Sequence record: ON000910.1
DNA: 64,000 nucleotides
Direction: 5' to 3' (one strand)
Positions 1 to 64,000 of this stretch are shown in pieces. The notes beneath the pieces were generated by a model. The model had not been told where the DNA came from. It made no database searches and was given only the letters and a program-made list of their open reading frames with translations. A program made the position numbers and the translations under genes. Positions within the stretch are counted from its first letter, which is position 1, and each line of letters begins with the position of its first letter.

Positions 1-532
1 TTGTTAACTTTTCGATGAAAATCGTAGAGCCGTTCTGGCATTCGACGATCTCTGATTCCCCGTTGTGTGGGAAATACCAGAAAATTTTAGTTAAATCAAT
101 CGTAACGTCGTACGCTTCGATTTCATCAACGATTGTAGTTTTATATATGTGGTCTGCAAAAGGTAATGCAGACTCGATAACACTAGGGCCACCGATAACA
201 CTTATTTTATCAAAACCTTCTATCAGATAAACATTTTCGATGTTCTTAATCAGGTCTTGAAAGGAGTCACACTTGCAGTAAACATCGGCTTTTTGACCGT
301 TTTTTGCAGTCGCTGTATCGCTGCTACTGAGCACAACGTGCGGGCGGTCTGCTAGTTTACCGGGAAGTGATTCGAATGTCTTAGAGCCCATTACAAGCAC
401 GCTATTCATAGTAACTGCTTTAAATCGAGCCAAGTCTTCTTTGTTATGTTTCCAAGGGAGTTTGTTTTGATTGCCGAAGGGCGCGTGTGGGGATTTACTC
501 ATACCGTGAGCGAAAACGATTTGAACTTTCAT
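1..532 (-). CDS. frd: Dihydrofolate reductase (3' end runs off the window)
   Basis: Absent from the ORF track; translated by hand from ATG at 532 (GGAG RBS): MKVQIVFAHG...FGNQNKLPWKHNKEDLARFKAVTMNSVLVMGSKTFESLPGKLADRPHVVL, with the DHFR motifs LPW, MGxKTFESL and LxxR. Start and end frames checked by hand are consistent and open at base 1. Confidence 0.92.
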   Translation of the reverse strand, partial: MKVQIVFAHGMSKSPHAPFGNQNKLPWKHNKEDLARFKAVTMNSVLVMGSKTFESLPGKLADRPHVVLSSSDTATAKNGQKADVYCKCDSFQDLIKNIENVYLIEGFDKISVIGGPSVIESALPFADHIYKTTIVDEIEAYDVTIDLTKIFWYFPHNGESEIVECQNGSTIFIEKLT

Positions 533-553
533 TTAATCTCCTATAAAGAGAAC

Positions 554-575
554 AAAGGGGCAATTAAGCCCCTTT
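554..575 (-). terminator. Intrinsic terminator after gene 32
   Basis: AGGGGC-TTAATT-GCCCCTTT hairpin with T tail on the minus strand; the same 20 bp occur at 27311-27330. Confidence 0.7.
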
Positions 576-581
576 AAATCA

Positions 582-1508
582 TTACTCGTCTAGCTCTAGG
601 TCAGCTAGTAGTGCGTCTAGCTCGTCATCGACAGAATCAGTCACTGGCTCTTGTGAAGCAGGAGTGTCGTCAGTGTCGATAGTTGCGCTTGGTTTAGCAA
701 CTGTACGAGGTGCATTTGCTTGAGCAGGAGCACCAGTGTTCAGTTGAGCTTCAAGATTTTGAGCAGCCGTAGATGCTTTAGACTGAGCAGCGCCAGTCAC
801 TTGAAGAAAACGCTTCTGAAGGTCAGCTTCAGATTTAAACGCAGACGGTGCAATGATTGCGTTTAGGTCGTGCATTTGGTCCCAGACTTCTTTCAGTTTA
901 GCTTCGTCACCGCCGTATAGCTCAGTGCTTGGGCCGAATTTAGAGTCGTCGTAGTTAGGGAAACCAGATACTTTCTTAGCTTTCAAGCTGAAGTTAGCAC
1001 CATCGAATACACAAGTCACGTCCATGCCCGGTACACCTAGATCTTCATCTGCTTGAGCAGCTTGAGTGATCTTGTCAAGAATTTTCTTACCGAAACGGTA
1101 TTTGAAAACTTTGCCTTCATTTTCTGGTGCAGCTTCATCTTTGATTACAACGATGTTAGCCCAGTAAGAAAGAGTACGCTTGCGTTTACGTGCAATGTTT
1201 TGGTTATCTTCGTTTTCAGTTTTCCAAAGCTCGCCGTTAGCTTGGCAGCATGGACATGGAAGATCGATAGTCGAAGGACAGTTTTCGATGTACCAGTTAC
1301 CGTTTTCTTTGAAACCGTGTGTGAAGATTTTTACAAATGGTAGGTCGTCTTCGCCTTTAGCAGGCAGGAAGCGAATCACCGCAGAACCATTACCAAGCTT
1401 GTCAGTAGAAAGTTTCCACTCGTCAGCATTGTCGAATGACTTTTTGCTTGACATTTGCTCTAGTTTTTCTTGAAGTTTTGCTGGAGATTTGCGTTTGAAC
1501 ATAGACAT
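582..1508 (-). CDS. gp32: Single-stranded DNA-binding protein gp32
   Basis: WKL..DK.GNGSAVIRFLPA, Zn ligands (HGF...C...CPCC), YWANIVVIKD, acidic C-terminal tail. Confidence 0.97.
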   Translation of the reverse strand: MSMFKRKSPAKLQEKLEQMSSKKSFDNADEWKLSTDKLGNGSAVIRFLPAKGEDDLPFVKIFTHGFKENGNWYIENCPSTIDLPCPCCQANGELWKTENEDNQNIARKRKRTLSYWANIVVIKDEAAPENEGKVFKYRFGKKILDKITQAAQADEDLGVPGMDVTCVFDGANFSLKAKKVSGFPNYDDSKFGPSTELYGGDEAKLKEVWDQMHDLNAIIAPSAFKSEADLQKRFLQVTGAAQSKASTAAQNLEAQLNTGAPAQANAPRTVAKPSATIDTDDTPASQEPVTDSVDDELDALLADLELDE

Positions 1509-1571
1509 ATTGTATTTTACCTTGTATTTTATAGTATGATATAGTATCGTATAGTGTGTTATTGTATTTTA
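1509..1571 (-). promoter_or_regulatory. Probable gp32 autogenous translational operator (repetitive A-rich leader)
   Basis: On the mRNA strand UAAAAUACAA occurs three times and ACUAU three times at 10-nt spacing, directly upstream of gene 32. Confidence 0.55.
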
Positions 1572-2212
1572 CTTTGATTTTTTATTTGAATAAACATTTC
1601 TTTAGCAAGAACTTCGTCGATTTTCAGCAACTTATCGTATGCTAAAGCTCGTGTCTTGAACTCGTGCCAGAAGATATCGTCTCCGTAATCTTTGTCGATT
1701 ACAGGTACGAAGTTCAATAATCTATTCAGAATTACGAACGTCTCAATTGAGATAGTATTTCGTAACACGAGTTGCATTATAACGGGATGCCCTTCGCCTC
1801 TAAACAAATCTTTGAATTTTTTATTCTCTCTATTTATAAGAGTAAAAATCGAAAGTAGTTCATTTTTGTAGTGTTGACTGTAAATTTCCATAAATCCCGT
1901 ATGTTTCAACCAGAATTCATGAGCGTCAGCACCTGCAATCTCATAAGAAATCGCATTGGGGTTCGCTGCTAAGTTACTAACAAGCAACTGATAGCAATCA
2001 TTCAATGTTAGCCGTTTGGCTAGCCGTTCAAAAAACACCTTATCTGAACGCTTCTCGAACGCAGATCTAGGTGTTTTCATTCCGAGTTTATACTTGGAGA
2101 TGTCGTACTTTCCGCCCATATGCGCCTTTACAGCACAATAAACACGAAATACGCTATACCCATTGACCCAAGTCCGAGGCAGAACCAAATCGACTTCTAA
2201 TAGTCTTTTCAT
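1559..2212 (-). CDS. gp59: Helicase loader gp59
   Basis: NGYSVFRVY.AVKAHMGGKYD...KRSDKVFFERLA; 217 aa; upstream of gene 32 as in T4. Confidence 0.93.
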   Translation of the reverse strand: MKRLLEVDLVLPRTWVNGYSVFRVYCAVKAHMGGKYDISKYKLGMKTPRSAFEKRSDKVFFERLAKRLTLNDCYQLLVSNLAANPNAISYEIAGADAHEFWLKHTGFMEIYSQHYKNELLSIFTLINRENKKFKDLFRGEGHPVIMQLVLRNTISIETFVILNRLLNFVPVIDKDYGDDIFWHEFKTRALAYDKLLKIDEVLAKEMFIQIKNQSKIQ

Positions 2213-2450
2213 TTATCGCCTCAGTCTCAATTTTGTCTTTCAACGTCTGATTAATCAGATACGGGAAGCGACTAATGTCGTAATCGTATTGCTCAATGAA
2301 GAACAGACACGCTTCAAGATAGGTCATGGCGGGACAGCTATTATAAATCTCTTCAATTTCTAGAGAGATTTGCTGTCTAAGACTGCCTTTAATAGGCGGA
2401 ACTAAATCACCAAGCTCTTCTTTTAAAACGTAGTTGTCTTTATTCATCAT
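2154..2450 (-). CDS. gp33: Late transcription co-activator gp33
   Basis: ISLEIEE...TYLEACL.F...INQTLKDKIE.EAI..K.IR; synteny dsbA-33-59. Start chosen at the MM codons (2450/2447). Confidence 0.85.
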   Translation of the reverse strand: MMNKDNYVLKEELGDLVPPIKGSLRQQISLEIEEIYNSCPAMTYLEACLFFIEQYDYDISRFPYLINQTLKDKIETEAINEKTIRSRFGSASDLGQWV

Positions 2451-2721
2451 CTGCATCGTCAAAAAGCTTCTCGTATAGATTGTCTACCTTTTCATACTTC
2501 GCCTGTTCTTCTTGGCGGTTTTGTTTGTGATACATCTTCACAACTTTGTTGAAATCGGCAGGTTTGATTTCGAACTCTTCTTTTGCGCGATTCGCAATGT
2601 CTTTCATTAGATCGCGTTCAGAATCAATGCGCAACATGGAAGCAGACGCTTCTTTAACCATGTTAACTACTTCTTGCTTATCTTGCGGAGTAGAGATTGT
2701 TTCGTATTCAAGAATGTCCAT
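2440..2721 (-). CDS. dsbA: Double-stranded DNA-binding protein DsbA (T4 type)
   Basis: VKEAS.SML.I...KDI..RAKEE..I.PADFNK.VKMYHKQ; synteny rnh-dsbA-33. Confidence 0.9.
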   Translation of the reverse strand: MDILEYETISTPQDKQEVVNMVKEASASMLRIDSERDLMKDIANRAKEEFEIKPADFNKVVKMYHKQNRQEEQAKYEKVDNLYEKLFDDADDE

Positions 2722-2758
2722 CGTTACCTCAATATGTTTTGTTCAATGTCGTTGTTTC

Positions 2759-2797
2759 GTGCTGCTCATTATACAGCAGCACATGTTGTTCTAAACA
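2759..2797 (-). promoter_or_regulatory. Putative promoter upstream of dsbA (GTTTAG-N17-TATAAT)
   Basis: Minus strand reads ATTGTTTAGAACAACATGTGCTGCTGTATAAT; the -10 lies in the loop of an 8-bp inverted repeat. Confidence 0.6.
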
Positions 2798-2803
2798 ATT
2801 TTT

Positions 2804-3736
2804 TTAGAATTCGCTCATGCTTTCAATAAGCTTATCTAACTTCTTAGAAGCAAAATACATCATGATTTTACTTCTAGGCGCTGGCTTCTGCGCTTCAAAC
2901 TGTTCGATTATGCTATCACTGATATTCTTAGGAATAAACGCAAAATCTAACAATTTTCTGTTTTCTTCATAACGAGCAAATTGCTCTTCAGTTAAGAGCT
3001 TTTTAAGCTCATCTGGCGTTGATGTCATTAGCGTGCGCAACTCTTCTTTGCGAACAGATGGTGCACGACGACCATCGCCATGTGTGTAGTGATCATTCGG
3101 CGCTTTCAACGGTGCAATACCGTCTTTCTTATCACCTTTGATGCATTTAAACATGATGTCCATTTCTGGTGAACCATGCTTCGGCTTGACCCATTTCTTC
3201 TGAATCGGAGACCATTGACGTACAAGCTTGCTTGTGTGTAACTGAGTAAAGTCACCATCTGAAGAAGTAATCAAAACTGGAACGTTTTTACTCACGTAAT
3301 AATTAGTCAAAACACCAATATGGTCATCGGCTTCAACGCCTTCAATGTCCATTACGTAATACGGCATGTTTTCTTTGATTTCTTCTTTAATCTGCGCCAT
3401 TGCATTGAAAATCGTTTCGAAATCCCAGCCAGAGTCATCACGCTGCTCACTACGTTTGTATTTGTAGTACCAAGCTTCTTTCTTGCGCCAATAACCGCCT
3501 TTACCGTTATCAATACACAAGATAATACGCGGGTATTTGAGTTTGTTCTTTAGCACGTTACTACGTAGCGTGTTAAGAACGATATGACGAATCAAATCAA
3601 CTGTTAGTAGATCAGTCGGTTTGTATGTTGCCATGATTGTACTCAAGACAATCTGACTGAAGTCAACGAGATTAACACCCGCTGGCATACCATCAAACGA
3701 TTTTGTCTTTCGCTTGAAGAACCCCTCTAAACTCAT
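2804..3736 (-). CDS. rnh: RNase H / 5'-3' exonuclease (T4 type)
   Basis: LVDFSQI, YWRK..AWYYK.KR, EADD.IG, SSDGDFTQL, IKGDKKDGIA motifs. Confidence 0.95.
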   Translation of the reverse strand: MSLEGFFKRKTKSFDGMPAGVNLVDFSQIVLSTIMATYKPTDLLTVDLIRHIVLNTLRSNVLKNKLKYPRIILCIDNGKGGYWRKKEAWYYKYKRSEQRDDSGWDFETIFNAMAQIKEEIKENMPYYVMDIEGVEADDHIGVLTNYYVSKNVPVLITSSDGDFTQLHTSKLVRQWSPIQKKWVKPKHGSPEMDIMFKCIKGDKKDGIAPLKAPNDHYTHGDGRRAPSVRKEELRTLMTSTPDELKKLLTEEQFARYEENRKLLDFAFIPKNISDSIIEQFEAQKPAPRSKIMMYFASKKLDKLIESMSEF

Positions 3737-3766
3737 GTGTCGTTTCCTATATGTTTATATCGTGTG

Positions 3767-3774
3767 TCTAAATA
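3767..3774 (+). promoter_or_regulatory. Late promoter variant TCTAAATA for genes 34-35
   Basis: One mismatch to T4 late consensus TATAAATA, about 40 bp upstream of the gene 34 start. Confidence 0.65.
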
Positions 3775-3814
3775 TATCATAGCGAATTGCATATCTAAAC
3801 AAAGGAGCAATGAA

Positions 3815-6800
3815 ATGTCAGAATTCCGCAGAGCATTTCGTGCGTCAGGTCTTGATGCAAGTGGTCAGAATGTCATTAACGTAGCAGACCCACGAGCAAA
3901 TGAATTGTTCGACGGTATTAACCAAGGCTACTTTATTGAAGAGAACACTGTTCAAGAGTATGACCCAACACGAGATCACTATAAAGTAGACTTTATCGTT
4001 GAGTTCAATCAACGTCTATACAAAAACATTACCGAAATCAATGCACCTGAACCTTTTGACTCGCAGAAGTGGCAGAAAATGCGTACCGACCCTGAATGGG
4101 AAGATACTGATTCATCGGTAGGCGCAAACGTCGGTGACTTCTTGTTGTTAACAGCAAGCTCGGCAATCACTATTACACTGCCTGAAACACCATTAACAGG
4201 TGACACAGTTACAATCAAAGACGGTAAAGGCGTTCTTACAACTTACCCTTGTACGATTGCAGCAGCGGGCGGCTTGACGATTCAACATTACGGCATTGAC
4301 GGTTCAATTGAGTCTAAACCGAGTATTTCATTCAATACCCCTAACAGCACTATATTCTTAGTGTACAACGGTATTGCATGGACATATCAGATCAATCAAG
4401 AGTTATACAATACGTATATTGACGACAGTCACCCAACTCAACAGGGTGGGTACTTATCAACTGGTGGTTATTTCACTAACGTTGGCGAGACAGTCACATA
4501 TGACGGTTCAGTTAAGAAAATTGCAATTTCTGTACCACTGAACCCGAACGTGGGCGATACAATTCATCTTAAAGATGTTGCGTATCTTGAGAATCAAACG
4601 TCGATTCAAATCGGTGTGAACCCGACTGCTACGGGTCAGGTTATTCAAGACCCTATTTCAGGCGAACGTAGTTCTGTTATCAGTCTTGATACTATCGGCG
4701 GCGCTGATATCACATTTATCGATGATAACGGTACTGGCGTATGGGTAATCACAATCGCGAACAACCCGCATTTATGGAACTATGTCGGGGATTCAAGCGC
4801 GGTTGAATTGAAGCCTCGTTCTCGTTACGCTATCGAAATCGCAGATGCTGTTCCTGCAATGACGATCACACTACCAGAAAAACCAGCCGATGGTGACTGG
4901 ATTGAGATCTCACACAACAAAACAGCTCATAAGAAAGTAACGATTCAAGTTCACCCGAATTTCGGTGATGATGACCCAGGTCACGGCCCCGATGAATACA
5001 AAGTATTCTTGGACTTTGAAACATATCGTTATCAAAAATACCGTCATTACGTTGATTTCGTTCCATTCTTCGTTGAATCATTCGAAATTAGTGATTATGA
5101 CAGCGGTTATTCACTAGTTCTATACTACGACGCGAGTCGTAAAGTATGGTCGTTCGGTAACATCGCGACTCGTATCGATATCGCTGATGAACTATACCGT
5201 AAACGCCCGGGTATCGTGCCATTAGCTGACCCAACGGAAGCTCTAGCACACGGGATTGAATATGCGCACCCTGAAGATGCAGCAGACCCTTGGGCTGATC
5301 AAAACCCACTGAAAGATCACGTAATCACGGTAGAGACGCTTGACGCTCGTCGTGCAGGTGAACAGCAAGTCGGTATGGCTCGTGTTGCTACTCTTGGAAC
5401 TGATGAAGCTCTTGAAGAATCGCGTTCTGGTACGTTTGTTCGTTACCCAGATACAAACTTCAGACATGATCTGTTCATAACACCACGTAGCTTGAATGCG
5501 CGTACAGCAACTGAAACACGTCGCGGTGTAGTTGAAATCGCAACTCAAAACGAGACGCGAAGCACAACTAACGATGTTCAAGTTCTAACACCGATGAAAT
5601 TCCACGCTGCACAAGCTGAAGAAGATCTAACAGGTGTTGCGAAACTAGTCGAAGCGTCGAACAACATCAATGCTGGTGGTATTGTTACATCAACAGCGAA
5701 TATGCGTTCAGACCGTTCAGTAAATGGTCTTGACAATACAGTATATGATAAAACTGATCATCTGCGTATCGTAACGCCAAAAATGCTTGATGAGTATCGT
5801 GCTACAGAGAATCAACCTGGTACATTATGGGTTGCTAAGAGCAGTGAACTTCGCATCAACGACTCAACAGTTGATAACGCGATCATCACGCCTAAGAAAT
5901 TAGCAGCGTGGAAAGCAAGCTCAACGGTTCGTGGTATTGCTCGTTCTGCCACACAGTCTGAAGCAAATGCAACAACAGGAACTGGTGAATCGTGGACAAC
6001 AGTCTTCATCACACCAGAAACGTTGAATAGCAGAACAGCAACTGAATCACGTCGTGGTGTTGCGGAAATCGCAACTCAAACTGAAGTTGACTCAGGGACA
6101 GACGATACTCGTATTGTTTCACCACTTAAACTGAAGACATGGCTTGATCGTGATCATTTCGTGACAGCAGGAACAGATGGTCTATCGCATACTGGTACAG
6201 TGTGGGGCGACGTTACATTCAGCATCGCGTCAGCGACTGAAACACAACGTGGTACACTACAAGTTGCGACTCAAGTAGAAGCGAATGCCCAAGCTGGTGC
6301 GCTTGATGATGTAATCATCACACCACAGAAGTTAAATGCGCGTCGTGCTACAGAAAATCAAACGGGTATCGTGCGTCTTGCGACTCAAGCTGAAGTCGAA
6401 GCAGCGACAGCTAGTAATGAAATTGTTGTTACTCCGAGTGATTTGCTACACTGGACTCGTTACTCTGACAGCTCACGTGCAAATGAAAGTCGTTATGGTA
6501 ACGTACAAATCGCAACACCAGCAGAAACATTTGTTGGTAACAGTACAGACGGTTCAACACAAGCGTATACGTCGTACTTGCGTGTTCCATATGCAGTTTC
6601 ACCTTACGGTCTGCATTATGCATTGCGCAACTACTTACCGCTAAACGCTAAAGCTGATGACTCAGAATTACTAGATGGCTTGAACAGTACACAATTTGCA
6701 CGTCGTGACATCGACCAAACAATCAATGGCACGTATACGTTTAGTGGCGAATTCGTGCAAACGAAAGGTGGCGGTTATTTCTTAGTTGCAAACCCAACGA

Positions 6801-7522
6801 ACGACGCAGCGAGTGTAAAACTCGACTGGTTTAATGACGAACCTCGCATTCGTGTGGGCGGTAGTGGTAACGGGTCTTCTTCACCATTCTCAATCGCAGG
6901 GACAGGTGACACAACTCGATGGCAAGTAAACTCAACTGGTTATACGACTCAACCAGGTGGGGCATCGTTCGGTGATACAATATATGAAAATGAAGCGACT
7001 GCTAACGTTGATACAACATACGGGTCTTATTCGAGCCCGTCAAGCGGTTCACTTCGCCAGAAGTACTTGGGTATTAACAACGTAGCTAAAGCGTCTGAGA
7101 AGTGGGTTACAGCGCGTACAATAACGTTCACCGGCGACTTGTCTGGTAACTTTACGTTAGATGGTAGCGGAAACGTTACTACAAACATTCAAGTTAATGA
7201 TTACAGTCACGCTCACTCAGGTGAGAACATCACAACTGGTACAATCAACAATGATCGTTTGCGCAAATCAAGCCGCACGAATTCAGGTATTGTACAAGTA
7301 ACAAGTGACGTGCGTACAGCAGACCCAGTGAATGCTTCAGACCCACACCAAGCTCTATCGGCTGGTGCTGGTAAGACTCTATCTGAGCGTATCGACTTGT
7401 TCACGCCAGACGGTGGTACAGGTGAGAGCGTTAAATACAGAGACTACATTCAAGTTGGTTCTGTAAGAATGTCAACTAATAATCAAGGCGTGTTGGAGTT
7501 TACGTACGGACACGCTATATAA
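3815..7522 (+). CDS. gp34: Long tail fibre proximal subunit gp34
   Basis: True start at 3815 (AAGGAG RBS; MSEFRRAFRASGLDASGQNVINVADP); many AT(E/Q)xxxG.V.IATQ.E repeats typical of gp34. Confidence 0.93.
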   Translation: MSEFRRAFRASGLDASGQNVINVADPRANELFDGINQGYFIEENTVQEYDPTRDHYKVDFIVEFNQRLYKNITEINAPEPFDSQKWQKMRTDPEWEDTDSSVGANVGDFLLLTASSAITITLPETPLTGDTVTIKDGKGVLTTYPCTIAAAGGLTIQHYGIDGSIESKPSISFNTPNSTIFLVYNGIAWTYQINQELYNTYIDDSHPTQQGGYLSTGGYFTNVGETVTYDGSVKKIAISVPLNPNVGDTIHLKDVAYLENQTSIQIGVNPTATGQVIQDPISGERSSVISLDTIGGADITFIDDNGTGVWVITIANNPHLWNYVGDSSAVELKPRSRYAIEIADAVPAMTITLPEKPADGDWIEISHNKTAHKKVTIQVHPNFGDDDPGHGPDEYKVFLDFETYRYQKYRHYVDFVPFFVESFEISDYDSGYSLVLYYDASRKVWSFGNIATRIDIADELYRKRPGIVPLADPTEALAHGIEYAHPEDAADPWADQNPLKDHVITVETLDARRAGEQQVGMARVATLGTDEALEESRSGTFVRYPDTNFRHDLFITPRSLNARTATETRRGVVEIATQNETRSTTNDVQVLTPMKFHAAQAEEDLTGVAKLVEASNNINAGGIVTSTANMRSDRSVNGLDNTVYDKTDHLRIVTPKMLDEYRATENQPGTLWVAKSSELRINDSTVDNAIITPKKLAAWKASSTVRGIARSATQSEANATTGTGESWTTVFITPETLNSRTATESRRGVAEIATQTEVDSGTDDTRIVSPLKLKTWLDRDHFVTAGTDGLSHTGTVWGDVTFSIASATETQRGTLQVATQVEANAQAGALDDVIITPQKLNARRATENQTGIVRLATQAEVEAATASNEIVVTPSDLLHWTRYSDSSRANESRYGNVQIATPAETFVGNSTDGSTQAYTSYLRVPYAVSPYGLHYALRNYLPLNAKADDSELLDGLNSTQFARRDIDQTINGTYTFSGEFVQTKGGGYFLVANPTNDAASVKLDWFNDEPRIRVGGSGNGSSSPFSIAGTGDTTRWQVNSTGYTTQPGGASFGDTIYENEATANVDTTYGSYSSPSSGSLRQKYLGINNVAKASEKWVTARTITFTGDLSGNFTLDGSGNVTTNIQVNDYSHAHSGENITTGTINNDRLRKSSRTNSGIVQVTSDVRTADPVNASDPHQALSAGAGKTLSERIDLFTPDGGTGESVKYRDYIQVGSVRMSTNNQGVLEFTYGHAI

Positions 7523-7530
7523 GGTGATTT

Positions 7531-10224
7531 ATGTACGAAAGACTTAAACGTGACGGCGATTGGCTATTAATCTTTCGCCATGATTCAACAGGAGGTGTGT
7601 TTTTCACCTCCGATGCTGAAGCACGCAGCGTCGGGACAGATCCCGACGTTGAACAAAAATTCAGTGCGTTGAACTCACTTGAGGAATTTCGCCGTGAAGA
7701 CGGCAAATTCCAATTCAAGCTTCATTACCCAGAATTAGATGTAACAAACATTTGGAAGCAAAGCAGTAACTTTGCAGCTATTGATGTAGGTCAATATCTT
7801 ACAAACGGTAACTTAGCGGGTGGGGAATACGTCACTGAACAAAATGCAAAAATCGGTTCTTGGGTTATTGTTGAGAAAGAAAACCCAGGGTCATCAAAAT
7901 ACGTCGTTGAGCAACCGACTGCGGCACTAGAAGATCAATTACGTTTTCAAGTTCCACAATCACGTTTACTACCAAATAAAACATATACATTATCATGTTG
8001 GGTTGGGTATGAAGTAGACACTGATCACGATACGGCAGCTATATTTCACGCTCGTTGGTATGATGGTTCAAATAATGACTATACATTAGGCGAACATACT
8101 GCGGGTGATGTGTTTGAATCGGCAGGAAACGAGTTGATAGTTGACGGGATTCTTTGGAAGCGTCATTATGCTCGTTTCACAACGCCTAGTACTCTTTCAT
8201 CGAGTAGCATGTACTGGTATTGTTGTTATACAACTGATACAGGTAAATTACCAACAGGTAAGCGTTGGCTTACAAACTTCATGATTACAGACTCGCAAAT
8301 CGTCAAAAACTATACTGGCGATTACGACGCTACAACTCGCGGCGTTAGAGGCTATGAACCGATTTACATCGAAAGCACTGCAAATGATTGGGGTGGAATA
8401 GAATATAGCGTTTCAGCCAGTACGTTAGCAGACGGTTCAGTTGACATATCAAATTGGTATTGGGCTATTGGTGCAAAACGTTCTTGGCCAGACGCGACTA
8501 CTACATTCCCGGGACCTGGTATAAACGTAAATCAAGCTGAATTGTGGGTATATGCTCCTGTTGGTTCTAGAATCGGTGAATATGAAGTATCAGCTAGGCA
8601 TATCAGAGATTTTTCAAATAATAATATCAGACTGTTAGCAACAGGGGTCGCGGACGGAAGTTCAAACCTAGCATCATGTTATATAAACGATGTTAGCGTA
8701 TTCACACCCGAAGCTAAACAACAATATCAAGTTCGTTTGATTATATTCAACGACGATATGACAGTCAAAACTAATAGAAAATATCTTCTGAGTAGTTCTA
8801 CAGAACGTAGCAACTTCATCAACGGTCTGAACGGGTTAACAACAGAGCCGTTTGTTATTCTATCAAATGGGTCAATGTACGCAGATTCTGCGGTAGATGC
8901 TGCAATTCAACAGTATCACCCGATTGAGTATCGCGGTAGCTCTTACTTCAGTCAATACAGTTATAGTTACTGTGCATTCGGTACAGGTCAATTAGGTATT
9001 GTATATGATCGTTGTATGTTCGACCATGAATCTGATGGTGACAGTGTTGTTGATACTGCATTCGAAGATAAAGCAGGGATTGGTTCAAACGGGTACGGAA
9101 TTCCTCTAATCGAAACAATGACTGTTCCTACTGATACACGTCAACTTCTTTCAGATTATGGCGTGATAGACGGACAGTACTTGATTTACAAAGCTCGTGC
9201 ATGTATTGATCGAAATTCAGCAATCGCAAATGAAGACAAAATGGCGAATCTTCGATTCTACAACGTAGTTGGCGATGAAGTCGGCAGGCAGAATATTCAT
9301 TTTTACAGTGCAGAGAAAAAAGAAACTCAAGAATTTTTCGTACAAGTACCAACAGGTGCAGTTAAATTTGCAGTTTGGTCTAACTTACAACCAGAGTACT
9401 TTGATTACGTCATATTGACTAAAGGCGGAATGTCAACCCCGAGTGGTATACCTCATATGATTTCGAACATAAACGGTATCGCTGCTCAAGAGATTGTCAA
9501 TTCACCGATTACAGGTAACGTAGTTGATGACGATAGCTGGTGGCGAGCATATAACGCAGATTCAAACTTGTATGCAGGTATTAATATGCCAGTACAAGAA
9601 ATTGACAACGTTCAATGGGGTAATTATGTGCTTTCAGGCGGTGAAAAGTGTTTCACACGTACAGCAGGCTCATCATCTCCGATTGAAATGCAAGAAGTAT
9701 CAATCGACCCATCTCGACCATACTTCTTATCGTTATGGGTTAATGCTATAGACAAGCAAAATAGCTTCTTATATTTCAGTGTACGTGTCAAGAATTCATC
9801 TGGTGACTATAGAACTCTGAGATTATCAGACGGTAGTCGAACATCTACATATATCAATGTTGACAGAGTGTACGGGTTTCCTGCTTCAAACAATCAATGG
9901 GTTTTATTGCAGGGGTATATTCTACCACATGATTGGACAGATGCACAACATCAAGCGTTTGCTGATAAGTTTAACAACTATTTCGGTGTAATAAACCCAG
10001 AAGATGATCCGACATATCAGACATCAAAGGGTGTAGGTTATTACACCACAAACGCAGACAAGTCTTTTAGATGGAATGCTGATGATGATAAGTTGATACT
10101 TCGATACAAAGATGAAACAACCGTTGAAAATCAAGTAATGTGGGCTTTCCCAATTGTTACTGAAGTCAATGTTGCTAGTTCGTTTGAAGACAACTTCACT
10201 GCAATCGACTTTGCAATGAAATAA
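7531..10224 (+). CDS. gp35: Long tail fibre hinge gp35, with large N- and C-terminal extensions
   Basis: Central region (about aa 360-640) follows T4 gp35 (NNIRLLATG...LSDYGVIDGQYLIYKA...LRFYN...VQVPTGAV.F); directly after gene 34. Confidence 0.8.
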   Translation: MYERLKRDGDWLLIFRHDSTGGVFFTSDAEARSVGTDPDVEQKFSALNSLEEFRREDGKFQFKLHYPELDVTNIWKQSSNFAAIDVGQYLTNGNLAGGEYVTEQNAKIGSWVIVEKENPGSSKYVVEQPTAALEDQLRFQVPQSRLLPNKTYTLSCWVGYEVDTDHDTAAIFHARWYDGSNNDYTLGEHTAGDVFESAGNELIVDGILWKRHYARFTTPSTLSSSSMYWYCCYTTDTGKLPTGKRWLTNFMITDSQIVKNYTGDYDATTRGVRGYEPIYIESTANDWGGIEYSVSASTLADGSVDISNWYWAIGAKRSWPDATTTFPGPGINVNQAELWVYAPVGSRIGEYEVSARHIRDFSNNNIRLLATGVADGSSNLASCYINDVSVFTPEAKQQYQVRLIIFNDDMTVKTNRKYLLSSSTERSNFINGLNGLTTEPFVILSNGSMYADSAVDAAIQQYHPIEYRGSSYFSQYSYSYCAFGTGQLGIVYDRCMFDHESDGDSVVDTAFEDKAGIGSNGYGIPLIETMTVPTDTRQLLSDYGVIDGQYLIYKARACIDRNSAIANEDKMANLRFYNVVGDEVGRQNIHFYSAEKKETQEFFVQVPTGAVKFAVWSNLQPEYFDYVILTKGGMSTPSGIPHMISNINGIAAQEIVNSPITGNVVDDDSWWRAYNADSNLYAGINMPVQEIDNVQWGNYVLSGGEKCFTRTAGSSSPIEMQEVSIDPSRPYFLSLWVNAIDKQNSFLYFSVRVKNSSGDYRTLRLSDGSRTSTYINVDRVYGFPASNNQWVLLQGYILPHDWTDAQHQAFADKFNNYFGVINPEDDPTYQTSKGVGYYTTNADKSFRWNADDDKLILRYKDETTVENQVMWAFPIVTEVNVASSFEDNFTAIDFAMK

Positions 10225-10248
10225 AAGAGCCCTTCGGGGCTTTTTTTA
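10225..10248 (+). terminator. Intrinsic terminator after gene 35
   Basis: GAGCCC-TTCG-GGGCTT stem with UUCG loop, then a T run. Confidence 0.88.
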
Positions 10249-10251
10249 TAC

Positions 10252-10343
10252 GCGAAGCGAAAAACGGTAAGAGGCGGAAAAATTCCGTCTCATCTTAGTA
10301 GTATTAGTGGTTTTAGTGATATTAGAAGTATTAGAGGGATTAG
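10252..10343 (+). repeat. Hairpin plus 6x TTAG (9-bp period) element, copy 1
   Basis: GCGAAGCG at 10252; hairpin 10271-10291; TTAG at 10295, 10304, 10313, 10322, 10331, 10340. Confidence 0.95.
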
Positions 10344-10344
10344 T

Positions 10345-10374
10345 GTTTAAGCAACCAATGATGAAATGTATACT
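10345..10374 (+). promoter_or_regulatory. Putative promoter GTTTAA-N18-TATACT upstream of uvsY
   Basis: -35-like GTTTAA 10345-10350; -10 TATACT 10369-10374. Confidence 0.6.
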
Positions 10375-10392
10375 TGATGACGCGAGGTTATT

Positions 10393-10806
10393 ATGAAGCT
10401 ACAAGATTTAAAAATTGAATATCACGAAGACGTGAAAATTGACACAACTGCTTTAGAAACAGCAGCTATTCGAATTCCCGTTCTTCATGCGAAGTGGCTT
10501 GCATACCGAGCCGATGCAAGACAACTACTTATCAAAGCTGAAATGAAAATGGAAGCTGTGAGAAAAGACCGCTGGCTCTTTTATAGCGGCAAACATGACG
10601 ATGAAGTTTGTGATTTCATCGTAGAAAAGAGTGAAATGAAATATGCTCTTGCGGGTGATGAATATCTTCAACGTGCAATTGCTACTTTTCAACACATGAA
10701 AGATGTGTTATCATTCATCGAAGAAGCTTTGAAAGGCATTAGTCAAATGGGCTTCACAATCAAACACATTATTGACAACAGAAAAATTGAGAGTGGTATA
10801 GTATGA
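10393..10806 (+). CDS. uvsY: Recombination mediator UvsY
   Basis: MKLQDL...EDVKIDTT.LE..A..IP.L.AKW...YSGK...KSEMK...GDE; 137 aa as in T4. Confidence 0.93.
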   Translation: MKLQDLKIEYHEDVKIDTTALETAAIRIPVLHAKWLAYRADARQLLIKAEMKMEAVRKDRWLFYSGKHDDEVCDFIVEKSEMKYALAGDEYLQRAIATFQHMKDVLSFIEEALKGISQMGFTIKHIIDNRKIESGIV

Positions 10807-11216
10807 TCATCGAAACAATTAAAACAACACGCCTACAAGCTCGTAAAGACCGTAACAACGCAGTTGCGTCTGTACTCGGTGTCATTATGGGTGAACTTGA
10901 CCGTCGTCAACAACACGATGACGAGTCTTGCATCAAAGTAATCTCAAGCGCGATTGACAACAACAAACTTGCTCTTGAACACGCACAAGGCGATCATGTA
11001 GACATTCTGAACGCAGAAAACGCAGTTCTTGAGTCTCTACTACCTGCAAAAATCTCTGAATCAGATCTAGACACGTTCGTTTCTAACTTTGTTCTAGAAA
11101 CTGGTGCTGATTCTATGCGTGACATGGGTAAACTAATGGGCGCTCTAAAAGCTACAGGTAAAGTTTTCGATGGTGGTAAAGCGTCTCAGTTGTTCAAACT
11201 AGCAATCGGTCTGTAA
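10803..11216 (+). CDS. YqeY/GatB-like protein
   Basis: N-terminal (M)K.K....L......E and C-terminal ENAVLESLLP..S...GA.SMRDMGKLMGALK...DGGKASQL, characteristic of YqeY. Confidence 0.8.
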   Translation: MIIETIKTTRLQARKDRNNAVASVLGVIMGELDRRQQHDDESCIKVISSAIDNNKLALEHAQGDHVDILNAENAVLESLLPAKISESDLDTFVSNFVLETGADSMRDMGKLMGALKATGKVFDGGKASQLFKLAIGL

Positions 11217-11217
11217 T

Positions 11218-11382
11218 ATGCAGACTGATTACATTAAATACAAAGTAGTGCATGGCAATAATTCAAGAACTTTTGAAGAAGAAGTGCAGAAACTACTTAA
11301 CGAGGGATGGGAACTTCATGGCTCTTTACAAGTCGATGGGTTTTATCTCTATCAATCACTTATAAAAAAGGGGTTAGACTAA
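11218..11382 (+). CDS. Small protein (54 aa), DUF1737-like
   Basis: Hand-translated: MQTDYIKYKVVHGNNSRTFEEEVQKLLNEGWELHGSLQVDGFYLYQSLIKKGLD; coupled to both neighbours; V..LL.EGW.L.G motif. Confidence 0.65.
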   Translation: MQTDYIKYKVVHGNNSRTFEEEVQKLLNEGWELHGSLQVDGFYLYQSLIKKGLD

Positions 11383-11552
11383 TGGCACATTGTGTTGTAT
11401 GTAAACAACCTATTAAAGAAGGCGATGTCACTATTGATACGCCACAAGGCACAGTTCACGCAGGTCAATGTCAGCAACATTTATCAGAAATGTCTATTTC
11501 TGAGTCTGGTGGCGAAACGCAACTTGTAGAAACACAACTACTAAACGGGTAA
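11382..11552 (+). CDS. uvsY.-2: UvsY.-2-like small protein
   Basis: MAHCVVCKQPI...DTPQG.VH.G.C...ISES...L.ETQLL matches T4 UvsY.-2; start trimmed to 11382. Confidence 0.8.
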   Translation: MAHCVVCKQPIKEGDVTIDTPQGTVHAGQCQQHLSEMSISESGGETQLVETQLLNG

Positions 11553-11556
11553 AGAT

Positions 11557-11667
11557 ATGAGTAAGAATCGTAAACGAGATCGCGGGTTCTTCGACTGGCT
11601 ATGGGCGCCATTTGAATTATTTTTTGAGTTAATCGGTGCGATTCTCTCAGCAATCTTTTCAGACTAA
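11557..11667 (+). CDS. 36-aa hydrophobic peptide
   Basis: MSKNRKRDRGFFDWLWAPFELFFELIGAILSAIFSD; starts 4 bp after the previous stop and ends at a terminator. Confidence 0.55.
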   Translation: MSKNRKRDRGFFDWLWAPFELFFELIGAILSAIFSD

Positions 11668-11668
11668 T

Positions 11669-11696
11669 AAAAAAGGGAGCAAATTGCTCCCTTTTT
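11669..11696. terminator. Bidirectional terminator between the uvsY operon and uvsW
   Basis: A run, GGGAGC-AAATT-GCTCCC stem, T run, between convergent genes. Confidence 0.85.
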
Positions 11697-11701
11697 CGTA
11701 T

Positions 11702-13234
11702 CTATGCGGCAAGATCTACTTTCTTGACTGCGTATTTGAACTCTTCTTGGTTGTAAAGCTCAATACGTTGCATACCATGCTTTAGCGTATAGTTAACATG
11801 ACTATATGGATTCTTAGCATTCTTGCGCTTTGACTTGACACCCAAATTATCAATAATGTCAAACAATTTTGCAGTAACTTTAGAACCGTGCTTACGAAGA
11901 ATACGCCCAATACTTTGCAGCGTGAGTATTTTTGATTTTGTGGGATGTGCGTAAATTACGTTGTGTAGTTTCTTGATACTGATACCAGTCGAGAATACAC
12001 CATACGATGCTACGATAATAGCCCCGTCAATATCTTCTGCAATCTTCTTAACATGCGTACGGTCGTCAGTTTTAGTTTCACCAGATACGTAGAACACTTT
12101 CTCTGGGTCATATACGCTCTTCAACGCTTCGTAAAGTAATTTACCGTGTTTGATGTTCTTGAACAACAATAACGTATTCTCACCTTTCTTCGCGCTTAAA
12201 TGATGCGCAAGCTTAATCAAGTAACGATTTCGCTGCTTGTTCTCAAGAATGAATTTCATCTCTTCTTGATATGAACTACCTTTCATTTCGTCACGTAACG
12301 GCTGTGGGTATTCAAGCATTAAACAGTTTATCTTCAGATCTGTTACTTGCCCTTCTTCCATTAGCTGTGCAGTTGAAACAGGTCGGAAAATATCACCGAA
12401 TGAACCAACGTACTGTAGAATATTCGCTTTACCGTCTCGAAGTGAGCCAGTAAGACCGATTTTGTATTCACAGTTTGTCATTTTCTTGATTATACCGTCT
12501 AATGACTTACCTGTTGCCAAGTGACACTCATCGACTAAAAGCATACCGAATTGGTCAAACCATTCTTTCGGTTGTTTTACAGCAGATTGCCATGTAGATA
12601 CAACGATTCGGCAGTCACCGATTGCGTCTCGATCAACCCCACCACGAATTTGATAAATGTCGTTGTGTTCGAATAAACGATAATCTAAGAAGTCATCGCG
12701 CATTTGCTGAACAAGTGCAGTTGTAGGTACAATCACTAATACTTTCTGAAGTTCGTGCTCTTCTTGTGCTAAGAACCATTTAGTAATCAGCGACTGAATT
12801 AATGATTTACCCGCTGATGTTGGTAGATTCAATAGACTGTGTTGATTGTTAATTCCGTGAAACACAGAGTCCATCTGATACCAATACGGTGAAATCTTAT
12901 TCGACCCTGAGTAGATGTCAATAGACTCAACCCATGCTTCGAAATCTTCACGAGAAATTTTCTCAATCGGATCTAGCATTGGATCGGTTTCAATCGTATA
13001 CATCATATTTGATGCAAACGCTTTAGCTTGTCCGACTAGACCGTATGGCAATAGACCTTGATACGTCATTAGTCGAATTTTGCCATCCCATATGCCTGCC
13101 TTGAACTTCGGGTTGAATTTGTACCCGTCAGTCAAGAATGAAAAATAATCAATCATTTCATGAGTGATGCTTGGCTCGGCAACTACTCGTGCATAACTTT
13201 CGTCATGGTATTCAATTTTAATATCACTCATCAT
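11702..13234 (-). CDS. uvsW: SF2 RNA-DNA/DNA-DNA helicase UvsW
   Basis: LPTSAGKS, VPTTALVQQM, STWQS, VDECH, GLTGSL, STGISIKKLH, QSIGRILR motifs. Confidence 0.96.
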   Translation of the reverse strand: MMSDIKIEYHDESYARVVAEPSITHEMIDYFSFLTDGYKFNPKFKAGIWDGKIRLMTYQGLLPYGLVGQAKAFASNMMYTIETDPMLDPIEKISREDFEAWVESIDIYSGSNKISPYWYQMDSVFHGINNQHSLLNLPTSAGKSLIQSLITKWFLAQEEHELQKVLVIVPTTALVQQMRDDFLDYRLFEHNDIYQIRGGVDRDAIGDCRIVVSTWQSAVKQPKEWFDQFGMLLVDECHLATGKSLDGIIKKMTNCEYKIGLTGSLRDGKANILQYVGSFGDIFRPVSTAQLMEEGQVTDLKINCLMLEYPQPLRDEMKGSSYQEEMKFILENKQRNRYLIKLAHHLSAKKGENTLLLFKNIKHGKLLYEALKSVYDPEKVFYVSGETKTDDRTHVKKIAEDIDGAIIVASYGVFSTGISIKKLHNVIYAHPTKSKILTLQSIGRILRKHGSKVTAKLFDIIDNLGVKSKRKNAKNPYSHVNYTLKHGMQRIELYNQEEFKYAVKKVDLAA

Positions 13235-13760
13235 TAATTTCTCTGTGTTTGCAGTTATCAAAATGCCAACGCTTCATATTGGCGAGTTGTGCGGTTTTAT
13301 TACAATGTGGGCATGTTGCGGTCAATTTATTTGCTTCTAACTCGCGCCCTTTTAATTTAATCGAATTCTTTTTGCCTATTTTATTCTTTGCTTCGGCAGT
13401 GTGTGTCTTCCCGTAGAAGTGATTCTTATCACCTGATTGTGATTTGGACATCACCTCACGTGTTTTGCTGCTATGTTCAAAGCACGTATCGCCACCAGTT
13501 CTGATGTTGTAGCTATCATCACTTTCACAAAACTCTCGCGTGACGATCTCAGCCTCTAAATTTGCTGCGTCTTCTCGGTTGTCAAATTCTGCTATCACAC
13601 GTCTAGTGAATTCACTCTTCCCATGCTTGCGTATTGCATTTTTGATATGTATCCCAGAACCGAAATAATTTGTATCTAAGAATTCACAATCACATGAGTG
13701 TATACCGACGTATATTCGATTTGTTTTTGTATGTCGTATTTCATACACAAAATGTCTCAT
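13224..13760 (-). mobile_element. Free-standing GIY-YIG (Seg-like) homing endonuclease with NUMOD3-like and Cys/His C-terminal motifs
   Basis: FVY...IYVGIH...YFGSG...AIRKHG...E...YN..TGG; HSSKTREVMSKSQ.G.KNHFYGKTH; CPHC...MKRWHFDNC. Confidence 0.88.
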
Positions 13761-13783
13761 GAGTACCCTCTATGCGAGTTTTG

Positions 13784-13809
13784 TCTAAATATGTATAACT
13801 GTATTTATA
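13784..13809. promoter_or_regulatory. Divergent late promoters (TCTAAATA on +, TATAAATA on -)
   Basis: + 13784-13791 precedes ORF 13823; - 13802-13809 precedes the endonuclease/uvsW. Confidence 0.65.
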
Positions 13810-13822
13810 GAGGTCTAAATTC

Positions 13823-14032
13823 ATGACAAGAGACGAAATGTTTTACAAGATGAAAGATGGTTGCTTTAAGTTTGAGCATAAAGGCAAGAAATATCACGCG
13901 ACTTTATGCAAGCATTATCTACCACATCTTGATTGCAATCGAGAAGAACAACGTAAAAATGAAAACGGTGCAGATAATGAACTTACATTTTTCGATTTAA
14001 ATCGAAATGTGTGGGTAACAATTGAATGCTAA
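13823..14032 (+). CDS. Hypothetical protein, possibly WYL_2/DUF2693-like SH3 fold
   Basis: 69 aa with GAGG RBS; F.FE...Y.ATL...LTFFDL....W pattern. Confidence 0.5.
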   Translation: MTRDEMFYKMKDGCFKFEHKGKKYHATLCKHYLPHLDCNREEQRKNENGADNELTFFDLNRNVWVTIEC

Positions 14033-14041
14033 GGTAAAACT

Positions 14042-14554
14042 ATGATTAAAGAATATCTAAAGAAACAAACCAAGCGCGTAGTTGCAGAATTTGCAAAAGA
14101 GTACTACGACATCGAACTTGATAAATCGCTGACTAAAAGCAAGATGATCGACGAGTTATTCACACACGAGCTACGCGAGGTTAAAGAACTACCACTAGAA
14201 TGCTCTGTAATCGAGTCTGAGACGCGCTGTGAATCAGTCGATGAATCGGACGCGATTGTAGTCAAAGAGCTTTCAGACGACGTTAAGAAAGAATTAGAAG
14301 GTGTTTCTGCTAATGCCCCTTTAGGTGATGAAAACGTAACATTAGTAATCAAGGACGAATTCAAGCCTAAATGGATGCCTACTTATCGCCGTGGTGATGA
14401 GCTATATCAGCCAGTTGCGCATGATGTGATTCATGATTGGAATATAGGTCGACGCGACTCTCACGAATTGAAGACGATTGAATATTGGGTTAAGCGAAAT
14501 GGTCATCTTTTAGTTCACGACCGTCTTTCGAACAGCTTCATTTATCTGAGGTAA
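14042..14554 (+). CDS. inh: Prohead protease inhibitor Inh, paralogue 1
   Basis: EFAKEYYDIELDKSLTKSKMI, F.PKW.P, IEYWVKRNG.LLV.DR.SNSF. Confidence 0.75.
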   Translation: MIKEYLKKQTKRVVAEFAKEYYDIELDKSLTKSKMIDELFTHELREVKELPLECSVIESETRCESVDESDAIVVKELSDDVKKELEGVSANAPLGDENVTLVIKDEFKPKWMPTYRRGDELYQPVAHDVIHDWNIGRRDSHELKTIEYWVKRNGHLLVHDRLSNSFIYLR

Positions 14555-14557
14555 TTT

Positions 14558-15046
14558 ATGTTACGATTTAATGAATATGAAAACACGCTTTACGGTATCG
14601 AACTGAGTTTATCACTTGAAGAGGGGTGGGGTAATCATAACCTAGCCAAACTAATCCCTGAGCCGAAAATCGATGAGTTACTAGAAACGAAACCGAAGCA
14701 CCCGTGGAAGATTGCTGCGAATGCTGCTCAATACCAGAACTTGCTCTTCAATATTGATTCAAGCCGAATCGTATTCAAGAACACTGTATATCAAGTTGCG
14801 TATCTAGGTAACTTATACCCGCCAGAAGAAGTCGGTAAACCTGAAGGTGGGTATAAGTTCGCAGTTAAAAAGTCGATTTATCACTCACACCCTAGTAGTG
14901 AATTTTATTCAGGGAAAAACCCAAAAGACCCTAAGTTAAATGATACTATTTCATTGGTCTGGTGGTTTCAGAGAGGTACAATCGTATTCGACTTATGGAA
15001 GCATAGCGAATATGATGAAAAACTTGAGAGATGGCGAAGAAAGTAG
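14558..15046 (+). CDS. Hypothetical protein, candidate internal head protein
   Basis: Late operon; N-terminus MLRFNEY...LSLEE resembles a capsid-targeting and gp21-cleavage leader. Confidence 0.6.
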   Translation: MLRFNEYENTLYGIELSLSLEEGWGNHNLAKLIPEPKIDELLETKPKHPWKIAANAAQYQNLLFNIDSSRIVFKNTVYQVAYLGNLYPPEEVGKPEGGYKFAVKKSIYHSHPSSEFYSGKNPKDPKLNDTISLVWWFQRGTIVFDLWKHSEYDEKLERWRRK

Positions 15047-15075
15047 TTGACAACTCAAATGTTTTTGCTTATTAT
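15047..15075 (+). promoter_or_regulatory. Sigma70-like early promoter
   Basis: TTGACA-N17-TATTAT. Confidence 0.82.
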
Positions 15076-15112
15076 AGTCATCGTTAACACAACATAACTA
15101 AGAGAGCAGAAT

Positions 15113-15379
15113 ATGAACAAACTCGAAACAGCTTTTGCTGAACATAACGCTGTACAAGTTCCTGTTGAAAAACCTAGAGAGTTTTATACACCGTGTGGCG
15201 TTAAATTCACAACTGAACCGATGTTTAATACTGCAACTGGTAAATATGACAGTATTTTATATTCATTTGATACTGGTGAAAAAATAATTGTTGACGATGA
15301 ACTTGACAGCTTTCATGAAGCATATCAAGAATTCACTGGCAAGACATTCATGGCTATTCAAGAGCCAATCGTAATTTAA
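15113..15379 (+). CDS. Hypothetical early protein (88 aa)
   Basis: First ORF after the early promoter; AAGAGAG RBS. Confidence 0.7.
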   Translation: MNKLETAFAEHNAVQVPVEKPREFYTPCGVKFTTEPMFNTATGKYDSILYSFDTGEKIIVDDELDSFHEAYQEFTGKTFMAIQEPIVI

Positions 15380-15394
15380 TGAGAGAAATATATT

Positions 15395-16021
15395 ATGAAA
15401 GATTTAGACATCGTACGTAAAGCACTTGCAACTAACGAGTCACCTAAGCGTCGTAACTTCCGCAAAGCAGTAATTCAATTGCTTGAAAAGCGTGACTTGA
15501 CAGTTGCAGAGATTGTATATTCACTTAATGGTGGTGAATATGATGAGCGTCTTCGTCGTCGTGTTCAAGCTAACGTTCAGAATGCACCTGAAATCATGGT
15601 CACTCGATTCGAAACGTTCGGTCACACCGAGATTCCTGTATACACGTTGAAAGGTGACGGTAAATTAGAAGTACTCATGCCAAAACGCGAGTCGCCACGT
15701 AAGCCTGTATTAGGGATGGAATCTCTATTGACACGTGTTCTCAATCTTGGTCTGGGGCGTGCAGTAGCTGTTGCGGGTCCACAAGCGGTTGATGCATTTA
15801 AAAAGCTTGAACCGAAACAGCAAGCTCGTTATATTTCAACGCTTGCATTGTCAGATCACGCACGTTCTATTCTTACGCTTGTACATAGCGCGAACTTGTC
15901 AAAAGAGCAGTTGAAAGAACTGAACGTTAAACAACTTGTTCGTCAGAATGCATCGTATGTTGTAGCGAAACTACACGGTTCAACTGCGTTTTTCGACAAT
16001 ATCAAATCAGTATACGGTTAA
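15395..16021 (+). CDS. Hypothetical early protein with possible N-terminal winged helix-turn-helix (208 aa)
   Basis: AVIQLLEKRDLTVAEIVYSL...VYTL pattern; GAGAG RBS; followed by a terminator. Confidence 0.65.
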   Translation: MKDLDIVRKALATNESPKRRNFRKAVIQLLEKRDLTVAEIVYSLNGGEYDERLRRRVQANVQNAPEIMVTRFETFGHTEIPVYTLKGDGKLEVLMPKRESPRKPVLGMESLLTRVLNLGLGRAVAVAGPQAVDAFKKLEPKQQARYISTLALSDHARSILTLVHSANLSKEQLKELNVKQLVRQNASYVVAKLHGSTAFFDNIKSVYG

Positions 16022-16033
16022 ATTAAGCAATTT

Positions 16034-16061
16034 AAAAGGGTGACTTCGGTCGCCCTTTTTT
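16034..16061 (+). terminator. Intrinsic terminator
   Basis: AAGGGTGAC-TTCG-GTCGCCCTT with UUCG loop and T run. Confidence 0.88.
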
Positions 16062-16069
16062 CGTTTGCG

Positions 16070-16077
16070 TCTAAATA
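16070..16077 (+). promoter_or_regulatory. Late promoter variant TCTAAATA
   Basis: About 22 bp upstream of ORF 16100, just after a terminator. Confidence 0.65.
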
Positions 16078-16099
16078 ATAGTAAACAAAGGGGTTAACA

Positions 16100-16693
16100 A
16101 TGATAGAATTTTTAACAGAAATGGACAAAGCTAAACAAACCGGTAGATGGGCTCAATTTAAAGCAGCAACATCGGGTTCGAAAGGTGAAGTTAAAAAGCG
16201 TATGCAGCGCAAAGGTGGCTTCTGGGGTGTGTTTGCAGGTTTGATCGCGAGTGCGACAGCATCGGGTGAACTTAGAAAGCACAATAAGTCACTAGAAGAC
16301 CATAAGCTAAGAATGGAGCGTGCAGCAGTGAACACAATTCACAGTCTGAATGTTCTTAAAGACGTAATCGAGCTTGAACGTCCTCGTGACGAAGTAATGA
16401 AAGCTGCAAAGCGTTTAAAGCTTGATAACATGGAAATGAAGAAATACGCAACCGAAATGATTCGTGTCGTAGATGAATACAAGCGTGTTCATGACGAAGA
16501 TAAGCAGGCAGGTGCGTTTCGTTTTAATGTGAAAGAATACGACCGTCATGATTTTCGTGAGATTTACCATCACTTGAACATGATTGAAGATAGCACATTT
16601 TACGTCGATAAAGCAGCGTCATCGGCTATGACTGGCGATACTGAATACGCAATTCGTATGATTCGCAATATTACAAACGCAGCAACGAGGTAA
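16100..16693 (+). CDS. Hypothetical late protein, candidate internal head protein
   Basis: Leader MIEFLTE fits a gp21 (L/I)xE site; basic N-terminal region; late promoter. Confidence 0.65.
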   Translation: MIEFLTEMDKAKQTGRWAQFKAATSGSKGEVKKRMQRKGGFWGVFAGLIASATASGELRKHNKSLEDHKLRMERAAVNTIHSLNVLKDVIELERPRDEVMKAAKRLKLDNMEMKKYATEMIRVVDEYKRVHDEDKQAGAFRFNVKEYDRHDFREIYHHLNMIEDSTFYVDKAASSAMTGDTEYAIRMIRNITNAATR

Positions 16694-16695
16694 TA

Positions 16696-17616
16696 ATGAG
16701 CATAATTTTTGAACGCGCTACATTGAAAACTCGAAAAGGTAGTGCAGTAAAACGCAGCAAGTGGGGCGTGGGTAAAGACATTGGCGGTTCATTATATGTT
16801 CACATTGACTATATCCCAGATGAGTTCAAGCAAATGGTTGCTGATGCTCGTACTCAAGTATCAATTGCAAACTCACAATTTACTCCGAATGTAGTACGAA
16901 TTGACTACAAGAAAGGTGGAGTTGCTTTCTACGATTCAGTTGAATTTGATACTGTACAAGAACCAGCCGCGGGTATGATGATTACTTACAGAGACGGTGT
17001 TGTTTCCAAACCACGTCAAGTAAACCAAATATGGCATCACAAATGGTTGTGGGTTGGTGATGATTATAGAGGGTTTGATACTTCTCAGTCATATGACCGC
17101 TCGGCTCAGTGGCTAGATCATGACGATATCCCATTTGCCAAGATCGGTAATAAGAAGACATGGCGTGAATGGTTATCTTCAGTTAACTTGACTGAGGCAT
17201 TTGACCGACCATCTAAAATACACTGGGTTGAGAAGAGAATTCACAGTTGGGGTGGTACGTTTACGGTAAACGGGGACGAATACGCGATTGCAATACAGTA
17301 TCAAGAACAAAACGATGCATGGGAACTTGTGTTCTTAGGTATGAACAGTTCGGGTGATTATACTTACAGCGCAACAGGTCGAGGCAATATGTATGGTGTG
17401 TTTGCGACAGTAATGAGCGGTATGCGTGAATTTATAGACGAGCGAGAGCCAGAAACAATTTATTTCAGTGCAGAGCGAGATATAAAAAACGACAGTGATT
17501 CGAGAATAAAACTATACAATCGTTTAGTAAAACGATATGCTGATACATTACCGAATTACACATATAAAACGGTCGAAGGGAAAGTCTCGACTAAAACATA
17601 TTTCATTAGAAAATAA
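16696..17616 (+). CDS. Two-domain hypothetical late protein, candidate processed internal head protein
   Basis: 306 aa; internal VNLTE|AFD site separates two domains (see findings). Confidence 0.7.
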   Translation: MSIIFERATLKTRKGSAVKRSKWGVGKDIGGSLYVHIDYIPDEFKQMVADARTQVSIANSQFTPNVVRIDYKKGGVAFYDSVEFDTVQEPAAGMMITYRDGVVSKPRQVNQIWHHKWLWVGDDYRGFDTSQSYDRSAQWLDHDDIPFAKIGNKKTWREWLSSVNLTEAFDRPSKIHWVEKRIHSWGGTFTVNGDEYAIAIQYQEQNDAWELVFLGMNSSGDYTYSATGRGNMYGVFATVMSGMREFIDEREPETIYFSAERDIKNDSDSRIKLYNRLVKRYADTLPNYTYKTVEGKVSTKTYFIRK

Positions 17617-17623
17617 GAGAGCA

Positions 17624-17678
17624 ATGAAAACATTTCAAGATTTTCATGAATTCAGCAGATTTCGTACCTGCTTGATAA
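17624..17678 (+). pseudogene. Remnant of an internal-protein-like gene
   Basis: GAGAG RBS and MKTFQDFHE, then in the +1 frame SADFVPA-TGA-TAA ending just before a terminator. Confidence 0.45.
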
Positions 17679-17680
17679 TT

Positions 17681-17706
17681 AAAAAGCGCATTTTTGCGCT
17701 TTTTTT
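17681..17706 (+). terminator. Intrinsic terminator
   Basis: AAAAAGCGCA-TTTT-TGCGCTTTTT followed by Ts. Confidence 0.85.
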
Positions 17707-17717
17707 GTATCTATTGG

Positions 17718-17746
17718 TTGACGACAACACCAAAAAGCCGTAATAT
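17718..17746 (+). promoter_or_regulatory. Sigma70-like early promoter
   Basis: TTGACG-N17-TAATAT. Confidence 0.65.
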
Positions 17747-17788
17747 CTCTATCAACGAAACGAATCGTCCATTACAAGAGAGAACATT

Positions 17789-18973
17789 ATGACTTCACTA
17801 AACAAATTCGAAAACACTTACACAATCAAATCAATCTACATGAGCGAGTTTGAAGCGCGTATTGCATCTACTAACAAGATTGCAAAACGTCTCGGTGTTG
17901 CTGAAATTACATTTGAGTTCGGTGAAGTGTACTCAAAAGTCATTATTATCAATCACCAAAAGCATCGTGAATACTACGTTGATGTTACTATTCGCGGTGA
18001 ATACCCGTCAACTAAAGGTTGGTCTTTCTTGACTCAACTTGACCACGCGACAAATCTTATTCGTTCAAACAACGAAACAAATCACCGTCATCTTCTAGGC
18101 GACACAACATGCGATCACTGTAACTCTAATCGTCAACGCAATGTAACTTACGTCATTCAGAATGAAGAGACTAAAGAAGAAATGCGCGTCGGTGGTTCAT
18201 GCTTGAAATACTACTTGCCGACTAAATCTATCGACTCACTAGCGACGTTCTACACTGCAATCGCTGATTTCGGTGATGAAGAGTCTTGGGGTGGCGGTTC
18301 TCGTAAAATTTCATATAACGCGCTTCAGATTCTTGCTTGGGCTGCTATGTATGTTGAACACAAAGGTTGTTATCACGGTGGCGGTGTGACTCGTCAATGG
18401 GTTCTTGACATGATTAATGCAGGTACACCTGCACTTCGTACCGAACGCGATGCAATGTTAGATGAATATGATTACGACAATTGTGAAGAGCAAGCAAAAG
18501 AGATTTTAGAATGGGTTGCAACTCAAGAAGCGACTAACGATTTCATGCATAACGTCATCGCGTCTTGTTCTGCACCATTCATCGAGTACAAACAAACTGG
18601 TTACATTGCAGCGGCTATCTTAGCTTTCAACAAAGCAAAAGAGCGCGAGATTCTAGCTAAACGCGAAGCTGAACGTAAAGCAGATTTGCCAGAATCTGAG
18701 TACGTCGGTACTATCAAAAAACGCGAGAACTTTAATGTCACTCTTGAAGCGGTTATCGTTTCTGAAGGCTACTACGGTGACACGTTCATTCACAAGTTTC
18801 GCGATGAACAAAACAATCTAATCGTGTGGTTTGGTTCAAAGCGTCTACGTGATAACGACGGCGAAGCGATTGAGAAAGGCGTTTCAGTAACTGTAAAAGC
18901 GACTGTAAAAGCGCACGAAGAGTTTCGCGACGAAAAACAGACAATCGTACAGCGTGTAGCGTTCGTCGCTTAG
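17789..18973 (+). CDS. Hypothetical early protein with Zn-binding motif and probable C-terminal OB fold
   Basis: CDHC...R.R...VGGSCL and C-terminal YVGT..KR...KFRD...N.IVWF...VKATVK.H.EF.DEKQT.V.R. Confidence 0.75.
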   Translation: MTSLNKFENTYTIKSIYMSEFEARIASTNKIAKRLGVAEITFEFGEVYSKVIIINHQKHREYYVDVTIRGEYPSTKGWSFLTQLDHATNLIRSNNETNHRHLLGDTTCDHCNSNRQRNVTYVIQNEETKEEMRVGGSCLKYYLPTKSIDSLATFYTAIADFGDEESWGGGSRKISYNALQILAWAAMYVEHKGCYHGGGVTRQWVLDMINAGTPALRTERDAMLDEYDYDNCEEQAKEILEWVATQEATNDFMHNVIASCSAPFIEYKQTGYIAAAILAFNKAKEREILAKREAERKADLPESEYVGTIKKRENFNVTLEAVIVSEGYYGDTFIHKFRDEQNNLIVWFGSKRLRDNDGEAIEKGVSVTVKATVKAHEEFRDEKQTIVQRVAFVA

Positions 18974-18999
18974 AAACGCATACAGCTCGATTTAGAGAC

Positions 19000-19031
19000 A
19001 AAAAAAGCCCGCTAAGTGCGGGCTTTTTTTT
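19000..19031. terminator. Bidirectional terminator
   Basis: A run, GCCCGC-TAAGT-GCGGGC stem, T run, between convergent genes. Confidence 0.85.
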
Positions 19032-19368
19032 ATTCGGGAGCAGGTGTAGTAACAGTCCACGCGATTCGGAAGAATCGGCTATTGGTATGTTCTCTGCAAA
19101 GTGTAGTTGTTGAATCAACCGCGCCTGCAAGAATGTCAACGCATTCTTGAGACAGACCAGTAATTGAACTCAACGGACTAGCAGTTTCAATCGCAGCTTT
19201 AAGCTCTTCATAAGTTTGCTTGTCTACGATAATGTAAGATTCGCCTGAGTGATTAAGCACAGACGTTGTTACATCATCATACCCACTTTTCGCAGCGTCT
19301 GCCGCTGCTACAGTCGCATCATCAAGTTCGACTGCAAGGTTCATATCAGTATAGATTGGTGTTGTCAT
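19030..19368 (-). CDS. Hypothetical late protein (112 aa)
   Basis: AGGAA RBS; co-transcribed downstream of inh paralogue 2. Confidence 0.65.
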   Translation of the reverse strand: MTTPIYTDMNLAVELDDATVAAADAAKSGYDDVTTSVLNHSGESYIIVDKQTYEELKAAIETASPLSSITGLSQECVDILAGAVDSTTTLCREHTNSRFFRIAWTVTTPAPE

Positions 19369-19376
19369 TTCAGTTC

Positions 19377-19874
19377 CTATTTAATTGTGATGAATTGACT
19401 ATTGCGAGTTTCACGCACTAGCACCTTGCCGTCTTTCTCGACATAATGCAAGATTGATTTAACTACGCGAAGATCTGATGCAAGTACATCATCAAGCGAA
19501 CCATCCCCTGCGATAATAGCTTCCGCAGATGTAACCGCGCTATCAGAAGCAGTCATGAAAAATTCACGACCACGACGGAATGGCAATGGCATTGGTTCAA
19601 ATGATTCATCGATTGGTAGTTCTACTTTATCAACGACTTCAGTTTTCACTTCAGAAATTTCTTTAATTTCTTTGGTTTCATCTTTCGTCTCTACAAGAAG
19701 TTCTTCCCATGGTAGTTGTTTCAATGGCGTTTTACCTTCAGCTTCTTCTACAAGCTTCTTAGCCATTGCGCCTTTTGATTTACGACGGTCAAGTTCGATG
19801 CCGTAATATTCTTTTGCAAACTCGTCTAGTTTTTCTTTAGTTAACGACTCTGCGTGTTTTTTCAATTGACTCAT
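19377..19874 (-). CDS. inh: Prohead protease inhibitor Inh, paralogue 2
   Basis: KEKLDEFAKEYYGIELDRRKSKGAM, FEPM.LP, SILHYVEKDGKVLVRETRNSQF; late promoter at 19905-19912. Confidence 0.8.
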   Translation of the reverse strand: MSQLKKHAESLTKEKLDEFAKEYYGIELDRRKSKGAMAKKLVEEAEGKTPLKQLPWEELLVETKDETKEIKEISEVKTEVVDKVELPIDESFEPMPLPFRRGREFFMTASDSAVTSAEAIIAGDGSLDDVLASDLRVVKSILHYVEKDGKVLVRETRNSQFITIK

Positions 19875-19904
19875 TGTGAATCTCCAAATTTAATCATTCG
19901 TTTA

Positions 19905-19945
19905 TATTTAGACAGGTTGACTTATATTATTTAGTCTTGTACAGT
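19905..19945. promoter_or_regulatory. Back-to-back late promoter (TCTAAATA, -) and early promoter (TTGACT-N17-TACAGT, +)
   Basis: Minus 19905-19912; plus -35 at 19917-19922 and -10 at 19940-19945. Confidence 0.7.
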
Positions 19946-19969
19946 ATAGGTTCACATTGGAGAATAAAA

Positions 19970-21067
19970 ATGAAAGCGAAAATGAACTTGATGCAAAAAT
20001 ACATTGTCGGGGGTGCAGTACGCGACTCCATACTGAAGCACGTAGATGGTTGGGCTAGCTTCCCGAAAGATATTGATTACGTCGTCACTGGTTGTACACA
20101 CGAACAAATGATGTCTATGTACGGTGAACCAATCGGCGTTGATTTCCCTGTTTGGCTCGATAAAGACAACAATGAAGTCGCGCTTGCTCGTGTAGAGCGT
20201 AGCACTGGCAGTAAAACCACTGACTTCACTTTCACAACTGAAGGTGTCACGTTAGAAGATGACTTATCACGACGAGATCTGACTATCAACTCAATGGCTA
20301 TACCTGACATGACGCCAAATAGTCTGTTTATGTTTGGTTCGACTGATGATGTCATTGACCCGTACGGCGGTCTAGATGACTTGAAGAACAAGATTCTTCG
20401 TCATACAACTGAAGCGTTTGCCGAAGACCCGTTACGTGTTCTGCGCGTCGCTCGTTTCTATGCTCGATACTACAGCATGGGATTTACAGTCGCAGAAGAA
20501 ACGATTGAGCTATGCAAGAAAATGATCAATAACGGTATGCTTGACAATCTACCGAAAGAACGTGTTTGGTTAGAGACTCAAAAAGCACTATCAGAGAAAG
20601 ACGCGCACATGTACTTTGTGTTTCTAAGTCAGGTTGGGTTCTCACCGAGACCAACTGTACATGAGCTTCAATCGCTTCGACACTTCAGACGAATGGCGTT
20701 TCACTGTGAAGATGTTCAGTTGATGGCAAAATGGGCTGCGTTAAACCGCCGCCAACGTTTCGGCTCATACTTCGGTGAAACTAAGCAATTCAGAAAGGCA
20801 TCTCAGATGCTAATGGAGCTGGAATATGCAAGTGTATTCGATGAAACAATCATTTTAATTCTTGAGAAAATAGGCGCATACAAAGGACATCTACCATTTC
20901 AAGTTGCACTTTCCCAGATAACAGATGAAGTTAAACGAAATGTAATCACTGAAATAATCGACTTGACTCGAAATGTCAAAGTTGACGTTGAACCGGGTCC
21001 AGCATACGGCGAAGCTCTAACAGATGAACGTGTTAATATAGCCTACAAATATTTGCATAGTCTATAA
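19970..21067 (+). CDS. cca: tRNA nucleotidyltransferase (CCA-adding enzyme, class II)
   Basis: YIVGGAVRD, DIDYVV, ALARVER, DL.RRDLTINSMA, DPYGG..DL....LRH....F.EDPLRVLRVARF; start trimmed to 19970 (GGAG RBS). Confidence 0.95.
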   Translation: MKAKMNLMQKYIVGGAVRDSILKHVDGWASFPKDIDYVVTGCTHEQMMSMYGEPIGVDFPVWLDKDNNEVALARVERSTGSKTTDFTFTTEGVTLEDDLSRRDLTINSMAIPDMTPNSLFMFGSTDDVIDPYGGLDDLKNKILRHTTEAFAEDPLRVLRVARFYARYYSMGFTVAEETIELCKKMINNGMLDNLPKERVWLETQKALSEKDAHMYFVFLSQVGFSPRPTVHELQSLRHFRRMAFHCEDVQLMAKWAALNRRQRFGSYFGETKQFRKASQMLMELEYASVFDETIILILEKIGAYKGHLPFQVALSQITDEVKRNVITEIIDLTRNVKVDVEPGPAYGEALTDERVNIAYKYLHSL

Positions 21068-21071
21068 ACGC

Positions 21072-21102
21072 AAAAAGGGAGCTGATTGGCTCCCTTTCTT
21101 TT
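21072..21102. terminator. Terminator between cca and the homing endonuclease
   Basis: AAAGGGAGC-TGATTG-GCTCCCTTT flanked by A and T runs. Confidence 0.8.
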
Positions 21103-21115
21103 ATCTTGAAATCAA

Positions 21116-21844
21116 TTAAAGCCAACATACCGTTGGCATTCTTTCAACTTCAATATACTTGTTCTTCCCTTGTCCCCACGAAACAACAATATGAGAAGTT
21201 CTATCTTTCTTAATACCCATTCGTTGCATTCTACTAAGCACAGTACCTCTATTAATCGGTAAAGATTCTAAACCATCATAGCTGACAATTTCTTCGCCAG
21301 TTTCCGTATTTCTAAGAATCCATATCATATACGCTGTATGATTATCTTTCGTACCTGCTTTTCCATTCGTGTATTTCCTCGGCTTACTGCAAGATAATGC
21401 GCGTTTCTTGTTGACTTCTGGGGTGTGAGTTAAATGACGGATATTCTCAAGAGATTTTAAATTGCGTTCTCTATAAACTGGGTCATCGTATAACTGTTTG
21501 ATACTATCTGATATTTGTTTCTTAACATCGTCAGTGAATGTATGTGGGTTGTAACACCCACCAGTCTTCATGTTATAGCATTCTCTACTATTAATCATAT
21601 CTTCTGTAACTATACGAGCTTCTTGCTCATACGCTTCAAAATGAGTATCGTGCAAAGACATGATTTCTTTCGTGAAGTTTTCAATGCCGTATTTTTCATA
21701 AGCACGACGCAATCCAACACCAGAACCCATGTACGAATCTTCTTCAGGTAGACAATCACATGAACGCTTACCATAATAGTAATGACCATTGATGTTATTA
21801 GTTATCTTGTAAATGTAGTTGTAATTCTTTTCTTGTTCTTTCAT
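21116..21844 (-). mobile_element. Free-standing GIY-YIG (Seg-like) homing endonuclease downstream of gene 23
   Basis: YIYKITNNINGHYYYGKRS...YMGSG..L.RAYEKYGIENF.KEI...E...YNMKTGG; start at 21844 (GGAGG RBS). Confidence 0.88.
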
Positions 21845-21886
21845 AATATCCTCCATTTACCATGATTATACACGTTTTTCAGACAT

Positions 21887-21912
21887 AAAAAAAGCTCCCG
21901 AAGGAGCTTTTT
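21887..21912 (-). terminator. Terminator after gene 23
   Basis: Minus strand: AAGCTCC-TTCG-GGAGCTT followed by a T run. Confidence 0.88.
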
Positions 21913-21932
21913 ATTGATTCGTAAAGGATTTC

Positions 21933-23477
21933 TTACAACCCTTTCACAAATACGCGACGGAAATACGCGTTTTTACCCATTGAAGCTGCAACAGGCGCGC
22001 CGTTACCAACTTTTTCAGCAGACTTAGTAGGATCTGCGAATGGGTTAACTTGAATACCGTAACGAGTTTTGAAACCAATTACAGGTTGGAAGTTCTTGCT
22101 GTCTGAACCACGTAGTGGAGTCAGCGGTACGTATGGTGAGTAGAACACACCTGCGTCCATTTCAGTAGAACCTTTGAAACCAACTGTGAAGTAATCGTTC
22201 ACTGCGTATTGGTCGATGAACACTTTGAAGCGACCACCTAGAACACCCGCGAACACAGTTTGATTTGTGTCAGTGTTCATTGAACCGTCTTGCATACCTT
22301 GTGCAGCAGGGCCAACAAGAGTATCAGTCATTGATAGTGCAGAAACTACGTTGCGTGATGCAATGATGAAGTTACCGTTACCACGACCAGTTTGACGACC
22401 GATTTCGTTCGCTTCTTTCTCAATTTGAATTAGTAGAGCTTTGTAAGCTTCACCAGCCCAACGAGCACCTTTAACGTCTACAGCGTCTGCGAAGTCGAAT
22501 ACACCCGCTGCGCCTTGACCTTGAGTCCAACCAGACTTACCGATTTGCGCTTGAGAGTTAACTAGGTTAACGATTTCGCGGTTAAGCTCAACCATAACTT
22601 CGTTAGCAAGAATACCGCTAAGTTCAGCGTCAGCGTCTAGACCGTGTACAGCACGTAGATCTTGTGCAAGCTCGATTGAGTATTGAGCTTTCAATTGACG
22701 TGATTTCGCTTCAACAACTTGTTTGTCGATGCGGAATGACATCTCGTTCCACTCGTTGTTGCTTGAACCGTTGAAGTTCTCTTGTAGTTCAGCCTGAGAT
22801 GTTGCCATACCAGCGTCGATCTCAACTAGAAGACCACCTGCAACTGCGTCAGTGTATTCTGTAGCAGTCATTTCACCTGCAACTGCTAGAGCAACAGCGC
22901 CAAGTGCTAGGAAGTAACGAGTGTCAACGTCGCCACCAGAAGTAGTTACTTCAGCTTTGTACGGAGTACCGTCAGTTGCAGCACCAGTAGTTGGGAAATC
23001 TGCAATTGTTGATGCAGCAGCTTGACCAGAGAACGAAGCGTCAGCTTGACGAGTCGGGTGGAAAGCTTCTTTACCAGTTAGCGGGTCTTTACCGTATACT
23101 GAGCGAAGTGTGAATACTTGGCTAGTTGGGCCAGTCATTGGCTGAACACCAGCGATATCGAATGCGATAAGCTGAGGAATAGCACGACGAACCATACCCA
23201 TTACAGTTGGACCGATGTTTGTTACTGCACCAGTAGTAACACCTTGAGCGATGTTAGACGGATCGTAACCATGGTCACCGTTAACTACAGCTTCGTTTAG
23301 ACCAGCATTGAATGCTTCGATTAGCTGTGGGTCACGGTACATTGGATCGTTGTTGATGTCGCGATCTTGGTTTTCAAAGATTTTCGACATGATTTTTTGC
23401 TTAGTTGCAGTCGCAATCTCTGGCATTTCCGCACCGTCTGCTTCAAGCAATTCTTTCCATTTTTCAGTTAGGTTCAT
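21933..23477 (-). CDS. gp23: Major capsid protein gp23
   Basis: GLNE|AVVNGDHGYD, VMGMVRRAIPQLIAFDIAGVQPMTGPT, KSRQLKAQYSIELAQDLRAVHG, IGFKTRYG. Confidence 0.99.
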   Translation of the reverse strand: MNLTEKWKELLEADGAEMPEIATATKQKIMSKIFENQDRDINNDPMYRDPQLIEAFNAGLNEAVVNGDHGYDPSNIAQGVTTGAVTNIGPTVMGMVRRAIPQLIAFDIAGVQPMTGPTSQVFTLRSVYGKDPLTGKEAFHPTRQADASFSGQAAASTIADFPTTGAATDGTPYKAEVTTSGGDVDTRYFLALGAVALAVAGEMTATEYTDAVAGGLLVEIDAGMATSQAELQENFNGSSNNEWNEMSFRIDKQVVEAKSRQLKAQYSIELAQDLRAVHGLDADAELSGILANEVMVELNREIVNLVNSQAQIGKSGWTQGQGAAGVFDFADAVDVKGARWAGEAYKALLIQIEKEANEIGRQTGRGNGNFIIASRNVVSALSMTDTLVGPAAQGMQDGSMNTDTNQTVFAGVLGGRFKVFIDQYAVNDYFTVGFKGSTEMDAGVFYSPYVPLTPLRGSDSKNFQPVIGFKTRYGIQVNPFADPTKSAEKVGNGAPVAASMGKNAYFRRVFVKGL

Positions 23478-23515
23478 TTGAATGATTCCTTAATTTGTTC
23501 TAAAATTTATAGATG

Positions 23516-23523
23516 TATTTATA
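23516..23523 (-). promoter_or_regulatory. Late promoter TATAAATA (gene 23)
   Basis: Exact T4 late consensus upstream of gene 23. Confidence 0.85.
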
Positions 23524-23547
23524 TAACGCTTTTTGACGTTTTATTGC

Positions 23548-24396
23548 TTATCGATTAGTACGAGCAGCTTTCAAGTATGCAGCCATAGATGGTACTGCGG
23601 ATTCTTTCATATCTTTGTCGTCTTTCTTGTCAGCGTCGTCTTCACCGTCTTTTTTATCAGCCGGTTTTTTGTCGTCATCACTTGGCATATCTTCTTTCTC
23701 AGCAAGTTTGATGCCTGATGCGAACTTGATAACACTATTTAGATTGTCTTCAAAGTTCTCGTCGAAGCGAATTGATTCAGCTAGGTCAGAAACTTTCTCT
23801 TTTTGAGAGTCAGCCATACCAGCAGTCACGCGCTCGATGATGATATTTTTTTCTACGTAGTTAGCGTATTCTTTGTGTTGACGGTTTTCAACAACAACTG
23901 CGTCAAGACGACCTTCAAGATCTTGAATGTTTTCTTCAAGAGCTTCGATCATGTCGATCTTCTCGTCTGGGCAGTGAACGTTGTTCTCAATGAATACATT
24001 CTTCATGCCTTCCATCAACCCGTCGAACATTGAAACTTTTAGACCGTTTTCAACAGCTAGTTTGTTTTCAGTCATCCATGTTTCAACAACGTGGTCTAGA
24101 TATGAATCTAGTTTATTCGACATTTGTTCTGCTAGATGTTCACCGTATTTTTCAGCGGCTTCATCAAGCTCTGCTTTGTGTTCGTTGATTACTGCTTCTG
24201 CCTTTTCAGCAGCTTCAGCGATATGTGCTTCAGCAAGCTCAACGGCTTTAGTTTTGATTACACTTTCGAAAACAGTGCTGAACTTATTACGAACATCTTC
24301 GGAAAGTTCAACTGATTCAAAAATGCCATCCAAAGCAGTAGTGATTTTTGCATCGTCTTGCGATACAGCTTCAAGTAGTTGCTCTTTGATTTGCAT
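23548..24396 (-). CDS. gp22: Prohead core scaffold gp22
   Basis: MQIKEQLLE...IFESVELS...YLDHVVETWM.ENKLAV...MAAYL; late promoter TATAAATA at 24426-24433. Confidence 0.93.
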   Translation of the reverse strand: MQIKEQLLEAVSQDDAKITTALDGIFESVELSEDVRNKFSTVFESVIKTKAVELAEAHIAEAAEKAEAVINEHKAELDEAAEKYGEHLAEQMSNKLDSYLDHVVETWMTENKLAVENGLKVSMFDGLMEGMKNVFIENNVHCPDEKIDMIEALEENIQDLEGRLDAVVVENRQHKEYANYVEKNIIIERVTAGMADSQKEKVSDLAESIRFDENFEDNLNSVIKFASGIKLAEKEDMPSDDDKKPADKKDGEDDADKKDDKDMKESAVPSMAAYLKAARTNR

Positions 24397-24428
24397 CTTC
24401 TTCAATTCCTTAAATATGTTTTATATAT

Positions 24429-25070
24429 TTATAAGAGAGTTTTTAACGTTTCCGCTAGTTTCGCAAATTCAGCGTCATTACTTTCTGTAATTTCTTCTGT
24501 TTTTACTGACTTAGCAGCTTCATTTGACTCAGTTACTGGTTTAACGTAAGCAGCAGGTGCACTAGGACCCCACACTACATCAACGCCTACTGTAAGACGG
24601 AAATCTTGCACTTCGTTGATGCCGTCAACTTGCTTAACTGAACCAAGACCTCTTGAACTCACGCCCGGTACCCAACCACCTTCGATCAGACCTCGAACTA
24701 TTTGTCCCTTCGGTGTATTTAGTACGATAGCTTTACCCATTACGTTATCGCCGTCCCACCACAACTCAGTAATTCGAATCGCAGCTTCAGCGGGGTCAAC
24801 GTTTGAACGACTTGGGTGATTAAGCTCGCCCAACGCTTGATTCGTGTTGACTTGTTCTTTCATGTATTTAGATACAGCATTTTCCATGACTTTTTTCGGG
24901 TATCGACGACCATTACGGTTTACGACATTCGATTGCATGAAAATACCTTCGATGTACAAGTCACCGCCCTTTTCAGTGGGCATTTTCGCTTCAACAAGAG
25001 GCTTTTCACCGAAGCTATCAGCGCAACCGCTAGATAAACCCCAGTCTTCAATTAAGAGTTGTAATTCCAT
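24429..25070 (-). CDS. gp21: Prohead protease gp21
   Basis: LYIEGIFMQSNVVNRNGRRYP, ALGELNHP, PGVSSRGLGS, VDVVWGPSAP. Confidence 0.97.
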   Translation of the reverse strand: MELQLLIEDWGLSSGCADSFGEKPLVEAKMPTEKGGDLYIEGIFMQSNVVNRNGRRYPKKVMENAVSKYMKEQVNTNQALGELNHPSRSNVDPAEAAIRITELWWDGDNVMGKAIVLNTPKGQIVRGLIEGGWVPGVSSRGLGSVKQVDGINEVQDFRLTVGVDVVWGPSAPAAYVKPVTESNEAAKSVKTEEITESNDAEFAKLAETLKTLL

Positions 25071-25072
25071 AA

Positions 25073-25564
25073 TTAAAGCCCCATTTGTTGACGCTTCTTC
25101 ATCGACTTCTTACGCAATTTTTTTGCTTTACGATCTGCACTAGTGCCTTTCATACGCTTGCGTGTTTTAGCCGCTTTTCGCGCTGTTTTTTGTCTCTTCG
25201 ATTTACTTAGACCAGTTGTTTGAGTCGCTTTTCGCGCTCTGGTTTTTCGGTCTTTGCGCTTCGTAATTAAACTACCGCCAGCTTTTTTGTTAGCAATAGA
25301 AACTTGCTTAACTAGCTTTTCGGAAAGTTCGAATTTTTCACACGCTTCATCGATTGATAACCCGTCTTCAAGAGAACTTAGCACGTCAAGTACAACTTCA
25401 ACTTCGTTCGTGATGTCTTTATTGCTGTGAACGCCGATATCTTCAGCTTCAGCAAACGCTTTGATAGTGTCGCTGATATCTTGGCGATCTAACTGACCAC
25501 CAAGAACTGCTTCTACCAAATCTTCGACGATTTTCTCTTGAACGGCTTCGGAAATGAACTTCAT
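25073..25564 (-). CDS. gp68: Prohead core protein gp68
   Basis: Acidic N-terminus, highly basic C-terminus (RKATQTTGLSKSKR..ARKAAKT); between genes 67 and 21. Confidence 0.85.
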   Translation of the reverse strand: MKFISEAVQEKIVEDLVEAVLGGQLDRQDISDTIKAFAEAEDIGVHSNKDITNEVEVVLDVLSSLEDGLSIDEACEKFELSEKLVKQVSIANKKAGGSLITKRKDRKTRARKATQTTGLSKSKRQKTARKAAKTRKRMKGTSADRKAKKLRKKSMKKRQQMGL

Positions 25565-25732
25565 TTAGTCCTCCTGATTGATTTCACCGTCTACTGTAAT
25601 TGAACGACCAAGTTCTTGCTTCATGTCGTCAATACGCGCCGCTACACGCTGACCGATTTCTTGGCGAAATTGAGATTCAAAATCTGCCAATTTACCGTCT
25701 CGTGCCGCTGCTACCATTGTTTCTAAGCTCAT
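25565..25732 (-). CDS. gp67: Prohead core protein gp67 (55 aa)
   Basis: Hand-translated: MSLETMVAAARDGKLADFESQFRQEIGQRVAARIDDMKQELGRSITVDGEINQED; GAGG RBS; between genes 20 and 68. Confidence 0.8.
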   Translation of the reverse strand: MSLETMVAAARDGKLADFESQFRQEIGQRVAARIDDMKQELGRSITVDGEINQED

Positions 25733-25745
25733 TATGTGCTACCTC

Positions 25746-27296
25746 TTAAAATCCGTGATCGTCTTGTTGGAACCTTGGGTTTGTCTCTTCTTCGTCAATC
25801 TCACTCTGCATAGCAGTGATTTGATCGTCAGACAAACGTAAAATGTTCTTCTGAATGTATTTATGACTGTAATATTTGCCCGCGTACTCTTGCACGTCGC
25901 GCATTGCGTTCATACGACTATTTAGAATCTCTAATTCCTTAGCTTCTTCAAAATACGAGTCTTGGTTGAAAACAACATACAGTTTTTCGTGGTTTGCATC
26001 CCACTCTTCTTCTGTTATGATGTTATTTACAATCAACTGATGTTTTAACGGGTCAGTGATTACAGTTTCGAATTTCGTCTGCAAACGCTTAACGAATTTC
26101 GTGAATTTCAGCTCATCACGCGAAATTTCAGTGCCTTGACCGAAGTTGATACCACCATTTTGATCTTCTGTCGCTGCGCGTGATGTAGGAATACGCATCG
26201 CTTTGTACAACTTACGATTGAAGTACAGAACGTCTTCGATGTCACCAAGTGACTGACCGCCAGGTAGTGTGCTTACTTCTGTACCCTTCGAACCTTCTCG
26301 GCGAGGAAGATAGTAATCTTCAAGCATTGACATTGCGTTAGTCGTATTCTTGACTTTACCTGTTGATGTATCATACACAATGCGGTTTTTAACGTTTTGC
26401 ATGATGCCGTTTACGTATTGTTGTGCTTTCTGAGTTGGCAAGTTACCTACGTCAACATAAAACACTCGACGTTCAGGTGCACGTGCTAGACGGTATATTA
26501 CCAATGCGTCTTCTAGCATCTTCAACTGGTTCGCAGGTTTAATTGCGCGATCTAAGTAGCCGATAATATACGGCTCGTCAGCACATCCCTTCATTAACCC
26601 GCTGTGAGCAAATACGATAGCATCTTTCGGAATTCTGAATGATGATTGTGAGCGAGAAGAACCACTCATCCATGACGGCATTTTGTAATCAGATTGCTTG
26701 TAAACGTAATACTCAAGCGTGCCCTTTACAACTTCAACACCATCAATAGTCTCTTTTTGAATTTCGCGAACTAGTTCCATTTTTGTCGGGTCTAGTGGGC
26801 GCAACTCAATGATATTATCTTCTTTGTCTAGAATTTTGTGAAAGTAGATTCGAGAATCAACGTACCATTTTCGAAACCACTTGTAGCCGTGCTTACGCAT
26901 CTGTAGTAAGCCAACCACTCGATCAAATTCTTCGTTAATTTTAGTCTTGATATTTTCTGAGAAGTCAGTGTTGTCTAAGTTCAACCACACAACTTCTTTA
27001 TCGTTTTCATAAACGATAGCTTCATCGACGATTTCTTGAATAGCATCATCGACTTCGTGATATTCTGCTAGTGCTCGATATCCCTTTATCAACTCTTTTA
27101 CGGGTACTGTCCCTTGAGCAGATTGACCGTCAGTCGGGATAAAGTTAGTTCCCATTTGAGGTGCTAATAAGTTAGTATGAATCTCTTTAGCACCATCTAC
27201 GTTATCTGGCGCAGAAAACGAACGAACAGGGTTTTTATCGATTTGTTGTATTTCCTGTTCTTCTTCTTTCGCCCAGAATTTCATAAACTCTAACAT
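25746..27296 (-). CDS. gp20: Portal protein gp20
   Basis: EVDDAIQEIVDEAIV, WYVDSRIYFHK, EDALVIYRLARAPERRVFYVDVGNLP, LEDYYLPRREG. Confidence 0.98.
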   Translation of the reverse strand: MLEFMKFWAKEEEQEIQQIDKNPVRSFSAPDNVDGAKEIHTNLLAPQMGTNFIPTDGQSAQGTVPVKELIKGYRALAEYHEVDDAIQEIVDEAIVYENDKEVVWLNLDNTDFSENIKTKINEEFDRVVGLLQMRKHGYKWFRKWYVDSRIYFHKILDKEDNIIELRPLDPTKMELVREIQKETIDGVEVVKGTLEYYVYKQSDYKMPSWMSGSSRSQSSFRIPKDAIVFAHSGLMKGCADEPYIIGYLDRAIKPANQLKMLEDALVIYRLARAPERRVFYVDVGNLPTQKAQQYVNGIMQNVKNRIVYDTSTGKVKNTTNAMSMLEDYYLPRREGSKGTEVSTLPGGQSLGDIEDVLYFNRKLYKAMRIPTSRAATEDQNGGINFGQGTEISRDELKFTKFVKRLQTKFETVITDPLKHQLIVNNIITEEEWDANHEKLYVVFNQDSYFEEAKELEILNSRMNAMRDVQEYAGKYYSHKYIQKNILRLSDDQITAMQSEIDEEETNPRFQQDDHGF

Positions 27297-27310
27297 ATTT
27301 TTACCTCAAT

Positions 27311-27330
27311 AAAGGGGCAATTAAGCCCCT
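27311..27330 (-). terminator. Terminator-like hairpin after gene 19
   Basis: AGGGGCTTAATTGCCCCTTT, identical to 554-573. Confidence 0.65.
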
Positions 27331-27335
27331 AGTCT

Positions 27336-27836
27336 TTAGTCCATTGTGAAGTAGTCTAGGCTGAATGTTACTTCAAACGTTTCGATTTCGTTGTTTGAGT
27401 CCCAATCAAGCGCAACTTCACCGACCATTGTTGGGAAGATACCGAATACAGTTGCCGAAGTAGTCGGGTCGCCATTACGGTCTAATTGCGTGATTGTACC
27501 AGTACGCTTGTACTGATCTGGCGTCTCACCTGAAATGTCTTTACCTAAGCCTACTGCACGAGCTTGCCATGCCAAGATAGCTTTACGAATGTCGTGATTC
27601 TCATCATTGTAAACCGTAACGTTCCAATCATCGAAAGTACGGTCACCTGCGATGTTGTATTTACGGTTCTGATATGAGACCTCAAGCTTTTCAACGCTGC
27701 CCGGTGGCATAGAAGAAGCTCGACATTGGAATTTAAAATTTTGTCCCAGATACGGAATCTCAACTTCGAACAAGTTTGGACGAGCGAAATCACCGTTACT
27801 GAAAGCTCTTTTAATGTTGTCTACATTAAGTGCCAT
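27336..27836 (-). CDS. gp19: Tail tube protein gp19
   Basis: GDFARPNLFEVEIP, AGDRTFDDWNVTVYNDE, LDWDSNNEIETFEVTF; late promoter TCTAAATA at 27852-27859. Confidence 0.97.
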   Translation of the reverse strand: MALNVDNIKRAFSNGDFARPNLFEVEIPYLGQNFKFQCRASSMPPGSVEKLEVSYQNRKYNIAGDRTFDDWNVTVYNDENHDIRKAILAWQARAVGLGKDISGETPDQYKRTGTITQLDRNGDPTTSATVFGIFPTMVGEVALDWDSNNEIETFEVTFSLDYFTMD

Positions 27837-27888
27837 TTTCTCTTACCTTATTATTTAGAGGGGCTAAAAAAGCCCCTCGTGATTGCTC

Positions 27889-29904
27889 TTAGCCGATGAT
27901 TTCTGCAAAGTCAGCGTCAGTTGACGTTGCTACGAAGTTCAGCGTAATGTAGTTGATTGACTTAGCAGGTTTCACGTAGATACTTGCTACAAACTCGTTT
28001 CTGTCGATGACAGACCCTGGGTTGTTTGTCTCGTCACATACAACACGGAAATCGTAAATACCGCCTAGATCTTGAATGTTAGTCAAGTAAGCGTCGATTT
28101 CTGATTTGAAGCTTGAGCGTGTGAACTCATCGTTCAATTCGAATAGACGATACTTAGCAGCATCTGAGATCGCTTTCTTCAGCAAGTTAAACAGACGACG
28201 CACGTTAATGCGATCAAATGCACTTGCTTGCTGTGTAGCAGTCTTATCACCGTATAGTACGAAGCCTTGACCTGCAAAGCCCACTACAGGGTTAATACCG
28301 ATTTGATATAGCGCATCACGGTGAGCACGACGTAGATCAACTGCTAGACGGTTTACGCCCTTGATTTGACCACGATTGAAGCCCGCTGGTGACATCCAAG
28401 GTTGAGAAACTTGGTCAGTATAAGCACATAGACCTGCAATATCACCCGCTAGAGGAACCCAACGATTGCGATCTGAGTACTTGTCGTACTGATACTTATA
28501 GTTACCGTCAACCACTGCATAAGTCGTGCTTACGTTTAGATTGTCAGTTACAGGTTGACCGTTAGTCGGGTCGATACCCGTGCGCCAGCCTTGAATATTC
28601 GCTACTGCAACATGCGCTTGTTTGTTGATTACGTGAACACCCGGTGGCGATACGAAAACAACACAGTCTTGACGTACATTACCGACTGAGTCAATCGCGT
28701 ATTTTTGAACAGTCGATGCAATTGATAGTTCTTCTGCCGCAGCATTACCCGCAATGATCAAGTTTGTGTAAAGAACTTCTGGGTCAGATAGCATATCTAG
28801 ACCAAGCATCCAGTCGTCTGCGCCAGCGTTAGCGTCGTAACCACCACCAAGATTGTATGCACCTGAGCCAGTATTCCAACCTTCTGCAATCGCAGTGATG
28901 TACGCAGAACCGCTATTTTCAAAGTACTCGTCGATGAAAATAGATTGACCGTTCACGTCTTTGTCACCTGGGTTCGTAGAAACGATGAACGCTTCTTCAA
29001 CTTCACCAGATACGCGAACAATTACAGCGTATTGGTTGCTGTTTGCAGGGCCGAAAGTGAAGTAACTAGCTAGGTTGATTGAACGAGTACCACCATCTGG
29101 GTAGATTGGTAGATCGATATCGCCTAGTGTATGACCAGCCGCGAATGCAAATGCAGTCTGATAGTCGGAGTAGTTAATCACTTCAACAGAAATGTTGTCA
29201 CCATAGCTACCGACATAACGTGCAGCAATACGAGAGAAACCTTGCTTCTCGATTAGATCAGCGTATTTCAATGCACCGCCTTCAGTTTCAATCTCTGTTA
29301 ACGCACCTGTTGACAATTCGATATTAGGGAAGTATACTGAACCAGTATCAATAATTTCAATCGCAGAAAGTGCAATATCACCTTGAGTTGGTTGTAGTGT
29401 AACTGTACCCACGCCCGGGTAGTTCCCGTCAGCTTTAGCAGCCGCAACGATCTCTGCCGAAGGCAAGAAAATCTTAGTTGCTGCGTTGTTGTTACCCGCA
29501 TCTACTTCAAGTACTTTACCCTTTTCAGTAAGCGAACCAACACCTGAGTAAGTAATCGTGATTTCATCACCAACAACACAGCCGTTTGATGCACCTAGAG
29601 TGTATTCAACAGCGTTGTATAATGCAGTCGCGTTCTGAGCACTTGACTCATCACAGATACGCACTAGACGTAGATCGTTACCATACTTCAAGAAGTTGTT
29701 CGCAGTCATGAATGATGCTGCGGTATAGTCGTTTGGACGACCGAAAATAGTAACCAAGTCGGACTCTGAAGTTACTTGAGTGATGCTGTATGCTGGACCC
29801 CACTCAAATTTCCCCACCATAGCAGCACGCCCTGTAGACGCACGACCGATAGCACTTGCAAGGTTAATCTCTTTATTTTCGACACCCGGAGATAAAAGAG
29901 TCAT
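27889..29904 (-). CDS. gp18: Tail sheath protein gp18
   Basis: MTLLSPGVE.KE, GKFEWGPA, WMSPAGFNRGQI, GDKT, FDRINVRRLF; late promoter TATAAATA at 29942-29949. Confidence 0.98.
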   Translation of the reverse strand: MTLLSPGVENKEINLASAIGRASTGRAAMVGKFEWGPAYSITQVTSESDLVTIFGRPNDYTAASFMTANNFLKYGNDLRLVRICDESSAQNATALYNAVEYTLGASNGCVVGDEITITYSGVGSLTEKGKVLEVDAGNNNAATKIFLPSAEIVAAAKADGNYPGVGTVTLQPTQGDIALSAIEIIDTGSVYFPNIELSTGALTEIETEGGALKYADLIEKQGFSRIAARYVGSYGDNISVEVINYSDYQTAFAFAAGHTLGDIDLPIYPDGGTRSINLASYFTFGPANSNQYAVIVRVSGEVEEAFIVSTNPGDKDVNGQSIFIDEYFENSGSAYITAIAEGWNTGSGAYNLGGGYDANAGADDWMLGLDMLSDPEVLYTNLIIAGNAAAEELSIASTVQKYAIDSVGNVRQDCVVFVSPPGVHVINKQAHVAVANIQGWRTGIDPTNGQPVTDNLNVSTTYAVVDGNYKYQYDKYSDRNRWVPLAGDIAGLCAYTDQVSQPWMSPAGFNRGQIKGVNRLAVDLRRAHRDALYQIGINPVVGFAGQGFVLYGDKTATQQASAFDRINVRRLFNLLKKAISDAAKYRLFELNDEFTRSSFKSEIDAYLTNIQDLGGIYDFRVVCDETNNPGSVIDRNEFVASIYVKPAKSINYITLNFVATSTDADFAEIIG

Positions 29905-29950
29905 TTATTTTTCCTTACCATTAAGTTGTTTGTTCATTTAATATTTATAA

Positions 29951-32261
<2,311 letters not shown>

Positions 32262-32371
32262 ACGTTCCTCTCTAAAACGCTCTGTGAGCGTTTTTCAATA
32301 ATATGAGTACAAACACTCAATACAATAGACAAACGCTGCGTACGTTAAGCACACAGCGATATAAACAGGTA

Positions 32372-32920
32372 TTAAGCGTCAGTGTCTCCACGAACAGTAA
32401 TAGTTGCAGTTTCTAATGCTGCCGCTGCACCTGCATTGATAGTACGTCTAACCCAAATTGCTCGATATTCGCCTGCTGCTAAATTACCGATATCAAGCCC
32501 AGATTCGAATGTCGAATGTTCACCGAATATAACTGTTGACAATTCAGTACCCGAATCAACTTCGTCATCTAGAGTGATAAGCGAATCAACGCCGTTAAGC
32601 GCCACTGGGTCTAGACCTAGCTCGATAGTAGAATCTGCCGATGCTGTATTGGCAGACATATACACCATTGCATCATACAAAGTTAGCGATGGGTGGTTAT
32701 TTTTGACGTAAATTAAGCGATACTCAACACGACCTGAAGAAGCTTCAGATGAAGGTACCGCATCGAAAAGATCATGAACTTGACCTGAAACTAGCTCGGT
32801 AGCACTGATACCACCACCCAGTGAATCAACTTCTTGATCGTTTGTGTTGCCGTTTCCCGGCGAAGCCGCAACTACGTGCAGACTTTTATTAAATCTTAAA
32901 TCACCTGTTACGATAGGCAT
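32372..32920 (-). CDS. Hypothetical late (probably structural) protein between genes 15 and 16
   Basis: 182 aa; own late promoter (32954-32961) and GGAG RBS; SLGGGIS...LFD.V...EA..G.VEYR..YV.N...YRAIWVRRT. Confidence 0.75.
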   Translation of the reverse strand: MPIVTGDLRFNKSLHVVAASPGNGNTNDQEVDSLGGGISATELVSGQVHDLFDAVPSSEASSGRVEYRLIYVKNNHPSLTLYDAMVYMSANTASADSTIELGLDPVALNGVDSLITLDDEVDSGTELSTVIFGEHSTFESGLDIGNLAAGEYRAIWVRRTINAGAAAALETATITVRGDTDA

Positions 32921-32972
32921 GATTTCTCTCCAAAAAGATAAGGACGGTCTTCATATTTAGAAGACCACCATA

Positions 32973-34034
32973 TTAGTTTTCAATGTTGTACGTCACGTCA
33001 GTAGAGCTAATGACAGATTCACGAGAATGATCCCAAACTACACCGTACGAGGCGCCCACTTCATCTCTGTTATACCAGTAGATGTTATAATCGCTATCAA
33101 TTGTAGATCGAGTAGACCAATCAAATTCACTCGATGCGCTCACTGAACTATATGTCGAATACTCAACATCAATATTACCGCTCGTGCTAAATCGTCTCGA
33201 CCAATCAACATCAAGGTCGCTACTTATATCACTACGTATATTCCAATCAACATCGTATGATGATTCGATTCTATATCGCCAGCTAATTGAACTAGCAGCA
33301 TCGACTTGAGAACGAACGCTCCAATCAATGTCACATGAACTAGAAACAGCTTCACGTTCTGCATGAATGATTGATTGCTCTTCGTCTTGGAAGTTCAAGT
33401 AAATCGTTCTAATCTCACCGAACTGAGCATTTGTAGGTGGGTATAACCAACCTTTAAGACGCAAGTTCAATGTCCATTCGATATGTCGCATATCGCCAGC
33501 CGCGCCTTCAAATGTCGCTTCGGGTACGGCTGATTCTAATATAATAGGAATATCACGCTCATCTACTACAACCTCATTTTCATCAAGCTCTTTAATCATA
33601 GTGTTAAATTGTGGTTGAAAATAAGGAAGTATTTGTTCTATAATTTGAAATGCATCATCTTGATGACGTGTATAAACACTGACTTCAAATTCAAAGTCGT
33701 AAGGGACTGAGTTAAAGAGCTTATTCGATTTAGGTCGATCACCCGTATAATCACGTGTCAGCTTACGGTTTGAAACGTTAGTTTTTCTCGTCGCGTCATA
33801 AGTACACGACACCATGTCCAAGCCAATTCTTGGTAGCAGCGTAGCTACATTCGCTACGCTACCGTCGCCGTTAAGCTCTTGACTATTCAAAGATGCAACG
33901 AATTGCTCCTTTGAAGAAACTGTAATTGGCACCTTTCTATACGTATCTCCGCGAGATACGTATATGTTAGAGAACAAGTTTCCCATCAAGAGAACGTATT
34001 TGCGTATCGATCTGTGATAGAAATACCCTTTCAC
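32973..34034 (-). CDS. gp15: Tail terminator gp15 with C-terminal repeat extension
   Basis: YFYHRSIRKYV..MGNLFSNI, LPRIGLD, QIIEQILPYFQPQF, GWLYPP; about 120 extra aa of Ser/Trp repeats. Confidence 0.92.
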   Translation of the reverse strand: MKGYFYHRSIRKYVLLMGNLFSNIYVSRGDTYRKVPITVSSKEQFVASLNSQELNGDGSVANVATLLPRIGLDMVSCTYDATRKTNVSNRKLTRDYTGDRPKSNKLFNSVPYDFEFEVSVYTRHQDDAFQIIEQILPYFQPQFNTMIKELDENEVVVDERDIPIILESAVPEATFEGAAGDMRHIEWTLNLRLKGWLYPPTNAQFGEIRTIYLNFQDEEQSIIHAEREAVSSSCDIDWSVRSQVDAASSISWRYRIESSYDVDWNIRSDISSDLDVDWSRRFSTSGNIDVEYSTYSSVSASSEFDWSTRSTIDSDYNIYWYNRDEVGASYGVVWDHSRESVISSTDVTYNIEN

Positions 34035-34043
34035 GATGCCCCC

Positions 34044-34883
34044 TTAAAAACTGTCAAATGGATTACTGTTATTTACACTAAACCCAACTGGTGCTTCTTG
34101 ACGTGGGTCTGTTGGTTTAACATCACTACCCTGAGGCACAACTTGCTCAGATTCGTAGTATTTTTCAACTTCATCTTCGATTTGAGTAATTTCATCACCC
34201 TGCTCGATTCCGATGTCCCAGCGACCATCAAGTGAATTAATCTTGTCAATATCAATCATTTCGTCAGTATCTTGACCAAAGTTTAAAATGTCGTCAATCG
34301 AGTCAACAACTGCGTCTGGCTTCTCAAGATTGATTTCCTCACCAGAGTATACAAATTTCGTCATTTTCATCTTACGCATAGGTAAAACACCATTCATATA
34401 CCACGGGTCTTCTCTCTCAACCCAACTAATCTCAAATAGACTGTTAGCAAGCGGGAAATATATCAAGTCGCCCATTAGCGGTTGATTACCGTCGCCTTGT
34501 TGAGCGAACAGTTTTGGGTTGATACAGACATTCATTTCATCGTTAACTTGAAAGCCGAACTTACTATACCAATCGCCGTCGCCATCCCAGCCGTCAAATG
34601 ATTCAACATACAACGCCATTCTGAAGTTCTTGGTAAATTTACTCAACGGGTCTTCGCCGAATACAAGATCGACGTTTTGCATTTCACGTCGAATGTAAAC
34701 ACATTCAACGCCACGGTTGATGATAGACTCTGCAACAAGCATGTCTGTTAAATTCTGTTCGTTGGTATGATTTACCCAGTTGAAATAAGGGTTGACTAAA
34801 TGATCATTGTAGATCTTGTCAAACCCTTTTTGACTTTCCAACTTAGCGAACATACCACCTGTATTGTCGTCGTATGCTCCCAT
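34044..34883 (-). CDS. gp14: Neck protein gp14
   Basis: NPYFN...EQ.L.DMLVAESII.RG.E..YI.RE, SKFGFQVNDE, GDLIYFPL.NSLFEI.WVE. Confidence 0.95.
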   Translation of the reverse strand: MGAYDDNTGGMFAKLESQKGFDKIYNDHLVNPYFNWVNHTNEQNLTDMLVAESIINRGVECVYIRREMQNVDLVFGEDPLSKFTKNFRMALYVESFDGWDGDGDWYSKFGFQVNDEMNVCINPKLFAQQGDGNQPLMGDLIYFPLANSLFEISWVEREDPWYMNGVLPMRKMKMTKFVYSGEEINLEKPDAVVDSIDDILNFGQDTDEMIDIDKINSLDGRWDIGIEQGDEITQIEDEVEKYYESEQVVPQGSDVKPTDPRQEAPVGFSVNNSNPFDSF

Positions 34884-34886
34884 AAA

Positions 34887-35816
34887 TCACCCCATGAATA
34901 CGCCAAGCGGAACGGTCAGTGACATAAGTTCTTCACGCAAGCGATTCATTTCTTCTTCTGCCTCTGCGTAAATCTCTTTACCGTCTACTGTAATACCACC
35001 TGGTAATTGAAGCCCTTGGTGCTTCTTCAGAATCGTACCGTTAAGCTGTTTAACCATAGCAGTAGCCATGTCTTTAACCCAACGCACCGAATATGCGTTC
35101 TGTTCAGCGAACTGGTTAGGGTTACCGATTGTGTTATTCTGTCTTAGAATCGCATACGGGTCATCCCAACGCTCTTGCGCTGTAGTGTCTTCATATGAAC
35201 CAATTGTTGCTGCTTTGTTACCGATGATACCAGTCGCAGATTCAGAAACTAACAATGCACTAGGAACATATGCTTCGACTACAACAACTTCATTCGGTTG
35301 CAAATTGGCATTGATGCGCAATTGTTTGTTAACACCATTATACCAGTAATCGTGTTCTGGTGACATTAAGTCCATCATCAAACTTTTGTATGACATCAAG
35401 TTCCAATAATCACTTAAACCGCCACCACTACCACCCAACATACCTTGATGATACGAATTGCATGAACCTTGTCCTGCACCACCCGCTAGACCTTGTAAAA
35501 AGTCGCTGAACCATGAGTATGTCGCAGTTCCGTCCATAGTGAAGAAGCTACTTTCACCGCGCAAAATTTTCGTGATCGCAGTCGCGGGGATATCAAGATC
35601 TATGATACCTGTTTGAGCTTGTTCTTCAGACAATGAAATGATAGAATATGTTTTGTTCACCCCATCTGGGTGATATTCAATGTAAAGTTCTAGCGCACGT
35701 GAAATGCAGTCGTATATCTGATCTTCAGACACTTCGACATTGACAATAGGCGCACCAAGGCGCCTTAAAATCAAATCTTTCATTTCACGAGGCGATGTAG
35801 CGTTATACGCTTGCAT
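34887..35816 (-). CDS. gp13: Neck protein gp13
   Basis: PREMKDLILRRLGAPIVNVEV..DQIYDCI.RALE, WVKD.ATA.VK, LPGG.TVDG. Confidence 0.95.
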   Translation of the reverse strand: MQAYNATSPREMKDLILRRLGAPIVNVEVSEDQIYDCISRALELYIEYHPDGVNKTYSIISLSEEQAQTGIIDLDIPATAITKILRGESSFFTMDGTATYSWFSDFLQGLAGGAGQGSCNSYHQGMLGGSGGGLSDYWNLMSYKSLMMDLMSPEHDYWYNGVNKQLRINANLQPNEVVVVEAYVPSALLVSESATGIIGNKAATIGSYEDTTAQERWDDPYAILRQNNTIGNPNQFAEQNAYSVRWVKDMATAMVKQLNGTILKKHQGLQLPGGITVDGKEIYAEAEEEMNRLREELMSLTVPLGVFMG

Positions 35817-35826
35817 AACTTACCCC

Positions 35827-37509
35827 TTATACTTTTAGTACAAATGATTCATGGTCGATAGTAACGTTAGCCGCTGTGCTAGCCAATACTCGAATCTCAC
35901 TCAAGTCATCTAGATTCGCAACGTTAGTGATTGTAACTGGAGTAACTTGGTTTGCACGAAGCGTACGTGTTTTCTCGATTGATGAGCTTGTGCCGTTATC
36001 ATGGTCGAAATCAATTCGAATCGTGATTGTAGTGTTTATCGGTGAAACAACAACCCAGTGAATAGACATCGTTTTGCTCAGTGATAGACCGTTACGTGTC
36101 AATACACCCCCTGCATACGTGTAGCCACTTACATCTGTATCAACGTTGAATAAACTAAACACATCTGTCGGAGTAGTTGTAAGATCAACAGTGCTCGGGG
36201 TATCAGAAGTCAACAATGCATGATCAAGCTGTGATTCGAGTTCTAGAACACGCGCACGTAAGGTGCCCACTTCACTATCACTCTGACCAACTACAGCCAA
36301 TAGACCGTCAACGTCTGCTTGAGCAGAATCAACCAAACCACGGTTTTCTTGAATTGTGTACCATGCAGTAAATTCAACGGGGTTTGTACGCTCACCTAGA
36401 CTAGACTCAAGCTGTGACACTCTGTAAGACACTGTGCCAGTTTCTGCGTCAGTAGCCCCTAAACGACCCCACAAGCTATTAATATCGTCGTTAAACGTCG
36501 ATAGACGAGCTTTCATGCTACCAGAGTACACGTCACCTACTGCGTATGATCCGATATCAGTTGACACTTCAATATATAAGTTAGTAACGGCGCCAATCTG
36601 TGACTGATTATCTGCAATTGTAACTTCATTCGCGCTAACGCGATCAAGTAGACCTGTAGTCGGTGTCTCAACTTCCTGTTGTAATAATGCAATATCTGAT
36701 GCATTGTCTGAAATAGAACTTTCAGCATCATCAAGACGAAGATACACGGGACGAGCAGGGTCGGCATCTGCCGTTTCACCTAGTTCATCACGAATCTGAT
36801 CAACAGAACCAACTTGCGAGTTTTGCTCTAGTTCGTATAAACGACCGTTGATTGAAAGCGGGATTGCGTTCTCGCCGATTTCAGCGTTGATCGTAGCTGT
36901 TTTGTTGTACAGATCTTCAATCTGATATTTCATACCAGTTGGGTTTGTACTAGGCGATGGGTTGCCATTGACATCGTAGTTACGATCATTACCAATACGA
37001 CGCTTGATGAAATATAGGTCTTTACGAACTGTATCGTTGTTTTCAACTTCGTTTGGAATATCTAGGCTGTTACGAACACCAATATCTGCTTCAACATCTT
37101 CGATGCCTTTATGCAGACCTGTTGCAAGTACGTCAACACTACTCGGTACACCGATGTCATCAATGACGTTAGTCATTTGACCTTCAAGTACATCAATATC
37201 AAACTCGTTTTGTGACACACGAGAACCCAAGTTAGCGTCACCGCCACCTGTCAGTTCGTTAACAGTATCAACAAGTTCTTCAATTGCGCTTTGCTGTGCT
37301 TTTGTGTTGTAATGAGAGTTTAGAACGTTTTCTTGAATCTGTACTCCTGCGCGGTTTAATACACCGTCTGAAGTCGTGTCACCAGAAGCACCGTTGATGC
37401 TTTCACCGTTCTTAGCCCAATTGATTCGAGTCTGATCGGGACGTTGAGAAGGATCTGGTTGACCATTTACATATCTAAGCTCTTCAATGATAGGCTTTTG
37501 AATTGTCAT
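35827..37509 (-). CDS. wac: Fibritin (whisker/collar fibre)
   Basis: N-terminal L.YVNGQP..SQ.RINW.KNGE.INGAS...G.LNR..VQIQ.N; segmented coiled coil; start trimmed to 37509; late promoter at 37550-37557. Confidence 0.88.
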   Translation of the reverse strand: MTIQKPIIEELRYVNGQPDPSQRPDQTRINWAKNGESINGASGDTTSDGVLNRAGVQIQENVLNSHYNTKAQQSAIEELVDTVNELTGGGDANLGSRVSQNEFDIDVLEGQMTNVIDDIGVPSSVDVLATGLHKGIEDVEADIGVRNSLDIPNEVENNDTVRKDLYFIKRRIGNDRNYDVNGNPSPSTNPTGMKYQIEDLYNKTATINAEIGENAIPLSINGRLYELEQNSQVGSVDQIRDELGETADADPARPVYLRLDDAESSISDNASDIALLQQEVETPTTGLLDRVSANEVTIADNQSQIGAVTNLYIEVSTDIGSYAVGDVYSGSMKARLSTFNDDINSLWGRLGATDAETGTVSYRVSQLESSLGERTNPVEFTAWYTIQENRGLVDSAQADVDGLLAVVGQSDSEVGTLRARVLELESQLDHALLTSDTPSTVDLTTTPTDVFSLFNVDTDVSGYTYAGGVLTRNGLSLSKTMSIHWVVVSPINTTITIRIDFDHDNGTSSSIEKTRTLRANQVTPVTITNVANLDDLSEIRVLASTAANVTIDHESFVLKV

Positions 37510-37597
37510 TTTTTGTTCCCTTGTATTGTAAATGAACATAGCTTACTACTATTTATAGCAATACAAAGAAACAGAGAGGGAATGTCTTTATGTGTTA

Positions 37598-37627
37598 ATA
37601 ATAGCAAGCATATTCATGGTATTAAAC
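37598..37627 (-). promoter_or_regulatory. Putative promoter GTTTAA-N18-TATTAT downstream of repeat copy 2
   Basis: Minus strand reads CGTGTTTAATACCATGAATATGCTTGCTATTAT. Confidence 0.55.
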
Positions 37628-37639
37628 ACGTATTTAATA

Positions 37640-37732
37640 CTAATCATACTAATACTTCTAATATCACTAAAACCACTAATACTACTAAGATGAGACGGAA
37701 TTTTTCCGCCTCTTGCCATTTCTTCGCTGCGC
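37640..37732 (-). repeat. Hairpin plus 6x TTAG (9-bp period) element, copy 2 (inverted)
   Basis: CTAA at 37640, 37649, 37658, 37667, 37676, 37685; 37649-37714 is the exact reverse complement of 10269-10334. Confidence 0.95.
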
Positions 37733-37738
37733 TAATAC

Positions 37739-37769
37739 AAAAAAAAGGGTGAGAAATCAATCTCACCCG
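37739..37769 (-). terminator. Terminator after the short tail fibre genes
   Basis: Minus strand: GGGTGAGA-loop-TCTCACCC followed by a T run. Confidence 0.82.
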
Positions 37770-37808
37770 TTTATTAGCATTGACTTTCAAGCTATAATAT
37801 GCTTGTCT

Positions 37809-39236
37809 TTATGCAGTTCTTTCCCACATGTAAACAGTATAGTATGGCTGTACGTTATTATGTGGTTGACCACCACCTTCTGGTGATGAGTAATACAAGT
37901 AGTTGTCGTTATCAGTGCGACCTGAACCTGGGTTGCTTCTACCATATTCGTATGCAACTCCAAACCCTAGTCCGTTGCCACCGTAAGTCCAACGATCACC
38001 CCAACCCGCGTGTTTGTGAGTTGGCATTGTTTCTTCAGTTAAGATAACTTCGTATTCACCACCTGTTTGTCTTACGTTGAATGTTCTACCACCATGTGTA
38101 CCTTCAGATACAAGCACGCGACCTTCTGCAATTCTAGACCATGTTCCGCCGAATAGCGTAGCTGGTGATGTAGATTCAAGTGACATGTAAATAGCACCAA
38201 CAGGGTACATATTCAACATAGCTGATGATTCAATCAGACCATTTGTCATTAACTGAGTACCACTTACAGATTGAACATCGTCAATTTTCAATGTACCAGT
38301 TACTGTCCCGCCTGAAACCCCAATCTTTTCATTATTCAACTTATAACCCATTGCAGCACTTAGTGCTTGAGTCGCGTCGTTTGTTGTTAGATTGTTTGCT
38401 AGTTTCGCAACACCGACACGTGAGCTAGTCGCAGTGAATAAATCTAATGTACCGACTGTGACTGCATGGTCATTAGATGTACGCGCATTTGCAACTGTTG
38501 AGTTCGGTAGATAGAAACCTGCCTTTCTCGTAGTTGTCGCTGTGCGTTCATTGAATCGATACGGTGAAATTGCTAGATTGTTTTCTGATGCTGATGTGCT
38601 GTTTACTTCAGTTGCATTTGCTAATCGAATCAACCCTTTCGTCGTTTCTGTAGCATCTGATGCGGTAGTATTCGCCCACACGTCAAGCATTTCCTTAACT
38701 CGCTGTGGGGTCATCGCTACGCTATTAGATAATGTACCAGTCGTCGTTGCTTGTGCATATGTCGCTAGCCGTACAGCACCCGGCGAAGATTCAGTTGCAT
38801 AGAAACGAGTATTCAACGCGTAGTTCAATGTTTTAAGCGTGAATGCATGTTTCTGTGCTTCTTCTACTGCGGCTGTCGGGTCAATGTTATCAATCGTGCT
38901 GTTTGTAATCAGCTTCACAAAACCGTATTGAAGTTCTGTTGCAGTCGCGTGATTTTCCATCCAATAATTTAATGCAGATGGTGTCACCGCGCTTGTGTTA
39001 TTAAGCTCATCTGCGACTGCTGCATTATCACTTAACAATGTAATACCCGCGACAGATGTTGATGCTATAGGGTAATCGGGTAATGGTTGAAGTGCATGAG
39101 CTTGTACAAGCTCAAGACACGTTTGGAGATCGTTATTACCCCCAGTAAGACCATCAAAGGAAGTACCTTCGACTTCAACTGTAACCGTACCCGCATCGTC
39201 AATCACGTGATTGAAAATTTGAGTTCCTTTGCTCAT
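37809..39236 (-). CDS. gp12: Short tail fibre gp12-like, paralogue B
   Basis: ATETTKGLIRLA repeats, collar YPVGAIY...P..LFGGTW, His motif PTHKHAGWG, PHNNVQPYY.VY.W.R. Confidence 0.85.
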   Translation of the reverse strand: MSKGTQIFNHVIDDAGTVTVEVEGTSFDGLTGGNNDLQTCLELVQAHALQPLPDYPIASTSVAGITLLSDNAAVADELNNTSAVTPSALNYWMENHATATELQYGFVKLITNSTIDNIDPTAAVEEAQKHAFTLKTLNYALNTRFYATESSPGAVRLATYAQATTTGTLSNSVAMTPQRVKEMLDVWANTTASDATETTKGLIRLANATEVNSTSASENNLAISPYRFNERTATTTRKAGFYLPNSTVANARTSNDHAVTVGTLDLFTATSSRVGVAKLANNLTTNDATQALSAAMGYKLNNEKIGVSGGTVTGTLKIDDVQSVSGTQLMTNGLIESSAMLNMYPVGAIYMSLESTSPATLFGGTWSRIAEGRVLVSEGTHGGRTFNVRQTGGEYEVILTEETMPTHKHAGWGDRWTYGGNGLGFGVAYEYGRSNPGSGRTDNDNYLYYSSPEGGGQPHNNVQPYYTVYMWERTA

Positions 39237-40771
39237 TTAACTCGTCTCCAAATGTAAACTGGGTAGTATGGCATCATATTCTCATGCGGCTCATTACCAC
39301 CAACTGCTTCGTTGTAATACATGTAATTATCACGATCAGTAGATTTCGAACCGGGATTATTACGCGAACCTGTTATACCGAATCTCCAGTAACTGACAGT
39401 ATTATATTCATCACACGTATATGTTACACCATACGGGCTTCGATGAGTTTCGTAGCGAATACACCCCTCGCGTGAGCCTGTATATGCTTCACCCCAACCT
39501 GCATGTTGGTGTTGTGGTAAATTACTCTCGTATAACTGAACACGGTCGATGTCACTAAACGAACCCGCTGCATAATATCTGCGAGTGAACCCATCATCAC
39601 CGATACCCTGCCCAATCATAGTTCGACCTGCTCTCATCTTATACCATACGCCACCGAAAATCTCATTCGGGTCAACTGATGAAGTACAGTGAAAAATACT
39701 ACCAACAGGGCGCCCTTCAAGACCGATCTTCGCGTCTAATTGATTGTTCGGGAACATTTCCCTCTGCTCTTGAACAGTTGTGTAATATGTTCCGCCATAA
39801 CTGCTCTGCTTTTGACGAGAAATGATGTTTGTGTAAATGTTGTCACATTTCAAAACACCCGTAATTGTCCCACCGTCTGGGCCTAATAGTGTATTCAAAT
39901 CAACGCCAAGTGCAGCACTTGTTGCTTTTGTTGAGTCGTTTACATACGAGCTTGGTAGTTCAAAGAACCCGTGTTTAGTCGGTGTCGCTATTAGATTGTC
40001 GATTGTACCGGGAGTTATAGCATATTCATCTGAATCGCTTGCATTGCGGTCATAGTTGTTCTGTGTTAATTTGAATGCACCACGCTTAGATGTCGTCGCT
40101 TTAACGTAATTAAGACCTTTAACTGTAATTGCAATCGAACCGTCTGATTTATACCCGTCTCGTTCTGCTACAGTACGAAGCACACCCGTGTATGTTTCTG
40201 TCGCTTGAGCCCAAGGGTTTGGTATCTCTGCTTTAATTAAGTTCCACGTTCTAAGTGGAGAAATGAATCGGTCAGGGTTATATGCTAAAGTTTCGCTTAG
40301 ATTTGCAAACTCAGCAAAACCTTGTGATTCGTTTGTTGTGTCATCTGCTAGTGCATTACGAGTCGTCATCATTTCATTTAGACGGCGATATGACAGCAAA
40401 CGACTTGCATCTGATGACGAATATGTTCTTGTCAAATCAGTATTACGCAATTCTTGTAGATTACCTAACTGAGTACTGGTTGCTGGAGACACGAACTGGT
40501 CAACCCCGTCTAGTGACGCTGGTGTGATTACAGTTAATAAGTCGTCAAGTGCATTAGCTTCTGCTTGAGTTGCGTACTCAACAATACCAACCTCAGTCGT
40601 TGTCGCATACGGAAGTGACGGAAGTGGTGCTAATGCGCTATCGTCAAATAGCTCCATTATACTCTGCACATCACCGCCTGACTCAAACGCTGAACCAGGC
40701 GATGTGAAGGGCTGTAGGTAAACATATTGCGCTGCATCACTAGCGTGCGTGAATATGTTTGTTCCTGACAT
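39233..40771 (-). CDS. gp12: Short tail fibre gp12-like, paralogue A
   Basis: N-terminal TH.SD.AQYV, YATTTEVGIV.YAT repeats, collar PVGSIF...P..IFGGVW, PQHQHAGWG, PHENM.PYY.VY.W.R. Confidence 0.8.
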   Translation of the reverse strand: MSGTNIFTHASDAAQYVYLQPFTSPGSAFESGGDVQSIMELFDDSALAPLPSLPYATTTEVGIVEYATQAEANALDDLLTVITPASLDGVDQFVSPATSTQLGNLQELRNTDLTRTYSSSDASRLLSYRRLNEMMTTRNALADDTTNESQGFAEFANLSETLAYNPDRFISPLRTWNLIKAEIPNPWAQATETYTGVLRTVAERDGYKSDGSIAITVKGLNYVKATTSKRGAFKLTQNNYDRNASDSDEYAITPGTIDNLIATPTKHGFFELPSSYVNDSTKATSAALGVDLNTLLGPDGGTITGVLKCDNIYTNIISRQKQSSYGGTYYTTVQEQREMFPNNQLDAKIGLEGRPVGSIFHCTSSVDPNEIFGGVWYKMRAGRTMIGQGIGDDGFTRRYYAAGSFSDIDRVQLYESNLPQHQHAGWGEAYTGSREGCIRYETHRSPYGVTYTCDEYNTVSYWRFGITGSRNNPGSKSTDRDNYMYYNEAVGGNEPHENMMPYYPVYIWRRVK

Positions 40772-41457
40772 TATGCAATCCTTCTGTAATAATACACAGG
40801 GTCTGTGAATGTAGTTGAATCAGTGTGATATAATTCCCACTCGCCGTAACCAAGACTCGTCTGACCGTCTGATGTACCCGTGACAACGCTTTTCGCTTGA
40901 ATCCCAGTTGGTGCCCCTAAAGGGTCTAGAATGTCTGCAAACGTCGCTGTGTACGCTGTATTGTGCGGTCTTGAGCTTCGGTGCTTCAAAAGAAACGTGT
41001 TTGATGGTGGTACATGATCTGTCGGAACCATGTCAAACAGATCTGATTCTAGTAACGCAGTGAACACTTTCTCTGCAATATCGTTATCAGAATCGCCTAC
41101 TTCTAGTTGAACAGGAACACCGTATAGCGTTATGTATTCAACTCCCGATGTACCATTGTAAGTAATCGTTTCATTAAATTGGTTTGTGTTGAATGGGTTC
41201 GAAGCGTCAGTTGAAGCAATGATTGTCCCTACTGGCATAATTGCTGCCATAGCAAGCTGCATAATCGCAGCTTGCACGTTTGGGTCCCACGCACCGTCTT
41301 GAATCTCATCGATTGTCGAATCGCCCAATACCGCACCGCGGAAATTGAAGCGATCACCCGGGAATAATCCCGAGTCGCTAATCGCATCTTGATCGAAAAC
41401 TTTCATGCGTGAGTCATTACTCCACACTTGTGACGCATGTCTTGCTTTAGTCGTCAT
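40771..41457 (-). CDS. gp11: Baseplate wedge subunit gp11
   Basis: STIDEIQ.G..DPNVQAAI...MPVGTII, LYGVPV, GYGEW...YYYRRIA; start trimmed to MTTKA. Confidence 0.85.
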   Translation of the reverse strand: MTTKARHASQVWSNDSRMKVFDQDAISDSGLFPGDRFNFRGAVLGDSTIDEIQDGAWDPNVQAAIMQLAMAAIMPVGTIIASTDASNPFNTNQFNETITYNGTSGVEYITLYGVPVQLEVGDSDNDIAEKVFTALLESDLFDMVPTDHVPPSNTFLLKHRSSRPHNTAYTATFADILDPLGAPTGIQAKSVVTGTSDGQTSLGYGEWELYHTDSTTFTDPVYYYRRIA

Positions 41458-43703
41458 TATGCAGTCCTTATCCAAGTGTATGCAGTGATATATGGCTGAG
41501 TTACGTCAACCGCCTGAGCCACCTGACCATGATTGACCTTGATTGGCTCTTCTTTGTAGTAAGCTAGTGGCGTAGTGTTTTCAGGGTCGCCTAAACAACC
41601 ATTCAAGTTAATGTCACCGCCTGAAGTAGCTGAACGTGCAACTAAACTGTATTGTTCTGTGATGTTGTTAATATCACGTGAAGAATCATTCGCGTAATCT
41701 GGGTTTGTTGTACTGATTAGCTCAGGGATATTCTCTTGAGTAAGAGTCACACCAATCGAACCACCCGTACCACCTGCTTGAACGATATTTTCATTGTTAT
41801 TGTTTCGATGGAACTTACCGTCGTCATTTGGGTTCCAACCCACGACAGTACGCCCTTCTGCATATCGAACCCATGTACCAAAGCCCATATAATCGGCTGG
41901 GTTATTCGGGTTGTTTGCATTTGTGTATACCGAACCAATAGGGAAGATACTTTCAAACAGTGATGTCAGCGTACCGCCCGGTGCAAACGTCTCAGGGTCT
42001 GGCAGAACTTCAGTTACTGCCGCTGATGGGTTTTGCGGGTCGGTGTACATGATCTTGTTTGAGCGTCGTACGTCTGCCCAGTCGTCACGTGAAACGAAAA
42101 TCTCACGGGTTCTTTGTTGCAAGTTATCGTCGCCGTCATCCCACGTAAGCAATGTACCTATCACGTTGTCATACCAACGAACTGTTACAATGTCGCTATC
42201 GATTAACGGGTCAGCGAAAACAATCGTATTCCAACGACCTTCCGAGTCTTGAATATAATCGTAATCATACTCACCGCCTGCTAGACTATCACCATTACCT
42301 GCTGTATTCGACTTGGTTAACTGAGAACCATTGACTAATACTTCTAGTGTTTCGGTGTTAAACTGCGTATAATCAGGAAGACCGAAATCACTCAACGTGA
42401 TTTGCATGTCAGGTACGAAATCTTTACGTACGATTTGTCCCGGTGATTCGTCTACCGCGTAGTTGTTTTGGTCGATTACTTTAATTGATTTTAAAACGTA
42501 GCTACTACGGAAGCTCGACACGTCACTCAAGTATGTAATAAACGCAATTGGGTCAGCGTCATTTGCAGCCAAACGCAAACGAATCGTTCTACCGTCAAGC
42601 GGAGCTAGATCATCGTTTGTCAACTGTCTCCAACGAGAATCAGCCGTTAGATCTGTATATCCCGATGCTGATGTATGTGAAATCAAACATTCAAATGTCT
42701 GAGAGTAACCATTGTGGTCTTGAGTTACGATATCACCAACTGCATATGCAGTACTACCCGCGTGGTCTACATACTCTGGGAAATCTGCGAATTCAGCCCA
42801 TTTAGACTCTTCCCATGCGCCGATGCTGTTGTGTTCTTCTAGACATTGCCAGATGCGGTCATCACGACCTGTAACAGCGTCACCTCGTACTAAATCACCA
42901 ACGTGATATGTTTCTGGGTTGTTTGATACCCATGCTTCAACAGTATGAAGCGGGATTGAACCATAGTCGCTGAAGTCGCTAAGTTCGTCTCCGAAGTATA
43001 ACAAGTTACCACGACGATACACTTCTACCGCAGCTTGGTTGTATAACCCGCCATTTAATTCAAGTGATACGTTGAAATCACGCTGGTCTTGTCGTGCGAT
43101 GATTGCTCGACGTAGAACACTAGGAATGTCACCGAATGTCAAACCGTTTACGTATTTCTGTGCAACATATTCCCAATGACGTGGTGGGGTGAATACAAGC
43201 TCAAGATCTTGATATGCATTCCCGAATTCCGCGCCAGAACCTAAGTCGTTTTGAGTTGAACCTGCGACACGTTTTATCGAGTCTTTAGGGTCTGGGTATA
43301 CTGTTACAAGCTGCTTAGACCATGTACCTTTAACGTCACGCAAACGAATCGCTTTACCGTAGTCTGCTTCTTCAACACCACTCGGTAGATATACATCAAC
43401 TGGACCCAGTGACGTATCGATAGTCCATGATTCACCAAAACTTACGCGCAATTCAGGTCCCTGACCATCGCCGTTCTCGTCGAAATACAGTTCAGCGTTA
43501 GCAGGGTTGTACGATGTATCACCGTTTAGATATGTAGATGCAAATTTCCAATTGCGCCAAGCACCGGCAGCATATAATCTGCTACCGTCGCCTAATTGAC
43601 TGTATATTTCGTCGAAGTTGTCACGGGTCTTAATGCCACCTACTCTTAGGTAATCACCAGTACCGTCATCAACAATTTGTCCGACGTTGATCGTCTGTTT
43701 CAT
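41457..43703 (-). CDS. gp10: Baseplate wedge subunit gp10
   Basis: MKQTINVGQIVDDGTGDYLR.GG.K..DNFDE.Y; IFPIGSVY.NA.NP.NP..YMGFGTW; QPYITAY.W.R. Confidence 0.95.
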   Translation of the reverse strand: MKQTINVGQIVDDGTGDYLRVGGIKTRDNFDEIYSQLGDGSRLYAAGAWRNWKFASTYLNGDTSYNPANAELYFDENGDGQGPELRVSFGESWTIDTSLGPVDVYLPSGVEEADYGKAIRLRDVKGTWSKQLVTVYPDPKDSIKRVAGSTQNDLGSGAEFGNAYQDLELVFTPPRHWEYVAQKYVNGLTFGDIPSVLRRAIIARQDQRDFNVSLELNGGLYNQAAVEVYRRGNLLYFGDELSDFSDYGSIPLHTVEAWVSNNPETYHVGDLVRGDAVTGRDDRIWQCLEEHNSIGAWEESKWAEFADFPEYVDHAGSTAYAVGDIVTQDHNGYSQTFECLISHTSASGYTDLTADSRWRQLTNDDLAPLDGRTIRLRLAANDADPIAFITYLSDVSSFRSSYVLKSIKVIDQNNYAVDESPGQIVRKDFVPDMQITLSDFGLPDYTQFNTETLEVLVNGSQLTKSNTAGNGDSLAGGEYDYDYIQDSEGRWNTIVFADPLIDSDIVTVRWYDNVIGTLLTWDDGDDNLQQRTREIFVSRDDWADVRRSNKIMYTDPQNPSAAVTEVLPDPETFAPGGTLTSLFESIFPIGSVYTNANNPNNPADYMGFGTWVRYAEGRTVVGWNPNDDGKFHRNNNNENIVQAGGTGGSIGVTLTQENIPELISTTNPDYANDSSRDINNITEQYSLVARSATSGGDINLNGCLGDPENTTPLAYYKEEPIKVNHGQVAQAVDVTQPYITAYTWIRTA

Positions 43704-43712
43704 TATTGTCCC

Positions 43713-44669
43713 TTACGATAGTCTGATTGTTTCGATAGATTTGATAGCAATTGAAACATTGTCGTCGTTTGATGTAATATCAAGAACGATGTTGCCAGCG
43801 TCAACTCGCGGTTCAATCAGAATCAAGTTACCAAAATCTTTGTCTGTATTGATTACTGAGTATTCATCAATATAAACGTCTGTTATGTTATTTAGCAGCA
43901 ACAATTCCGATGACATGCGTCGAGTAACAGCACCACCCTGTAGAGGGTCGCTATTCTCTGCATAAACCATCAATTTACATGCTGCATACGATTGAATATC
44001 GAATAGCGGCATTGTAACTGTCACCGTGTCTGGAATTGAGTAAATCGTGTCATTAACTGGCGCACCGAAGTCACCTGCAATTGGGTTGATTTTGACACCC
44101 CACTGCGGTGTTCCTGCTAATCCCGTACCGTCGTCAATAACAGTACATATGATATGACAGCGATTTGTACGAACAATTTGAGTTCCGTTAAGTTCAGGTG
44201 CACCTACAATAGCATCGCCAGATGATGGTGCTAATACAATCGGGTTTGTATCTAATGTTGCAGTTGTGTTCTGAAACTCGATTCGCTCACCACGTTTTGC
44301 CATCCCTGCTGTCGTGCCAATCTTCGGTAAATTCAACGTCATCGATGCACCGCCGCCTAATGATGACGTGTCGATGTCATATTTACCACCTGTTACGATT
44401 GATGTCAGTAAGTTTGTATTGTTCGGACCACCCGAACCGCCCGCAGTAGAACTCGGTGGAATTCTCTGCCAATAACCACCTGCATGAGGTCTAGGTGCGA
44501 TGTCATTATATGCAGGGATATAGTTTTCACCTGCATCGGTTAGCTCAAAGTCTGCATTAATATGGTAAAACTCATCTGAGTTATCACGCAGCTTATTACC
44601 ACCATTGTGAATTGTATCACCAGTACCGACCGAACCCGCCGTACCAGTTTCTAATCTATTACGTCCCAT
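43713..44669 (-). CDS. gp9: Baseplate tail-fibre connector gp9
   Basis: LETG..GSVGTGDT...GGNK, PHAGGYWQ, IDEYSVI; start at ATG 44669 after GGAG. Confidence 0.9.
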   Translation of the reverse strand: MGRNRLETGTAGSVGTGDTIHNGGNKLRDNSDEFYHINADFELTDAGENYIPAYNDIAPRPHAGGYWQRIPPSSTAGGSGGPNNTNLLTSIVTGGKYDIDTSSLGGGASMTLNLPKIGTTAGMAKRGERIEFQNTTATLDTNPIVLAPSSGDAIVGAPELNGTQIVRTNRCHIICTVIDDGTGLAGTPQWGVKINPIAGDFGAPVNDTIYSIPDTVTVTMPLFDIQSYAACKLMVYAENSDPLQGGAVTRRMSSELLLLNNITDVYIDEYSVINTDKDFGNLILIEPRVDAGNIVLDITSNDDNVSIAIKSIETIRLS

Positions 44670-44722
44670 TTCTTTCTCCAAGAAAGGCGCATATGCGCCT
44701 TATGAGTTATTTACTGTATTTA

Positions 44723-45754
44723 TTAGAAGTTGTAGATCAGATTGAATTCTTCTACCTGGTCTAATGTTTTACGAATCGGCTGACGATTTTCCATGTAGAT
44801 GATTTGACCTGTTCCTGCTTGTATCTCATGCGGGTCGTATCTAACTTCAGTCGCTTTCGTGTCTTCGGTATCACCTTCTTGACGAATCAATAATGGGTTC
44901 TGAACAAGTGAAATCTGACGATACCCGTTATTCCCGGGACCGAATAAGTGAATAAAGTCAGAGCCTGCTAATTTAGCTCGGAATCGTAACTGAACTGCAC
45001 CTACGTTGAAAATAGTTTCGTCGTAGTTCTCGTTGAATACGATATTCTGATCAAGACCCCACGCAACTCGATTTTCGATGATGTCGTTAGGGAACGGACA
45101 AACGATGTATTCTTTTGTCACGTTCGTTAAGACTTCATTCGGCGGGATAGTGTATAGATATTCCCATACGTAACCGTCACCTGTTTCAATCGCATTCCCT
45201 GTACCATGAGGGATATTCTCTTGGTTACCGGGTGATGACGGTGCATTCCATTCACCCCCAACTGCTACACAATCATTTTTATTTGTGACTGTTGATATTG
45301 AACATGTACCACGAATGTTTGTGTTATTCGGGTCAGTCTCTGGAATATCGACACATCGATAAACCATATAGCCGTTCAATGCGCTCGGGTGACTGTTGAT
45401 TGACATCGTATTAACTGTCACGATATCGCCAAATGTGAAACGAAGTGAATCGTTTAGGTCAGGGTCGCCCCAGTCCTTGCGAGGAAGAACAGGGCGAAGC
45501 TGTGATTTCGGAATCTTAATCAGACCTAGCGCACGCGCCCAAACGTCTGCTTTCCCATCTGGGCTATCGTTTGGGTAAGGTGGCGCGAAGTTTATTTCAT
45601 CTTCGCGGTCTGACCAAGGCTCGTTACGACCGAACATAAGGTAAATTGTGTTCTTGTCGTCGTCATCACCTACGTTTTCGTAGAAGTTCATCAAGTTATT
45701 AACTCGATATTCTGTTGTGATTGTTGATCTGTAAATTTTTGCCACTTTATTCAC
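44723..45754 (-). CDS. gp8: Baseplate wedge subunit gp8
   Basis: IYRSTIT..YR.NNL.NFY..VGD, VIPRKDWGD-like, MVYRC.D.P, GDGYVWEYLYTIPP, YMENRQPI. Confidence 0.95.
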   Translation of the reverse strand: MNKVAKIYRSTITTEYRVNNLMNFYENVGDDDDKNTIYLMFGRNEPWSDREDEINFAPPYPNDSPDGKADVWARALGLIKIPKSQLRPVLPRKDWGDPDLNDSLRFTFGDIVTVNTMSINSHPSALNGYMVYRCVDIPETDPNNTNIRGTCSISTVTNKNDCVAVGGEWNAPSSPGNQENIPHGTGNAIETGDGYVWEYLYTIPPNEVLTNVTKEYIVCPFPNDIIENRVAWGLDQNIVFNENYDETIFNVGAVQLRFRAKLAGSDFIHLFGPGNNGYRQISLVQNPLLIRQEGDTEDTKATEVRYDPHEIQAGTGQIIYMENRQPIRKTLDQVEEFNLIYNF

Positions 45755-48700
45755 CTATTTGTTTTTGAGTCGGCGTTACTGGGTCATATGGGTTACCAAC
45801 GTTGTCTTTCAATCTGTAATCAGAATCTTCGTACATATCTGAAATACTCGTCGATGCTGCTGACCAGTCAAACATAAATGCAGGAGCTCGTTCGTATGCC
45901 GTCATTCCCCAATATACCGACCCGTTTGCGTCTGCTGATTGAACTTTCGCAGTTGGGTTGTAATTGGGATTCAGAACACGTTTCTTACCGCCCCATTCAT
46001 CGTTGATATCACCCGTGTCTGTTTCTATATATCGTTGCTCGTCGATAGCTGAATACTCATCTAAAGCAATCACACGATCATTAGCCCAGTAGTTGTTGTA
46101 GTCGATGATTGTAATACCCTGTGTATTAGTCAATCGATCTTGAATCGCATGATCAAGCGGGTCTTCTAGTGCTAACGGATGTGGCTTCAATTGAAGTTCA
46201 CCAAACGAGTTGTAAATTCTATCGTCGTTACCATCAAGCAATGAAGTTTCTTCAGTGAAGTTATTCCCTATACCGTTGTCATAGCGAATCAATCTGTATG
46301 AATCTACAATCGTTTCGTGATGATTGACTGAGATACCGTGATTAATCAATACTGTCAGCAACGTAATACCTAAGAACCCAAACCCAATTGGGTGTACAAA
46401 TCGAATTACATCATCTTTGTACTGACTAAGCTGAATCTCAGAACGAATCTTCATAACGTAGTATGATTTGCTTCGATCAAGAAATTCATTTGAATCGTAG
46501 TCGATTCGTTCACCTTGTACGCGAGTAATCGCAGTTGCGGTGAATTCCAGACCGTCGATTTCTAACGTGTCGCCGATGTTCAACTCACCGATTAAGTTGT
46601 TCAAAGTCAATTTCCAGTAACGTTTACCTTCAATGTAATGACGGTCAACATATGTCACGTCTGCGTTGCCTGTCTCTGAATAAATTCTACGACCTACTAC
46701 ATCATCGGTTACGTCATTTGAGTTAACAACGATTGAATATTCAAACGTGTTAAGCGATTCTATTTCAACTTCAACATCTTCGTTGTATAGCAACTTGAAC
46801 AAGAACTTGTATGAGTCTAAAATACCTTTAGTGCTGTAAAAATCTGCACGTCGCGCCAAGAAAAATTTAACAACTGCATCACGTTTCTCTGGCTCTAGAA
46901 TACGATTTCGCTCGTATACTAATTTGTGTAGATACTCAGTGTAATGGTCGTCAAGTGGGTTTTTGCTGTTAAGCAAATTATACACGTTATTATAAGCCGT
47001 ACCATCACCTTTACTGATGAAATCTAAGTAGTGCTTTGCAAAACTCTTGTAAAACCCGTCTGCATCGAGATAATTCTCTGGCATCATCTTGTAAATCAAT
47101 GGTGTCAGAGTCGGGTCAAGCATACTTGTTGGGTCTTCTTCAGGCGGCTCGATAATTACAGGTGAATAATTCGACAAACTAGCCGTGATTACACGACGCT
47201 CTGGAGACCAGCGAATTGGCGCTGTGATATCAACGCGGTATGGAAACTTGTAGTAACCTATTACCTTGTTGTCGTTCGCGCTGTGAATGATCGCACCTGC
47301 TGCATAACCATTAAACCCGAAAATCGATAGATTTGGAGCTTCTAGTTTGTATTCACCCTCGTCAAATGTCTCTTTCCATTTATATTCGTCGAGATCTTCA
47401 AAGTCGCTTCTGAAAATTGACTCTTTCTTGTAGTACATGATTTCATTTGCCCAAGATTTCCAATCACGTGTTTCAGCACGCTGCATCCAGTTGAAATGCG
47501 CGGATCCGTAATAATCTTGCGGCTTGTAGTACCAATCATCGCCGTCTTTCGTCGCGATAATCTGTGTCATCGGCTTAACGTATGTTGTAAAGAACGGTTT
47601 AGTGAACATACGAACAGCTTCGTCAACTTCATCGTTGTCTGAAACTAGATACGGGTCATCTATTGTACCGTAGTTATCACCCGCAGTTGAGTGGAAATTA
47701 CCAGGTGCACCGCTAGACTCTTGACGATTGTCGTAAGCTGGGTTGCCTTCTTCACCGTAGTTCTTTGTTAGATCGTGACCTACAATCAAATGAGTGTTGT
47801 CACGTGAAATAACTGAACGTTCGTTTAGAAGTTCGCGTTCTTCTTCAATGTTTCCGTATACACGTTCCCATGTCAAGCCAGTGTAACCAATAACGATACC
47901 ATCTCTCAATGTCGCTGTGCGATTTAGTCGATAAACACCGCGAATCTCATTCGGGTCAGATGTACCGATTCGTTTACCGTTCTCGTCATGCTCCCACTCA
48001 CCTATGACTAGCGCGAACATATTGCCGTCTTGATAATCGAGACCTTGCTCTGGGTCGTCGAAGTACTGAATTTTCTTAACACACACATCTGCTGTGTTTT
48101 CATCAAAATTAGGTCGACTCGCGTCGTTTTTCACAATCTTATCTTCAAAGTAAACAGGTTCGTTGTTTAATTCGCCCGTTGTTTCGAAAATACGTTCGCC
48201 ATATAGTTCTGATAATACGTTATCGAAAATGCGCGGGATTCTGTTGTTATGCCACACGTAGGTGTTTGCGTATGTTACAACGGACATTACATCATCAACG
48301 CCGAAAGCGTCTGCCTTGTTACGCACTTGTGGTGGTAATATAGCCAAATCTTTGAAACGCTCAACATCGAACCCAAACCCTAAGTCGAAGTCTAGTTTAT
48401 CGAACGTCAAATCAACCGATGCATGTGAATATTCAAGCCCATTATCGTGCGAGTAATCAACGTCATTCGATTGTACGCCTTGAATAAGGTAATCATACCC
48501 TAGTAGGTAACTAAATGCGTTAGACTGCTTACAGATGCAATCATAGACTGGGTTCCCTAGTCTTGAGTTCGTTGCTTTATATGTCTGCCATGTTCTACCG
48601 CCGTCGTTAGACACTTTACAAACTTGTTGCCAGCGTTCGAACGCATATATAACATCGTCTATAACAACAGGGATTACGCGATCAACGTTCTGACATACAG

Positions 48701-49244
48701 TTGGGACTTTGCCATAATTTGCACTAAAACCGGGATTTGTAACAAACCAATATGCCGCTGAATCGACGTTAAACATATTAGGGTCAAATTCAAAACCTGG
48801 TCGCACTAGGGTAGCTTGTAGGTTGTTACGACTGTTTAGGTATTGGTCGTTGTCGTTATTCAAACGCTCTTCAATGAATGAAGATGCGGGAATGAATTCG
48901 TCTTGAGTCGTGATGTCGTAATCGTTTGTGTCCGACGTATACCCGATATCAGATGTGACCCACTCACTCGGTTCAAAACCCTTGTAAACAGAACGAATTC
49001 TCCATTGATAATAACGAACAGAACTGTTAATATTCGTAAACAGTCTCGTTTCGCTAGTAAACGGGTTAGGGTATAACGCTGTGAAACTTTGTGTTAGAAG
49101 AATTTCTGCACTAACAGCCGAACGAACATGAATCTCGTAGCGAAAGTTTTCACCTACGGTTGACCATGAAAGTTCAGCATAGTTTCGCGTCAATTTGTCA
49201 ATAGACACCCCCATAATTGGAGGTGCTTGTAATACGTTTGCCAT
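45747..49244 (-). CDS. gp7: Baseplate wedge subunit gp7
   Basis: AP....V.IDKL..NY..L.W..VG.NF.Y; VSNDGGRTW; FYSTKG...SYKFLFKLLYNEDVE; RFVHPIGFGF.G. Confidence 0.92.
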   Translation of the reverse strand: MANVLQAPPIMGVSIDKLTRNYAELSWSTVGENFRYEIHVRSAVSAEILLTQSFTALYPNPFTSETRLFTNINSSVRYYQWRIRSVYKGFEPSEWVTSDIGYTSDTNDYDITTQDEFIPASSFIEERLNNDNDQYLNSRNNLQATLVRPGFEFDPNMFNVDSAAYWFVTNPGFSANYGKVPTVCQNVDRVIPVVIDDVIYAFERWQQVCKVSNDGGRTWQTYKATNSRLGNPVYDCICKQSNAFSYLLGYDYLIQGVQSNDVDYSHDNGLEYSHASVDLTFDKLDFDLGFGFDVERFKDLAILPPQVRNKADAFGVDDVMSVVTYANTYVWHNNRIPRIFDNVLSELYGERIFETTGELNNEPVYFEDKIVKNDASRPNFDENTADVCVKKIQYFDDPEQGLDYQDGNMFALVIGEWEHDENGKRIGTSDPNEIRGVYRLNRTATLRDGIVIGYTGLTWERVYGNIEEERELLNERSVISRDNTHLIVGHDLTKNYGEEGNPAYDNRQESSGAPGNFHSTAGDNYGTIDDPYLVSDNDEVDEAVRMFTKPFFTTYVKPMTQIIATKDGDDWYYKPQDYYGSAHFNWMQRAETRDWKSWANEIMYYKKESIFRSDFEDLDEYKWKETFDEGEYKLEAPNLSIFGFNGYAAGAIIHSANDNKVIGYYKFPYRVDITAPIRWSPERRVITASLSNYSPVIIEPPEEDPTSMLDPTLTPLIYKMMPENYLDADGFYKSFAKHYLDFISKGDGTAYNNVYNLLNSKNPLDDHYTEYLHKLVYERNRILEPEKRDAVVKFFLARRADFYSTKGILDSYKFLFKLLYNEDVEVEIESLNTFEYSIVVNSNDVTDDVVGRRIYSETGNADVTYVDRHYIEGKRYWKLTLNNLIGELNIGDTLEIDGLEFTATAITRVQGERIDYDSNEFLDRSKSYYVMKIRSEIQLSQYKDDVIRFVHPIGFGFLGITLLTVLINHGISVNHHETIVDSYRLIRYDNGIGNNFTEETSLLDGNDDRIYNSFGELQLKPHPLALEDPLDHAIQDRLTNTQGITIIDYNNYWANDRVIALDEYSAIDEQRYIETDTGDINDEWGGKKRVLNPNYNPTAKVQSADANGSVYWGMTAYERAPAFMFDWSAASTSISDMYEDSDYRLKDNVGNPYDPVTPTQKQIGE

Positions 49245-51202
49245 TAAGAAATACCCTCAAGAACGATATCTGTGTATTGAGGACGAAGCTCGTTCTCATA
49301 TACGATCAAGCTACCGTCATCTGTGTATATATTAGATCGAGTAGGCGAAGCTGATACAATCAAATTACCAGTCACATCCCAATCTGCTGAGTTTATCCCC
49401 AAGTTGATGAAATCATAGTCCATCATACCTGATGCGTAGTTGATAGTACCGATTCGGTAGTATAAGCTGCGCGAGCCGATTACTTCACGATCAAAGTCGT
49501 TATCAGTATAAGCACCCGTAGGCAAGCCAGTTTCTGGGTCTAGCGGGTTTGTAATATCACCGGGTGCAAATGGACCCAATAACATCGTACCGATATCTTC
49601 TTCGGTCGGTGCAGTTCGTGCGGCTGTCGTTCTGATCTGCACGTCATACCCGCCCGGGGTGAACATGATATCTTCTGATTTTACAGAACGCTCGGTAATC
49701 GGGTTTAAGAAACTATACCCACTCATAGGCGTTTGAGCGAAATTCGCTAATTCACGAATTAAACTAATGTCACATCTAGAACCTAGAATTGACGGGTGAG
49801 CTTCATCAACATAGCTCAACATCTTAGAAACATGGAACGATGCATTGAAGATCTCAACATCATTGTAGTAATAATCTGAAATCGCATTGATGATTTGAGC
49901 TTTCAAATAATCGGCACCTTCAGCCAATGAACCTGTACGGTAGTTGATTCTTAGATTGTGTTTTACATACAAGTAATCTGGGTCAACAACTTTAGGTGTC
50001 ACTGTAACAATATTGAATTCTTTCAAATATTCTTCGATGTCTTGTCGCGCTACTTGTGGAAGTGTCAACCCGCTCTTCGGCTTAATCGAGATAAACACAT
50101 AACCTGGCTTATCTGAGCTTCCGAACGCCTGAACAGACTGAACGATGTTACCGAACTTCTGAGAAACAAATGTTTCATAGTCAAGTTTAGTAACACAACG
50201 ACGCTGCGACTCTCTGAAAATAGGGGCTAGTTCGCGAATACGCTCCGTGCCTTCAGCATAACCACCACCAATCGAACCAACAAAGTTTTCATCGTTATTC
50301 GGGTTATCGTCGATGTTTTTATCATCTAACTGGAAGTTAGGAATGTCATCTGCCCATGTGAATCGTTTTGAGCCGTTAGCAACTGGTCCCTGTGTTTTCA
50401 CATATTGAACACGAATGCGCTGACCTTCGATTGGACGCAGACCGCCGATATAACCCGGGTCGTAAGCACCACCACTTTCTACAAAGTCAGTTAGTTCGCC
50501 TTCACCGAAGTAAACCTCAGTGTAACCATCTACAGTTTCACGCAGATAGAATACGTTTGAACCGCCTGTTACATTGACTATCGATTTGTCTGTCCAGTTA
50601 GTCCATTCCGTGTTATCAACGAACACACGCACATAGTTTCGATCTAAATCTGGGTCTTTGATCGTAATCGATTCGGTTTCACTAAATAGCGCCTCATATC
50701 GACCTAGAGTGCCTTGAACGAGGTCTATCTGGTCTTGATATACAAGCGGGCTTTGTGGGTCTAATGGGTCCTGCTTTGCACCGATTAGAATGTGAGGTTC
50801 CCACACGATGTAGCTGTAGTAATCAACCCCGTCAACGTCAGCACTGAAACGAGTACCCGTACCTAGCGTAATTTCAACTGGGTTTTCAGCGTGATACGCT
50901 TTGATACCGATTGTATGTGTTGCTGCCGATAAAGAACTAGGCGCGTAACCCATATCTTGAGCGTGCTGAACTACACTGCTGTGTTTTTGAGCAGTGCGAA
51001 TAAAACTCTCGAACAATGCTGCATTCGAGTAGTGCTGCATGTACATTGTGCTGTATGCAAGCAAATCTGTTAGTACGTTCAGACGACTTCCCTTGAAGTC
51101 ATAATCCTTGAACTCGTCTTGACCTTTCAGATATTGAATAAGATCTTGCTTGATTGTCTCAAACGAGCCAGAACTAACAGGCAAATTCGAGTTAGTTGTC
51201 AT
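49244..51202 (-). CDS. gp6: Baseplate wedge subunit gp6
   Basis: YLKGQDEFKDYDF.GSRLNVL.DLLAY, Q.RCVT..DYE.FV, PG.VFI.IKP. Confidence 0.96.
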   Translation of the reverse strand: MTTNSNLPVSSGSFETIKQDLIQYLKGQDEFKDYDFKGSRLNVLTDLLAYSTMYMQHYSNAALFESFIRTAQKHSSVVQHAQDMGYAPSSLSAATHTIGIKAYHAENPVEITLGTGTRFSADVDGVDYYSYIVWEPHILIGAKQDPLDPQSPLVYQDQIDLVQGTLGRYEALFSETESITIKDPDLDRNYVRVFVDNTEWTNWTDKSIVNVTGGSNVFYLRETVDGYTEVYFGEGELTDFVESGGAYDPGYIGGLRPIEGQRIRVQYVKTQGPVANGSKRFTWADDIPNFQLDDKNIDDNPNNDENFVGSIGGGYAEGTERIRELAPIFRESQRRCVTKLDYETFVSQKFGNIVQSVQAFGSSDKPGYVFISIKPKSGLTLPQVARQDIEEYLKEFNIVTVTPKVVDPDYLYVKHNLRINYRTGSLAEGADYLKAQIINAISDYYYNDVEIFNASFHVSKMLSYVDEAHPSILGSRCDISLIRELANFAQTPMSGYSFLNPITERSVKSEDIMFTPGGYDVQIRTTAARTAPTEEDIGTMLLGPFAPGDITNPLDPETGLPTGAYTDNDFDREVIGSRSLYYRIGTINYASGMMDYDFINLGINSADWDVTGNLIVSASPTRSNIYTDDGSLIVYENELRPQYTDIVLEGIS

Positions 51203-51256
51203 GTTATTCCCCTGTTGGTAAAATTATGTAAATTTCGTTTCTTATATTTAATATAC

Positions 51257-51282
51257 AAAAAAGCCCACTCAATGAGCGGGCT
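51257..51282 (-). terminator. Terminator after gene 25
   Basis: Minus strand: AGCCCGCTCA-TT-GAGTGGGCT then a T run; a TAAATA late-promoter core follows at 51245-51252. Confidence 0.7.
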
Positions 51283-51287
51283 ATCGT

Positions 51288-51707
51288 TTATAGACGATTT
51301 ACTAGTCTAGTTGACAAGGCAAACAGTCTATCGAAGTTAGTTTTTAAGTGATACTGTATAGACACGTCATACGTGTTTTCATCATATACAGGGATGACAT
51401 CAATTCGCTGAATAGCAACACGAGGTTCCCATCTTGAAATCGCATTTTCAATACTATATTTGATTGAGAACGCGCTTGCTGGAGAAATATTCTCAAACAA
51501 TTGATTGTTAATGTCACAGCCGAATTCAGGGTTGAACGGTCGTTCTCCTTTATTCGTACTCACGATACCTACGATAGATTCTTGTATTGCTTTTAAGTCA
51601 TACGATGCGCTCAAGTCATTGTTTACAACACTTTTATTAAAGTTTGCAGGGATGTCACTGAAATAGAAACTCCCGGGCTTTAACGTGTTCAACTCTGCAA
51701 TTGCCAT
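51288..51707 (-). CDS. gp25: Baseplate protein gp25
   Basis: AI.ESI.GIVST.KGERPFNPEFGCD....LFEN...WEPRV; late promoter TATAAATA at 51730-51737. Confidence 0.95.
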   Translation of the reverse strand: MAIAELNTLKPGSFYFSDIPANFNKSVVNNDLSASYDLKAIQESIVGIVSTNKGERPFNPEFGCDINNQLFENISPASAFSIKYSIENAISRWEPRVAIQRIDVIPVYDENTYDVSIQYHLKTNFDRLFALSTRLVNRL

Positions 51708-51745
51708 AGTTTTTCTCCGATTTTAAATTTATTTATAGAAAAGTG

Positions 51746-51774
51746 TTGACAGGCATATCTTATTTACCTATTAT
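51746..51774 (+). promoter_or_regulatory. Sigma70-like early promoter
   Basis: TTGACA-N17-TATTAT. Confidence 0.82.
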
Positions 51775-51842
51775 GTACTCCTCAGCGCAACGAAGCGCAC
51801 AAACAGAGATGTGAATAACTTCATTAACTAAGAGAGCAAAAC

Positions 51843-52718
51843 ATGTTTAAGAAACTTGCAAAACTATTATCAGTATCTGCGCTCGGTCTAGCACTTGTAG
51901 GCTGTGGCACACCTGCTGAAATCCCAACGGGTTTCGTCGGTAAGATTCAAACGCCTAATGGCTTCAATTTAGAAGCAGAGCCGCGACAACCGTCTAAATT
52001 TCGTCTCGATTGGGCATGGCGCTACCCAGATCGTCTAGTACTTCTTGACGTATCTGACAGCTTCTACCAAATGAACTTCAACACGTTCATGCCAAAAGAT
52101 GAGCTTATGCTTGCTTACTCAGTCGAAATGACAATGGCGATTGACCCTGCGAAGTACAACTTCGTATTCGCTAAAGTGCCGTTCCGAGCACAAACAGACC
52201 AGCTAGGTGTAATTGATCAGAAAGACGTGTTTAAACGTTATGCGAAAGCTAAACTGAATACGATTGTACCTAGTATTGTAGCTGAATACAGCATCAAACA
52301 GGTTGCGTCTGAACGTCAAAAACTGAACTCGTTCGTTCTTAATCGCTTGAATCAAGAGCTGAAAGATACGCCGTTCGTTCTTAAAGTCGTAGGTGTTACT
52401 AACGTAGATTACCCTAAGACAATCACAGACGCACAAATCAAATCTGCTGAACGTCGTCAAGAAGAAGACACAGTTAAAGCACAACGTAAGCTAGACTTGC
52501 TACAAATCGCAACACGTGAAGAAGTATCAAAGCGTCAGCGTGAAATCGAGCTGTACGAAGCTGAAACTAAAAAGTTAGTAGCTGACAAGCTGATGAACTC
52601 TAACGTGCGATTCATCGAAGAGCAAAAAACTCTACGTGAACTTGCGAAGTCGAATAACAAAGTGTTCGTACCAACGAAAATGCTTGATGATATCGCAGTA
52701 CAAACACCAATCAAATAA
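51843..52718 (+). CDS. SPFH/band-7 domain lipoprotein
   Basis: Lipobox LGLALVG|C; GFVGK.....G; YSI..V...R..L...L..EL..TPF....V.VTNVDYP..IT.A; C-terminal coiled coil. Confidence 0.8.
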   Translation: MFKKLAKLLSVSALGLALVGCGTPAEIPTGFVGKIQTPNGFNLEAEPRQPSKFRLDWAWRYPDRLVLLDVSDSFYQMNFNTFMPKDELMLAYSVEMTMAIDPAKYNFVFAKVPFRAQTDQLGVIDQKDVFKRYAKAKLNTIVPSIVAEYSIKQVASERQKLNSFVLNRLNQELKDTPFVLKVVGVTNVDYPKTITDAQIKSAERRQEEDTVKAQRKLDLLQIATREEVSKRQREIELYEAETKKLVADKLMNSNVRFIEEQKTLRELAKSNNKVFVPTKMLDDIAVQTPIK

Positions 52719-52767
52719 TAACCACAAAGGGCAGTGTTTCACTGCCCTCTCTTAAAAAGGAAACGTA

Positions 52768-53127
52768 ATGGAATTTCTTCTACCTGTTTTGCCAATTATT
52801 GGCATGTTTGTAATATTACTTCTAATTCTAGCAGTGTCTTTCTTCATGGCGAAGATTTTCAAGCTAGACATTAAACTACCTTACGGTAAAATCATCACTG
52901 CTGCACTTCTACTCACAGTTGCTGCGAGTGGTTTTAAAATTGCAACGTCGCCAATTACTCGTCCTACCATGAACGAAGCAGTCAACGACACAGCCAAGTA
53001 CAAAGTAGACGAATTCACTGAGCTTGAAGCACCTGTACTAGAAGACAAGTCATTCAAAGCTGAAGATGTTGATGTTACTACGCTAGACAGCGAAGAGCGT
53101 ATCAAAAATCACACTAAGAACTTGTAA
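52768..53127 (+). CDS. Hypothetical membrane protein
   Basis: Two hydrophobic N-terminal segments then an acidic tail; AAGGA RBS. Confidence 0.7.
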   Translation: MEFLLPVLPIIGMFVILLLILAVSFFMAKIFKLDIKLPYGKIITAALLLTVAASGFKIATSPITRPTMNEAVNDTAKYKVDEFTELEAPVLEDKSFKAEDVDVTTLDSEERIKNHTKNL

Positions 53128-53410
53128 CCTTCCCTGCGCCCCCTGCAACCGTATCGCCACATGTTAGCGTGTCACCGATACGGATTGCATTACTCCCTTC
53201 TATAAACACCTTCGGGCTAAAAGTCGCTGCGCTACCTGAATGACAATCATAGTTCGGTACTGTATTACAGTGCGTTACGTGAACTAAGTTATCTTTAGAC
53301 AACGCAGGCTTACCTTGCACTGTTACTTTCCCACTCCCACCCGTTACTACTGTTGGCGGGTATGTCCCGTGACCTGTTGTTGGTTCATCTGCACCTGCTA
53401 GAGCTGGCAT
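53114..53410 (-). CDS. gp5.4: PAAR spike-tip protein gp5.4
   Basis: TGHG.YPP......V.V.GKPA...H.HC...H......S.KVFIEG....RIGD...CGD. Confidence 0.93.
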   Translation of the reverse strand: MPALAGADEPTTGHGTYPPTVVTGGSGKVTVQGKPALSKDNLVHVTHCNTVPNYDCHSGSAATFSPKVFIEGSNAIRIGDTLTCGDTVAGGAGKVTSS

Positions 53411-53895
53411 TAGTTACCTCCTGCTGCTATATAATCTCTAAGTTGCTGCGCCCATGTATCCCACTTACCTTTAACGTTCTGAGTAAATGTTTCAACGAGC
53501 TGCCGCTCTTCAATTACTCCCGGTACAAGCGGGTCTTCGTATTCGTAATCAACTGTAACTGTATATGTGTAGTCAGTTGATAACACGCTCGGCGCTTCGA
53601 ATCGATACACGTGACCATGTTCAGGGTTGTTCGGTAGATCGCTAAATCTACTCACTTCATGATAGCTATTGTCTCGTGTATCCCTGTATTTCAGACCACT
53701 AGGTCCCAGATCAAACGAATCTTGATACTGACCGTAATATCTTGCGCCTGAGACATTAATACCCGCATTCGCCCGATGATCAGTTATTGATATCTGAACA
53801 AGTGTCTCACCTTCGTCCATAACCGCGGAGAACGTCACATCGACGTTCTCCCCTTCTGTAATGATCGGTAAAGTGATTGGTGTAATACTAGCCAT
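53410..53895 (-). CDS. gp5.1: gp5.1-like protein
   Basis: 161 aa between genes 5 and 5.4; LP.I.EGE..D..F, LKYRD, WD.W..QLR.Y pattern. Confidence 0.72.
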   Translation of the reverse strand: MASITPITLPIITEGENVDVTFSAVMDEGETLVQISITDHRANAGINVSGARYYGQYQDSFDLGPSGLKYRDTRDNSYHEVSRFSDLPNNPEHGHVYRFEAPSVLSTDYTYTVTVDYEYEDPLVPGVIEERQLVETFTQNVKGKWDTWAQQLRDYIAAGGN

Positions 53896-53899
53896 TCAA

Positions 53900-55117
53900 T
53901 TACCCTAGGCTCACTGTTGAACCGTCTAATGCCGCAGCCCCTGCGAGACTAAGCGTTGCGCCACCACCGTCATCACTAATTGATGACGCCGAACGTGTAT
54001 AAGACGAACTAACGCTTTCTGACATCGAGCCACCGACTGTTATTGTGTAATTACCGCTGATATTCTGCGTGTAATCGCCCGTGACGTTACTTTGAACATT
54101 CCCGCCCACAGTTTGATTAACATTCCCGTCAACGTTCTGTGTGACGTTCTGATGCACTGTCTGACTAACATCTTTATCAACTGTTTGAGTAACATTCATT
54201 TCAACATGCTGATCAACATTACCCTTAACATGCTGCTTCAAATCACCATCAACTTGCTGCGTGACATTTTGCTGGCAATAGAACGTCGCGTCACCGACAA
54301 CGGTTATATTCAAGTTCCCTTTGATAAAGACATTCTGATCTTTTTGAACAATCTCAAAATCATCACCAACAATCTTTGTAACTTTACTGCCGTCAGGGTG
54401 AATTTCTTCAAATGTACCTGTTCGATGATACGTATGTAAACGCTCTGCACCCACAGTGTCATCAACCTCTCTGATGTGCCCAGATTCAGACTCGTGTACA
54501 TGATTGAACGGGTACTGCGCTGCGTACGGCGTCTCTTTCTCGTTATAAACGGGACCGTTTTGATTATATCCCGCAATCGGAATGTCTTTCTCTTCGGCTG
54601 CGCGTTTACTAGCGATTATTTCATGTGGTCTATACACATAAGGCGCATCGCCACTATCAAAATCGCTCTGAGATTGATTTTCATCATACACATCGGGATC
54701 TACATCGTTTCGAGCTAAACGGTTTGTATCGGGCTCATTAAGTTTATCAGCTAACGGGTATTTTTCGTTTGGGTCATTAAACCCCTTACTGCCGTTAGCT
54801 AATTCTTCAGGTATACCAGGCAAAACACCCATCGCAATTGCATCTTGATGCAACTTATCTCTGAAAAAGCCGAATACCCATGTACCTTCAACTACCCCTA
54901 TTGGTGTATTACCAATCCCGTTCATTGCAGCGTTATCAAGCGACTGCATAGGGTGAACCCAAAGAAGTTCTTCAGTTCGAATACCTTGATTTGAACTTTT
55001 CTTCTCGGGGTGAAACCCAATCATTCTGACTTTAATTCTACCGAGTTTGAGTGGGTCGTTTGTTCTATCTTCAACAACACCAGTCCACCAATCAAACCCA
55101 TCTAATCCCATAAACAT
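53900..55117 (-). CDS. gp5: Baseplate central spike gp5 without a lysozyme domain
   Basis: OB-fold GVVEDR.DPLKLGR..VR..G.H; YPFNHV.ESESGHI.E.DDT.G.ER; octapeptide beta-helix repeats; only 405 aa. Confidence 0.93.
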   Translation of the reverse strand: MFMGLDGFDWWTGVVEDRTNDPLKLGRIKVRMIGFHPEKKSSNQGIRTEELLWVHPMQSLDNAAMNGIGNTPIGVVEGTWVFGFFRDKLHQDAIAMGVLPGIPEELANGSKGFNDPNEKYPLADKLNEPDTNRLARNDVDPDVYDENQSQSDFDSGDAPYVYRPHEIIASKRAAEEKDIPIAGYNQNGPVYNEKETPYAAQYPFNHVHESESGHIREVDDTVGAERLHTYHRTGTFEEIHPDGSKVTKIVGDDFEIVQKDQNVFIKGNLNITVVGDATFYCQQNVTQQVDGDLKQHVKGNVDQHVEMNVTQTVDKDVSQTVHQNVTQNVDGNVNQTVGGNVQSNVTGDYTQNISGNYTITVGGSMSESVSSSYTRSASSISDDGGGATLSLAGAAALDGSTVSLG

Positions 55118-56388
55118 TATTTCTTGCTCCCCGCAACTGCTACATTCATCGACGAATCACTTGATAATTCAAGCGTAGTAATGAATGAATTAGGCTCAAC
55201 GCGATGCTTCAATTCATGAACAATCCATTTCCCTGACACATCAAGACTCGAATGGTTGTCACCAGTTACTGCGTGATAGTCAAGAAACACAACATCACCA
55301 ACTGTAATGTTCGTATTACCTGGTATTTCTACAAGTATCTGTTTTGCATTCAAGTACGTTTCTTCCATTAATGAAACGCCATGAACAGACCCCAAAGGGT
55401 GTTTATTGTCATGCTCGTAAAAGCCGTCGTTTGATATCAATTGAATGCTATTCAACGGTTGTTCGGTTACTGGAACTTCACTAGGAAATTCTGATTCACT
55501 CGTGTACATATGAGCTTTGTCATTTAAAATCCCAACCTTTTCAATATAATCACCACGACGAACATCTTTAGTCGTCAACTTTTTGCGAATTAAACTATGA
55601 GAATATGTTCTAGAACCGAATAAACCACTAGAAATCTCATGCATATTAGATTGTTCTTTCACTACAACGCGCAATGCTGTGATTGTTTTACCGCGACCCG
55701 ATGTCCATTTACCATCACCCGTGTCAGCACCTTTACGAATTATATAATCGTAATCTTTGTTTCTAATCGTGCCAAGAGACGCGAATTTAACTGAGTCTCG
55801 ATCTTCGTAAAACATGAACTTACAACTGTTGTTCACGTCAGTGCTTGCATGGTCTACAAGACTGCTGATGATGTCGTAAGGTTTACCGATCTTAGTCACG
55901 TAATCGCGTTGATATAGAGAAGATTCAATTTCATACACGGGCTTCTCATCACCCAAATTGTCTAAAATCGTTTTGATTATGTTCGATATACTAGTTTTCT
56001 TGAACACATACGGGCGTTTAACGTAATCATTCAATGTCAATAGATTATTAGTAAAACGAACAATTATAGTTTCGAACCCACCAGTCGTTGACGGCATTCT
56101 TGATATGCCAGTAGCACGAAACGTTTTTCGATATACCTTGTTTGCTTGCTCCCCGACATATGAAGCAAAATCAACATCGATAGCTTCAAACCCCGTCATT
56201 CGAACGGTGTCTACGATTCCGACTGAATCTGTGAACATGAACATGCCCGAAACTAACCCGTCAAGCGACTCATAAATTTCCATGTGTGTGATTTCATTTT
56301 CAACAGCCGAGGCGAAATCAACACCACGAATGTGAATTTTGCTAACCACAAAGTTCTCAATTGGGTTAGCGGAGCGCATTTCAAACAT
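55117..56388 (-). CDS. gp27: Baseplate hub protein, gp27-like
   Basis: 423 aa between genes 53 and 5; IYES..G..SG...F.D, PGN.NI.VGDV, SGKWIV..L.H phage-hub signatures. Confidence 0.75.
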   Translation of the reverse strand: MFEMRSANPIENFVVSKIHIRGVDFASAVENEITHMEIYESLDGLVSGMFMFTDSVGIVDTVRMTGFEAIDVDFASYVGEQANKVYRKTFRATGISRMPSTTGGFETIIVRFTNNLLTLNDYVKRPYVFKKTSISNIIKTILDNLGDEKPVYEIESSLYQRDYVTKIGKPYDIISSLVDHASTDVNNSCKFMFYEDRDSVKFASLGTIRNKDYDYIIRKGADTGDGKWTSGRGKTITALRVVVKEQSNMHEISSGLFGSRTYSHSLIRKKLTTKDVRRGDYIEKVGILNDKAHMYTSESEFPSEVPVTEQPLNSIQLISNDGFYEHDNKHPLGSVHGVSLMEETYLNAKQILVEIPGNTNITVGDVVFLDYHAVTGDNHSSLDVSGKWIVHELKHRVEPNSFITTLELSSDSSMNVAVAGSKK

Positions 56389-56389
56389 G

Positions 56390-56968
56390 TTATACCCCTG
56401 CTAATTTCATAAACGTGCTGATGTATGTACTAATATCGTCACGCGAAAGAATGTTAATCACGCGATTCGTTTCATTCTTATTGAACTCAAACTCATCAAC
56501 TGATACTGGAATCATAACGCCGTGATACAACAGTTCTCGAAAATCTTCCTGACCTTCTTCAGGGACATTATTTTCCCAGTCGAACTTGTTATACCAATTA
56601 CGCGGGTTTTCAGGGTCTTCAATCATATCAAACCACCAACGACCTTGTTCATCGACGTGATGATGAACTTGCTCATTCCCATCAATATACTGATAACGAT
56701 AAATAGCATTCTCAGCTACAGATTCATTGGGCTGAACCCAATCATAAAACGGGTCAACGCGCTGATTGAGAAGTAATATCAACCAATACAACGACGTGTC
56801 ACCGTACAATTCATATGCAATTTGTTCAGGGCGATAATCGCCCCTTATTTTATACTGAATAGTCGTAAACGACGGGATGATCTGCTTATGATAATAATTC
56901 AAATTCTTGAATATGTCCGCAGTTTCAACCCCTTGATAATCAGTCTTTTCAAATATCGAAAAAATCAT
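56390..56968 (-). CDS. gp53: Baseplate wedge subunit gp53
   Basis: ADIFKN, Y.I.GD.RPEQIAYELYGD..LYW.IL.LN...DPFYDW. Confidence 0.92.
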   Translation of the reverse strand: MIFSIFEKTDYQGVETADIFKNLNYYHKQIIPSFTTIQYKIRGDYRPEQIAYELYGDTSLYWLILLLNQRVDPFYDWVQPNESVAENAIYRYQYIDGNEQVHHHVDEQGRWWFDMIEDPENPRNWYNKFDWENNVPEEGQEDFRELLYHGVMIPVSVDEFEFNKNETNRVINILSRDDISTYISTFMKLAGV

Positions 56969-58101
56969 TTAATCAATCCCTCAATATCACCAAAGAACGA
57001 ACCAGAGTTTGTATTACTACCACTAGCCGTTTGCGTTCCACTGTCATAACCTCGAACATTACTGTTAAGATCGCGTTGATACATAGCACGATCAAGTGGG
57101 ATAAGTTCGCTAAATGTAATCTCAAGTTCAATACCCGCTGGGTCACCAGCCGTACCTCTAAATGTGCGCCAGTACTGATCGGGTGTACGATTTAACTTCA
57201 CAGATGTGATACCCGCTGGACCGAAAATAAAGCGAGGTGTGTATCGCGTCGCGTCTGTGTCTGACACTTCTTCAATCATCCATACAGGCGGAGTTTTCAA
57301 TAACGTCGCGTATTTCGCAAAACCTGCTGCAAACCCCGAGCCTAAATTTGCTGTCCCTGTATCTAATAACTGCGAATCAATCTGACCTTTCACTGGTAAC
57401 GATAGCCCATAGAACGTTTTTATAATCTCTGCAACTACTTTCAGTTCGTCTAACGACTTAGGGTGGAATTGATATACCATTGTTTGTGTACGCTGCGCTG
57501 TACCTTTATACGCAGTTACAGTTACGTTGTCTGTTACGACGCTGCTGTTCTTCTCCAACTGCCCTGCTGCATTCGATTGAATGAATGAACGTTTAATCTG
57601 AGCTAGTGTTGCACCTGCTGCTGTCGCAACTGCACGTTTACCACGATCAACGCCTTCAGACACTGTATCTGAGCCTGCTGCTGAAGCCGCACTAGCAAGA
57701 AAGTCATTTAATACTGAAGTCGGTGTTTTATCATATTCGTGAGACACTTCTTCAACGATATTAGGCGCGTAAAGTGCAAGCGTAGCTTTCAATTCGCTTG
57801 GAACTTCACCAGATTGTTCATTTTCAGTTTGCGCGGCAGTAAACGAACTACGCATGTCCGTATAGTGTTGTTTTGTTGTGTGTGCCAAGTCATACGCTCT
57901 AAAAATAAAGAAATTCGGGTGTCCAGACTCAGCCCCTAAATTAAGCGGGTATGTCAATGCTACATTATTCGAGTCACGACCGAGTTTAGTAACATCTTCA
58001 CCTGTCGAAAGCTCTTGTGTAGTACTTTGAACTCCTCCTGATATTGTTTCTACTAGAGTGCTACTTTTTGCAGCGATTGTACTAGTAAGACTCATTTTCA
58101 T
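56965..58101 (-). CDS. gp48: Baseplate tail-tube cap gp48
   Basis: YKGT..RTQ...Y.F.PKS.DEL..V..II.TF, FGPA.ITSV.LN.TPD, I.LEITFSEL. Confidence 0.82.
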   Translation of the reverse strand: MKMSLTSTIAAKSSTLVETISGGVQSTTQELSTGEDVTKLGRDSNNVALTYPLNLGAESGHPNFFIFRAYDLAHTTKQHYTDMRSSFTAAQTENEQSGEVPSELKATLALYAPNIVEEVSHEYDKTPTSVLNDFLASAASAAGSDTVSEGVDRGKRAVATAAGATLAQIKRSFIQSNAAGQLEKNSSVVTDNVTVTAYKGTAQRTQTMVYQFHPKSLDELKVVAEIIKTFYGLSLPVKGQIDSQLLDTGTANLGSGFAAGFAKYATLLKTPPVWMIEEVSDTDATRYTPRFIFGPAGITSVKLNRTPDQYWRTFRGTAGDPAGIELEITFSELIPLDRAMYQRDLNSNVRGYDSGTQTASGSNTNSGSFFGDIEGLIK

Positions 58102-58128
58102 GATCTCCTTTTTAAAAATATATATCTG

Positions 58129-58150
58129 TATTTAGATGCGATACTAAATA
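58129..58150. promoter_or_regulatory. Divergent late promoters (TCTAAATA on -, ACTAAATA on +)
   Basis: Minus 58129-58136 for the 48-53-27-5 operon; plus 58143-58150 for the 4-2-54-26 operon. Confidence 0.65.
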
Positions 58151-58168
58151 TATGAAAGGAGGCGCTAC

Positions 58169-58624
58169 ATGGCATATTCTGGAAAATTTGTTCCGTCGAA
58201 CAAGTCGAAATACAAAGGCAATTATCAAAAGATTGAGTATAGAAGCTCATGGGAATTGTCGTTTATGCGTTGGTGTGACAACAACCCACACGTAGTTCGC
58301 TGGAATTCTGAAGAGATTGTAATCCCATATGTTAGTTCTGCTGATGGAGGGAAAAAACGTAGATATTTTATGGACTTTTACGTGAAGTTCAGTGATGGGC
58401 GCGAATTTATATTTGAAATTAAACCGCACAAAGAAACGATGCCGCCTGAGAAGCCACAGAGGCTTACTGAAAAGGCTAAGAAACGTCTTTTAAAAGAAGT
58501 GTATACGTTTCAAGTGAATCAAGATAAATGGGCTGCTGCGATTAAATTCGCAAAGCAGAAAGGTTGGCAATTCAAAGTCTTGACTGAACACGGACTAAGA
58601 AAATTGATAGGACTGAGAGTGTAA
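58169..58624 (+). CDS. gp4: Head completion nuclease gp4 (TnsA-like)
   Basis: MAYSGKF.P.N..KY.G....I.YRSSWE...M.WCD.NP.V..W.SEE..IPY...RYF.DF...EIKP.KET. Confidence 0.95.
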   Translation: MAYSGKFVPSNKSKYKGNYQKIEYRSSWELSFMRWCDNNPHVVRWNSEEIVIPYVSSADGGKKRRYFMDFYVKFSDGREFIFEIKPHKETMPPEKPQRLTEKAKKRLLKEVYTFQVNQDKWAAAIKFAKQKGWQFKVLTEHGLRKLIGLRV

Positions 58625-58625
58625 T

Positions 58626-59222
58626 ATGGCTAGACCAGAAAGAGCAAAGAAGAAAAAAGAAAGTTTGCTTGATAGTTTCAAAGCTCAAACGCACGAGCTT
58701 GGTCGTCAACCAGTCGCGAAGAATCAACGCAAATCATTAGCATGGTTCAAAAAGCGTGTTCATGATGCAATACGTAGTCGAAAAGTACAGCGACCACACA
58801 AAGGCAACATGTATGTATTCGCATATGATGCTAAACACAAAGACAAACTTCCGTATTGGGATAAATTCCCGTGTATTATTTGTCTCGGGGTCGAAAAGGG
58901 ATATATGTTAGGCTTGAACTTGCACTACATCCCACCGAAAGATCGCGAGAAGTTTTTAACAATTTTACTACGATACGCAACTACAAAAACAGTAAGTAAC
59001 ACAACTCGACTATCGGTTGATTGGGGTCGAGTGAAAAACATTAAGTTCAGTAAACATATGGTTAAATTGTACATTCTAAAGCGAATTAAAGGTTCACTTG
59101 AAGAAGTCAAACCACATGATTGGTACAATGTTATTCACATGCCACTACAGCAATTCGTTGCTAAAAATGGTCGTAACATTTCTGCTGTTCGTGCGTACGA
59201 TGATCGTTATAGAAGGAGATAA
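58626..59222 (+). CDS. gp2: DNA end protector protein gp2
   Basis: G.MYVFAYDAKHKDKLPYWD.FP.II.L....GLNLHYIPPK.R...PLQQF. Confidence 0.95.
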   Translation: MARPERAKKKKESLLDSFKAQTHELGRQPVAKNQRKSLAWFKKRVHDAIRSRKVQRPHKGNMYVFAYDAKHKDKLPYWDKFPCIICLGVEKGYMLGLNLHYIPPKDREKFLTILLRYATTKTVSNTTRLSVDWGRVKNIKFSKHMVKLYILKRIKGSLEEVKPHDWYNVIHMPLQQFVAKNGRNISAVRAYDDRYRRR

Positions 59223-59225
59223 CGA

Positions 59226-59972
59226 ATGGCAATCGGTATTGACGTTAAAAAGTTCTTATCTCAGATCAATAAGAACGATTTAGCAAGACAAAACTTGTAT
59301 GCGGTGCGTTTTGCATCGCTGCAAGATACAGCAAAGCAGTTAATGAACACTGGTGAAACGTTCTCGAATGCTGCATCGACTAGAGTAAACGGTATCGGGG
59401 TTAAAGATGCATTAGCATCGACTGCTGCGTTATTCGGTAGTGGGTTTGAATTCGAGCGAAACATCGGGATGATGGTTAAATCAGTAAATATACCTGGGTC
59501 ATCATATGAAACAGATATTGATAGATCGAGAAGACGTCCGCATCATGTAATCAAAACGAAAACTGATGAAACGGTAACGATGTCGCTGTATCTTTCACCA
59601 TCACACCCCGAGCGTAAAATGCTATTAGGTTGGTTCAAACAGATTTATTCAAACGATTCTGCACAAGTCGGGTTCTTCTCGAATTACGCACGCACTATCG
59701 AGATTTACACGTACGACCGCAACGCGAACATGGTTACTATGACCAGTTTAAAAAATGCGTTTCCTATTCGAGTAGGTGGGGTTCAGTTGGGCTATGAAAA
59801 TAGCAATGCAGTTGCCGAATTCGAGGTTGAATTTGTTTACGAAAGTGCAACGTACATGACTGAAGATTTATCTAGCACAATCGCAGACACGTTAGATATA
59901 ACACAGAATTTCGAAAAAACATATAACAGCATTTACAATACTGCGGCAGAAACATTTCCAAACTTATTTTAA
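59226..59972 (+). CDS. gp54: Baseplate tail-tube initiator gp54
   Basis: DLAR.NLY.V.F; tube-fold SVNIPG...AFPI.VG.V.L.Y...N.VAEF.V.F.Y. Confidence 0.8.
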   Translation: MAIGIDVKKFLSQINKNDLARQNLYAVRFASLQDTAKQLMNTGETFSNAASTRVNGIGVKDALASTAALFGSGFEFERNIGMMVKSVNIPGSSYETDIDRSRRRPHHVIKTKTDETVTMSLYLSPSHPERKMLLGWFKQIYSNDSAQVGFFSNYARTIEIYTYDRNANMVTMTSLKNAFPIRVGGVQLGYENSNAVAEFEVEFVYESATYMTEDLSSTIADTLDITQNFEKTYNSIYNTAAETFPNLF

Positions 59973-59984
59973 GGCAAAAATATC

Positions 59985-60833
59985 ATGACAAAACCATTTG
60001 ATTTGAGCGTACTTGCTGCGCCTCAATATACTGTAAAACTACCATCTACTGGCGAAGAGATCAAGTTACGTGCCATGCTTGCAAAAGAGCATAAAACACT
60101 GTTGATCGCTAACGAATCAGATGAAAAGGTTGATGCAATCGAGCAATGTCTTGAAAACTGTATTGTTTCAGACATCAAGATTGAAGATCTAACGGTTGGT
60201 GATGCTGAATACTTGTTCATGCACATGTATATGAATAGTAATGGCGTAACTGAAATTCAAGCGGAATACAACTGCTGTGCAGATAAGCCAGAAGAAGAAC
60301 TCAAGCAGCTAGACGCGCAAGAAGAAGCTGAACTTGAGAAATCTGCTGATGACTTGTTCGCAGAAATTGTCAATCAATCAAACGAAGAAGCAATCGAAGC
60401 AGTATTCGCACCTGACAAGCGCCTATGTGGTGAACGAATCACCGCAAATATAGACTTAAACGCTGCGTTTGTGCCTGCATTCACGGGTGAAGATACAGTT
60501 CGTGTTAACAAACAAGTATTAATCAAACTGCAACACCCGAATATTCGCGTGTATGAGAACAACGACCCTAACACACCTGAAGGTCTGTTCAATATTGCTG
60601 TTGAATCAATTAAAGAAGTTCACGTTGGTGATACTGTGTACAGCAAAGAAGAGCTTGCAGCACAAGGTCAGTTGATCAATATCATGGGTGAACTAGACAC
60701 TGCTGCATTCAAGAAAGTTCAAACTTTCGTCGATGCAGTACCGCGAATCACCACTTATGTTGACGTTAAATGTCCTAAGTGTGGTAACGCAGAGAAAGTA
60801 ACTCTACGAGGCATCGAAGATTTTTTCGTATAA
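59985..60833 (+). CDS. gp26: Baseplate hub subunit gp26
   Basis: Y.VKLPSTG..I.LRAM..KEHK.LL, L...D.EYLF, P.I...V.V.CP.CG....V.L.GI.DFF. Confidence 0.9.
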   Translation: MTKPFDLSVLAAPQYTVKLPSTGEEIKLRAMLAKEHKTLLIANESDEKVDAIEQCLENCIVSDIKIEDLTVGDAEYLFMHMYMNSNGVTEIQAEYNCCADKPEEELKQLDAQEEAELEKSADDLFAEIVNQSNEEAIEAVFAPDKRLCGERITANIDLNAAFVPAFTGEDTVRVNKQVLIKLQHPNIRVYENNDPNTPEGLFNIAVESIKEVHVGDTVYSKEELAAQGQLINIMGELDTAAFKKVQTFVDAVPRITTYVDVKCPKCGNAEKVTLRGIEDFFV

Positions 60834-61000
60834 TGCTCGGTAGATACTCACTCGAAGAGTATTACAAAGAAAACTTTGCCATGATCACTCATGGCAATTT
60901 TTCGCTATACGATTTAGAGACAATGGTTCTATTCGAGCGCGAAATCTATGCCGCACAGCTTATACATCACATCAAAGAAAAGAATAAGGAACAACAATAA
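60833..61000 (+). CDS. gp51: Baseplate hub assembly catalyst gp51-like (55 aa)
   Basis: Hand-translated: MLGRYSLEEYYKENFAMITHGNFSLYDLETMVLFEREIYAAQLIHHIKEKNKEQQ; YY.NF.M..H..FSL.DLE.M..FEREIY motif; TAATG-coupled on both sides. Confidence 0.78.
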   Translation: MLGRYSLEEYYKENFAMITHGNFSLYDLETMVLFEREIYAAQLIHHIKEKNKEQQ

Positions 61001-62973
61001 TGGCGGCTGATGAAAAAAAGATGAATGAGATAATCGGAAGATTAGATCATTTGATTCTCCAACAAGAAGACCGACCTGAAGTTTACACGATGCAGCGTGT
61101 GGCTCGTCATATCAACAACATTGATATAACAACGTCAACGATGCTCGAAACAATGCAATCGGTCTTCAAAACTAACGAAAAGGCAGTTGCACAACAGAAA
61201 AATCTATTTCAGCGCGTTATTGAAAACTTCGAACAGACATCAAACAGAGTCCGCGCTTCGATTATATCACTAACTGATATCATCAAAACTACTTTAGATT
61301 TCAAAGGTCACTTGTCTAGAATTGATCGCGGTATTCAAGAGATGCGATTGACTGCAAAAATGCAGTTTGCTCGTATGCAGGAGGGGTTTACTCGATGGTT
61401 TGAACGACTGATCTTCAGAGTCAACGACATGAAGCGAATAATCGGGCTTCAGAAGACGACTGCCGACGATTTAAATAGTTTCTTAACGAACGGTGCGGGT
61501 AACAACTCTCCGCTTACTGTGGGCTTTATAAGCGCGTTATACAAGAAGATATTTGCATATCAAGTCGTTACTGATACTCGTGCTCGTAAAACTGAGCAAT
61601 TTCGTTACAAAGAAAACATGAAAGTGCAACGCAACCAAGCGAGTGATCTACGTCGAATCGCGAATCACCTAACAGGCGAAAAGCTAGGGTGGATTGCCAA
61701 GTTGTTTAGACTAGTTGGTGTAGGTCTAGTAATGCTAGGCGGTCAATTAGTAACGTTTTCAACATCTATGGCAGCGGCTGCATCAACGGCTAGTAAATTT
61801 GGTAAACTAGGTCGAATCGCTTCAAGCATTCTCTTAGGGTTTGGTAAGTTTAGCCAAGGGACGGGTAAAATCGTTCAAGATCTTGCAACTGACATGAGAG
61901 GCACGGTCAAAAAATGGATGTGGGCAGTTGTTCGTCAAACATTCTTAGGACTAGGTCGTATGATTTCAATCATGTTAAACCCAATCGCATTGGCTGGTAT
62001 GCTTGCGGGTTATGGTATTTACAAGTTATTTGAAGAAGAAATCGACCGAATCTTCGTTGCATTGAAGAGTATTTTCAGTGACCCCGAAAAACGGGAAATG
62101 TTGTTTAATATAGTGTCGAACTGGTTTAGCGATATGGTTCGAGGTATCGGAGAATGGTTCGGTATTGTCAGTGAAAATATTCAAGAAGCAGTACCAGAAG
62201 GTGCAGTTGATGGAATTGTATCTGGCTTCAATGCAGTGACATCTTTCGTTAAGAAAGCTTTCCGAATGTACGTTAATGCAATTAACAAAATCATAGCTGG
62301 TTGGTTATCAATTCCTGATTCGTTTAGATTGCTTATGTTAGCAATAGATGACTTGATGTTAAACGTTAAATCATTCGTAGTTGATGCATTAGATGCATTA
62401 CCAGACTGGATGCGTTCAGAAGGCATGGACAAGTTCATAGCCGATGCTGACATTGAAGGTAAAAGAGCGAAACTAGATGCTGACAAAGCTGAAGTTCGTG
62501 AAAGACTCAATGCGCGTTATCAAACAGACTATCTAGGCAAAGCTGGGGATATGATCGTTGATGGGGCTAAGAATACAGCACAAGCGGTTATAGACGGTGC
62601 TAAGAACGCTGCTGATGCTATCAAAGACCCTGCTAAGAATTTAGCAACGTCTGCCGAATCTCTTGACAAGTTCTTGCAAGCTGAAGTTGAGAAGAAGCAA
62701 ATAGCAGAAGACGCAATTGTAGCGGCTGAACGTCAACGTATGATCAATGAGGGGATCATTAAGCCAATGCAAGAAGTTAAGCGTTCAATCATCTTAGAAG
62801 CTGTCGCAGCGCGAGAAGCAGCATTCCGAGCAGCACAGCAAACGAAAGAGGTTGGAACTAACTTCGTGAACAATGCGGTCAATTCAGTTCAGAATACAAC
62901 GAACTTCAATAGACCGTTAAGCGTAAACAGTGAAGCGAAAGTGCCTTCACCAAATAGAAGAACGGTGAATTAA
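61000..62973 (+). CDS. gp29: Probable tape-measure / baseplate hub gp29
   Basis: 657 aa, long helical, two hydrophobic segments; follows genes 26 and 51. Confidence 0.65.
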   Translation: MAADEKKMNEIIGRLDHLILQQEDRPEVYTMQRVARHINNIDITTSTMLETMQSVFKTNEKAVAQQKNLFQRVIENFEQTSNRVRASIISLTDIIKTTLDFKGHLSRIDRGIQEMRLTAKMQFARMQEGFTRWFERLIFRVNDMKRIIGLQKTTADDLNSFLTNGAGNNSPLTVGFISALYKKIFAYQVVTDTRARKTEQFRYKENMKVQRNQASDLRRIANHLTGEKLGWIAKLFRLVGVGLVMLGGQLVTFSTSMAAAASTASKFGKLGRIASSILLGFGKFSQGTGKIVQDLATDMRGTVKKWMWAVVRQTFLGLGRMISIMLNPIALAGMLAGYGIYKLFEEEIDRIFVALKSIFSDPEKREMLFNIVSNWFSDMVRGIGEWFGIVSENIQEAVPEGAVDGIVSGFNAVTSFVKKAFRMYVNAINKIIAGWLSIPDSFRLLMLAIDDLMLNVKSFVVDALDALPDWMRSEGMDKFIADADIEGKRAKLDADKAEVRERLNARYQTDYLGKAGDMIVDGAKNTAQAVIDGAKNAADAIKDPAKNLATSAESLDKFLQAEVEKKQIAEDAIVAAERQRMINEGIIKPMQEVKRSIILEAVAAREAAFRAAQQTKEVGTNFVNNAVNSVQNTTNFNRPLSVNSEAKVPSPNRRTVN

Positions 62974-63509
62974 TGAAAAACTTAACGATGAAGAATAATT
63001 TCCGAATCGACATTCCTGATAATAACGCAACTCAAGCGTTTCAGTGGCAGATACAAACTGCCACTATCCCGGGTGTTACGATGGAAATTGCAAGCATTAC
63101 TCGTGGTCCGAAGTATGCCAAACTAGCAAATAACCATGTTGCAGGTTCTGGTACATCATATGACGATCTTTCGATCCAATTCCTAGTCGATGAAGAAATG
63201 CGTACGTATGCAGAGCTGTATAGATGGTTGATCACAATGAACAACCCAACAGGTGCTAGTACAAGTGACGGGATTGTTCCAGTTACTATGCTTCTACATG
63301 TTCTAGACAACAACAAAGATAAAATTGTAGCAACATATCGTTTTGTCAATGCATTCCCAAAGTCACTCAGTGCTGTAGAATGGAACTATACTGAATCTGG
63401 TGATGTTGAAGTCGTAACTTGTGATGTCGAATTTGAATACTCATATTTTGAAATGATTCATAAAGTCGATGGCAAAGAAGAAGTCATAACACCCTATATG
63501 GGTTCATAG
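62973..63509 (+). CDS. gp3: Tail tube terminator gp3
   Basis: NF...IPD......F....Q....PG......G....YDDL.I.FLVDE.M..Y..LY.W...AFP..LS. Confidence 0.9.
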   Translation: MKNLTMKNNFRIDIPDNNATQAFQWQIQTATIPGVTMEIASITRGPKYAKLANNHVAGSGTSYDDLSIQFLVDEEMRTYAELYRWLITMNNPTGASTSDGIVPVTMLLHVLDNNKDKIVATYRFVNAFPKSLSAVEWNYTESGDVEVVTCDVEFEYSYFEMIHKVDGKEEVITPYMGS

Positions 63510-63518
63510 AAAGCAATT

Positions 63519-63543
63519 AAGCCCCTTACGGGGCTTTTTTTGT
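63519..63543 (+). terminator. Terminator after gene 3
   Basis: AAGCCCC-TTAC-GGGGCTT followed by a T run. Confidence 0.85.
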
Positions 63544-63556
63544 ATCTGAATCTAGA

Positions 63557-63651
63557 GCGAAGCGGCAGAATTTGGTGTGAGGCCCAAAAATTGGGCATCA
63601 TCTTAGTAGTATTAGTAGTTTTAGTGAAGTTAGAGGTATTAGTAATATTAG
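63557..63651 (+). repeat. Hairpin plus 6x TTAG (9-bp period) element, copy 3 (diverged)
   Basis: GCGAAGCG at 63557; hairpin 63579-63599; TTAG at 63603, 63612, 63621, 63630, 63639, 63648. Confidence 0.93.
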
Positions 63652-63673
63652 AGAATAGGCACCTTGTCGCATT

Positions 63674-63703
63674 GTTTAGAAACCACCAGATCTGTCGTAT
63701 AAT
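63674..63703 (+). promoter_or_regulatory. Putative promoter GTTTAG-N18-TATAAT upstream of gene 1
   Basis: -35-like 63674-63679; -10 63698-63703. Confidence 0.62.
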
Positions 63704-63739
63704 CGTGAGACGAAACACACTATTAATAGGTAACTCATT

Positions 63740-64000
63740 ATGATTATAGGAATCAATGGACAAAAGCGTTCAGGGAAAGATACCCTTGCTGCTGCCATTA
63801 AAAAATCTCATAGTGATAGCACTTACATTTACAAATTTGCCGACCCGATTAAAGAAGGGTTGTTCATTGGGTTAAAAGAATATGGCTATGATTATGAAGA
63901 CATAGACGGTCAAACAGATTGTGACCGCGAAGTTCCAGTATTTACGTTAGACGAAGCAATTGAACTTGTATTAAAGTGCTGTGACTACGCAAACGTAGAT
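63740..64000 (+). CDS. gp1: Deoxynucleoside monophosphate kinase gp1 (runs off the window)
   Basis: Hand-translated: MIIGINGQKRSGKDTLAAAI...YKFADPIKE, P-loop and FADP motif; follows gene 3 as in T4. Confidence 0.92.
   Translation, partial: MIIGINGQKRSGKDTLAAAIKKSHSDSTYIYKFADPIKEGLFIGLKEYGYDYEDIDGQTDCDREVPVFTLDEAIELVLKCCDYANVD

Follow-up and report, generated by a model that had tools for sequence, protein, structure and literature searches.

TRAP has several binding sites per genome, made of 9-11 (G/U)AG repeats; some of them overlap a Shine-Dalgarno sequence or start codon, and in the trp leader a 5' stem-loop next to the repeats aids its binding; HutP binds UAG repeats in Bacillus RNAs. 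On the side of DNA-binding proteins, ribbon-helix-helix arrays include the ACTC-N4 boxes of parH bound by ParG, the ω heptads of pSM19035 and the metboxes of MetJ, and GCG(N)AGC is the consensus of a very stable DNA mini-hairpin of ssDNA phage origins. For the study of replication, transcription timing and post-transcriptional control, T4-type phages serve as a reference, and beyond promoters and PeSL cassettes we know of no other genome-wide strict short-period cis-repeat described in them.

PeSL cassettes, found in T4-like phages including nt-1 and KVP40, have a G+C-rich stem-loop and T run ahead of an early promoter (TTGYVH-N17-TAWWAT), which is followed by a Shine-Dalgarno sequence and start codon (PMC4122927). 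The replication origins of T4 have no local motif in common, and R-loop formation is sequence-independent; in oriF and oriG a middle-mode promoter is followed by an unwinding element, and oriE is the only T4 origin with evenly spaced 12-nt repeats, iterons that lie by an early promoter and whose link to origin activity is unproven (PMC3016281). RNase E is a major processor of T4 mRNAs, with sites conserved among T4 relatives (PMC3014915).

Here we report an apparently undescribed non-coding element, made of a hairpin and a TTAG-repeat array, at gene-cluster boundaries of KVP40-like vibriophages. We classify it as a short-period repeat array with an adjacent hairpin, a cis-acting putative protein platform. 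A sequence-only reading of this DNA had not recognised it as any described element, and it is indeed absent from Rfam, from GenBank annotation and from the PeSL paper on nt-1 and KVP40 (PMC4122927). No Rfam family matches the window at gathering thresholds, the best match on copy 1 reaching 26 bits against a threshold of 60, and the literature searched holds no description of it, although the KVP40 genome paper may contain an earlier mention. GenBank records leave the region unannotated or span it with doubtful 'hypothetical protein' ORFs; the array is mis-annotated as protein-coding in several of them, and it offers a clean sequence marker for the genus.

Three copies in the XZ1 window

The window is the whole stretch of 64,000 nucleotides that was analysed, positions 1-64000 of Vibrio phage XZ1 (ON000910.1), a KVP40-like Schizotequatrovirus. 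The pattern (TTAGN5)5TTAG matches it three times with 0 mismatches, at 10295-10343 (+), 37640-37688 (-) and 63603-63651 (+), and is absent from 100 dinucleotide-preserving shuffles of the window even at 3 mismatches. Tandem Repeats Finder calls a period of 9 at these three array sites, and a covariance model trained on 23 copies picks out these three arrays and nothing else in the window, at 102-103 bits. All three methods agree with the sites put forward in the sequence-only reading, and direct reading of the sequence bears out its further details: a 21-nt hairpin with an AAA loop, then ATC, ahead of each array; array strands without C in all three copies; and copy spacings of 27.4 and 25.9 kb. 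The intrinsic terminators of a gp35-type, a gp12-type and a gp3-type gene, which encode a hinge connector, a tail collar fibre and a tail completion protein, were likewise found 5' of copies 1, 2 and 3, respectively, and the genes 3' of the copies are uvsY, fibritin and dNMP kinase. The count of three copies is right for the window, but these three are half of the six-copy set in the full XZ1 genome. The features are as follows.

10228..10247, + strand: copy 1, intrinsic terminator of the gp35-type gene, AGCCC-TTCG-GGGCT plus T run (flank, outside the core)
10252..10259, + strand: copy 1, GCGAAGCG box
10271..10291, + strand: copy 1, hairpin GAGGCGGAA-AAA-TTCCGTCTC, 9 pairs including one G·U
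10292..10348, + strand: copy 1, ATC, then six 9-nt units TTAG-W-R-R-W-W
10346..10374, + strand: copy 1, early-type promoter TTTAAG-17-TATACT for uvsY (ATG 10393), read by eye (flank)
37747..37768, - strand: copy 2, terminator 3' of the gp12-type tail collar fibre gene
37725..37732, - strand: copy 2, GCGCAGCG box
37692..37712, - strand: copy 2, hairpin of the same sequence as that of copy 1
37635..37691, - strand: copy 2, ATC, then six TTAG units
37598..37625, - strand: copy 2, σ70-type promoter match TTAATA-16-TATTAT (flank)
37550-37557, - strand: late promoter TATAAATA, beyond the copy 2 promoter and followed by the fibritin (wac) start
63519..63541, + strand: copy 3, terminator 3' of the gp3-type tail completion gene
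63557..63564, + strand: copy 3, GCGAAGCG box
63579..63599, + strand: copy 3, hairpin GAGGCCCAA-AAA-TTGGGCATC
63600..63656, + strand: copy 3, ATC, then six TTAG units
63675..63703, + strand: copy 3, promoter TTTAGA-17-TATAAT for the dNMP kinase gene (ATG 63740) (flank)

Copy 1 follows an 897-aa ORF (PHROG hinge connector) whose stop codon is at 10222-10224, and its terminator scores as a terminator on the opposite strand as well. The box that had been placed at a near-constant distance ahead of each array does lie there, ending 35, 36 and 38 nt before the first TTAG in copies 1, 2 and 3. The stem of copy 3 differs from that of copies 1 and 2 by two swapped pairs, GC to CG. At copy 1 the -35 hexamer of the promoter overlaps unit 6 and its score is under the promoter-scan threshold; the orthologous promoters in KVP40 and 1.081.O read TTTACA-17-TATACT. 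The copy 3 promoter keeps its hexamers in the same two phages, while its spacer varies.

Distribution, core and flanks

A 111-nt query containing only the element has matches in 51 phage records, all of them Vibrio phages, and nearly all ~250-kb KVP40-like genomes, XZ1 included, have six sites each. Lack of conservation in related phages had been named as a ground for giving up the module; since the element is present in KVP40, nt-1, ValKK3, VH7D, 6E35.1a and 1.081.O, that ground falls away. Every copy was mapped in two complete genomes, KVP40 and 1.081.O, with a relaxed periodic scan and the covariance model, and in KVP40 both give a total of exactly six copies, at the following junctions.

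K1, KVP40 35.9 kb: from the SprT-like gene to nrdH
K2, KVP40 79.2 kb: from ORF 0135 to an unannotated ORF and dam
K3, KVP40 129.7 kb: from ORF 0251 to lipoprotein gene 0252
K4, KVP40 184.0 kb: from gp3 to gp1
K5, KVP40 210.0 kb: from gp12 to wac
K6, KVP40 238.2 kb: from gp35 to uvsY

The more divergent 1.081.O has seven copies at the same six junctions, because its gp3-gp1 copy is duplicated in tandem. The covariance model finds no further copies in either genome, the next best match in 550 kb having E = 0.26. All copies are co-oriented with their flanking genes (6/6 in KVP40, 7/7 in 1.081.O and 3/3 in the window).

Outside these phages the element is scarce. A scan of 185,579 bacterial and archaeal species, each represented by one genome, yielded no true member; four matches in bacterial genomes were chance 3-unit matches within genes. 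Marine metagenomes hold a few divergent copies. With anchored patterns, the only family members in IMG/VR are KVP40 and VH7D, the remaining matches being coding repeats, and the loose array pattern was set aside there as dominated by unrelated 9- and 45-bp coding repeats of giant-virus bins; the uvsY loci in IMG/VR include too few close relatives to be useful. Four AT-rich metagenomic phage contigs (L129, L152, L162 and L163) carry GCGTAGC..AAATTCATC followed by TTAG units, and were judged chance matches, with an irregular period and no hairpin. In Aeromonas phage phiAS5, the nearest other large relative inspected, the gp3-gp1 gap is 7 nt and the junction lacks the element, which means that the element is not needed for T4-type genome organisation. 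To judge from this junction, it appears to be an innovation of the KVP40 lineage.

A comparison of core and flanks over 26 copies shows what stays constant: the hairpin, ATC and five to seven array units, usually with a GCG(N)AGCG box. The parts follow each other as box, spacer of ~12 nt, 9-bp hairpin, ATC and 5-7 TTAG-W-R-R-W-W units at a strict 9-nt period. There are six units in 18 of the 26 copies, five in four and seven in three, and one copy has a TTAA unit; the earlier claim of exactly six units is therefore correct for all three window copies but is not a rule across phages. In 17/26 copies a GCG(N1-2)AGC box precedes the hairpin by 9-15 nt; K1 has none, and at K2 and K3 it lies within the 3' end of the unrelated upstream ORFs. 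As an independent signal GCGNAGCG was rejected, since it occurs in the KVP40 genome at chance frequency (25 observed against 24.6 expected). The hairpin motif was never found without an array.

Within the array, the TTAG cores are near-invariant (593/600 positions) and the five spacer positions drift within W/R classes, giving the unit TTAG-W-R-R-W-W, with each unit's place in the array having its own flavour. An invariant TTAG with spacers that drift between orthologues fits a short recognition motif repeated at a fixed register. Spacer variants are common to the copies of one genome and different between genomes, which indicates gene conversion among copies. The base composition of the spacers (C 2% against G 21%) follows mostly from the preference for purines at unit positions 6-7, and C scarcity explained by W/R preferences is by itself no proof of a single-stranded form. 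The notion that an array without C is an unstructured single strand was withdrawn, since sense array RNA can fold back weakly via UUAG·UUAG wobble pairs; as a real structure this fold-back was rejected in turn, containing no pair that changes on both sides, although if it did form as RNA the simple single-stranded picture would be wrong.

The hairpin behaves differently from the fold-back. It is the only structure in the consensus fold of 23 distinct copies, with 95.7% of cells paired. Two pairs show double compensatory changes (GC to CG), probably a single event spread by gene conversion, which makes the covariation genuine but slender support, and one pair alternates between G·U (14 sequences) and G-C (6), with U·G in one sequence; a few copies have mismatched stems. 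Folded as RNA, the hairpin reaches -13.1 kcal/mol in sense against -8.3 in antisense in copy 1 (sense z -5.8), and the second comparison gives -11.8 against -10.5 kcal/mol. For the antisense array the predicted folding energy is 0. Several other identities were tried and dropped: a Rho rut site on the antisense strand (YC dimers inconsistent), an RfaH ops-like non-template hairpin (GGT loop absent), DnaA trios or boxes (no DnaA boxes), a coding reading of the array (start codon absent) and in-frame UAG stops (frames differ between copies).

The terminator and promoter had been counted as parts of the module, a view that is not borne out: both are separable, and the GCGNAGCG box, the terminator and the promoter are each absent from some orthologous copies. 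K2 has no terminator in KVP40 and VH7D, and K3 has neither terminator nor promoter in KVP40, VH7D and 1.081.O. Overall, a strong intrinsic terminator, bidirectional in nature, lies directly 5' of four to five of the six copies. Downstream, five of six loci have a σ70/T4-early-type promoter, whose -35 overlaps the last unit at K1 and K6; among loci the distance from array to -35 varies from 2 to ~26 nt, and the upstream member of the 1.081.O tandem pair has no promoter of its own. Because σ70-type promoter matches in the window regions are no more numerous than in shuffles, these promoters are credible only because, from phage to phage, their hexamers are conserved and their 17-nt spacers differ. 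At K1 and K4-K6 the flanks follow the PeSL layout, with ~100 nt of extra conserved sequence between stem-loop and promoter; this insert, together with K2 and K3 of KVP40, which lack the stem-loop, implies that the element itself is no PeSL.

K3 has a layout of its own. It runs from the stop codon of the gene upstream, or from within a few nt of it, up to the lipoprotein start codon, and in KVP40 and VH7D an AGGAG Shine-Dalgarno sequence lies inside unit 5, with the start codon after unit 6. Abutting both genes and flankless, K3 must lie within the mRNA and form the translation initiation region of the lipoprotein gene; none of the other five loci overlaps a translation initiation region or a terminator/antiterminator structure. 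An ORF-plus-element cassette was considered and rejected, as K2 and K3 follow unrelated ORFs, which are not paralogues.

Possible readers of the element

That a discrete, highly conserved element occupies six fixed junctions suggests a trans-acting reader and a regulatory layer specific to large marine vibriophages. We tentatively propose that the element is strand-specific and acts as RNA, where a multimeric protein would recognise it much as TRAP and HutP recognise their repeats, a proposal that we regard as possible but well short of established; we infer the RNA as active form, the protein reader and the effect of binding alike. A putative RNA-binding protein, multimeric or binding cooperatively, would be anchored by the hairpin and have its subunits aligned by the UUAG units, one per 9 nt. 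At K3, where the array carries the ribosome-binding site, binding would control translation of the next cistron, and at the other copies it may govern processing, decay or insulation of terminator read-through RNA at operon junctions. Reading in the transcript would explain the co-orientation, the covariation and strand preference of the hairpin, the invariant core at a strict period and the layout of K3.

Several observations speak against the proposal. Four to five copies lie behind terminators, so that their RNA would be made only by read-through, and at five of six copies the transcripts of the downstream promoter do not contain the array. Reading in the transcript thus leaves unexplained the terminator placement of most copies, and also the even genomic spacing. 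No partner protein came to light, TRAP- or HutP-like or otherwise, and no RNA-binding ring domain was found in eight candidate proteins scanned against Pfam. RegA, which in RB69 selects UAA triplets, was rejected as the reader, there being no UUAG in the translation initiation regions of KVP40 44, 45, 62, regA, rIIA and rIIB, and so was an analogy to the gp32 operator, as the repeats in the leader of KVP40 gene 32 are ACAAUA, with UUAG absent. If an RNA-binding oligomer is the reader, TRAP/HutP-type control would gain a new analogue in phages. To mechanisms that we have not thought of we give a share of belief that is smaller, yet larger than that of any single alternative below.

It would be tempting to see in the array a double-stranded DNA operator, in which a small phage protein (e.g. 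ribbon-helix-helix) cooperatively binds the tetramer boxes at their 9-bp period and would, once bound, repress, activate or insulate the adjacent early-type promoter, or roadblock read-through. As a motif, the 9-bp unit TTAGWRRWW is directional and otherwise ordinary; ribbon-helix-helix proteins classically use arrays of 4-bp boxes, set apart by short spacers, as operators and centromeres; and the W/R preferences of the array could also be imposed by a dsDNA-binding protein. A conserved early-type promoter lies just downstream at five of six loci, the element being placed between it and a PeSL-type stem-loop (PMC4122927). We nevertheless consider an operator unlikely: K3 is conserved without a promoter in three lineages, the upstream member of the 1.081.O tandem pair is promoterless too, and the distance from array to -35 varies between loci from 2 to ~26 nt. 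Moreover, an operator gives no role to the compensatory and G·U changes of the hairpin or to its sense-strand preference, and a palindromic protein site would keep sequence, not pairing. The variable distance and the promoterless K3 also speak against a strict upstream-activator reading, which had been offered earlier.

Somewhat less probable are distributed replication origins, the main idea of the sequence-only reading, or helicase-loading sites. The A+T-rich array would unwind in an R-loop or beside an active promoter, the box mini-hairpin and the 9-bp hairpin would lock the sense strand open, and the G-free, unstructured complementary strand would serve as a loading pad. In its full form, this would give KVP40-like phages, unlike T4, six sequence-defined, evenly spaced origin or helicase-loading sites with a hairpin-locked sense strand beside a promoter, a claim that we rate slightly lower still. 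Several features suit it. The box GCG(N)AGC matches the mini-hairpin consensus, and the antisense array has a folding energy of 0. The gaps between KVP40 copies are 26-54 kb, and for six random points a minimum gap of ≥ 26 kb has a probability of ~0.006, a post hoc statistic that counts as one observation, since the positions come with the inherited gene order (synteny). The uvsY promoter, where copy 1 (K6) is found, is in the neighbourhood of T4 oriF and beside genes 34 and 35 (oriG), and T4 oriE also pairs evenly spaced repeats with an early promoter (PMC3016281).

The origin reading fares poorly, however, when the layout is considered: the promoter is directed away from the array; at three copies, K4-K6, strong terminators keep out transcription from upstream, where the genes are late; and K3 is an operon-internal 5' UTR. 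The phiAS5 gp3-gp1 junction lacks the element, and we know of no initiator protein in this phage family, which we also count against origins. The element fails the oriF/oriG definition on both features examined, promoter type and place of the unwinding element. There is no conserved TGCTT box of a MotA-dependent middle promoter, the promoters being early/σ70-type (TTTAAG/TTTACA/TTTAGA-17-TATACT/TATAAT), and the A+T-rich array lies upstream of the promoter at five loci, with K3 promoterless, whereas oriF and oriG need the unwinding element downstream. Neither repEA nor repEB is annotated in KVP40 or 1.081.O. A motif shared by all copies is also out of keeping with T4 origins, which share none, and the iterons of oriE are themselves without shown origin activity (PMC3016281). 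What holds of the earlier proposal is that the element is real, discrete, repeated and non-coding, and plausibly a multi-site protein-binding array. Like iteron origins, it has an evenly spaced cluster of direct repeats, 5-7 units at an exact 9-bp period. Should the sites be origins after all, the origin biology of the T4 family would become testable by sequence, and the six-site system would be the first shared-motif origins in that family.

A reader protein might also be dispensed with if the array were a ladder of cleavage sites for host RNase E, placed just 3' of a stable hairpin, splitting polycistronic or read-through RNA at operon junctions and leaving a hairpin-protected upstream 3' end. 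The element does lie at cistron and operon boundaries in sense orientation, and 100/130 unit junctions fit the R-N-W-U-U consensus, as is partly expected from the U-rich motif itself. Such a ladder, however, needs no invariant A3/G4, exact 9-nt register or fixed unit number, and the copies behind terminators are a problem here too, so we hold it to be improbable.

Least probable is a repeat without function, selfish or neutral, which would be a long form of the PeSL recombination cassette homogenised by gene conversion, because, although the within-genome sharing of spacer variants, the tandem duplication in 1.081.O, the overlap with 3' ends of unrelated ORFs and the proposed role of PeSLs as recombination substrates (PMC4122927) would suit it, copy number and positions are stable where the uvsY region is only ~77-80% DNA-identical, core and period are near-invariant while spacers drift, all copies have a single orientation relative to genes, and the covariance model finds no extra, partial or decaying copies.

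Comparison with known systems

With oriE the element has in common evenly spaced short direct repeats near an early-type promoter, syntenic in close relatives. It differs in occupying six loci with a 9-nt period and an obligatory hairpin, against a single locus with 12-nt repeats, and in lying at other gene junctions, where one copy is a gene's 5' UTR. The terminator-plus-early-promoter flanks of four to five copies are the PeSL cassette, whose description nevertheless includes no box, second hairpin or TTAG array, and the element also occurs without stem-loop and promoter, at K2 and K3 (PMC4122927).

Ribbon-helix-helix arrays resemble it in their contiguous direct repeats with a 4-7-bp core and a 7-9-bp period, placed upstream of promoters at several loci per replicon. 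Those known arrays, however, act as dsDNA and are hairpin-free, whereas here the hairpin is obligatory and its changes preserve structure, and one copy is promoterless.

The sites of TRAP and HutP, on which the proposal of reading in the transcript is modelled, differ in period and core (9 nt and a 4-nt core here, against periods of 5-6 nt for TRAP and 7 nt for HutP) and in unit number (six here, against 9-11 or 3+3), and most copies of the element lie between a terminator and a promoter, with no terminator/antiterminator switch. Like TRAP/HutP sites, on the other hand, the element repeats an NAG-containing motif at a fixed short spacing, here UUAG at 9-nt intervals and in every copy in the sense direction of its neighbouring genes, and like those of TRAP in particular it has several sites per genome, an adjacent 5' stem-loop and, at K3, an overlap with the Shine-Dalgarno sequence and start codon.

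Sequence homogenization among copies of the element

Across the copies compared, the spacer variants between the TTAG cores are common to the copies inside one genome and differ between genomes. In phage 1.081.O, for instance, TTAGTGATT / TTAGTGTTC / TTAGAGAAA is the reading in most copies. Judged from these spacers, the copies of the element are under concerted evolution. Because the variants are shared within genomes and differ between them, the pattern implies that gene conversion would act across element sites that lie 26-54 kb apart.

Phage 1.081.O carries the element twice in tandem, complete with box, hairpin and array, in its gp3-gp1 interval, with a start-to-start distance of 164 nt and a promoter after the downstream member only.

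MG592456.1 (piece L186) 207174-207440, minus: tandem duplicate of the element, gp3-gp1 junction of phage 1.081.O

Flanking terminators and annotation

Each copy in the window is preceded by a terminator.

Window 10228-10241: upstream of copy 1; found by the scan in the minus-strand reading only, the plus-strand terminator being read by eye
Window 37747-37768: upstream of copy 2; terminator-like score on both strands
Window 63519-63536: upstream of copy 3; terminator-like score on both strands

Since those of copies 2 and 3 score on both strands, and that of copy 1 on the minus strand, these terminators may also stop antisense transcripts arriving from downstream genes.

In GenBank, the D480/K575/6E35.1a group and CZ01 have 'hypothetical protein' CDSs drawn over the hairpin and array; these CDSs are probably spurious ORF calls on a non-coding repeat. 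The KVP40 RefSeq record carries no annotation for the ORF downstream of K2, the KVP40 copy at 79.2 kb; its 1.081.O homologue is annotated as NVP1081O_148.

KVP40 (piece L003) 29530-29700, about 79.3-79.9 kb of the record: ORF downstream of K2, old KVP40.0136

Other repeats, and genes of the Alc, DpdA and 7-deazaguanine types

Further repeats occur in the window, and those in the tail-fibre region (62-79% identity among the ~76-nt repeats) probably correspond to structural modules that recur within the fibre protein.

Window 5474-6389: three diverged direct repeats of ~76 nt and a related 55-nt pair, long tail-fibre gene region
Window 54156-54260: 24-nt tandem repeats, two lying side by side (2.1 and 2.5 copies)
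Window 1530-1567: 10-nt repeat TATAGTATGA (3.8 copies)

Among the genes of KVP40-like phages is a strong Alc homologue (PF17527, E = 2e-86). In phage 1.081.O one gene is annotated as tRNA-guanine transglycosylase-like (DpdA-type); its putative KVP40 counterpart is a positional one. Genes for 7-deazaguanine synthesis are present in both KVP40 and 1.081.O.

Loci behind the Alc and DpdA-type observations, in pieces of comparison phages:
L002 34303-34929
L003 21508-22887: KVP40 ORF, positional counterpart of the DpdA-type gene
L183 48315-49871

Follow-up and report, generated by a model that had tools for sequence, protein, structure and literature searches.

Two sequence-distinct promoter classes of sigma-70 geometry in KVP40-like phages, and a separate TTAG repeat element that adjoins some of them

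In bacteriophage T4, the -35 element of early promoters reads GTTTAC at positions -36 to -31, with a strongly conserved G at -36 (Nolan et al., PMC1524935). Early -35 elements of the GTTTAC type are found in T4, RB69 and 44RR, whereas RB49, RB43 and Aeh1 favour G at -33, that is, GTTGAC; a contact of the Alt-ADP-ribosylated alpha subunit with T at -33 has been proposed (PMC1524935). The spacer to TATAAT in these early promoters measures 17±1 bp. The T4 "uber" early promoter combines C at -31, a TGn extended -10 element and A-tracts of the UP type. T4 middle promoters, among them those of uvsY, dsbA and gene 1 (PuvsY, PdsbA and P1; PMC2988021, Table 1), depend on MotA, and the MotA box, (a/t)(a/t)(a/t)TGCTTtA, has its centre at -30 and lies 11-13 bp upstream of the -10 element (PMC2988021). 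In vitro, AsiA of phage KVP40 can act as a co-activator together with T4 MotA; the same review explicitly raises the possibility of a functional analogue of MotA (PMC2988021). For nt-1 and KVP40, early cassettes termed PeSL have been defined, with the pattern TTGYVH-N17-TAWWAT and a stem-loop (PMC4122927). Promoters also matter for T4 replication: the phage has at least five origins, which depend on nearby promoters. The origins oriF, at uvsY (PuvsY), and oriG, at P34i, are R-loop-forming promoters, and oriE has an antisense primer RNA in gene 5. Early- and middle-mode transcription signals were reportedly not identified in the KVP40 genome paper. The accessible literature describes KVP40-type promoters solely as PeSL early promoters, as "PmSL" with a TGCTT motif and as late promoters, and a literature search on KVP40 transcriptomes or start sites, repeats and origins retrieved nothing relevant.

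The stretch of DNA analysed here (the window, 64,000 nucleotides) corresponds, by megablast, to nt 1-64000 of the Vibrio phage XZ1 record, ON000910.1. This KVP40-like Schizotequatrovirus is a T4 relative, with 98% identity to ValKK3 and about 82% to KVP40. As the genes of XZ1 are annotated merely as "hypothetical protein", their names were borrowed from the ValKK3 and KVP40 RefSeq records; the identities of UvsY, DsbA and dNMP kinase in the window were supported by Pfam. Window analyses refer to XZ1, and genome-wide scans to the whole ValKK3 and KVP40 genomes. The further relatives compared were 1.081.O, nt-1, 6E35.1a and F86. Relatives were drawn from GenBank phage records because IMG/VR, when scanned with a narrower pattern of the repeat array described below, yielded only KVP40 and VH7D. 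When IMG/VR was scanned with a broader pattern, five TTAG repeating every 9 bp, the matches were tandem repeats unrelated to the arrays, giant viruses being their main source. Rfam gave nothing at gathering score within the window, and chance-level matches only for the repeat unit.

The original prediction for this DNA was that TGTTTA(A/G)-N17/18-TAnnnT sequences located before uvsY, dsbA and gene 1, and after the second of three TTAG arrays, make up a promoter class distinct from the early GTTGAC promoters. All four sequences are present at these places (Table 1). In the window, the strict motif TGTTTAR-N17/18-TANNNT has 8 matches when 1.25 are expected, a number that none of 100 shuffles reached, and the relaxed motif TGTTTAN has 11 when 3.6 are expected (again 0 of 100 shuffles). 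At uvsY, the -35 and -10 elements are kept in KVP40 and 1.081.O and the spacer is divergent. Four strict-motif matches come in addition to those listed earlier: one before rnh, one inside gene 59 (for gene 32), one antisense in gene 35 and one antisense in gene 17. The antisense site of gene 17 lies within the longest stretch of that gene to be perfectly conserved; the status of the gene 35 antisense site as a class II promoter is equivocal.

Table 1. Promoters and repeat-unit features located in the XZ1 window (class I, GTTGAC type; class II, GTTTA type).
Feature	Position	Strand	Details
Class II promoter, proximal for gene 32	1566..1596	-	TGTTTAT-N18-TAAAAT, relaxed motif
Class II promoter inside gene 59, distal for gene 32	1776..1806	-	strict motif
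Class II promoter, dsbA-33-59-32 block	2768..2797	-	TGTTTAG-N17-TATAAT
Class II promoter, rnh	3771..3801	-	TGTTTAG-N18-TATATT
Class II promoter-like site, antisense within gene 35	8690..8720	-	strict motif
Upstream part, repeat unit 1	10228..10294	+	terminator, GCGAAGCG, hairpin, then ATC
Gene 35 terminator, repeat unit 1	10228-10248	+	
GCGAAGCG, repeat unit 1	10252-10259	+	
Hairpin GAGGCGGAA-AAA-TTCCGTCTC, repeat unit 1	10271-10291	+	
TTAG array copy 1	10295..10343	+	six TTAG, 9-bp period, ends 2 bp before -35 G
Class II promoter, uvsY	10344..10374	+	TGTTTAA 10344-10350, -35 G 10345, -10 TATACT 10369-10374
uvsY start codon ATG	10393	+	downstream of class II promoter
Class I early promoter	15046..15075	+	GTTGACA-N17-TATTAT
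Class I early promoter	17717..17746	+	GTTGACG-N17-TAATAT
Class I early promoter	19916..19945	+	GTTGACT-N17-TACAGT
Class II promoter-like site, antisense within terminase gene 17	30057..30087	+	strict motif
Class II promoter upstream of wac (fibritin)	37598..37628	-	TGTTTAA-N18-TATTAT
Late promoter TATAAATA		-	further downstream of wac class II promoter
TTAG array copy 2	37640..37688	-	six TTAG, 13 bp from -35 G
Class I early promoter	51745..51774	+	GTTGACA-N17-TATTAT
TTAG array copy 3	63603..63651	+	six TTAG, 23 bp from -35 G
Class II promoter, gene 1 (dNMP kinase)	63673..63703	+	TGTTTAG-N17-TATAAT

Upon scanning the ValKK3 genome, with no prior motif, for hexamers located 16-18 bp upstream of TAnnnT, the most enriched ones were GTTTAA, GTTTAT, TTGACA, GTTGAC and GTTTAC. 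When the scan was restricted to intergenic sites at most 150 nt upstream of a same-strand gene, ValKK3 gave 25 GTTTAN, 20 GTTGAC and 14 GTTGCN sites, with at most 2 of any other GTTNNN; the figures for KVP40 were 19, 15 and 13, with at most 3 of any other GTTNN. The class I consensus consists of an A-rich upstream region, GGTTGAC or GGTTGCR, 17 bp, GTATTAT and a conserved start region, and a stem-loop across the -35 element is common. The class II consensus consists of (A/T-rich)TGTTTAN, 17 bp and TAtAAT, and the class I flanks are missing from it. When ValKK3 is compared with KVP40, GTTTA and the -10 element stand as conserved islands between spacers and upstream DNA that diverge, as seen at gene 1, the ligase region, the asiA operon, phoH, ORF375, the DUF2828 gene and uvsY. 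The same class II promoters were found in the more distant 1.081.O, nt-1, 6E35.1a and F86. Hexamer enrichment, different flanks and conservation in relatives all sustain the proposed distinction between GTTTA and GTTGAC promoters: KVP40-like phages, XZ1 included, have two classes of promoter that share sigma-70 geometry and differ in sequence.

Class I is the class already known. The four GTTGAC promoters of the window lie within 1 nt of the positions first given for them, and class I sites nearly all precede small unnamed ORFs (ORFans). They conform to the PeSL definition, which asks for a stem-loop across or next to the -35 element, a TTGYVH -35, conserved flanks and a position in hyperplastic regions, and correspond to the PeSL cassettes known for nt-1 and KVP40 (Arbiol 2010; Comeau 2014). 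Class II promoters, in contrast, fall outside that definition, as they have neither the stem-loop nor the PeSL flanks and are located in conserved core regions. The nt-1 motif TGCTT, described as "PmSL", does not correspond to class II but to the GGTTGCT subclass of class I.

The genes served by class II are of a different kind. In ValKK3, class II promoters precede gene 43, the block to gene 45, the a-gt.4/30.3/47 block, nrdH-24-55, the blocks to ligase 30 and to td, primase 61, gene 32 (two sites), dsbA-33-59, rnh, uvsY, gene 1, 57A, the tRNA region (three sites), queuosine/folate genes, phoH, the DUF2828 gene and the ORF354-ORF353 pair, the latter upstream of asiA. These are conserved genes for replication, recombination, nucleotide metabolism, tRNAs and late-transcription factors. 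The attribution of T4 middle promoters to uvsY, dsbA and gene 1, from which the original prediction had started, agrees with Table 1 of PMC2988021, and a genome-wide search before other middle-gene homologues had been proposed as a check. We scored each ValKK3 promoter against that same table for a T4 middle-promoter counterpart. Such counterparts were found for 15 of 27 class II promoters versus 3 of 40 class I promoters (Fisher p=3e-5), so the association holds. T4 genes with MotA promoters that have a class II promoter here are 43, 45, 61, 32, dsbA, uvsY, 1, 57A, td, 30 and the tRNAs. Taking into account the 15/27 versus 3/40 distribution, it is well supported that the class marks homologues of T4 middle genes, and that it does so more widely than in the window.

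Regarding geometry, the distance between the G at -36 and the first T of the -10 element of class II is 24 bp in 21 of the 27 sites and 23 bp in the other 6, which corresponds to spacers of 17 bp (21/27) and 16 bp (6/27) and places TTTANN at -35 to -30. This is the canonical sigma-70 -35 register, and it is equal to the class I register. The -10 consensus, TAtAAT, is of the sigma-70 type TAnnnT. Class II hence resembles T4 early promoters in its G at -36, TTTA at -35 to -32, 17-bp spacer, TAtAAT and A/T-rich upstream DNA (the 24 bp upstream are 69% A+T). Furthermore, T versus G at -33, the position that splits the early -35 elements of the T4 family, also separates class II from class I. Because the registers match and position -33 is T in one class and G in the other, both classes can be considered the known flavours of the T4-family early -35 element. 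In KVP40-like phages both flavours occur in one genome, with the genes divided between them. The likeness to T4 has limits, however. The combination of C at -31 and TGn that characterizes the "uber" promoter is not seen in class II: C occupies -31 in just 4 of the 27 sites, among the class II sites of the window only that of rnh has a clear TGn, and the A-tracts are only partly there. Class II also differs from T4 early promoters in serving replication and recombination genes instead of immediate-early ORFans.

From this architecture, we consider it somewhat probable that class II is read directly by the sigma-70 holoenzyme, with T or G at -33 setting promoter strength or timing. Host sigma-70 RNA polymerase would recognize class II via region 4; class II would be the T-at--33 flavour of the early -35 element, and class I the G-at--33 flavour known from RB49 and Aeh1. 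The difference at -33, together with the different flanks, would then tune strength or timing, rather than an activator of the MotA kind. Tuning might possibly occur through Alt-like ADP-ribosylation of the polymerase; genes for an Alt-like ADP-ribosyltransferase and for an Alc homologue are present. Functionally, class II would thereby correspond to the delayed-early/middle regulon of T4, yet would not be of MotA type. Several observations count against direct reading by sigma-70. Class II has TTT in place of TTG at the most conserved -35 positions, a poor match to the consensus, and it mostly lacks the -31 C and the TGn of T4 early promoters. Its genes fit the T4 middle class and not the early one. 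AsiA is retained, its co-activation with T4 MotA in vitro hints at a further partner, and asiA appears to have a class I promoter of its own, which would permit a cascade from AsiA to class II.

AsiA is encoded by ORF352 of ValKK3 (Pfam AsiA, 4e-46), a gene outside the window, whereas no MotA homologue was found when KVP40 and ValKK3 were searched by tblastn with T4 MotA (best E=1.5), in agreement with the literature. Class II might accordingly be viewed as a set of true middle promoters, at which region 4 would be remodelled by AsiA and an activator unrelated to MotA would bind TGTTTA at -37 to -32; this amounts to sigma appropriation with a different partner and a different box. We regard such a mechanism as possible, if rather doubtful. 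It agrees with the presence of AsiA in phages with no MotA homologue, with KVP40 AsiA working with T4 MotA in vitro and with the possibility of a functional analogue raised by reviewers. The class II gene set corresponds to the T4 MotA regulon, and class II shares with T4 MotA/AsiA promoters the downstream genes, the sigma-70 -10 element, AsiA and a similar box (TGTTTA versus TGCTTtA). The position of the box, however, speaks against it. In all 27 class II sites TGTTTA ends 18-19 bp before TAnnnT, and not 11-13 bp as in the MotA-box geometry; it lies at -37 to -32 instead of being centred at -30, in the sigma-70 -35 register, which equals that of the T4 early -35 element.

The asiA gene has a promoter of sigma-70 consensus (apparently class I), GGTTGACG-N17-TATAAT, embedded in the end of the upstream gene and part of a 50-nt stretch in which ValKK3 and KVP40 show no synonymous difference. 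With this conserved embedded promoter asiA can be expressed early, so that a cascade from AsiA to class II is possible, which fits the early AsiA synthesis of a middle mode. The argument that class II fires without AsiA, since asiA would depend on class II behind a terminator, was dropped in view of the same promoter. Directly upstream of asiA and under a class II promoter lies ORF353 (KVP40.0294), which encodes a highly conserved 243-aa protein with homologues confined to the KVP40-like clade. If class II were a middle-mode regulon, this protein encoded beside asiA would be one candidate activator. Its sequence gave no Pfam, PHROG-function or PDB match and only noise in BLASTP against T4 MotA, so the candidate is without substantiating matches, and its AlphaFold model (pLDDT 36.7) is too poor for fold comparison. 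Since the geometry is that of sigma-70 and AsiA is encoded without a MotA homologue, activator dependence is the less likely reading. As far as sequence allows one to judge, class II is nearest to the early promoters of the T4 family, and is of neither the MotA type nor the PeSL type.

The TTAG arrays next to some of these promoters belong to a larger unit. Each of the three arrays of the window consists of six TTAG at a 9-bp period. The unit usually runs from a terminator through GCGAAGCG, about 12 nt, the hairpin GAGGCGGAA-AAA-TTCCGTCTC and ATC to five to seven TTAG spaced at 9 bp; like PeSLs, it often begins with a terminator and finishes at a promoter. Conservation within the unit is confined to TTAG, the 9-bp lattice, GCGAAGCG, the hairpin and ATC, and the five bases between successive TTAG vary. 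The hairpin is paired in 91.7% of cells versus at most 56% when the partner is slid, and GC-to-CG swaps and G-T wobbles are seen; copy 3 has the compensated variant GGCCCAA/TTGGGC, and the gene 1 unit of F86 has GGTT/AACC in place of GGAA/TTCC. Pairing that is kept by compensation speaks for a structure formed by the sense strand, and less for a duplex site recognized by its sequence.

By blastn with the unit, six matching places per genome were found in nearly all complete genomes of the clade. The six arrays of ValKK3 and KVP40 are at orthologous sites, which in KVP40 are at 36, 79, 130, 184, 210 and 238 kb, at intervals of roughly 26-54 kb. Four of the six precede class II promoters (uvsY, gene 1, wac and nrdH), another precedes an early-type GTTGACA promoter, TGTTGACA, at 27 bp, and the last abuts the start codon of a lipoprotein gene, without any promoter. 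In 1.081.O, the wac array is directly followed by the late promoter, the GTTTA promoter being absent, and the gene 1 locus has two tandem units. An array adjoins just 4 of about 27 class II promoters. The sequence TTAGTGTTTA, in which TTAG abuts the -35 element of class II promoters with no array, occurs three times in the genome, always at class II promoters, although these are small numbers. The TTAG arrays are a separate composite element, present in six copies per genome and conserved across the clade. Since most class II promoters are without an array and two arrays are without a class II promoter, arrays are not the recognition sites of class II; they adjoin four class II promoters and, we infer, are not required for them.

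A further part of the original prediction was that a protein bound to the array acts on the promoter from a fixed helical face. The distances from the G of the last TTAG to the -35 G, 2, 13 and 23 bp for copies 1, 2 and 3, are as originally given. They step by 11 and 10 bp, and taken by themselves the three window copies have a phase concentration with p=0.008; once the genome's fourth array-linked promoter is included, p rises to 0.05-0.21. We then compared lineages, taking the spacing from the last intact TTAG to the -35 G. At uvsY it is 2 bp in XZ1, and both KVP40 and 1.081.O, with a degenerate last slot, have 11 bp; at nrdH it is 9 bp in ValKK3 and KVP40 (last slot degenerate) and 0 bp in 1.081.O. 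At gene 1, where array and promoter are both intact, six lineages have 20, 22, 23, 24, 26 and 27 bp, with no phase preference (R=0.27, p=0.67). The wac spacing is steady, at 13-14 bp in five lineages, but the sequence of this spacer is conserved too, and phasing need not be the cause of its constant length. The early-type promoter 27 bp behind another array and the lack of an array at most class II promoters also speak against activation from the array. Given that the gene 1 spacing drifts over 20-27 bp among relatives and that the fourth promoter weakens the phase p, the fixed helical face is unsupported. The 2/13/23 bp series of XZ1 is presumably a coincidence, and activation of the neighbouring promoter by an array-bound protein from a fixed face appears highly improbable.

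The arrays may instead be related to replication. Array-linked and antisense class II promoters might prime about six origins through R-loops, with arrays and hairpin as iteron-like organisers. An origin-related role is a reasonable rival reading because of the dispersal of the arrays, the location of one copy at uvsY, the position of T4 oriF, the several arrays that border late-gene blocks, as T4 origins do, and the dependence of T4 origins on promoters. It would also agree with the six unit-matching places of nearly every complete clade genome, with arrays that outlast promoter loss (wac in 1.081.O), with hairpin pairing preserved by compensatory changes and with the unusually conserved antisense class II site in late gene 17, reminiscent of the oriE primer RNA of T4. 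The likeness to oriF, oriG and oriE thus comprises the uvsY promoter, antisense promoter-like sites in late genes and several dispersed sites, and evenly spaced direct repeats are a feature of one T4 origin too. On the other hand, the arrays are upstream of promoters, whereas the T4 R-loop arises downstream of the promoter, on the transcript made from the origin; two of the arrays go without a class II promoter; and no initiator protein has been identified. T4 origins share no motif. The TTAG arrays are intergenic, with a 9-bp period and upstream of promoters. The "iterons" of T4 oriE were considered as TTAG relatives and ruled out: they are unrelated coding repeats of 12/24 nt, with no similarity to TTAG. 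Repeats, dispersal and conservation are observed features of the arrays, and a role as iteron-type origins is putative; priming of origins by R-loops in the manner just outlined we consider quite unlikely. A composite possibility, in which class II is a middle-mode regulon read by AsiA-remodelled polymerase with a non-homologous activator and the six TTAG units are enhancers or origin organisers for a subset of it, seems to us unlikely.

The main difference between class II and the early cassettes is T versus G at -33. The division of the genes of one genome between -33T and -33G promoters appears not to have been described in the accessible literature. Class II provides a concrete and conserved set of promoters, about 25 sites per genome, that marks a replication/recombination regulon. 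The separation of the TTAG arrays from the promoter question means that each can be studied alone. The role of AsiA in phages without MotA has been a standing question since 2004-2010, and this promoter set makes it addressable, as a choice between a MotA-independent middle mode and two strengths of early promoter.

The composite repeat unit, an element that runs from a terminator to a TTAG array, is built as follows: the terminator is followed by GCGAAGCG, a hairpin, ATC and 5-7 copies of TTAG with a 9-bp period. Blastn with the unit gave six matching places in each genome for almost every complete genome of this clade; Rfam returned no match for it. Its positions are orthologous in the related phages ValKK3 and KVP40, and in both of them its orientation is that of local transcription. 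The unit and the type of promoter located downstream are independent of each other. Upstream of gene 1 of phage 1.081.O, the unit is present as a tandem duplicate with about 50 bp between the copies; there, a class II promoter (TGTTTAN-N17/18-TAnnnT) follows only the promoter-proximal copy.

Alignment of 20 units (A1) shows that pairing of the hairpin preceding the array is maintained through GC-to-CG swaps (GGCGG/CCG versus GGCCC/GGG) and, likewise, through G-T wobbles. The gene 1 unit of phage F86 has GGTT/AACC in this hairpin, together with an additional inserted hairpin. Because hairpins of different sequence coexist within one genome, the alignment argues for a structure that would form in sense-strand RNA or in single-stranded DNA, rather than for a duplex site of a protein.

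The array motif may also be tied to the -35 region. The sequence TTAGTGTTTA, in which TTAG lies two bases ahead of the -35 G (the G of GTTTA), occurs three times in the whole ValKK3 genome, every time at a class II promoter, and TTAG is also contained within GTTTAG itself.

Between uvsW and the gene next to it, ValKK3 lacks the 178-aa ORF of XZ1, with a coordinate offset of about 523 bp. The annotation of phage PVA23 includes a homing endonuclease somewhere within the matched 9-13 kb stretch.

Features located in XZ1 and in related phages (L004 and L142, pieces of ValKK3 and 1.081.O, respectively)
Feature	Genome	Position	Strand	Remarks
Composite repeat unit	XZ1	10228-10343; 63520-63651	+	
Composite repeat unit	XZ1	37640-37770	-	
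Composite repeat unit	ValKK3	98183; 53006; 245912	-	
Composite repeat unit	KVP40	35912; 79236; 129683; 210026	+	
Composite repeat unit	KVP40	184013; 238264	-	
Tandem duplicate unit	1.081.O	L142:7000-7425	-	
Pre-array hairpin	XZ1	10271-10291		equivalent positions in 20 units (A1)
TTAGTGTTTA	ValKK3	140983; 193462; 198975	+	uvsY; 57A; tRNA region
178-aa ORF	XZ1	13224-13760	-	between uvsW and next gene
GGTTGACG-N17-TATAAT	ValKK3	224203-224231 (L004:19203-19231)	-	
GGTTGACG-N17-TATAAT	KVP40	~159640		
ORF353	ValKK3	224086-224817	-	counterpart KVP40.0294
ORF351	ValKK3	223476-223772	-	Pfam 2e-24
Stretch holding TGTTTAA-N18-TATATT	XZ1	30045-30178	+	within terminase gene 17 (gene on -)
Class II-like site	XZ1	8690-8720	-	inside gene 35

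The gene that precedes asiA, which lies outside the window, contains near its 3′ end a promoter of sigma-70 consensus type, GGTTGACG-N17-TATAAT. Comparison of ValKK3 with KVP40 shows that the 50 nt in which this promoter lies are free of synonymous changes, so that it probably serves asiA itself as an early promoter. The gene directly upstream of asiA (ORF353/KVP40.0294) encodes a protein of 243 aa with an acidic tail, which matches no known family and has homologues, at least 80% identical, confined to the KVP40-like clade; we consider it a candidate AsiA partner. Just downstream of asiA, ORF351 encodes a protein with a Tad2-like (Thoeris anti-defence 2) domain.

Class II-like sites also lie antisense within late genes. 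At the gene 35 site, TGTTTAG and TAACAT are retained in KVP40 (the gene being 71% identical) and not in 1.081.O; in T4, the neighbouring gene 34 contains a middle promoter and an origin. The gene 17 site falls in that gene's longest run of perfect identity between XZ1 and 1.081.O (50 nt, in a gene 79% identical overall), and is followed closely by the next-longest such run, of 44 nt. This pattern suggests that a promoter and a transcript antisense to the gene are conserved, which recalls T4 oriE, with its primer RNA antisense to gene 5.

Follow-up and report, generated by a model that had tools for sequence, protein, structure and literature searches.

A six-copy module of iterons, palindrome and early promoter in KVP40-like vibriophages, with a predicted translational mask at wac

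The sequence in front of wac in Vibrio phage XZ1 is one copy of a roughly 100-nt module, which contains a palindrome and an array of direct 9-bp units, adjoins a sigma70-type promoter and recurs at six conserved positions in KVP40-like phage genomes. At wac the promoter is conserved together with a leader hairpin that is predicted to keep its transcript from being translated. We infer the function of the module from these comparisons, a role in priming replication or in controlling the promoter being the most plausible; tentatively, we favour a protein-bound iteron module that may mark six primer or origin promoters.

The window, the whole 64-kb stretch analysed, is the first 64 kb of XZ1 (ON000910.1), a KVP40-like T4-type myovirus (Schizotequatrovirus). 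Its region 37300-38000 is 100% identical to XZ1 at the same coordinates, 99.9% to ValKK3 and 88% to KVP40, and in the latter two phages the interval flagged by the first-pass annotation is intergenic, separating wac from gene 12-2, the second gene for a short tail fibre; in T4, gene 12 overlaps wac and leaves no intergenic region between them. The flagged interval represents the promoter-proximal half of one module copy. All copies follow a fixed order, in which the intrinsic terminator of the upstream gene is followed by AGCGAAGCG, containing the GCGNAGC motif, about 10 variable nucleotides, the palindrome, ATC, six 9-bp units, 0-27 nt, a sigma70-type promoter and the next gene, and every copy is oriented like its flanking genes. 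Three copies, preceding uvsY (copy 1), wac (copy 2) and gene 1 (copy 3), lie in the window:

37809: end of the gene 12-2 (short tail fibre) ORF, from the ORF list
37737-37768, minus strand: intrinsic terminator of gene 12-2, stem-loop 37768-37747 and then eight T
37722-37733, minus strand: GCGNAGC DNA mini-hairpin motif of copy 2, AGCGCAGCGAAG, a version of the conserved element above, from alignments
37692-37712, minus strand: palindrome/hairpin of copy 2, GAGGCGGAA-AAA-TTCCGTCTC, its AAAAATT centre invariant, from DNA folding
37635-37688, minus strand: six direct 9-bp units TTAG[T/A/G]RNWW of copy 2, the sense strand nearly C-free
37598-37626, minus strand: sigma70 early-type promoter of the wac copy, -35 TTTAAT 37626-37621, TGn 37606-37604, -10 TATTAT 37603-37598
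35827-37509, minus strand: wac (fibritin) CDS, start codon 37509-37507, the annotated start being the second ATG
10251-10348, plus strand: module copy 1 between gene 35 and uvsY, GCGAAGC 10252-10258, hairpin 10271-10291, units 10295-10348
10346-10374, plus strand: promoter of copy 1, TTTAAG-17-TATACT, with the uvsY ATG at 10393, 18 nt on
63556-63656 (or 63556-63678), plus strand: module copy 3 between gene 3 and gene 1, hairpin 63579-63599, units 63603-63656
63675-63703, plus strand: promoter of copy 3, TTTAGA-17-TATAAT, with the ATG of gene 1 (dNMP kinase) at 63740

The first-pass annotation had described two copies. That pair is real, but the family has six members per genome, three of them inside the window, and the third copy on the plus strand had been overlooked along with the anatomy of hairpin and six units; a repeat search reports it as a direct copy at about 63574-63661, and its hairpin is the variant GAGGCCCAA-AAA-TTGGGCATC. 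In the wac copy the GCGNAGC motif reads GCGCAGC, and the copy 1 promoter scores under the threshold of a simple promoter scan. Across 105 units the TTAG core is essentially invariant and positions 5-9 vary, giving a logo of T, T, A, G, T>A>G, purine, any, T>A and A>T with C almost absent. Triplets of consecutive TTAG-N5 units number 12 in the window, all inside the three modules, against none expected from 100 shuffles, which excludes chance. No partial or decayed arrays were detected elsewhere in the complete ValKK3 and KVP40 genomes, and none is expected there by chance.

Folding of the sense strand, as ssDNA or RNA, gave a 9-bp stem with an AAA loop and left the array unpaired. The upper-stem GG/CC pairs are replaced by CC/GG, both together, in four of the 27 distinct copies, and one stem pair is G-T in 14 and G-C in 10 of them, G-T being a pairing that the sense strand alone tolerates. 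In about half of the copies the lower stem is unpaired, and one metagenome copy disrupts the stem. Judged from these alignments, the evidence for a structural constraint on the hairpin is real but thin, as it is largely one change spread by conversion. The same data bear on the suggestion, improbable in our view, that the module works as RNA or single-stranded DNA: as RNA it might form a nut-like pair acting on read-through (conserved 9-mer, spacer, GC stem and A-rich loop) beside a protein-binding UUAG tract that lacks structure, and other versions would see an antisense G-free Rho-loading tract or a single-strand priming signal. The lambda boxA-boxB layout resembles the 9-mer/stem arrangement of the module, and the strand-specific G-T (GU in RNA), the compensatory upper-stem changes and the unstructured, nearly C-free array are in favour of such an element. 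On the other hand, the module lies between a strong intrinsic terminator and a promoter, so that only read-through transcription would include it, the covariation amounts to essentially one change, the stem is unpaired or broken as described, and no conserved antisense promoter was found. A search of Rfam at permissive E-values also gave no match, the best score being 17.5 bits (E > 4) against a gathering threshold of 50. The module was also compared with Fis sites, DnaA trios, lambda nut, RNase E sites and Rho loading sites, and no convincing resemblance emerged.

In ValKK3 the six copies precede uvsY, wac, gene 1, the glutaredoxin gene nrdH and two ORFs without assigned function, and a covariance model built from them recovered exactly six copies in KVP40, at orthologous sites. 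Blastn gave six module matches in nearly every related genome, and each of the other relatives examined has at least one copy: nt-1, which belongs to a different genus, at uvsY and wac; 6E35.1a and F86 at wac; 1.081.O as a tandem pair ahead of gene 1; and four metagenome contigs. The IMG/VR members of the KVP40-like group are KVP40 and VH7D only. In the T4-type Aeromonas phage AsFcp_1 the sequence immediately ahead of uvsY is coding, and the module is missing there. An origin from host genomes was considered and rejected, as the exact signature gave nine matches in unrelated taxa among 185,579 bacterial and archaeal genomes, none of them in Vibrio and none scoring with the module model. No initiator or regulator gene was found beside the copies (flanking ORFs without a Pfam domain, in PHROGs of unknown function). 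On the circular KVP40 map the gaps between the six sites are 43, 50, 54, 26, 28 and 42 kb, similar to those in ValKK3, and in a post hoc comparison with six random points both the minimum gap of 26 kb (p = 0.006-0.007) and the uniformity of the gaps (p = 0.003-0.005) point to even spacing.

A role in transcription only is nearly as likely as the origin or primer reading, and likewise doubtful. A phage or host protein bound along the six TTAG units, and possibly also on the palindrome, would then make the array an operator that times the adjacent sigma70 promoter, and the six promoters would form a regulon that is possibly part of a replacement for the MotA middle mode in MotA-less phages. Such an operator is supported by the constant position of the module next to a promoter in fixed orientation, by the overlap of the last unit with the -35 element in the uvsY and nrdH copies, and by the downstream genes, most of which act in the metabolism of DNA or nucleotides (uvsY, dNMP kinase, glutaredoxin and an ORF upstream of a DNA methyltransferase). 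It also agrees with the presence of AsiA and no recognisable MotA in KVP40 and with the MotA-dependent middle promoter that drives T4 uvsY (PMC2988021); gene 1 has a MotA-box-like promoter. However, the array ends 0, 9, 20 or 27 bp from the -35 and shows no fixed helical phasing, the period of 9 bp is no helical repeat, and only six promoters are concerned, none of them belonging to the main replication genes. Moreover, even spacing along the genome is not expected of a regulon, and the wac copy would be regulating an untranslated transcript.

The exact inverted duplication between copies 1 and 2 reported in the first-pass annotation was reproduced by script (66/66), with an ungapped comparison of the flanks dropping to noise:

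37649-37714: 66-bp gene-conversion tract, exact reverse complement of 10269-10334

A repeat search widens the pair to 89-nt arms of 92% identity (10262-10350 and 37633-37721), separated by 27,282 nt. Recent duplication or gene conversion had been offered as its source, of which conversion held and recent duplication did not, as the two copies differ in VH7D and KVP40. The uvsY and wac copies match fully over the 66-nt stretch in XZ1 and ValKK3 and show 6 differences there in the close relative VH7D and 9 across a 78-nt core in KVP40, indicating that the identity is young rather than ancient. Within ValKK3 the two copies have 5 differences in the 78-nt core, all of them in units 5-6, and the uvsY orthologues of ValKK3 and KVP40 have 9. 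Closest pairs over this core are usually orthologues (ValKK3 against KVP40: wac 4, gene 1 4 and nrdH 5 differences), with two exceptions that both belong to the XZ1/ValKK3 lineage; there, a second conversion is marked by the gp125 and gene 1 copies, which have 3 differences compared with 8 between orthologues. The VH7D sequence shows that the uvsY copy donated units 3-4 of the XZ1 wac copy. Because VH7D keeps its 6 uvsY/wac differences in the very stretch concerned, the 66/66 identity is a young conversion tract that arose within the XZ1/ValKK3 lineage.

The inverted pair had also been thought capable of mediating a 27-kb inversion, which is mechanistically possible. According to one PeSL (promoter-early stem-loop) study, T4-type recombination requires about 50 bp of homology or less (PMC2839356), a length that the inverted arms exceed (66 nt exact; 89 nt at 92%), and a crossover within the module would keep each gene with its own promoter. 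No inversion was seen, the 12|wac and 35|uvsY junctions being intact in relatives (about 50 sequenced): the former is contiguous in 49 of 50 and the latter in all relatives of the listing (30 of 51 records, those with coverage of 80% or more). Inverted genomes, if formed, are neither fixed nor sequenced among the relatives compared.

Exchange between copies raises the possibility, which we consider unlikely, that each module is a plain PeSL cassette, a passenger that gene conversion keeps alike and whose sole role is to provide a homology patch for recombination and shuffling. The terminator and early promoter are arranged as in the PeSLs of nt-1 and KVP40 (PMC4122927), and the two documented conversions, the tandem duplication in 1.081.O and the short homology needed for T4-type recombination all agree with it. 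By contrast, a passenger does not account for six sites that are orthologous between ValKK3 and KVP40, with orthologues usually closer than paralogues, nor for TTAG cores that stay invariant as the spacers drift, a pattern of purifying selection on the motif and not of homogenisation. In addition, the two full genomes hold no extra, decayed or partial copies, and the module sites lie in conserved core regions with no nearby indels. No searchable paper gives the sequence of the module, and the six sites may already be listed as PeSLs in the KVP40 genome paper or in the figures and supplements of the PeSL papers.

At wac, a sigma70-type promoter facing the gene had been proposed and was indeed found on the minus strand, conserved in five phages. 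Its spacer is 17 nt and its start is predicted near 37591; the GTTTAA named previously corresponds to 37627-37622, and a promoter scan reads the element as TTAATA-16-TATTAT with TG. XZ1, KVP40, 6E35.1a, F86 and nt-1 all keep the -35 region TGTTTA(A/G) and an extended -10 of the form CTG(C/A)-TA-nn-AT (variants TATTAT, TAAAAT and TAGTAT), with changes confined to the weakly contacted middle positions of the -10. As far as alignment can tell, this substitution pattern is that of a working sigma70 promoter. The late promoter of wac itself and the pyrimidine-rich tract both lie where they had been placed, and fall within a predicted leader hairpin:

37559-37573, minus strand: 5' arm of the hairpin in the leader, formed by the pyrimidine-rich anti-Shine-Dalgarno tract, from folding
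37550-37557, minus strand: T4-type late promoter TATAAATA, in the loop of the leader hairpin
37515-37529, minus strand: 3' arm of the hairpin in the leader, which includes the wac Shine-Dalgarno AAGGGA (37522-37517)

In the RNA predicted from the early start, the two arms form a 15-bp helix (37573-37559 with 37529-37515; -19.3 kcal/mol, z = -3.15), compared with an unstructured leader in the late transcript that starts after the late promoter (-2.5 kcal/mol, z = 0.09). The masking fold was also obtained for KVP40, 6E35.1a and F86 (-18.8 kcal/mol, z -2.6 to -2.9), and its arms are invariant and thus show no covariation. Because the late promoter sits in the hairpin loop, only late transcripts would be open for translation, and the transcript of the wac-copy promoter is predicted to be blocked from translation into Wac. 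The earlier suggestion that this promoter is not needed for wac expression is thereby strengthened, as the conserved hairpin pairs the wac Shine-Dalgarno with the pyrimidine tract. Since promoter and mask are both conserved, early transcription is likely to be selected for a role other than Wac production; at wac, transcription itself appears to be selected, and not Wac synthesis. A discrete small RNA, one of the two products suggested for this promoter, is unlikely because no intrinsic terminator was found after it within wac or gene 13.

It is very improbable that the module is a small protein gene. The minus strand has a 43-aa ORF at 37588-37719, and the records of 6E35.1a, F86, PG216 and VH1_2019 show hypothetical proteins across the module. 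However, the ATG is missing from the wac copy of KVP40 and from the other five copies, the ORF has no Shine-Dalgarno sequence and lies upstream of the predicted start of the promoter, and the annotated lengths disagree (38, 43 and 67 aa). Coding potential was rejected as well, given that the 43-aa sense and 25-aa antisense hydrophobic ORFs occur in the XZ1/ValKK3 wac copy only and the KVP40 orthologue and the paralogues lack start codons. The protein gene annotated over the module in several GenBank records is probably spurious.

We favour the origin reading because of the even spacing, the position of one copy at uvsY, where T4 has oriF, the T4 precedent, and transcription without translation at wac. 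T4 has at least five scattered origins that depend on promoters; one lies at uvsY, and oriE is served by an early promoter (PMC3016281; PMC2988021). These origins have no common motif, and the direct repeats of oriE have an undefined role (PMC3016281). It is speculated that the TTAG array, with its invariant 4-bp cores and free spacers, acts as a DNA platform for a putative sequence-specific binding protein, and that the six evenly spaced module-promoter units are candidate sites of origin or priming. Early in infection the neighbouring promoter would be used by host RNA polymerase, and its RNA, untranslated or with a short leader, could become a primer or R-loop in the manner of T4 oriF(uvsY), oriG and oriE. 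The iteron-bound protein may, together with the two hairpin-prone motifs, aid opening or primosome loading; GCGNAGC sequences form unusually stable DNA mini-hairpins that are recurrent at phage priming origins (PMC13037366). For the wac copy, a transcript serving as replication primer, the other product first suggested, may reasonably be inferred. The stronger proposition, that KVP40-like phages possess six sequence-defined, evenly spaced origins each composed of iteron array, palindrome and early promoter, should be taken as a conjecture that could well be wrong. No transcript or replication data for KVP40-like phages were found in the searchable literature.

Several features do not sit easily with origins. 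The array is upstream of the promoter, when the T4 unwinding element lies in the transcribed stretch, and the T4 origins share no motif; the units are of 9 bp, compared with 17-22 bp in classical iterons, and no initiator-like gene adjoins any copy. GC skew showed no sign change at copy 2. The wac leader is AT-rich, but the RNA made from this promoter would be rich in pyrimidines, a composition unfavourable to stable R-loops. Five of the six promoters feed the next gene through a short leader, and ordinary expression explains these. Finally, the test of even spacing was conceived after the data had been seen.

T4 is the model of promoter-primed, multi-origin phage replication, yet its origins lack a shared motif (PMC3016281). 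A six-copy module that is tied to early promoters and under clear purifying selection offers a mutable target in the KVP40 group, and it bears on how T4-type phages choose their replication start sites or, alternatively, on promoter timing in phages that have AsiA but no MotA (PMC2988021). If the six sites were origins, this would be the first T4-type group with a recognisable shared origin motif, implying an iteron-binding initiator. The wac copy provides a natural case of separation of function, with the promoter conserved and its RNA predicted to be blocked from translation. The PeSL picture is also refined, as some cassettes seem to be fixed functional landmarks and not shuffling hot spots, still exchanging sequence by conversion.

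The predicted mask at wac closely parallels those of the T4 late genes e, soc, 49 and I-TevI, which are masked on early transcripts (PMC3014915). As in these genes, the Shine-Dalgarno is held in a helix of the long transcript, the 5' arm lies upstream of the late promoter, which is placed between the arms, and late transcripts without the 5' arm have an open leader and, in T4, are translated. Unlike the T4 masks, the XZ1 early promoter stands directly in front of the masked gene with no early gene between them, and wac is outside the list of T4 examples (PMC3014915).

With oriF(uvsY), oriG(34) and oriE of T4, the module shares dispersed sites, one of them at uvsY, and a promoter for host RNA polymerase whose transcript need not serve translation; with oriE it further shares an early promoter and direct repeats (PMC3016281). 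In contrast to the T4 origins, which have no shared motif, the six sites of the KVP40 group have about 80 nt in common. T4 oriF and oriG use middle promoters that depend on MotA, with an unwinding element of about 50 bp lying downstream and a persistent RNA-DNA hybrid (PMC3016281), whereas the wac copy has the sigma70 -35/-10 form and no TGCTT box. The oriE 'iterons' were rejected as relatives, being located inside gene 5 with a 24-nt coding periodicity and an unrelated sequence. The module also resembles the iteron arrays of plasmid and lambdoid origins and the short tandem operator arrays of ribbon-helix-helix proteins, in which five to six repeats follow one another head to tail, their core invariant and their spacers free. 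In both, as in the module, the repeats adjoin a palindrome and a promoter. The module differs from these arrays in its 9-bp unit, its occurrence in a lytic T4-type phage and the lack of an initiator or repressor gene in cis, and it is thus no classical iteron origin with 17-22 bp repeats and a cis initiator.

The nearest relatives are the PeSL cassettes of T4-type phages, including nt-1 and KVP40 (Arbiol 2010, PMC2839356; Comeau 2014, PMC4122927). Both have an intergenic terminator of A-run, G-rich stem and T-run with a sigma70 early promoter that feeds the next gene, and both occur in several copies per genome that recombine with one another, as evidenced here by the uvsY-wac and gene 1-gp125 conversions in the XZ1/ValKK3 lineage. 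The PeSL stem-loop is given there as A3-4 G3 - loop - C3 T3-4 just 3' of the preceding gene, and it is found here as minus-strand GGGTGAG...CTCACCC followed by T8 (37768-37739), with the same in copies 1 and 3. Against the reported promoter TTGYVH-N17-TAWWAT, the wac copy fits in its -10 TATTAT and its 17-nt spacer and matches at four of six positions in its -35 TTTAAT; the -35 of the modules is TTTAAT/TTTAAG instead of TTGYVH. The PeSL promoter directly follows the stem-loop, whereas that of the wac copy is about 110 nt away with the module intervening. The text of the PeSL papers describes only an AT-rich region at this place and does not mention the roughly 100 nt of conserved extra sequence. 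A Shine-Dalgarno and start codon lie directly downstream in copies 1 and 3, and at wac the late promoter and the mask intervene. PeSLs are found mostly in hyperplastic regions beside indels (PMC2839356, PMC4122927), in contrast to exactly six module copies at conserved core positions, with contiguous junctions and sites orthologous between ValKK3 and KVP40. Each copy of the module is thus a PeSL-type terminator-promoter cassette with an extra iteron array.

The three module copies in the window lie at 10.3, 37.7 and 63.6 kb, and on the circular maps of the whole ValKK3 and KVP40 genomes (sequences L002-L006 and L025-L029) the gaps between the six module sites range from 26 to 55 kb. A spacing test, conceived after the data had been seen, gave p ~0.006 for the minimum gap and p ~0.003-0.005 for gap uniformity on these two maps, indicating even spacing of the six sites. 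Copies 1 and 3 are each preceded by a member of a bidirectional terminator family, whose near-identical members in the window consist of an A-run, a GC stem and a T-run, followed by GTAT.

Features of the window and of the sequences compared
Window 5474-6389 (+): internal repeats of gene 34
Window 10225-10250, 17684-17712 and 63519-63547: bidirectional terminator family
Window 37588-37719 (-): ORF annotated over the module
L046 1477-1593 and L048 1423-1626 (compared sequences): ORFs annotated over the module
Window 37809-39236 and 39233-40771 (-): short-tail-fibre genes 12-2 and 12-1
L019 6230-6320 and L010 10687-10749 (IMG/VR contigs): TTAGTAGTA-type arrays
L071 5403-5570 (T4 79402-79569): gene 5 repeats, adjoining the annotated oriE at 79355

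Vibrio phage 1.081.O carries a tandem pair of complete modules 5' of gene 1 (L047 1480-1599 and 1643-1763), 163 bp apart and differing from each other at three positions. The pair is a local duplication that takes in the entire module, with AGCGAAGCG at one end and the final TTAG repeat at the other. Several GenBank records call a 'hypothetical protein' across the module. These calls are probably spurious, because ORF length varies between records (38, 43 and 67 aa) and KVP40 lacks the start codon of the XZ1 ORF.

Other repeats were also encountered. Long tandem arrays of the TTAGTAGTA type, lacking the palindrome, occur in IMG/VR contigs with a GC content of ~0.22; these AT-rich contigs appear unrelated, and their arrays may be coding repeats or a distant analogue. 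The proximal long-tail-fibre gene (34) holds three to four diverged repeat copies, each of 55-76 nt and separated by 240-550 nt, which presumably encode repeated protein domains.

Near oriE in T4, the coding sequence of gene 5 contains six repeat copies with a 24-nt period. These seem to be coding repeats, and they bear no relation to the TTAG units of the module. T4 has a single gene 12, which overlaps wac without a spacer, whereas in the window two adjacent short-tail-fibre genes occupy its place. Upstream of T4 gene 1, the spacer between genes 3 and 1 (L071 1376-1424) contains TGCTTCA-N12-TATAAT, a middle promoter of the MotA-box type, which occupies the same position as module copy 3 in KVP40-like phages.

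Follow-up and report, generated by a model that had tools for sequence, protein, structure and literature searches.

In three places within the 64,000 nucleotides of sequence record ON000910.1 analysed here (the window), a small intergenic hairpin is followed by a run of TTAG repeats, and in the third of these, close to the end of the window, two G-C pairs of the stem are reversed. The locus raises the question of whether selection acts on base pairing and on repeat periodicity rather than on coding, as an earlier note on this DNA had proposed, and of what such a repeated unit may do. The last 2 kb of the window are 100% identical to Vibrio phage XZ1, at equal coordinates, and to ValKK3, and about 82% identical to KVP40. 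XZ1 and ValKK3 are KVP40-like T4-type myoviruses of about 248 kb, of the genus Schizotequatrovirus. Gene names at the window copies are from the ValKK3 annotation, which also indicates a T4 gp55/gp33 system, and the whole ValKK3 genome was used for counting copies.

The cassette is a non-coding unit of about 100 bases, in which a small hairpin precedes six 9-base TTAG repeats. From left to right, it consists of a left motif, GCG-N-AGCG, a spacer of about 12 nt, the hairpin, an invariant TCATC and six units of the form TTAG-D-R-N-D-N. The three window copies share a wider order: the intrinsic terminator of the upstream gene, GCGAAGCG, the spacer, the hairpin, ATC, the array, promoter-like hexamers and the next gene (Table 1). 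The left motif contains GCGAAGC, the classic, very stable DNA mini-hairpin. For the third copy (c3), the hairpin is predicted in the RNA fold as well as in the DNA fold. The promoter before gene 1 is kept in KVP40 and nt-1; it is a neighbour of the cassette and lies outside the repeat.

Table 1. Loci of the six cassettes (c1 to c6, flanking genes) and features of the three copies in the window, in window coordinates.
Copy	Feature	Coordinates	Strand	Basis or remark
c1	Locus: gp35 / uvsY			
c1	Intrinsic terminator of tail-fibre gene (gp35-like ORF 7531-10224)	10228..10248	+	GC stem AGCCC/GGGCT, then T-run
c1	Left motif GCGAAGCG	10252..10259	+	Sequence; motif present in 4-5 of 6 loci
c1	Hairpin type A, 9-bp stem with G.T, AAA loop	10271..10291	+	RNA fold -11.6 kcal/mol
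c1	ATC junction and six TTAG units, 9-nt period	10292..10343	+	Pattern match
c1	Promoter-like pair GTTTAA / TATACT, then uvsY (ATG 10393)	10345-10350 / 10369-10374	+	Sequence, annotation
c2	Locus: gp12 / wac			
c2	Intrinsic terminator, after short-tail-fibre gene (gp12-like ORF 37809-39236)	37747..37768	-	8-bp stem, T-run
c2	Left motif variant GCGCAGCGAAG	37722..37732	-	Sequence
c2	Hairpin type A, same as c1	37692..37712	-	Exact 21-mer match
c2	ATC junction and six TTAG units	37640..37691	-	Pattern match
c2	Downstream sigma-70-like promoter	37598-37625	-	
c2	Downstream T4-type late promoter TATAAATA, then wac (fibritin)	37550-37557	-	
c3	Locus: gp3 / gp1			
c3	Intrinsic terminator, after gene 3 (tail completion, ORF 62973-63509)	63519..63543	+	
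c3	Left motif GCGAAGCG	63557..63564	+	Sequence
c3	Hairpin type B, two core pairs C-G, G.A mismatch at pair 3/19	63579..63599	+	RNA -8.5 kcal/mol
c3	ATC junction and six TTAG units	63600..63651	+	Sense strand C-free, 57-nt run
c3	Sigma-70-like early promoter TTTAGA-17-TATAAT, before gene 1 (dNMP kinase, ATG 63741)	63675..63703	+	10/12 matches
c4	Locus: ORF386 / lipoprotein-type ORF			
c5	Locus: SprT-like / glutaredoxin-like, then gp24 and gp55			
c6	Locus: ORF126 / ORF125, adjoining a DNA methyltransferase			

Three copies had been counted in the earlier note; the ValKK3 genome contains exactly six full cassettes, three of them in the window, and zero partial or decayed ones. The gaps between the copies are 45, 43, 26, 26, 53 and 55 kb, and six random points would show so large a minimum gap with P = 0.007. 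All six are located between co-directional genes and point with them, away from strand-switch and skew extremes, and three belong to the conserved block of late genes. KVP40, VH7D, nt-1 and K566 have the cassette at all six of these loci, and F86 at five of them, with synteny throughout; between ValKK3 and KVP40, the cassette is 93% identical and the surrounding genes 82%. About 50 related vibriophage genomes have four to six cassette places each, mostly five or six. All six copies were retrieved from KVP40, VH7D, nt-1 (genus Mylasvirus) and K566, five from F86, three from 1.081.O and c3 only from QD01 and VS2, together with three environmental copies (metagenome L180, L204 and L209), giving a gap-free alignment of 40 distinct copies of 81 nt each.

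The metagenome scan gave the three real copies and 116 other hits, most of which share a single gene-end/terminator sequence, unrelated and highly conserved, in which the same 19-mer occurs. In IMG/VR, the cassette was found only as the KVP40 and VH7D copies; one locus, cassette-like at first sight (L277), lies inside a 295-codon ORF, and the matches of loose pattern scans for homologues were unrelated coding repeats. Intermediate relatives for deeper covariation were also sought, but uvsY homologues fall from at least 80% to less than 40% identity with nothing useful between. Judged from the genomes compared, the cassette appears to be specific to KVP40-type (Schizotequatrovirus/Mylasvirus) phages, conserved and orientation-locked.

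That the unit does not encode a protein is borne out: across 29 copies, both a consistent start codon and a conserved end are lacking in every frame. One frame is shut by a TAG every 9 nt, and the other two have no consistent start and ends that differ among orthologues. A leader peptide was considered and rejected; the TTA-GNN-NNN frame does meet the downstream start by ATGA/GTGA at c1 and c3 of the window and at c4 of ValKK3, but this is lost in KVP40 c1 and c3. An Rfam search of the window gave no match at gathering score, and at E<=10 only chance-level matches on the upstream terminator and flanks. Comparison by eye with CRISPR repeats, DnaA boxes, IHF sites, sigma-E, sigma-54 and sigma-28 promoters and RNase E and RegB sites revealed no convincing match. 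In the literature covered, which comprised work on KVP40, nt-1, phi-pp2, phi-Grn1 and PeSL cassettes and excluded the original KVP40 genome paper, the cassette is not described, nor was a transcriptome, origin map or R-loop map found for any phage that bears it. Within this scope the cassette is undescribed; we class it as a repeated intergenic control cassette of T4-type phages, set apart by its module of hairpin and 9-nt repeats.

The hairpin occurs in two types. In type A (at 10271 on the plus strand and 37712 on the minus strand) it reads GAGGCGGAA-AAA-TTCCGTCTC, and the 21-mer GAGGCGGAAAAATTCCGTCTC has exactly two matches in the window (10271-10291, plus; 37692-37712, minus), with 0.01 expected. 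The c3 copy reads GAGGCCCAAAAATTGGGCATC (63579-63599) and is of type B, GAGGCCCAA-AAA-TTGGGCATC from 63579. As had been noticed, copies 1 and 2 have G-C at two adjacent stem pairs, 6/16 and 7/15, where copy 3 has C-G while keeping the stem length, the AAA loop and the ATC and TTAG that follow. The imperfect position, said to be the same in all copies, differs: it is G4.T18 in copies 1 and 2, with G3-C19 paired, and G3.A19 in copy 3, with G4-C18 paired. The G.A at pair 3/19 of type B is there because the 3' arm has also changed from TC to CA, a dinucleotide change that also occurs alone, in many copies that keep the GG/CC core. Making type B from type A takes four substitutions, which restore two pairs.

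Among the 40 distinct copies, these two pairs are the only ones changed on both sides, in five rows: ValKK3 c3, ValKK3 c6 (the fourth-quadrant copy outside the window, at ValKK3 52958), VH7D c6, KVP40 c3 and F86 c5. The 3' arm TTGGGCATC is common to all five, and F86 c5, two transitions away from type B, holds the type B stem via two wobble pairs. In QD01, VS2 and nt-1, c3 retains the ordinary core. Over the 9-pair stem, 86.7% of cells are paired, compared with 82.4% in column shuffles, and RNAalifold keeps the inner six pairs alone, the covariation term being -0.23 kcal/mol. The stem is broken or replaced in three copies: L180 combines a type B 5' arm with an ordinary 3' arm and lacks a stem, F86 c3 has a replaced stem, with a B-type 5' arm and an A-type 3' arm, and F86 c1 has four pairs only. 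The loop departs from AAA in K566 c1, where a TT-to-AA change gives a 7-A loop, and in K566 c5, where it is TTA.

With about 10 nt between them, the two arms travel together, and finding type B at several loci does not amount to independent events. Its likeliest reading is a single old allele, tracing to about one event, that gene conversion has carried from locus to locus. The covariation analysis on related phages that had been proposed as a check yields two adjacent pairs, in five of 40 rows, and only those two. As an observation, the compensatory change is correct, resting on about one event. In favour of the claim that selection acts on pairing are the two covarying pairs of a real hairpin, restored through four substitutions, and the wobble pairs of F86 c5; against it stand the single event, the small covariation term and the three broken stems. 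Taken together, the alignment weakly suggests such selection, support being real and thin because the conserved core stem is only 6 bp long. Imperfections in the stem amount to 26 G.T and 17 G.A cells as opposed to 6 A.C cells in the 40 copies, so the sense strand folds better than its complement. Where a cruciform, single-stranded DNA or an RNA hairpin had been left as choices, the excess of G.T over A.C favours sense-strand folding, as RNA or single-stranded DNA, and disfavours a symmetric cruciform. The hairpin is real and small, and leans towards RNA or sense-strand single-stranded DNA.

In the array, a pattern scan of the window finds six TTAG units with an exact 9-nt period in each copy (nine matches, zero expected). 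TTAG is invariant in the window, as had been claimed; across the 40 copies this holds for units 1 and 2 (40 of 40), but units 3 to 6 can also be TTCG, TTCA, TTTG or TTAT. Nor do the linkers drift freely: only purines occur at unit position 6, C is absent from positions 5, 6 and 8, and the first linker, TAG(T/A)A, hardly varies, so that the consensus unit contains position-specific information beyond TTAG. The proposed selection on TTAG periodicity is supported by the 9-nt phase, kept in every copy. In phage K566, however, TTAG itself has become TTCG in concert, in two units of each of its six copies. The ten bases of the junction, TCATCTTAGT, are the same in 40 of 40 copies.

The composition of the arrays is equally distinctive. 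Their sense strand has 2.3% C and 22.9% G (40 copies), and the ValKK3 arrays are five of the six longest runs in the genome missing any one base. They are 70-76% A+T, compared with 58.8% for the genome, so that an A+T-rich tract of about 50 bp of the DNA-unwinding-element (DUE) type is present at the arrays. Each array is a local minimum of duplex stability within 500 bp on either side, or is at most 16 bp from one, and the arrays rank in the top 0.01-0.6% of all 54-bp genome windows for low stability. The cassette is not alone in its low stability: 91 regions of the genome melt as easily as the weakest array. A long, G.U-rich RNA hairpin formed by the c3 array folding back on itself was rejected; it is missing from the 40-copy consensus, the DNA fold and the antisense fold, and the repeat tract is unpaired in the consensus fold.

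As for the flanks, an intrinsic terminator is located 15-35 nt upstream at four of the six loci (c1, c2, c3 and c5), two of these terminators scoring on both strands. At five of the six, a conserved early-type promoter (GTTTAR or TTGACA, 17-18 nt, then a TATAAT-like hexamer) starts 0-27 nt past the array. These recognisable sigma-70-like promoters are downstream of the array, so their transcripts leave it. Upstream of the cassette or within it, no promoter could be demonstrated; the best candidate matches a -10 at only four to five of six bases, with neither a -35 nor a Mot box. A MotA-type TGCTT box at the proper distance was not found either, and the sole candidate is the -10-like TAG(T/A)AT after the hairpin.

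No single model covers all features of the cassette. Ranked first, at a probability of about 0.3, is a possible function like that of T4 ori(uvsY) or ori(34), with the cassette as a start site defined by its sequence. The hairpin and the invariant junction would mark the site or help to open it, and the weak -10-like TAG(T/A)AT would perhaps be used by a phage-modified RNA polymerase. The TA-rich, C-free repeat tract would then act as an easily melted unwinding element. Its sense strand would remain unpaired, whether as the displaced strand facing an RNA-DNA hybrid or under a coat of a multimeric single-strand-binding factor that docks on the phased TTAG units, and the replisome would be primed or loaded to run the same way as transcription. 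For the cassette, any promoter activity, R-loop formation and origin firing, and the binding factor itself, are what we infer.

Even spacing, co-orientation, syntenic loci and conservation above that of the neighbouring genes would all be in keeping with a start site. The C-free sense strand, a hairpin of good quality in the sense strand only and low duplex stability fit a strand that is exposed or acts singly; a C-poor, G-rich sense strand is what is expected in that case, and is not expected for duplex recognition. In T4, at least five origins are active and fire with transcription, and oriF and oriG are units of about 100 bp with a middle promoter and an A+T-rich unwinding element (PMC3016281). 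The cassette resembles them in being an intergenic unit of about 100 bp, several per genome, co-directional with transcription and with a meltable, repeat-bearing tract. T4 oriF lies where a late structural gene is followed by uvsY and takes the uvsY transcript as primer, and the intergenic gap there contains an inverted repeat just ahead of the -10 and direct repeats in the leader. One cassette copy, c1, sits in the equivalent gap, also between a late structural gene and uvsY. The uvsY coincidence concerns one of the six loci only, and is counted against a start site. KVP40 and nt-1 have AsiA and no recognisable MotA (PMC2988021), which is counted in favour.

The likeness to T4 has its limits. 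The cassette has no MotA box, the phage no MotA, and no promoter can be demonstrated before the tract. The T4 origins have no sequence motif in common (PMC3016281), whereas the six cassettes are near-identical, and a repeated origin sequence would therefore be without direct precedent in the family. The weak points of a start site are the promoter that could not be demonstrated and the lack of a motif common to T4 origins; the 91 equally meltable regions, the early promoters placed past the array and the distance of the copies from strand-switch and skew extremes also count against it. In a more specific form, which we regard as possible and put forward tentatively, the six cassettes may be the replication origins of KVP40-type phages, or MotA-independent middle-mode control sites doubling as origins.

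A different answer, somewhat improbable in our assessment, places the function in RNA. Transcribed within read-through or polycistronic mRNA, the hairpin would nucleate, from the 5' side, an oligomeric and possibly hexameric RNA-binding factor on six phased UUAG sites in the unstructured C-free tract, or that tract would serve as a ribosome standby site or leader; in either case the stability, processing or translation of the downstream message would be affected. The ring proteins TRAP and HutP read phased UAG triplets. At c4, the array runs into a Shine-Dalgarno sequence (AGGAG) and a start codon in four lineages (KVP40, ValKK3, nt-1 and K566) with no promoter between, so the mRNA of this locus has to include it. 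The ORF preceding c4 and that preceding c6 run on into the left motif and end at the hairpin or immediately ahead of it, so the element is certainly transcribed at these loci. Changes that preserve wobble pairing are also what an RNA would show (U.G and G.U in F86 c5, and G.U alternating with G-C at pair 4/18), and a C-free RNA cannot form G-C pairs, in line with the unpaired tract of the consensus fold. However, a terminator precedes the cassette at four of the six loci, and at five a sigma-70-like promoter intervenes between array and gene, so the main downstream transcript would be without the element. The genes downstream of the six loci have no common functional theme, Rfam offers no match, and an RNA role does not predict even spacing in the genome.

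Position-specific information beyond TTAG and an exact 9-nt phase would also suit an operator or iteron array in duplex DNA, although we think this unlikely. A small phage DNA-binding protein would occupy the adjoining 9-bp repeats cooperatively, much as tandem repeats of 7-11 bp are bound by ribbon-helix-helix proteins, and a dimer might bind the inverted repeat; the adjacent early promoters would be switched on or off, or transcription units insulated from each other. Contiguous short direct repeats are typical of operator or centromere sites. The arrays abut a conserved early-type -35 or are up to 27 bp upstream of it at five of the six loci, and the TTCG units in all six K566 copies look as if a trans-acting reader had co-evolved with them. 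However, the fixed spacing from array to downstream -10 that was looked for at the promoter-bearing loci was not found; the distances (about 72, 74, 85, 95 and 99 bp) vary and are out of helical phase, and c4 has no promoter at all. The 10:1 excess of G over C at degenerate positions is strand-asymmetric, which duplex recognition does not need. Symmetric flips in both arms of the inverted repeat would alter both half-sites of a protein site, and the two variants coexist in one genome.

Recombination leaves clear traces in the alignment, and a cassette with little function of its own, kept alike by gene conversion, would explain type B as a templated or hitch-hiking change. Identity between paralogues within a genome is 0.75-0.83 and between orthologues of distant genomes 0.69-0.74; paralogues are as alike as distant orthologues, or more so, and therefore evolve in concert. 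Chimeric hairpins with a B-type 5' arm and an A-type 3' arm (L180 and F86 c3), the tandem duplication of the cassette in phage 1.081.O and the TC and CA alleles swapped at stem positions 18-19 between the near-identical phages QD01 and VS2 point the same way. A module of this sort would be an elaborated relative of the PeSL and PmSL promoter-stem-loop cassettes of T4-type phages, reportedly described by Arbiol in 2010. PeSL modules are documented in T4-type phages, including the nt-1/KVP40 pair (Comeau 2014, PMC4122927); the text of that paper does not describe the present cassette.

Like PeSLs, the cassettes are repeated composite intergenic modules in T4-type genomes that include nt-1/KVP40, with recombination between copies, and at c1, c2, c3 and c5 there is a terminator upstream and a promoter-like pair downstream, to which hairpin and array are additional. 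PeSLs, however, consist of promoter and terminator only, are numerous and clustered in hyperplastic regions and mediate gene shuffling, whereas the cassette is present in exactly six copies at fixed core-genome loci, with a module between terminator and promoter. Copy number and positions have been stable across genera since the split of Schizotequatrovirus and Mylasvirus, the ten junction bases and the 9-nt phase are kept, conservation exceeds that of neighbouring coding DNA, and decayed or partial copies are absent. These observations argue for purifying selection and make a cassette of little function quite unlikely, more so than an operator. Of the systems compared, T4 R-loop origins and, in an elaborated form, PeSLs come closest to how the cassette would work, yet it departs from the defining features of both, with no Mot box and a fixed six-copy distribution in the core genome.

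Very improbable is a polar barrier to antisense transcription, in which G-free antisense RNA with a C every 9 nt would form a strong Rho-loading (rut-like) site, followed by the hairpin and a bidirectional terminator that stop antisense transcripts entering the upstream gene block: the antisense strand does have about 23% C and 2% G over some 55 nt in six 9-nt steps, close to the length of RNA that a Rho hexamer wraps, the cassettes are strictly oriented with respect to the genes and two upstream terminators score on both strands, but the invariant TCATC junction, the invariant UAA after each C, the left motif and the even spacing stay unexplained, TTCG in K566 puts a G into the antisense strand, and there is no sign of antisense transcripts arriving at these sites.

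Further known systems resemble parts of the cassette. The iterons of T4 oriE are short, phased direct repeats tied to a possible origin in a T4-type phage; kinship was rejected, since the T4 repeats are 24-nt coding repeats of the gp5 C-terminal domain and the TTAG arrays are non-coding, 9-nt and unrelated in sequence. The window has its own coding repeats homologous to those of T4 gp5, at 54156-54260. Plasmid-type iteron or operator arrays share with the six 9-nt units the phased direct repeats with position-specific conservation. Complementary-strand origins of G4 and phiX174, plasmid ssi sites and N4 hairpin promoters are, like the cassette hairpin, small one-strand hairpins with 3-nt loops that depend on orientation, and the hairpin fits the 5-7-bp, 3-nt-loop geometry of the N4 promoters. 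Unlike the cassette, such signals lack a phased repeat tract, and their cognate enzymes are not evident here; no ValKK3 gene exceeds about 1,400 codons and the annotation includes no giant polymerase gene, which excludes a virion RNA polymerase like that of N4. The lambda nut site (boxA and boxB) also combines a conserved linear motif, a spacer and a short GC stem with an A-rich loop, oriented with transcription. However, nut sites follow promoters and lie ahead of terminators, whereas four of the six cassettes come right after a terminator and before a promoter; the cassette does not resemble boxA in sequence, an N-like factor is not known, and a repeat tract is missing from nut.

T4 is the textbook case for phage replication and transcription control, and its origins have no common motif. 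The cassette, present in about 50 aquaculture-relevant vibriophages, may offer a handle on T4-type origins or on the middle mode of the KVP40 branch, in which AsiA is present and MotA absent. Controls are built in, with two hairpin alleles and several broken-stem copies occurring naturally, and the cassette is small enough to clone, mutate and use in pull-downs. It also illustrates how an exchange of alleles among dispersed copies, through gene conversion, can look like repeated 'compensatory' evolution. If the six cassettes do act as start sites for replication, they would constitute a sequence-defined family of hairpin-plus-iteron origins in a T4-type phage, in which the phased TTAG units would be read by a multimeric factor binding single-stranded DNA or RNA and co-evolving with the repeats.

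The cassette, a non-coding element of about 100 bases in which a left motif, a spacer and a small hairpin precede six 9-nt TTAG units, varies in the related vibriophage K566. There, TTCG replaces TTAG in two units of every cassette, in all six copies (L128, L410 and L414–L417). The altered units are the third and fourth in five of the six, each reading TTCGAGATA, except that in one copy unit 4 reads TTCGAGTAA; at locus c1, TTCG occupies units 4 and 5 instead. In K566, a 'core' base of the repeat is altered in concert over dispersed copies. A different kind of variation is found in Vibrio phage 1.081.O, where the cassette is duplicated in tandem at c3, the gap between gp3 and gp1; in the second of the pair the stem is weakened, its 5' arm reading GTGGTGGAA.

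At two loci, c4 and c6, the cassette is entered by the upstream open reading frame, in ValKK3 and at the same loci in KVP40, nt-1 and K566. The left motif of these two copies encodes the C-terminal (E/K)-K-S-E-A of the upstream products, and in c4 the hairpin begins with the three bases of the stop codon. In ValKK3, a 7-deazaguanine synthesis cluster, with QueC-like, QueF-like, GTP cyclohydrolase I and QueD-like members, lies 5–10 kb from c6 and close to a DNA methyltransferase.

The start of the window corresponds to ValKK3 position 130663 and window position 62000 to ValKK3 position 191309; these offsets therefore imply an indel of about 1.35 kb between XZ1 and ValKK3 somewhere in the window.

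Coordinates of the features discussed
Feature	Coordinates	Strand	Remarks
Upstream frame at cassette c4	ValKK3 245934-245936 (L125)		
Upstream frame at cassette c6	ValKK3 53037-53039 (L122)		
7-deazaguanine cluster	ValKK3 57781-62539 (L122)		outside the window
XZ1/ValKK3 comparison for the indel	window 1-~1400 vs ValKK3		basis: coordinate mapping
1.081.O cassette pair	L126:236-336 and L126:399-502		c3
T4 gene 25/uvsY gap	L420:2822-2905		oriF promoter region
24-nt tandem repeats	window 54156-54260	minus	inside gp5-like tail-lysozyme gene, ORF 53900-55117

The 19-mer TCATCTTAGTAGTATTAGT also occurs in an unrelated, very widespread sequence, present in most of 119 matched metagenome loci (L141–L259), from marine and other metagenomes; this sequence directly follows a conserved gene's stop codon and precedes a rho-independent terminator.

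In the promoter region of the T4 origin oriF, a 5-bp inverted repeat (CACGT/ACGTG) has the Mot box on one side and the -10 element on the other, and the leader contains a 10-nt direct repeat, CCAATAACAA, twice; this resembles the cassette layout, the parallel being only a loose one. The 24-nt repeats of the window correspond to the repeats within the coding sequence of T4 gene 5, known in the literature as the oriE 'iterons' (PMC3016281). If the window contains any positional homologue of a T4 origin at all, it is these gp5-like repeats.
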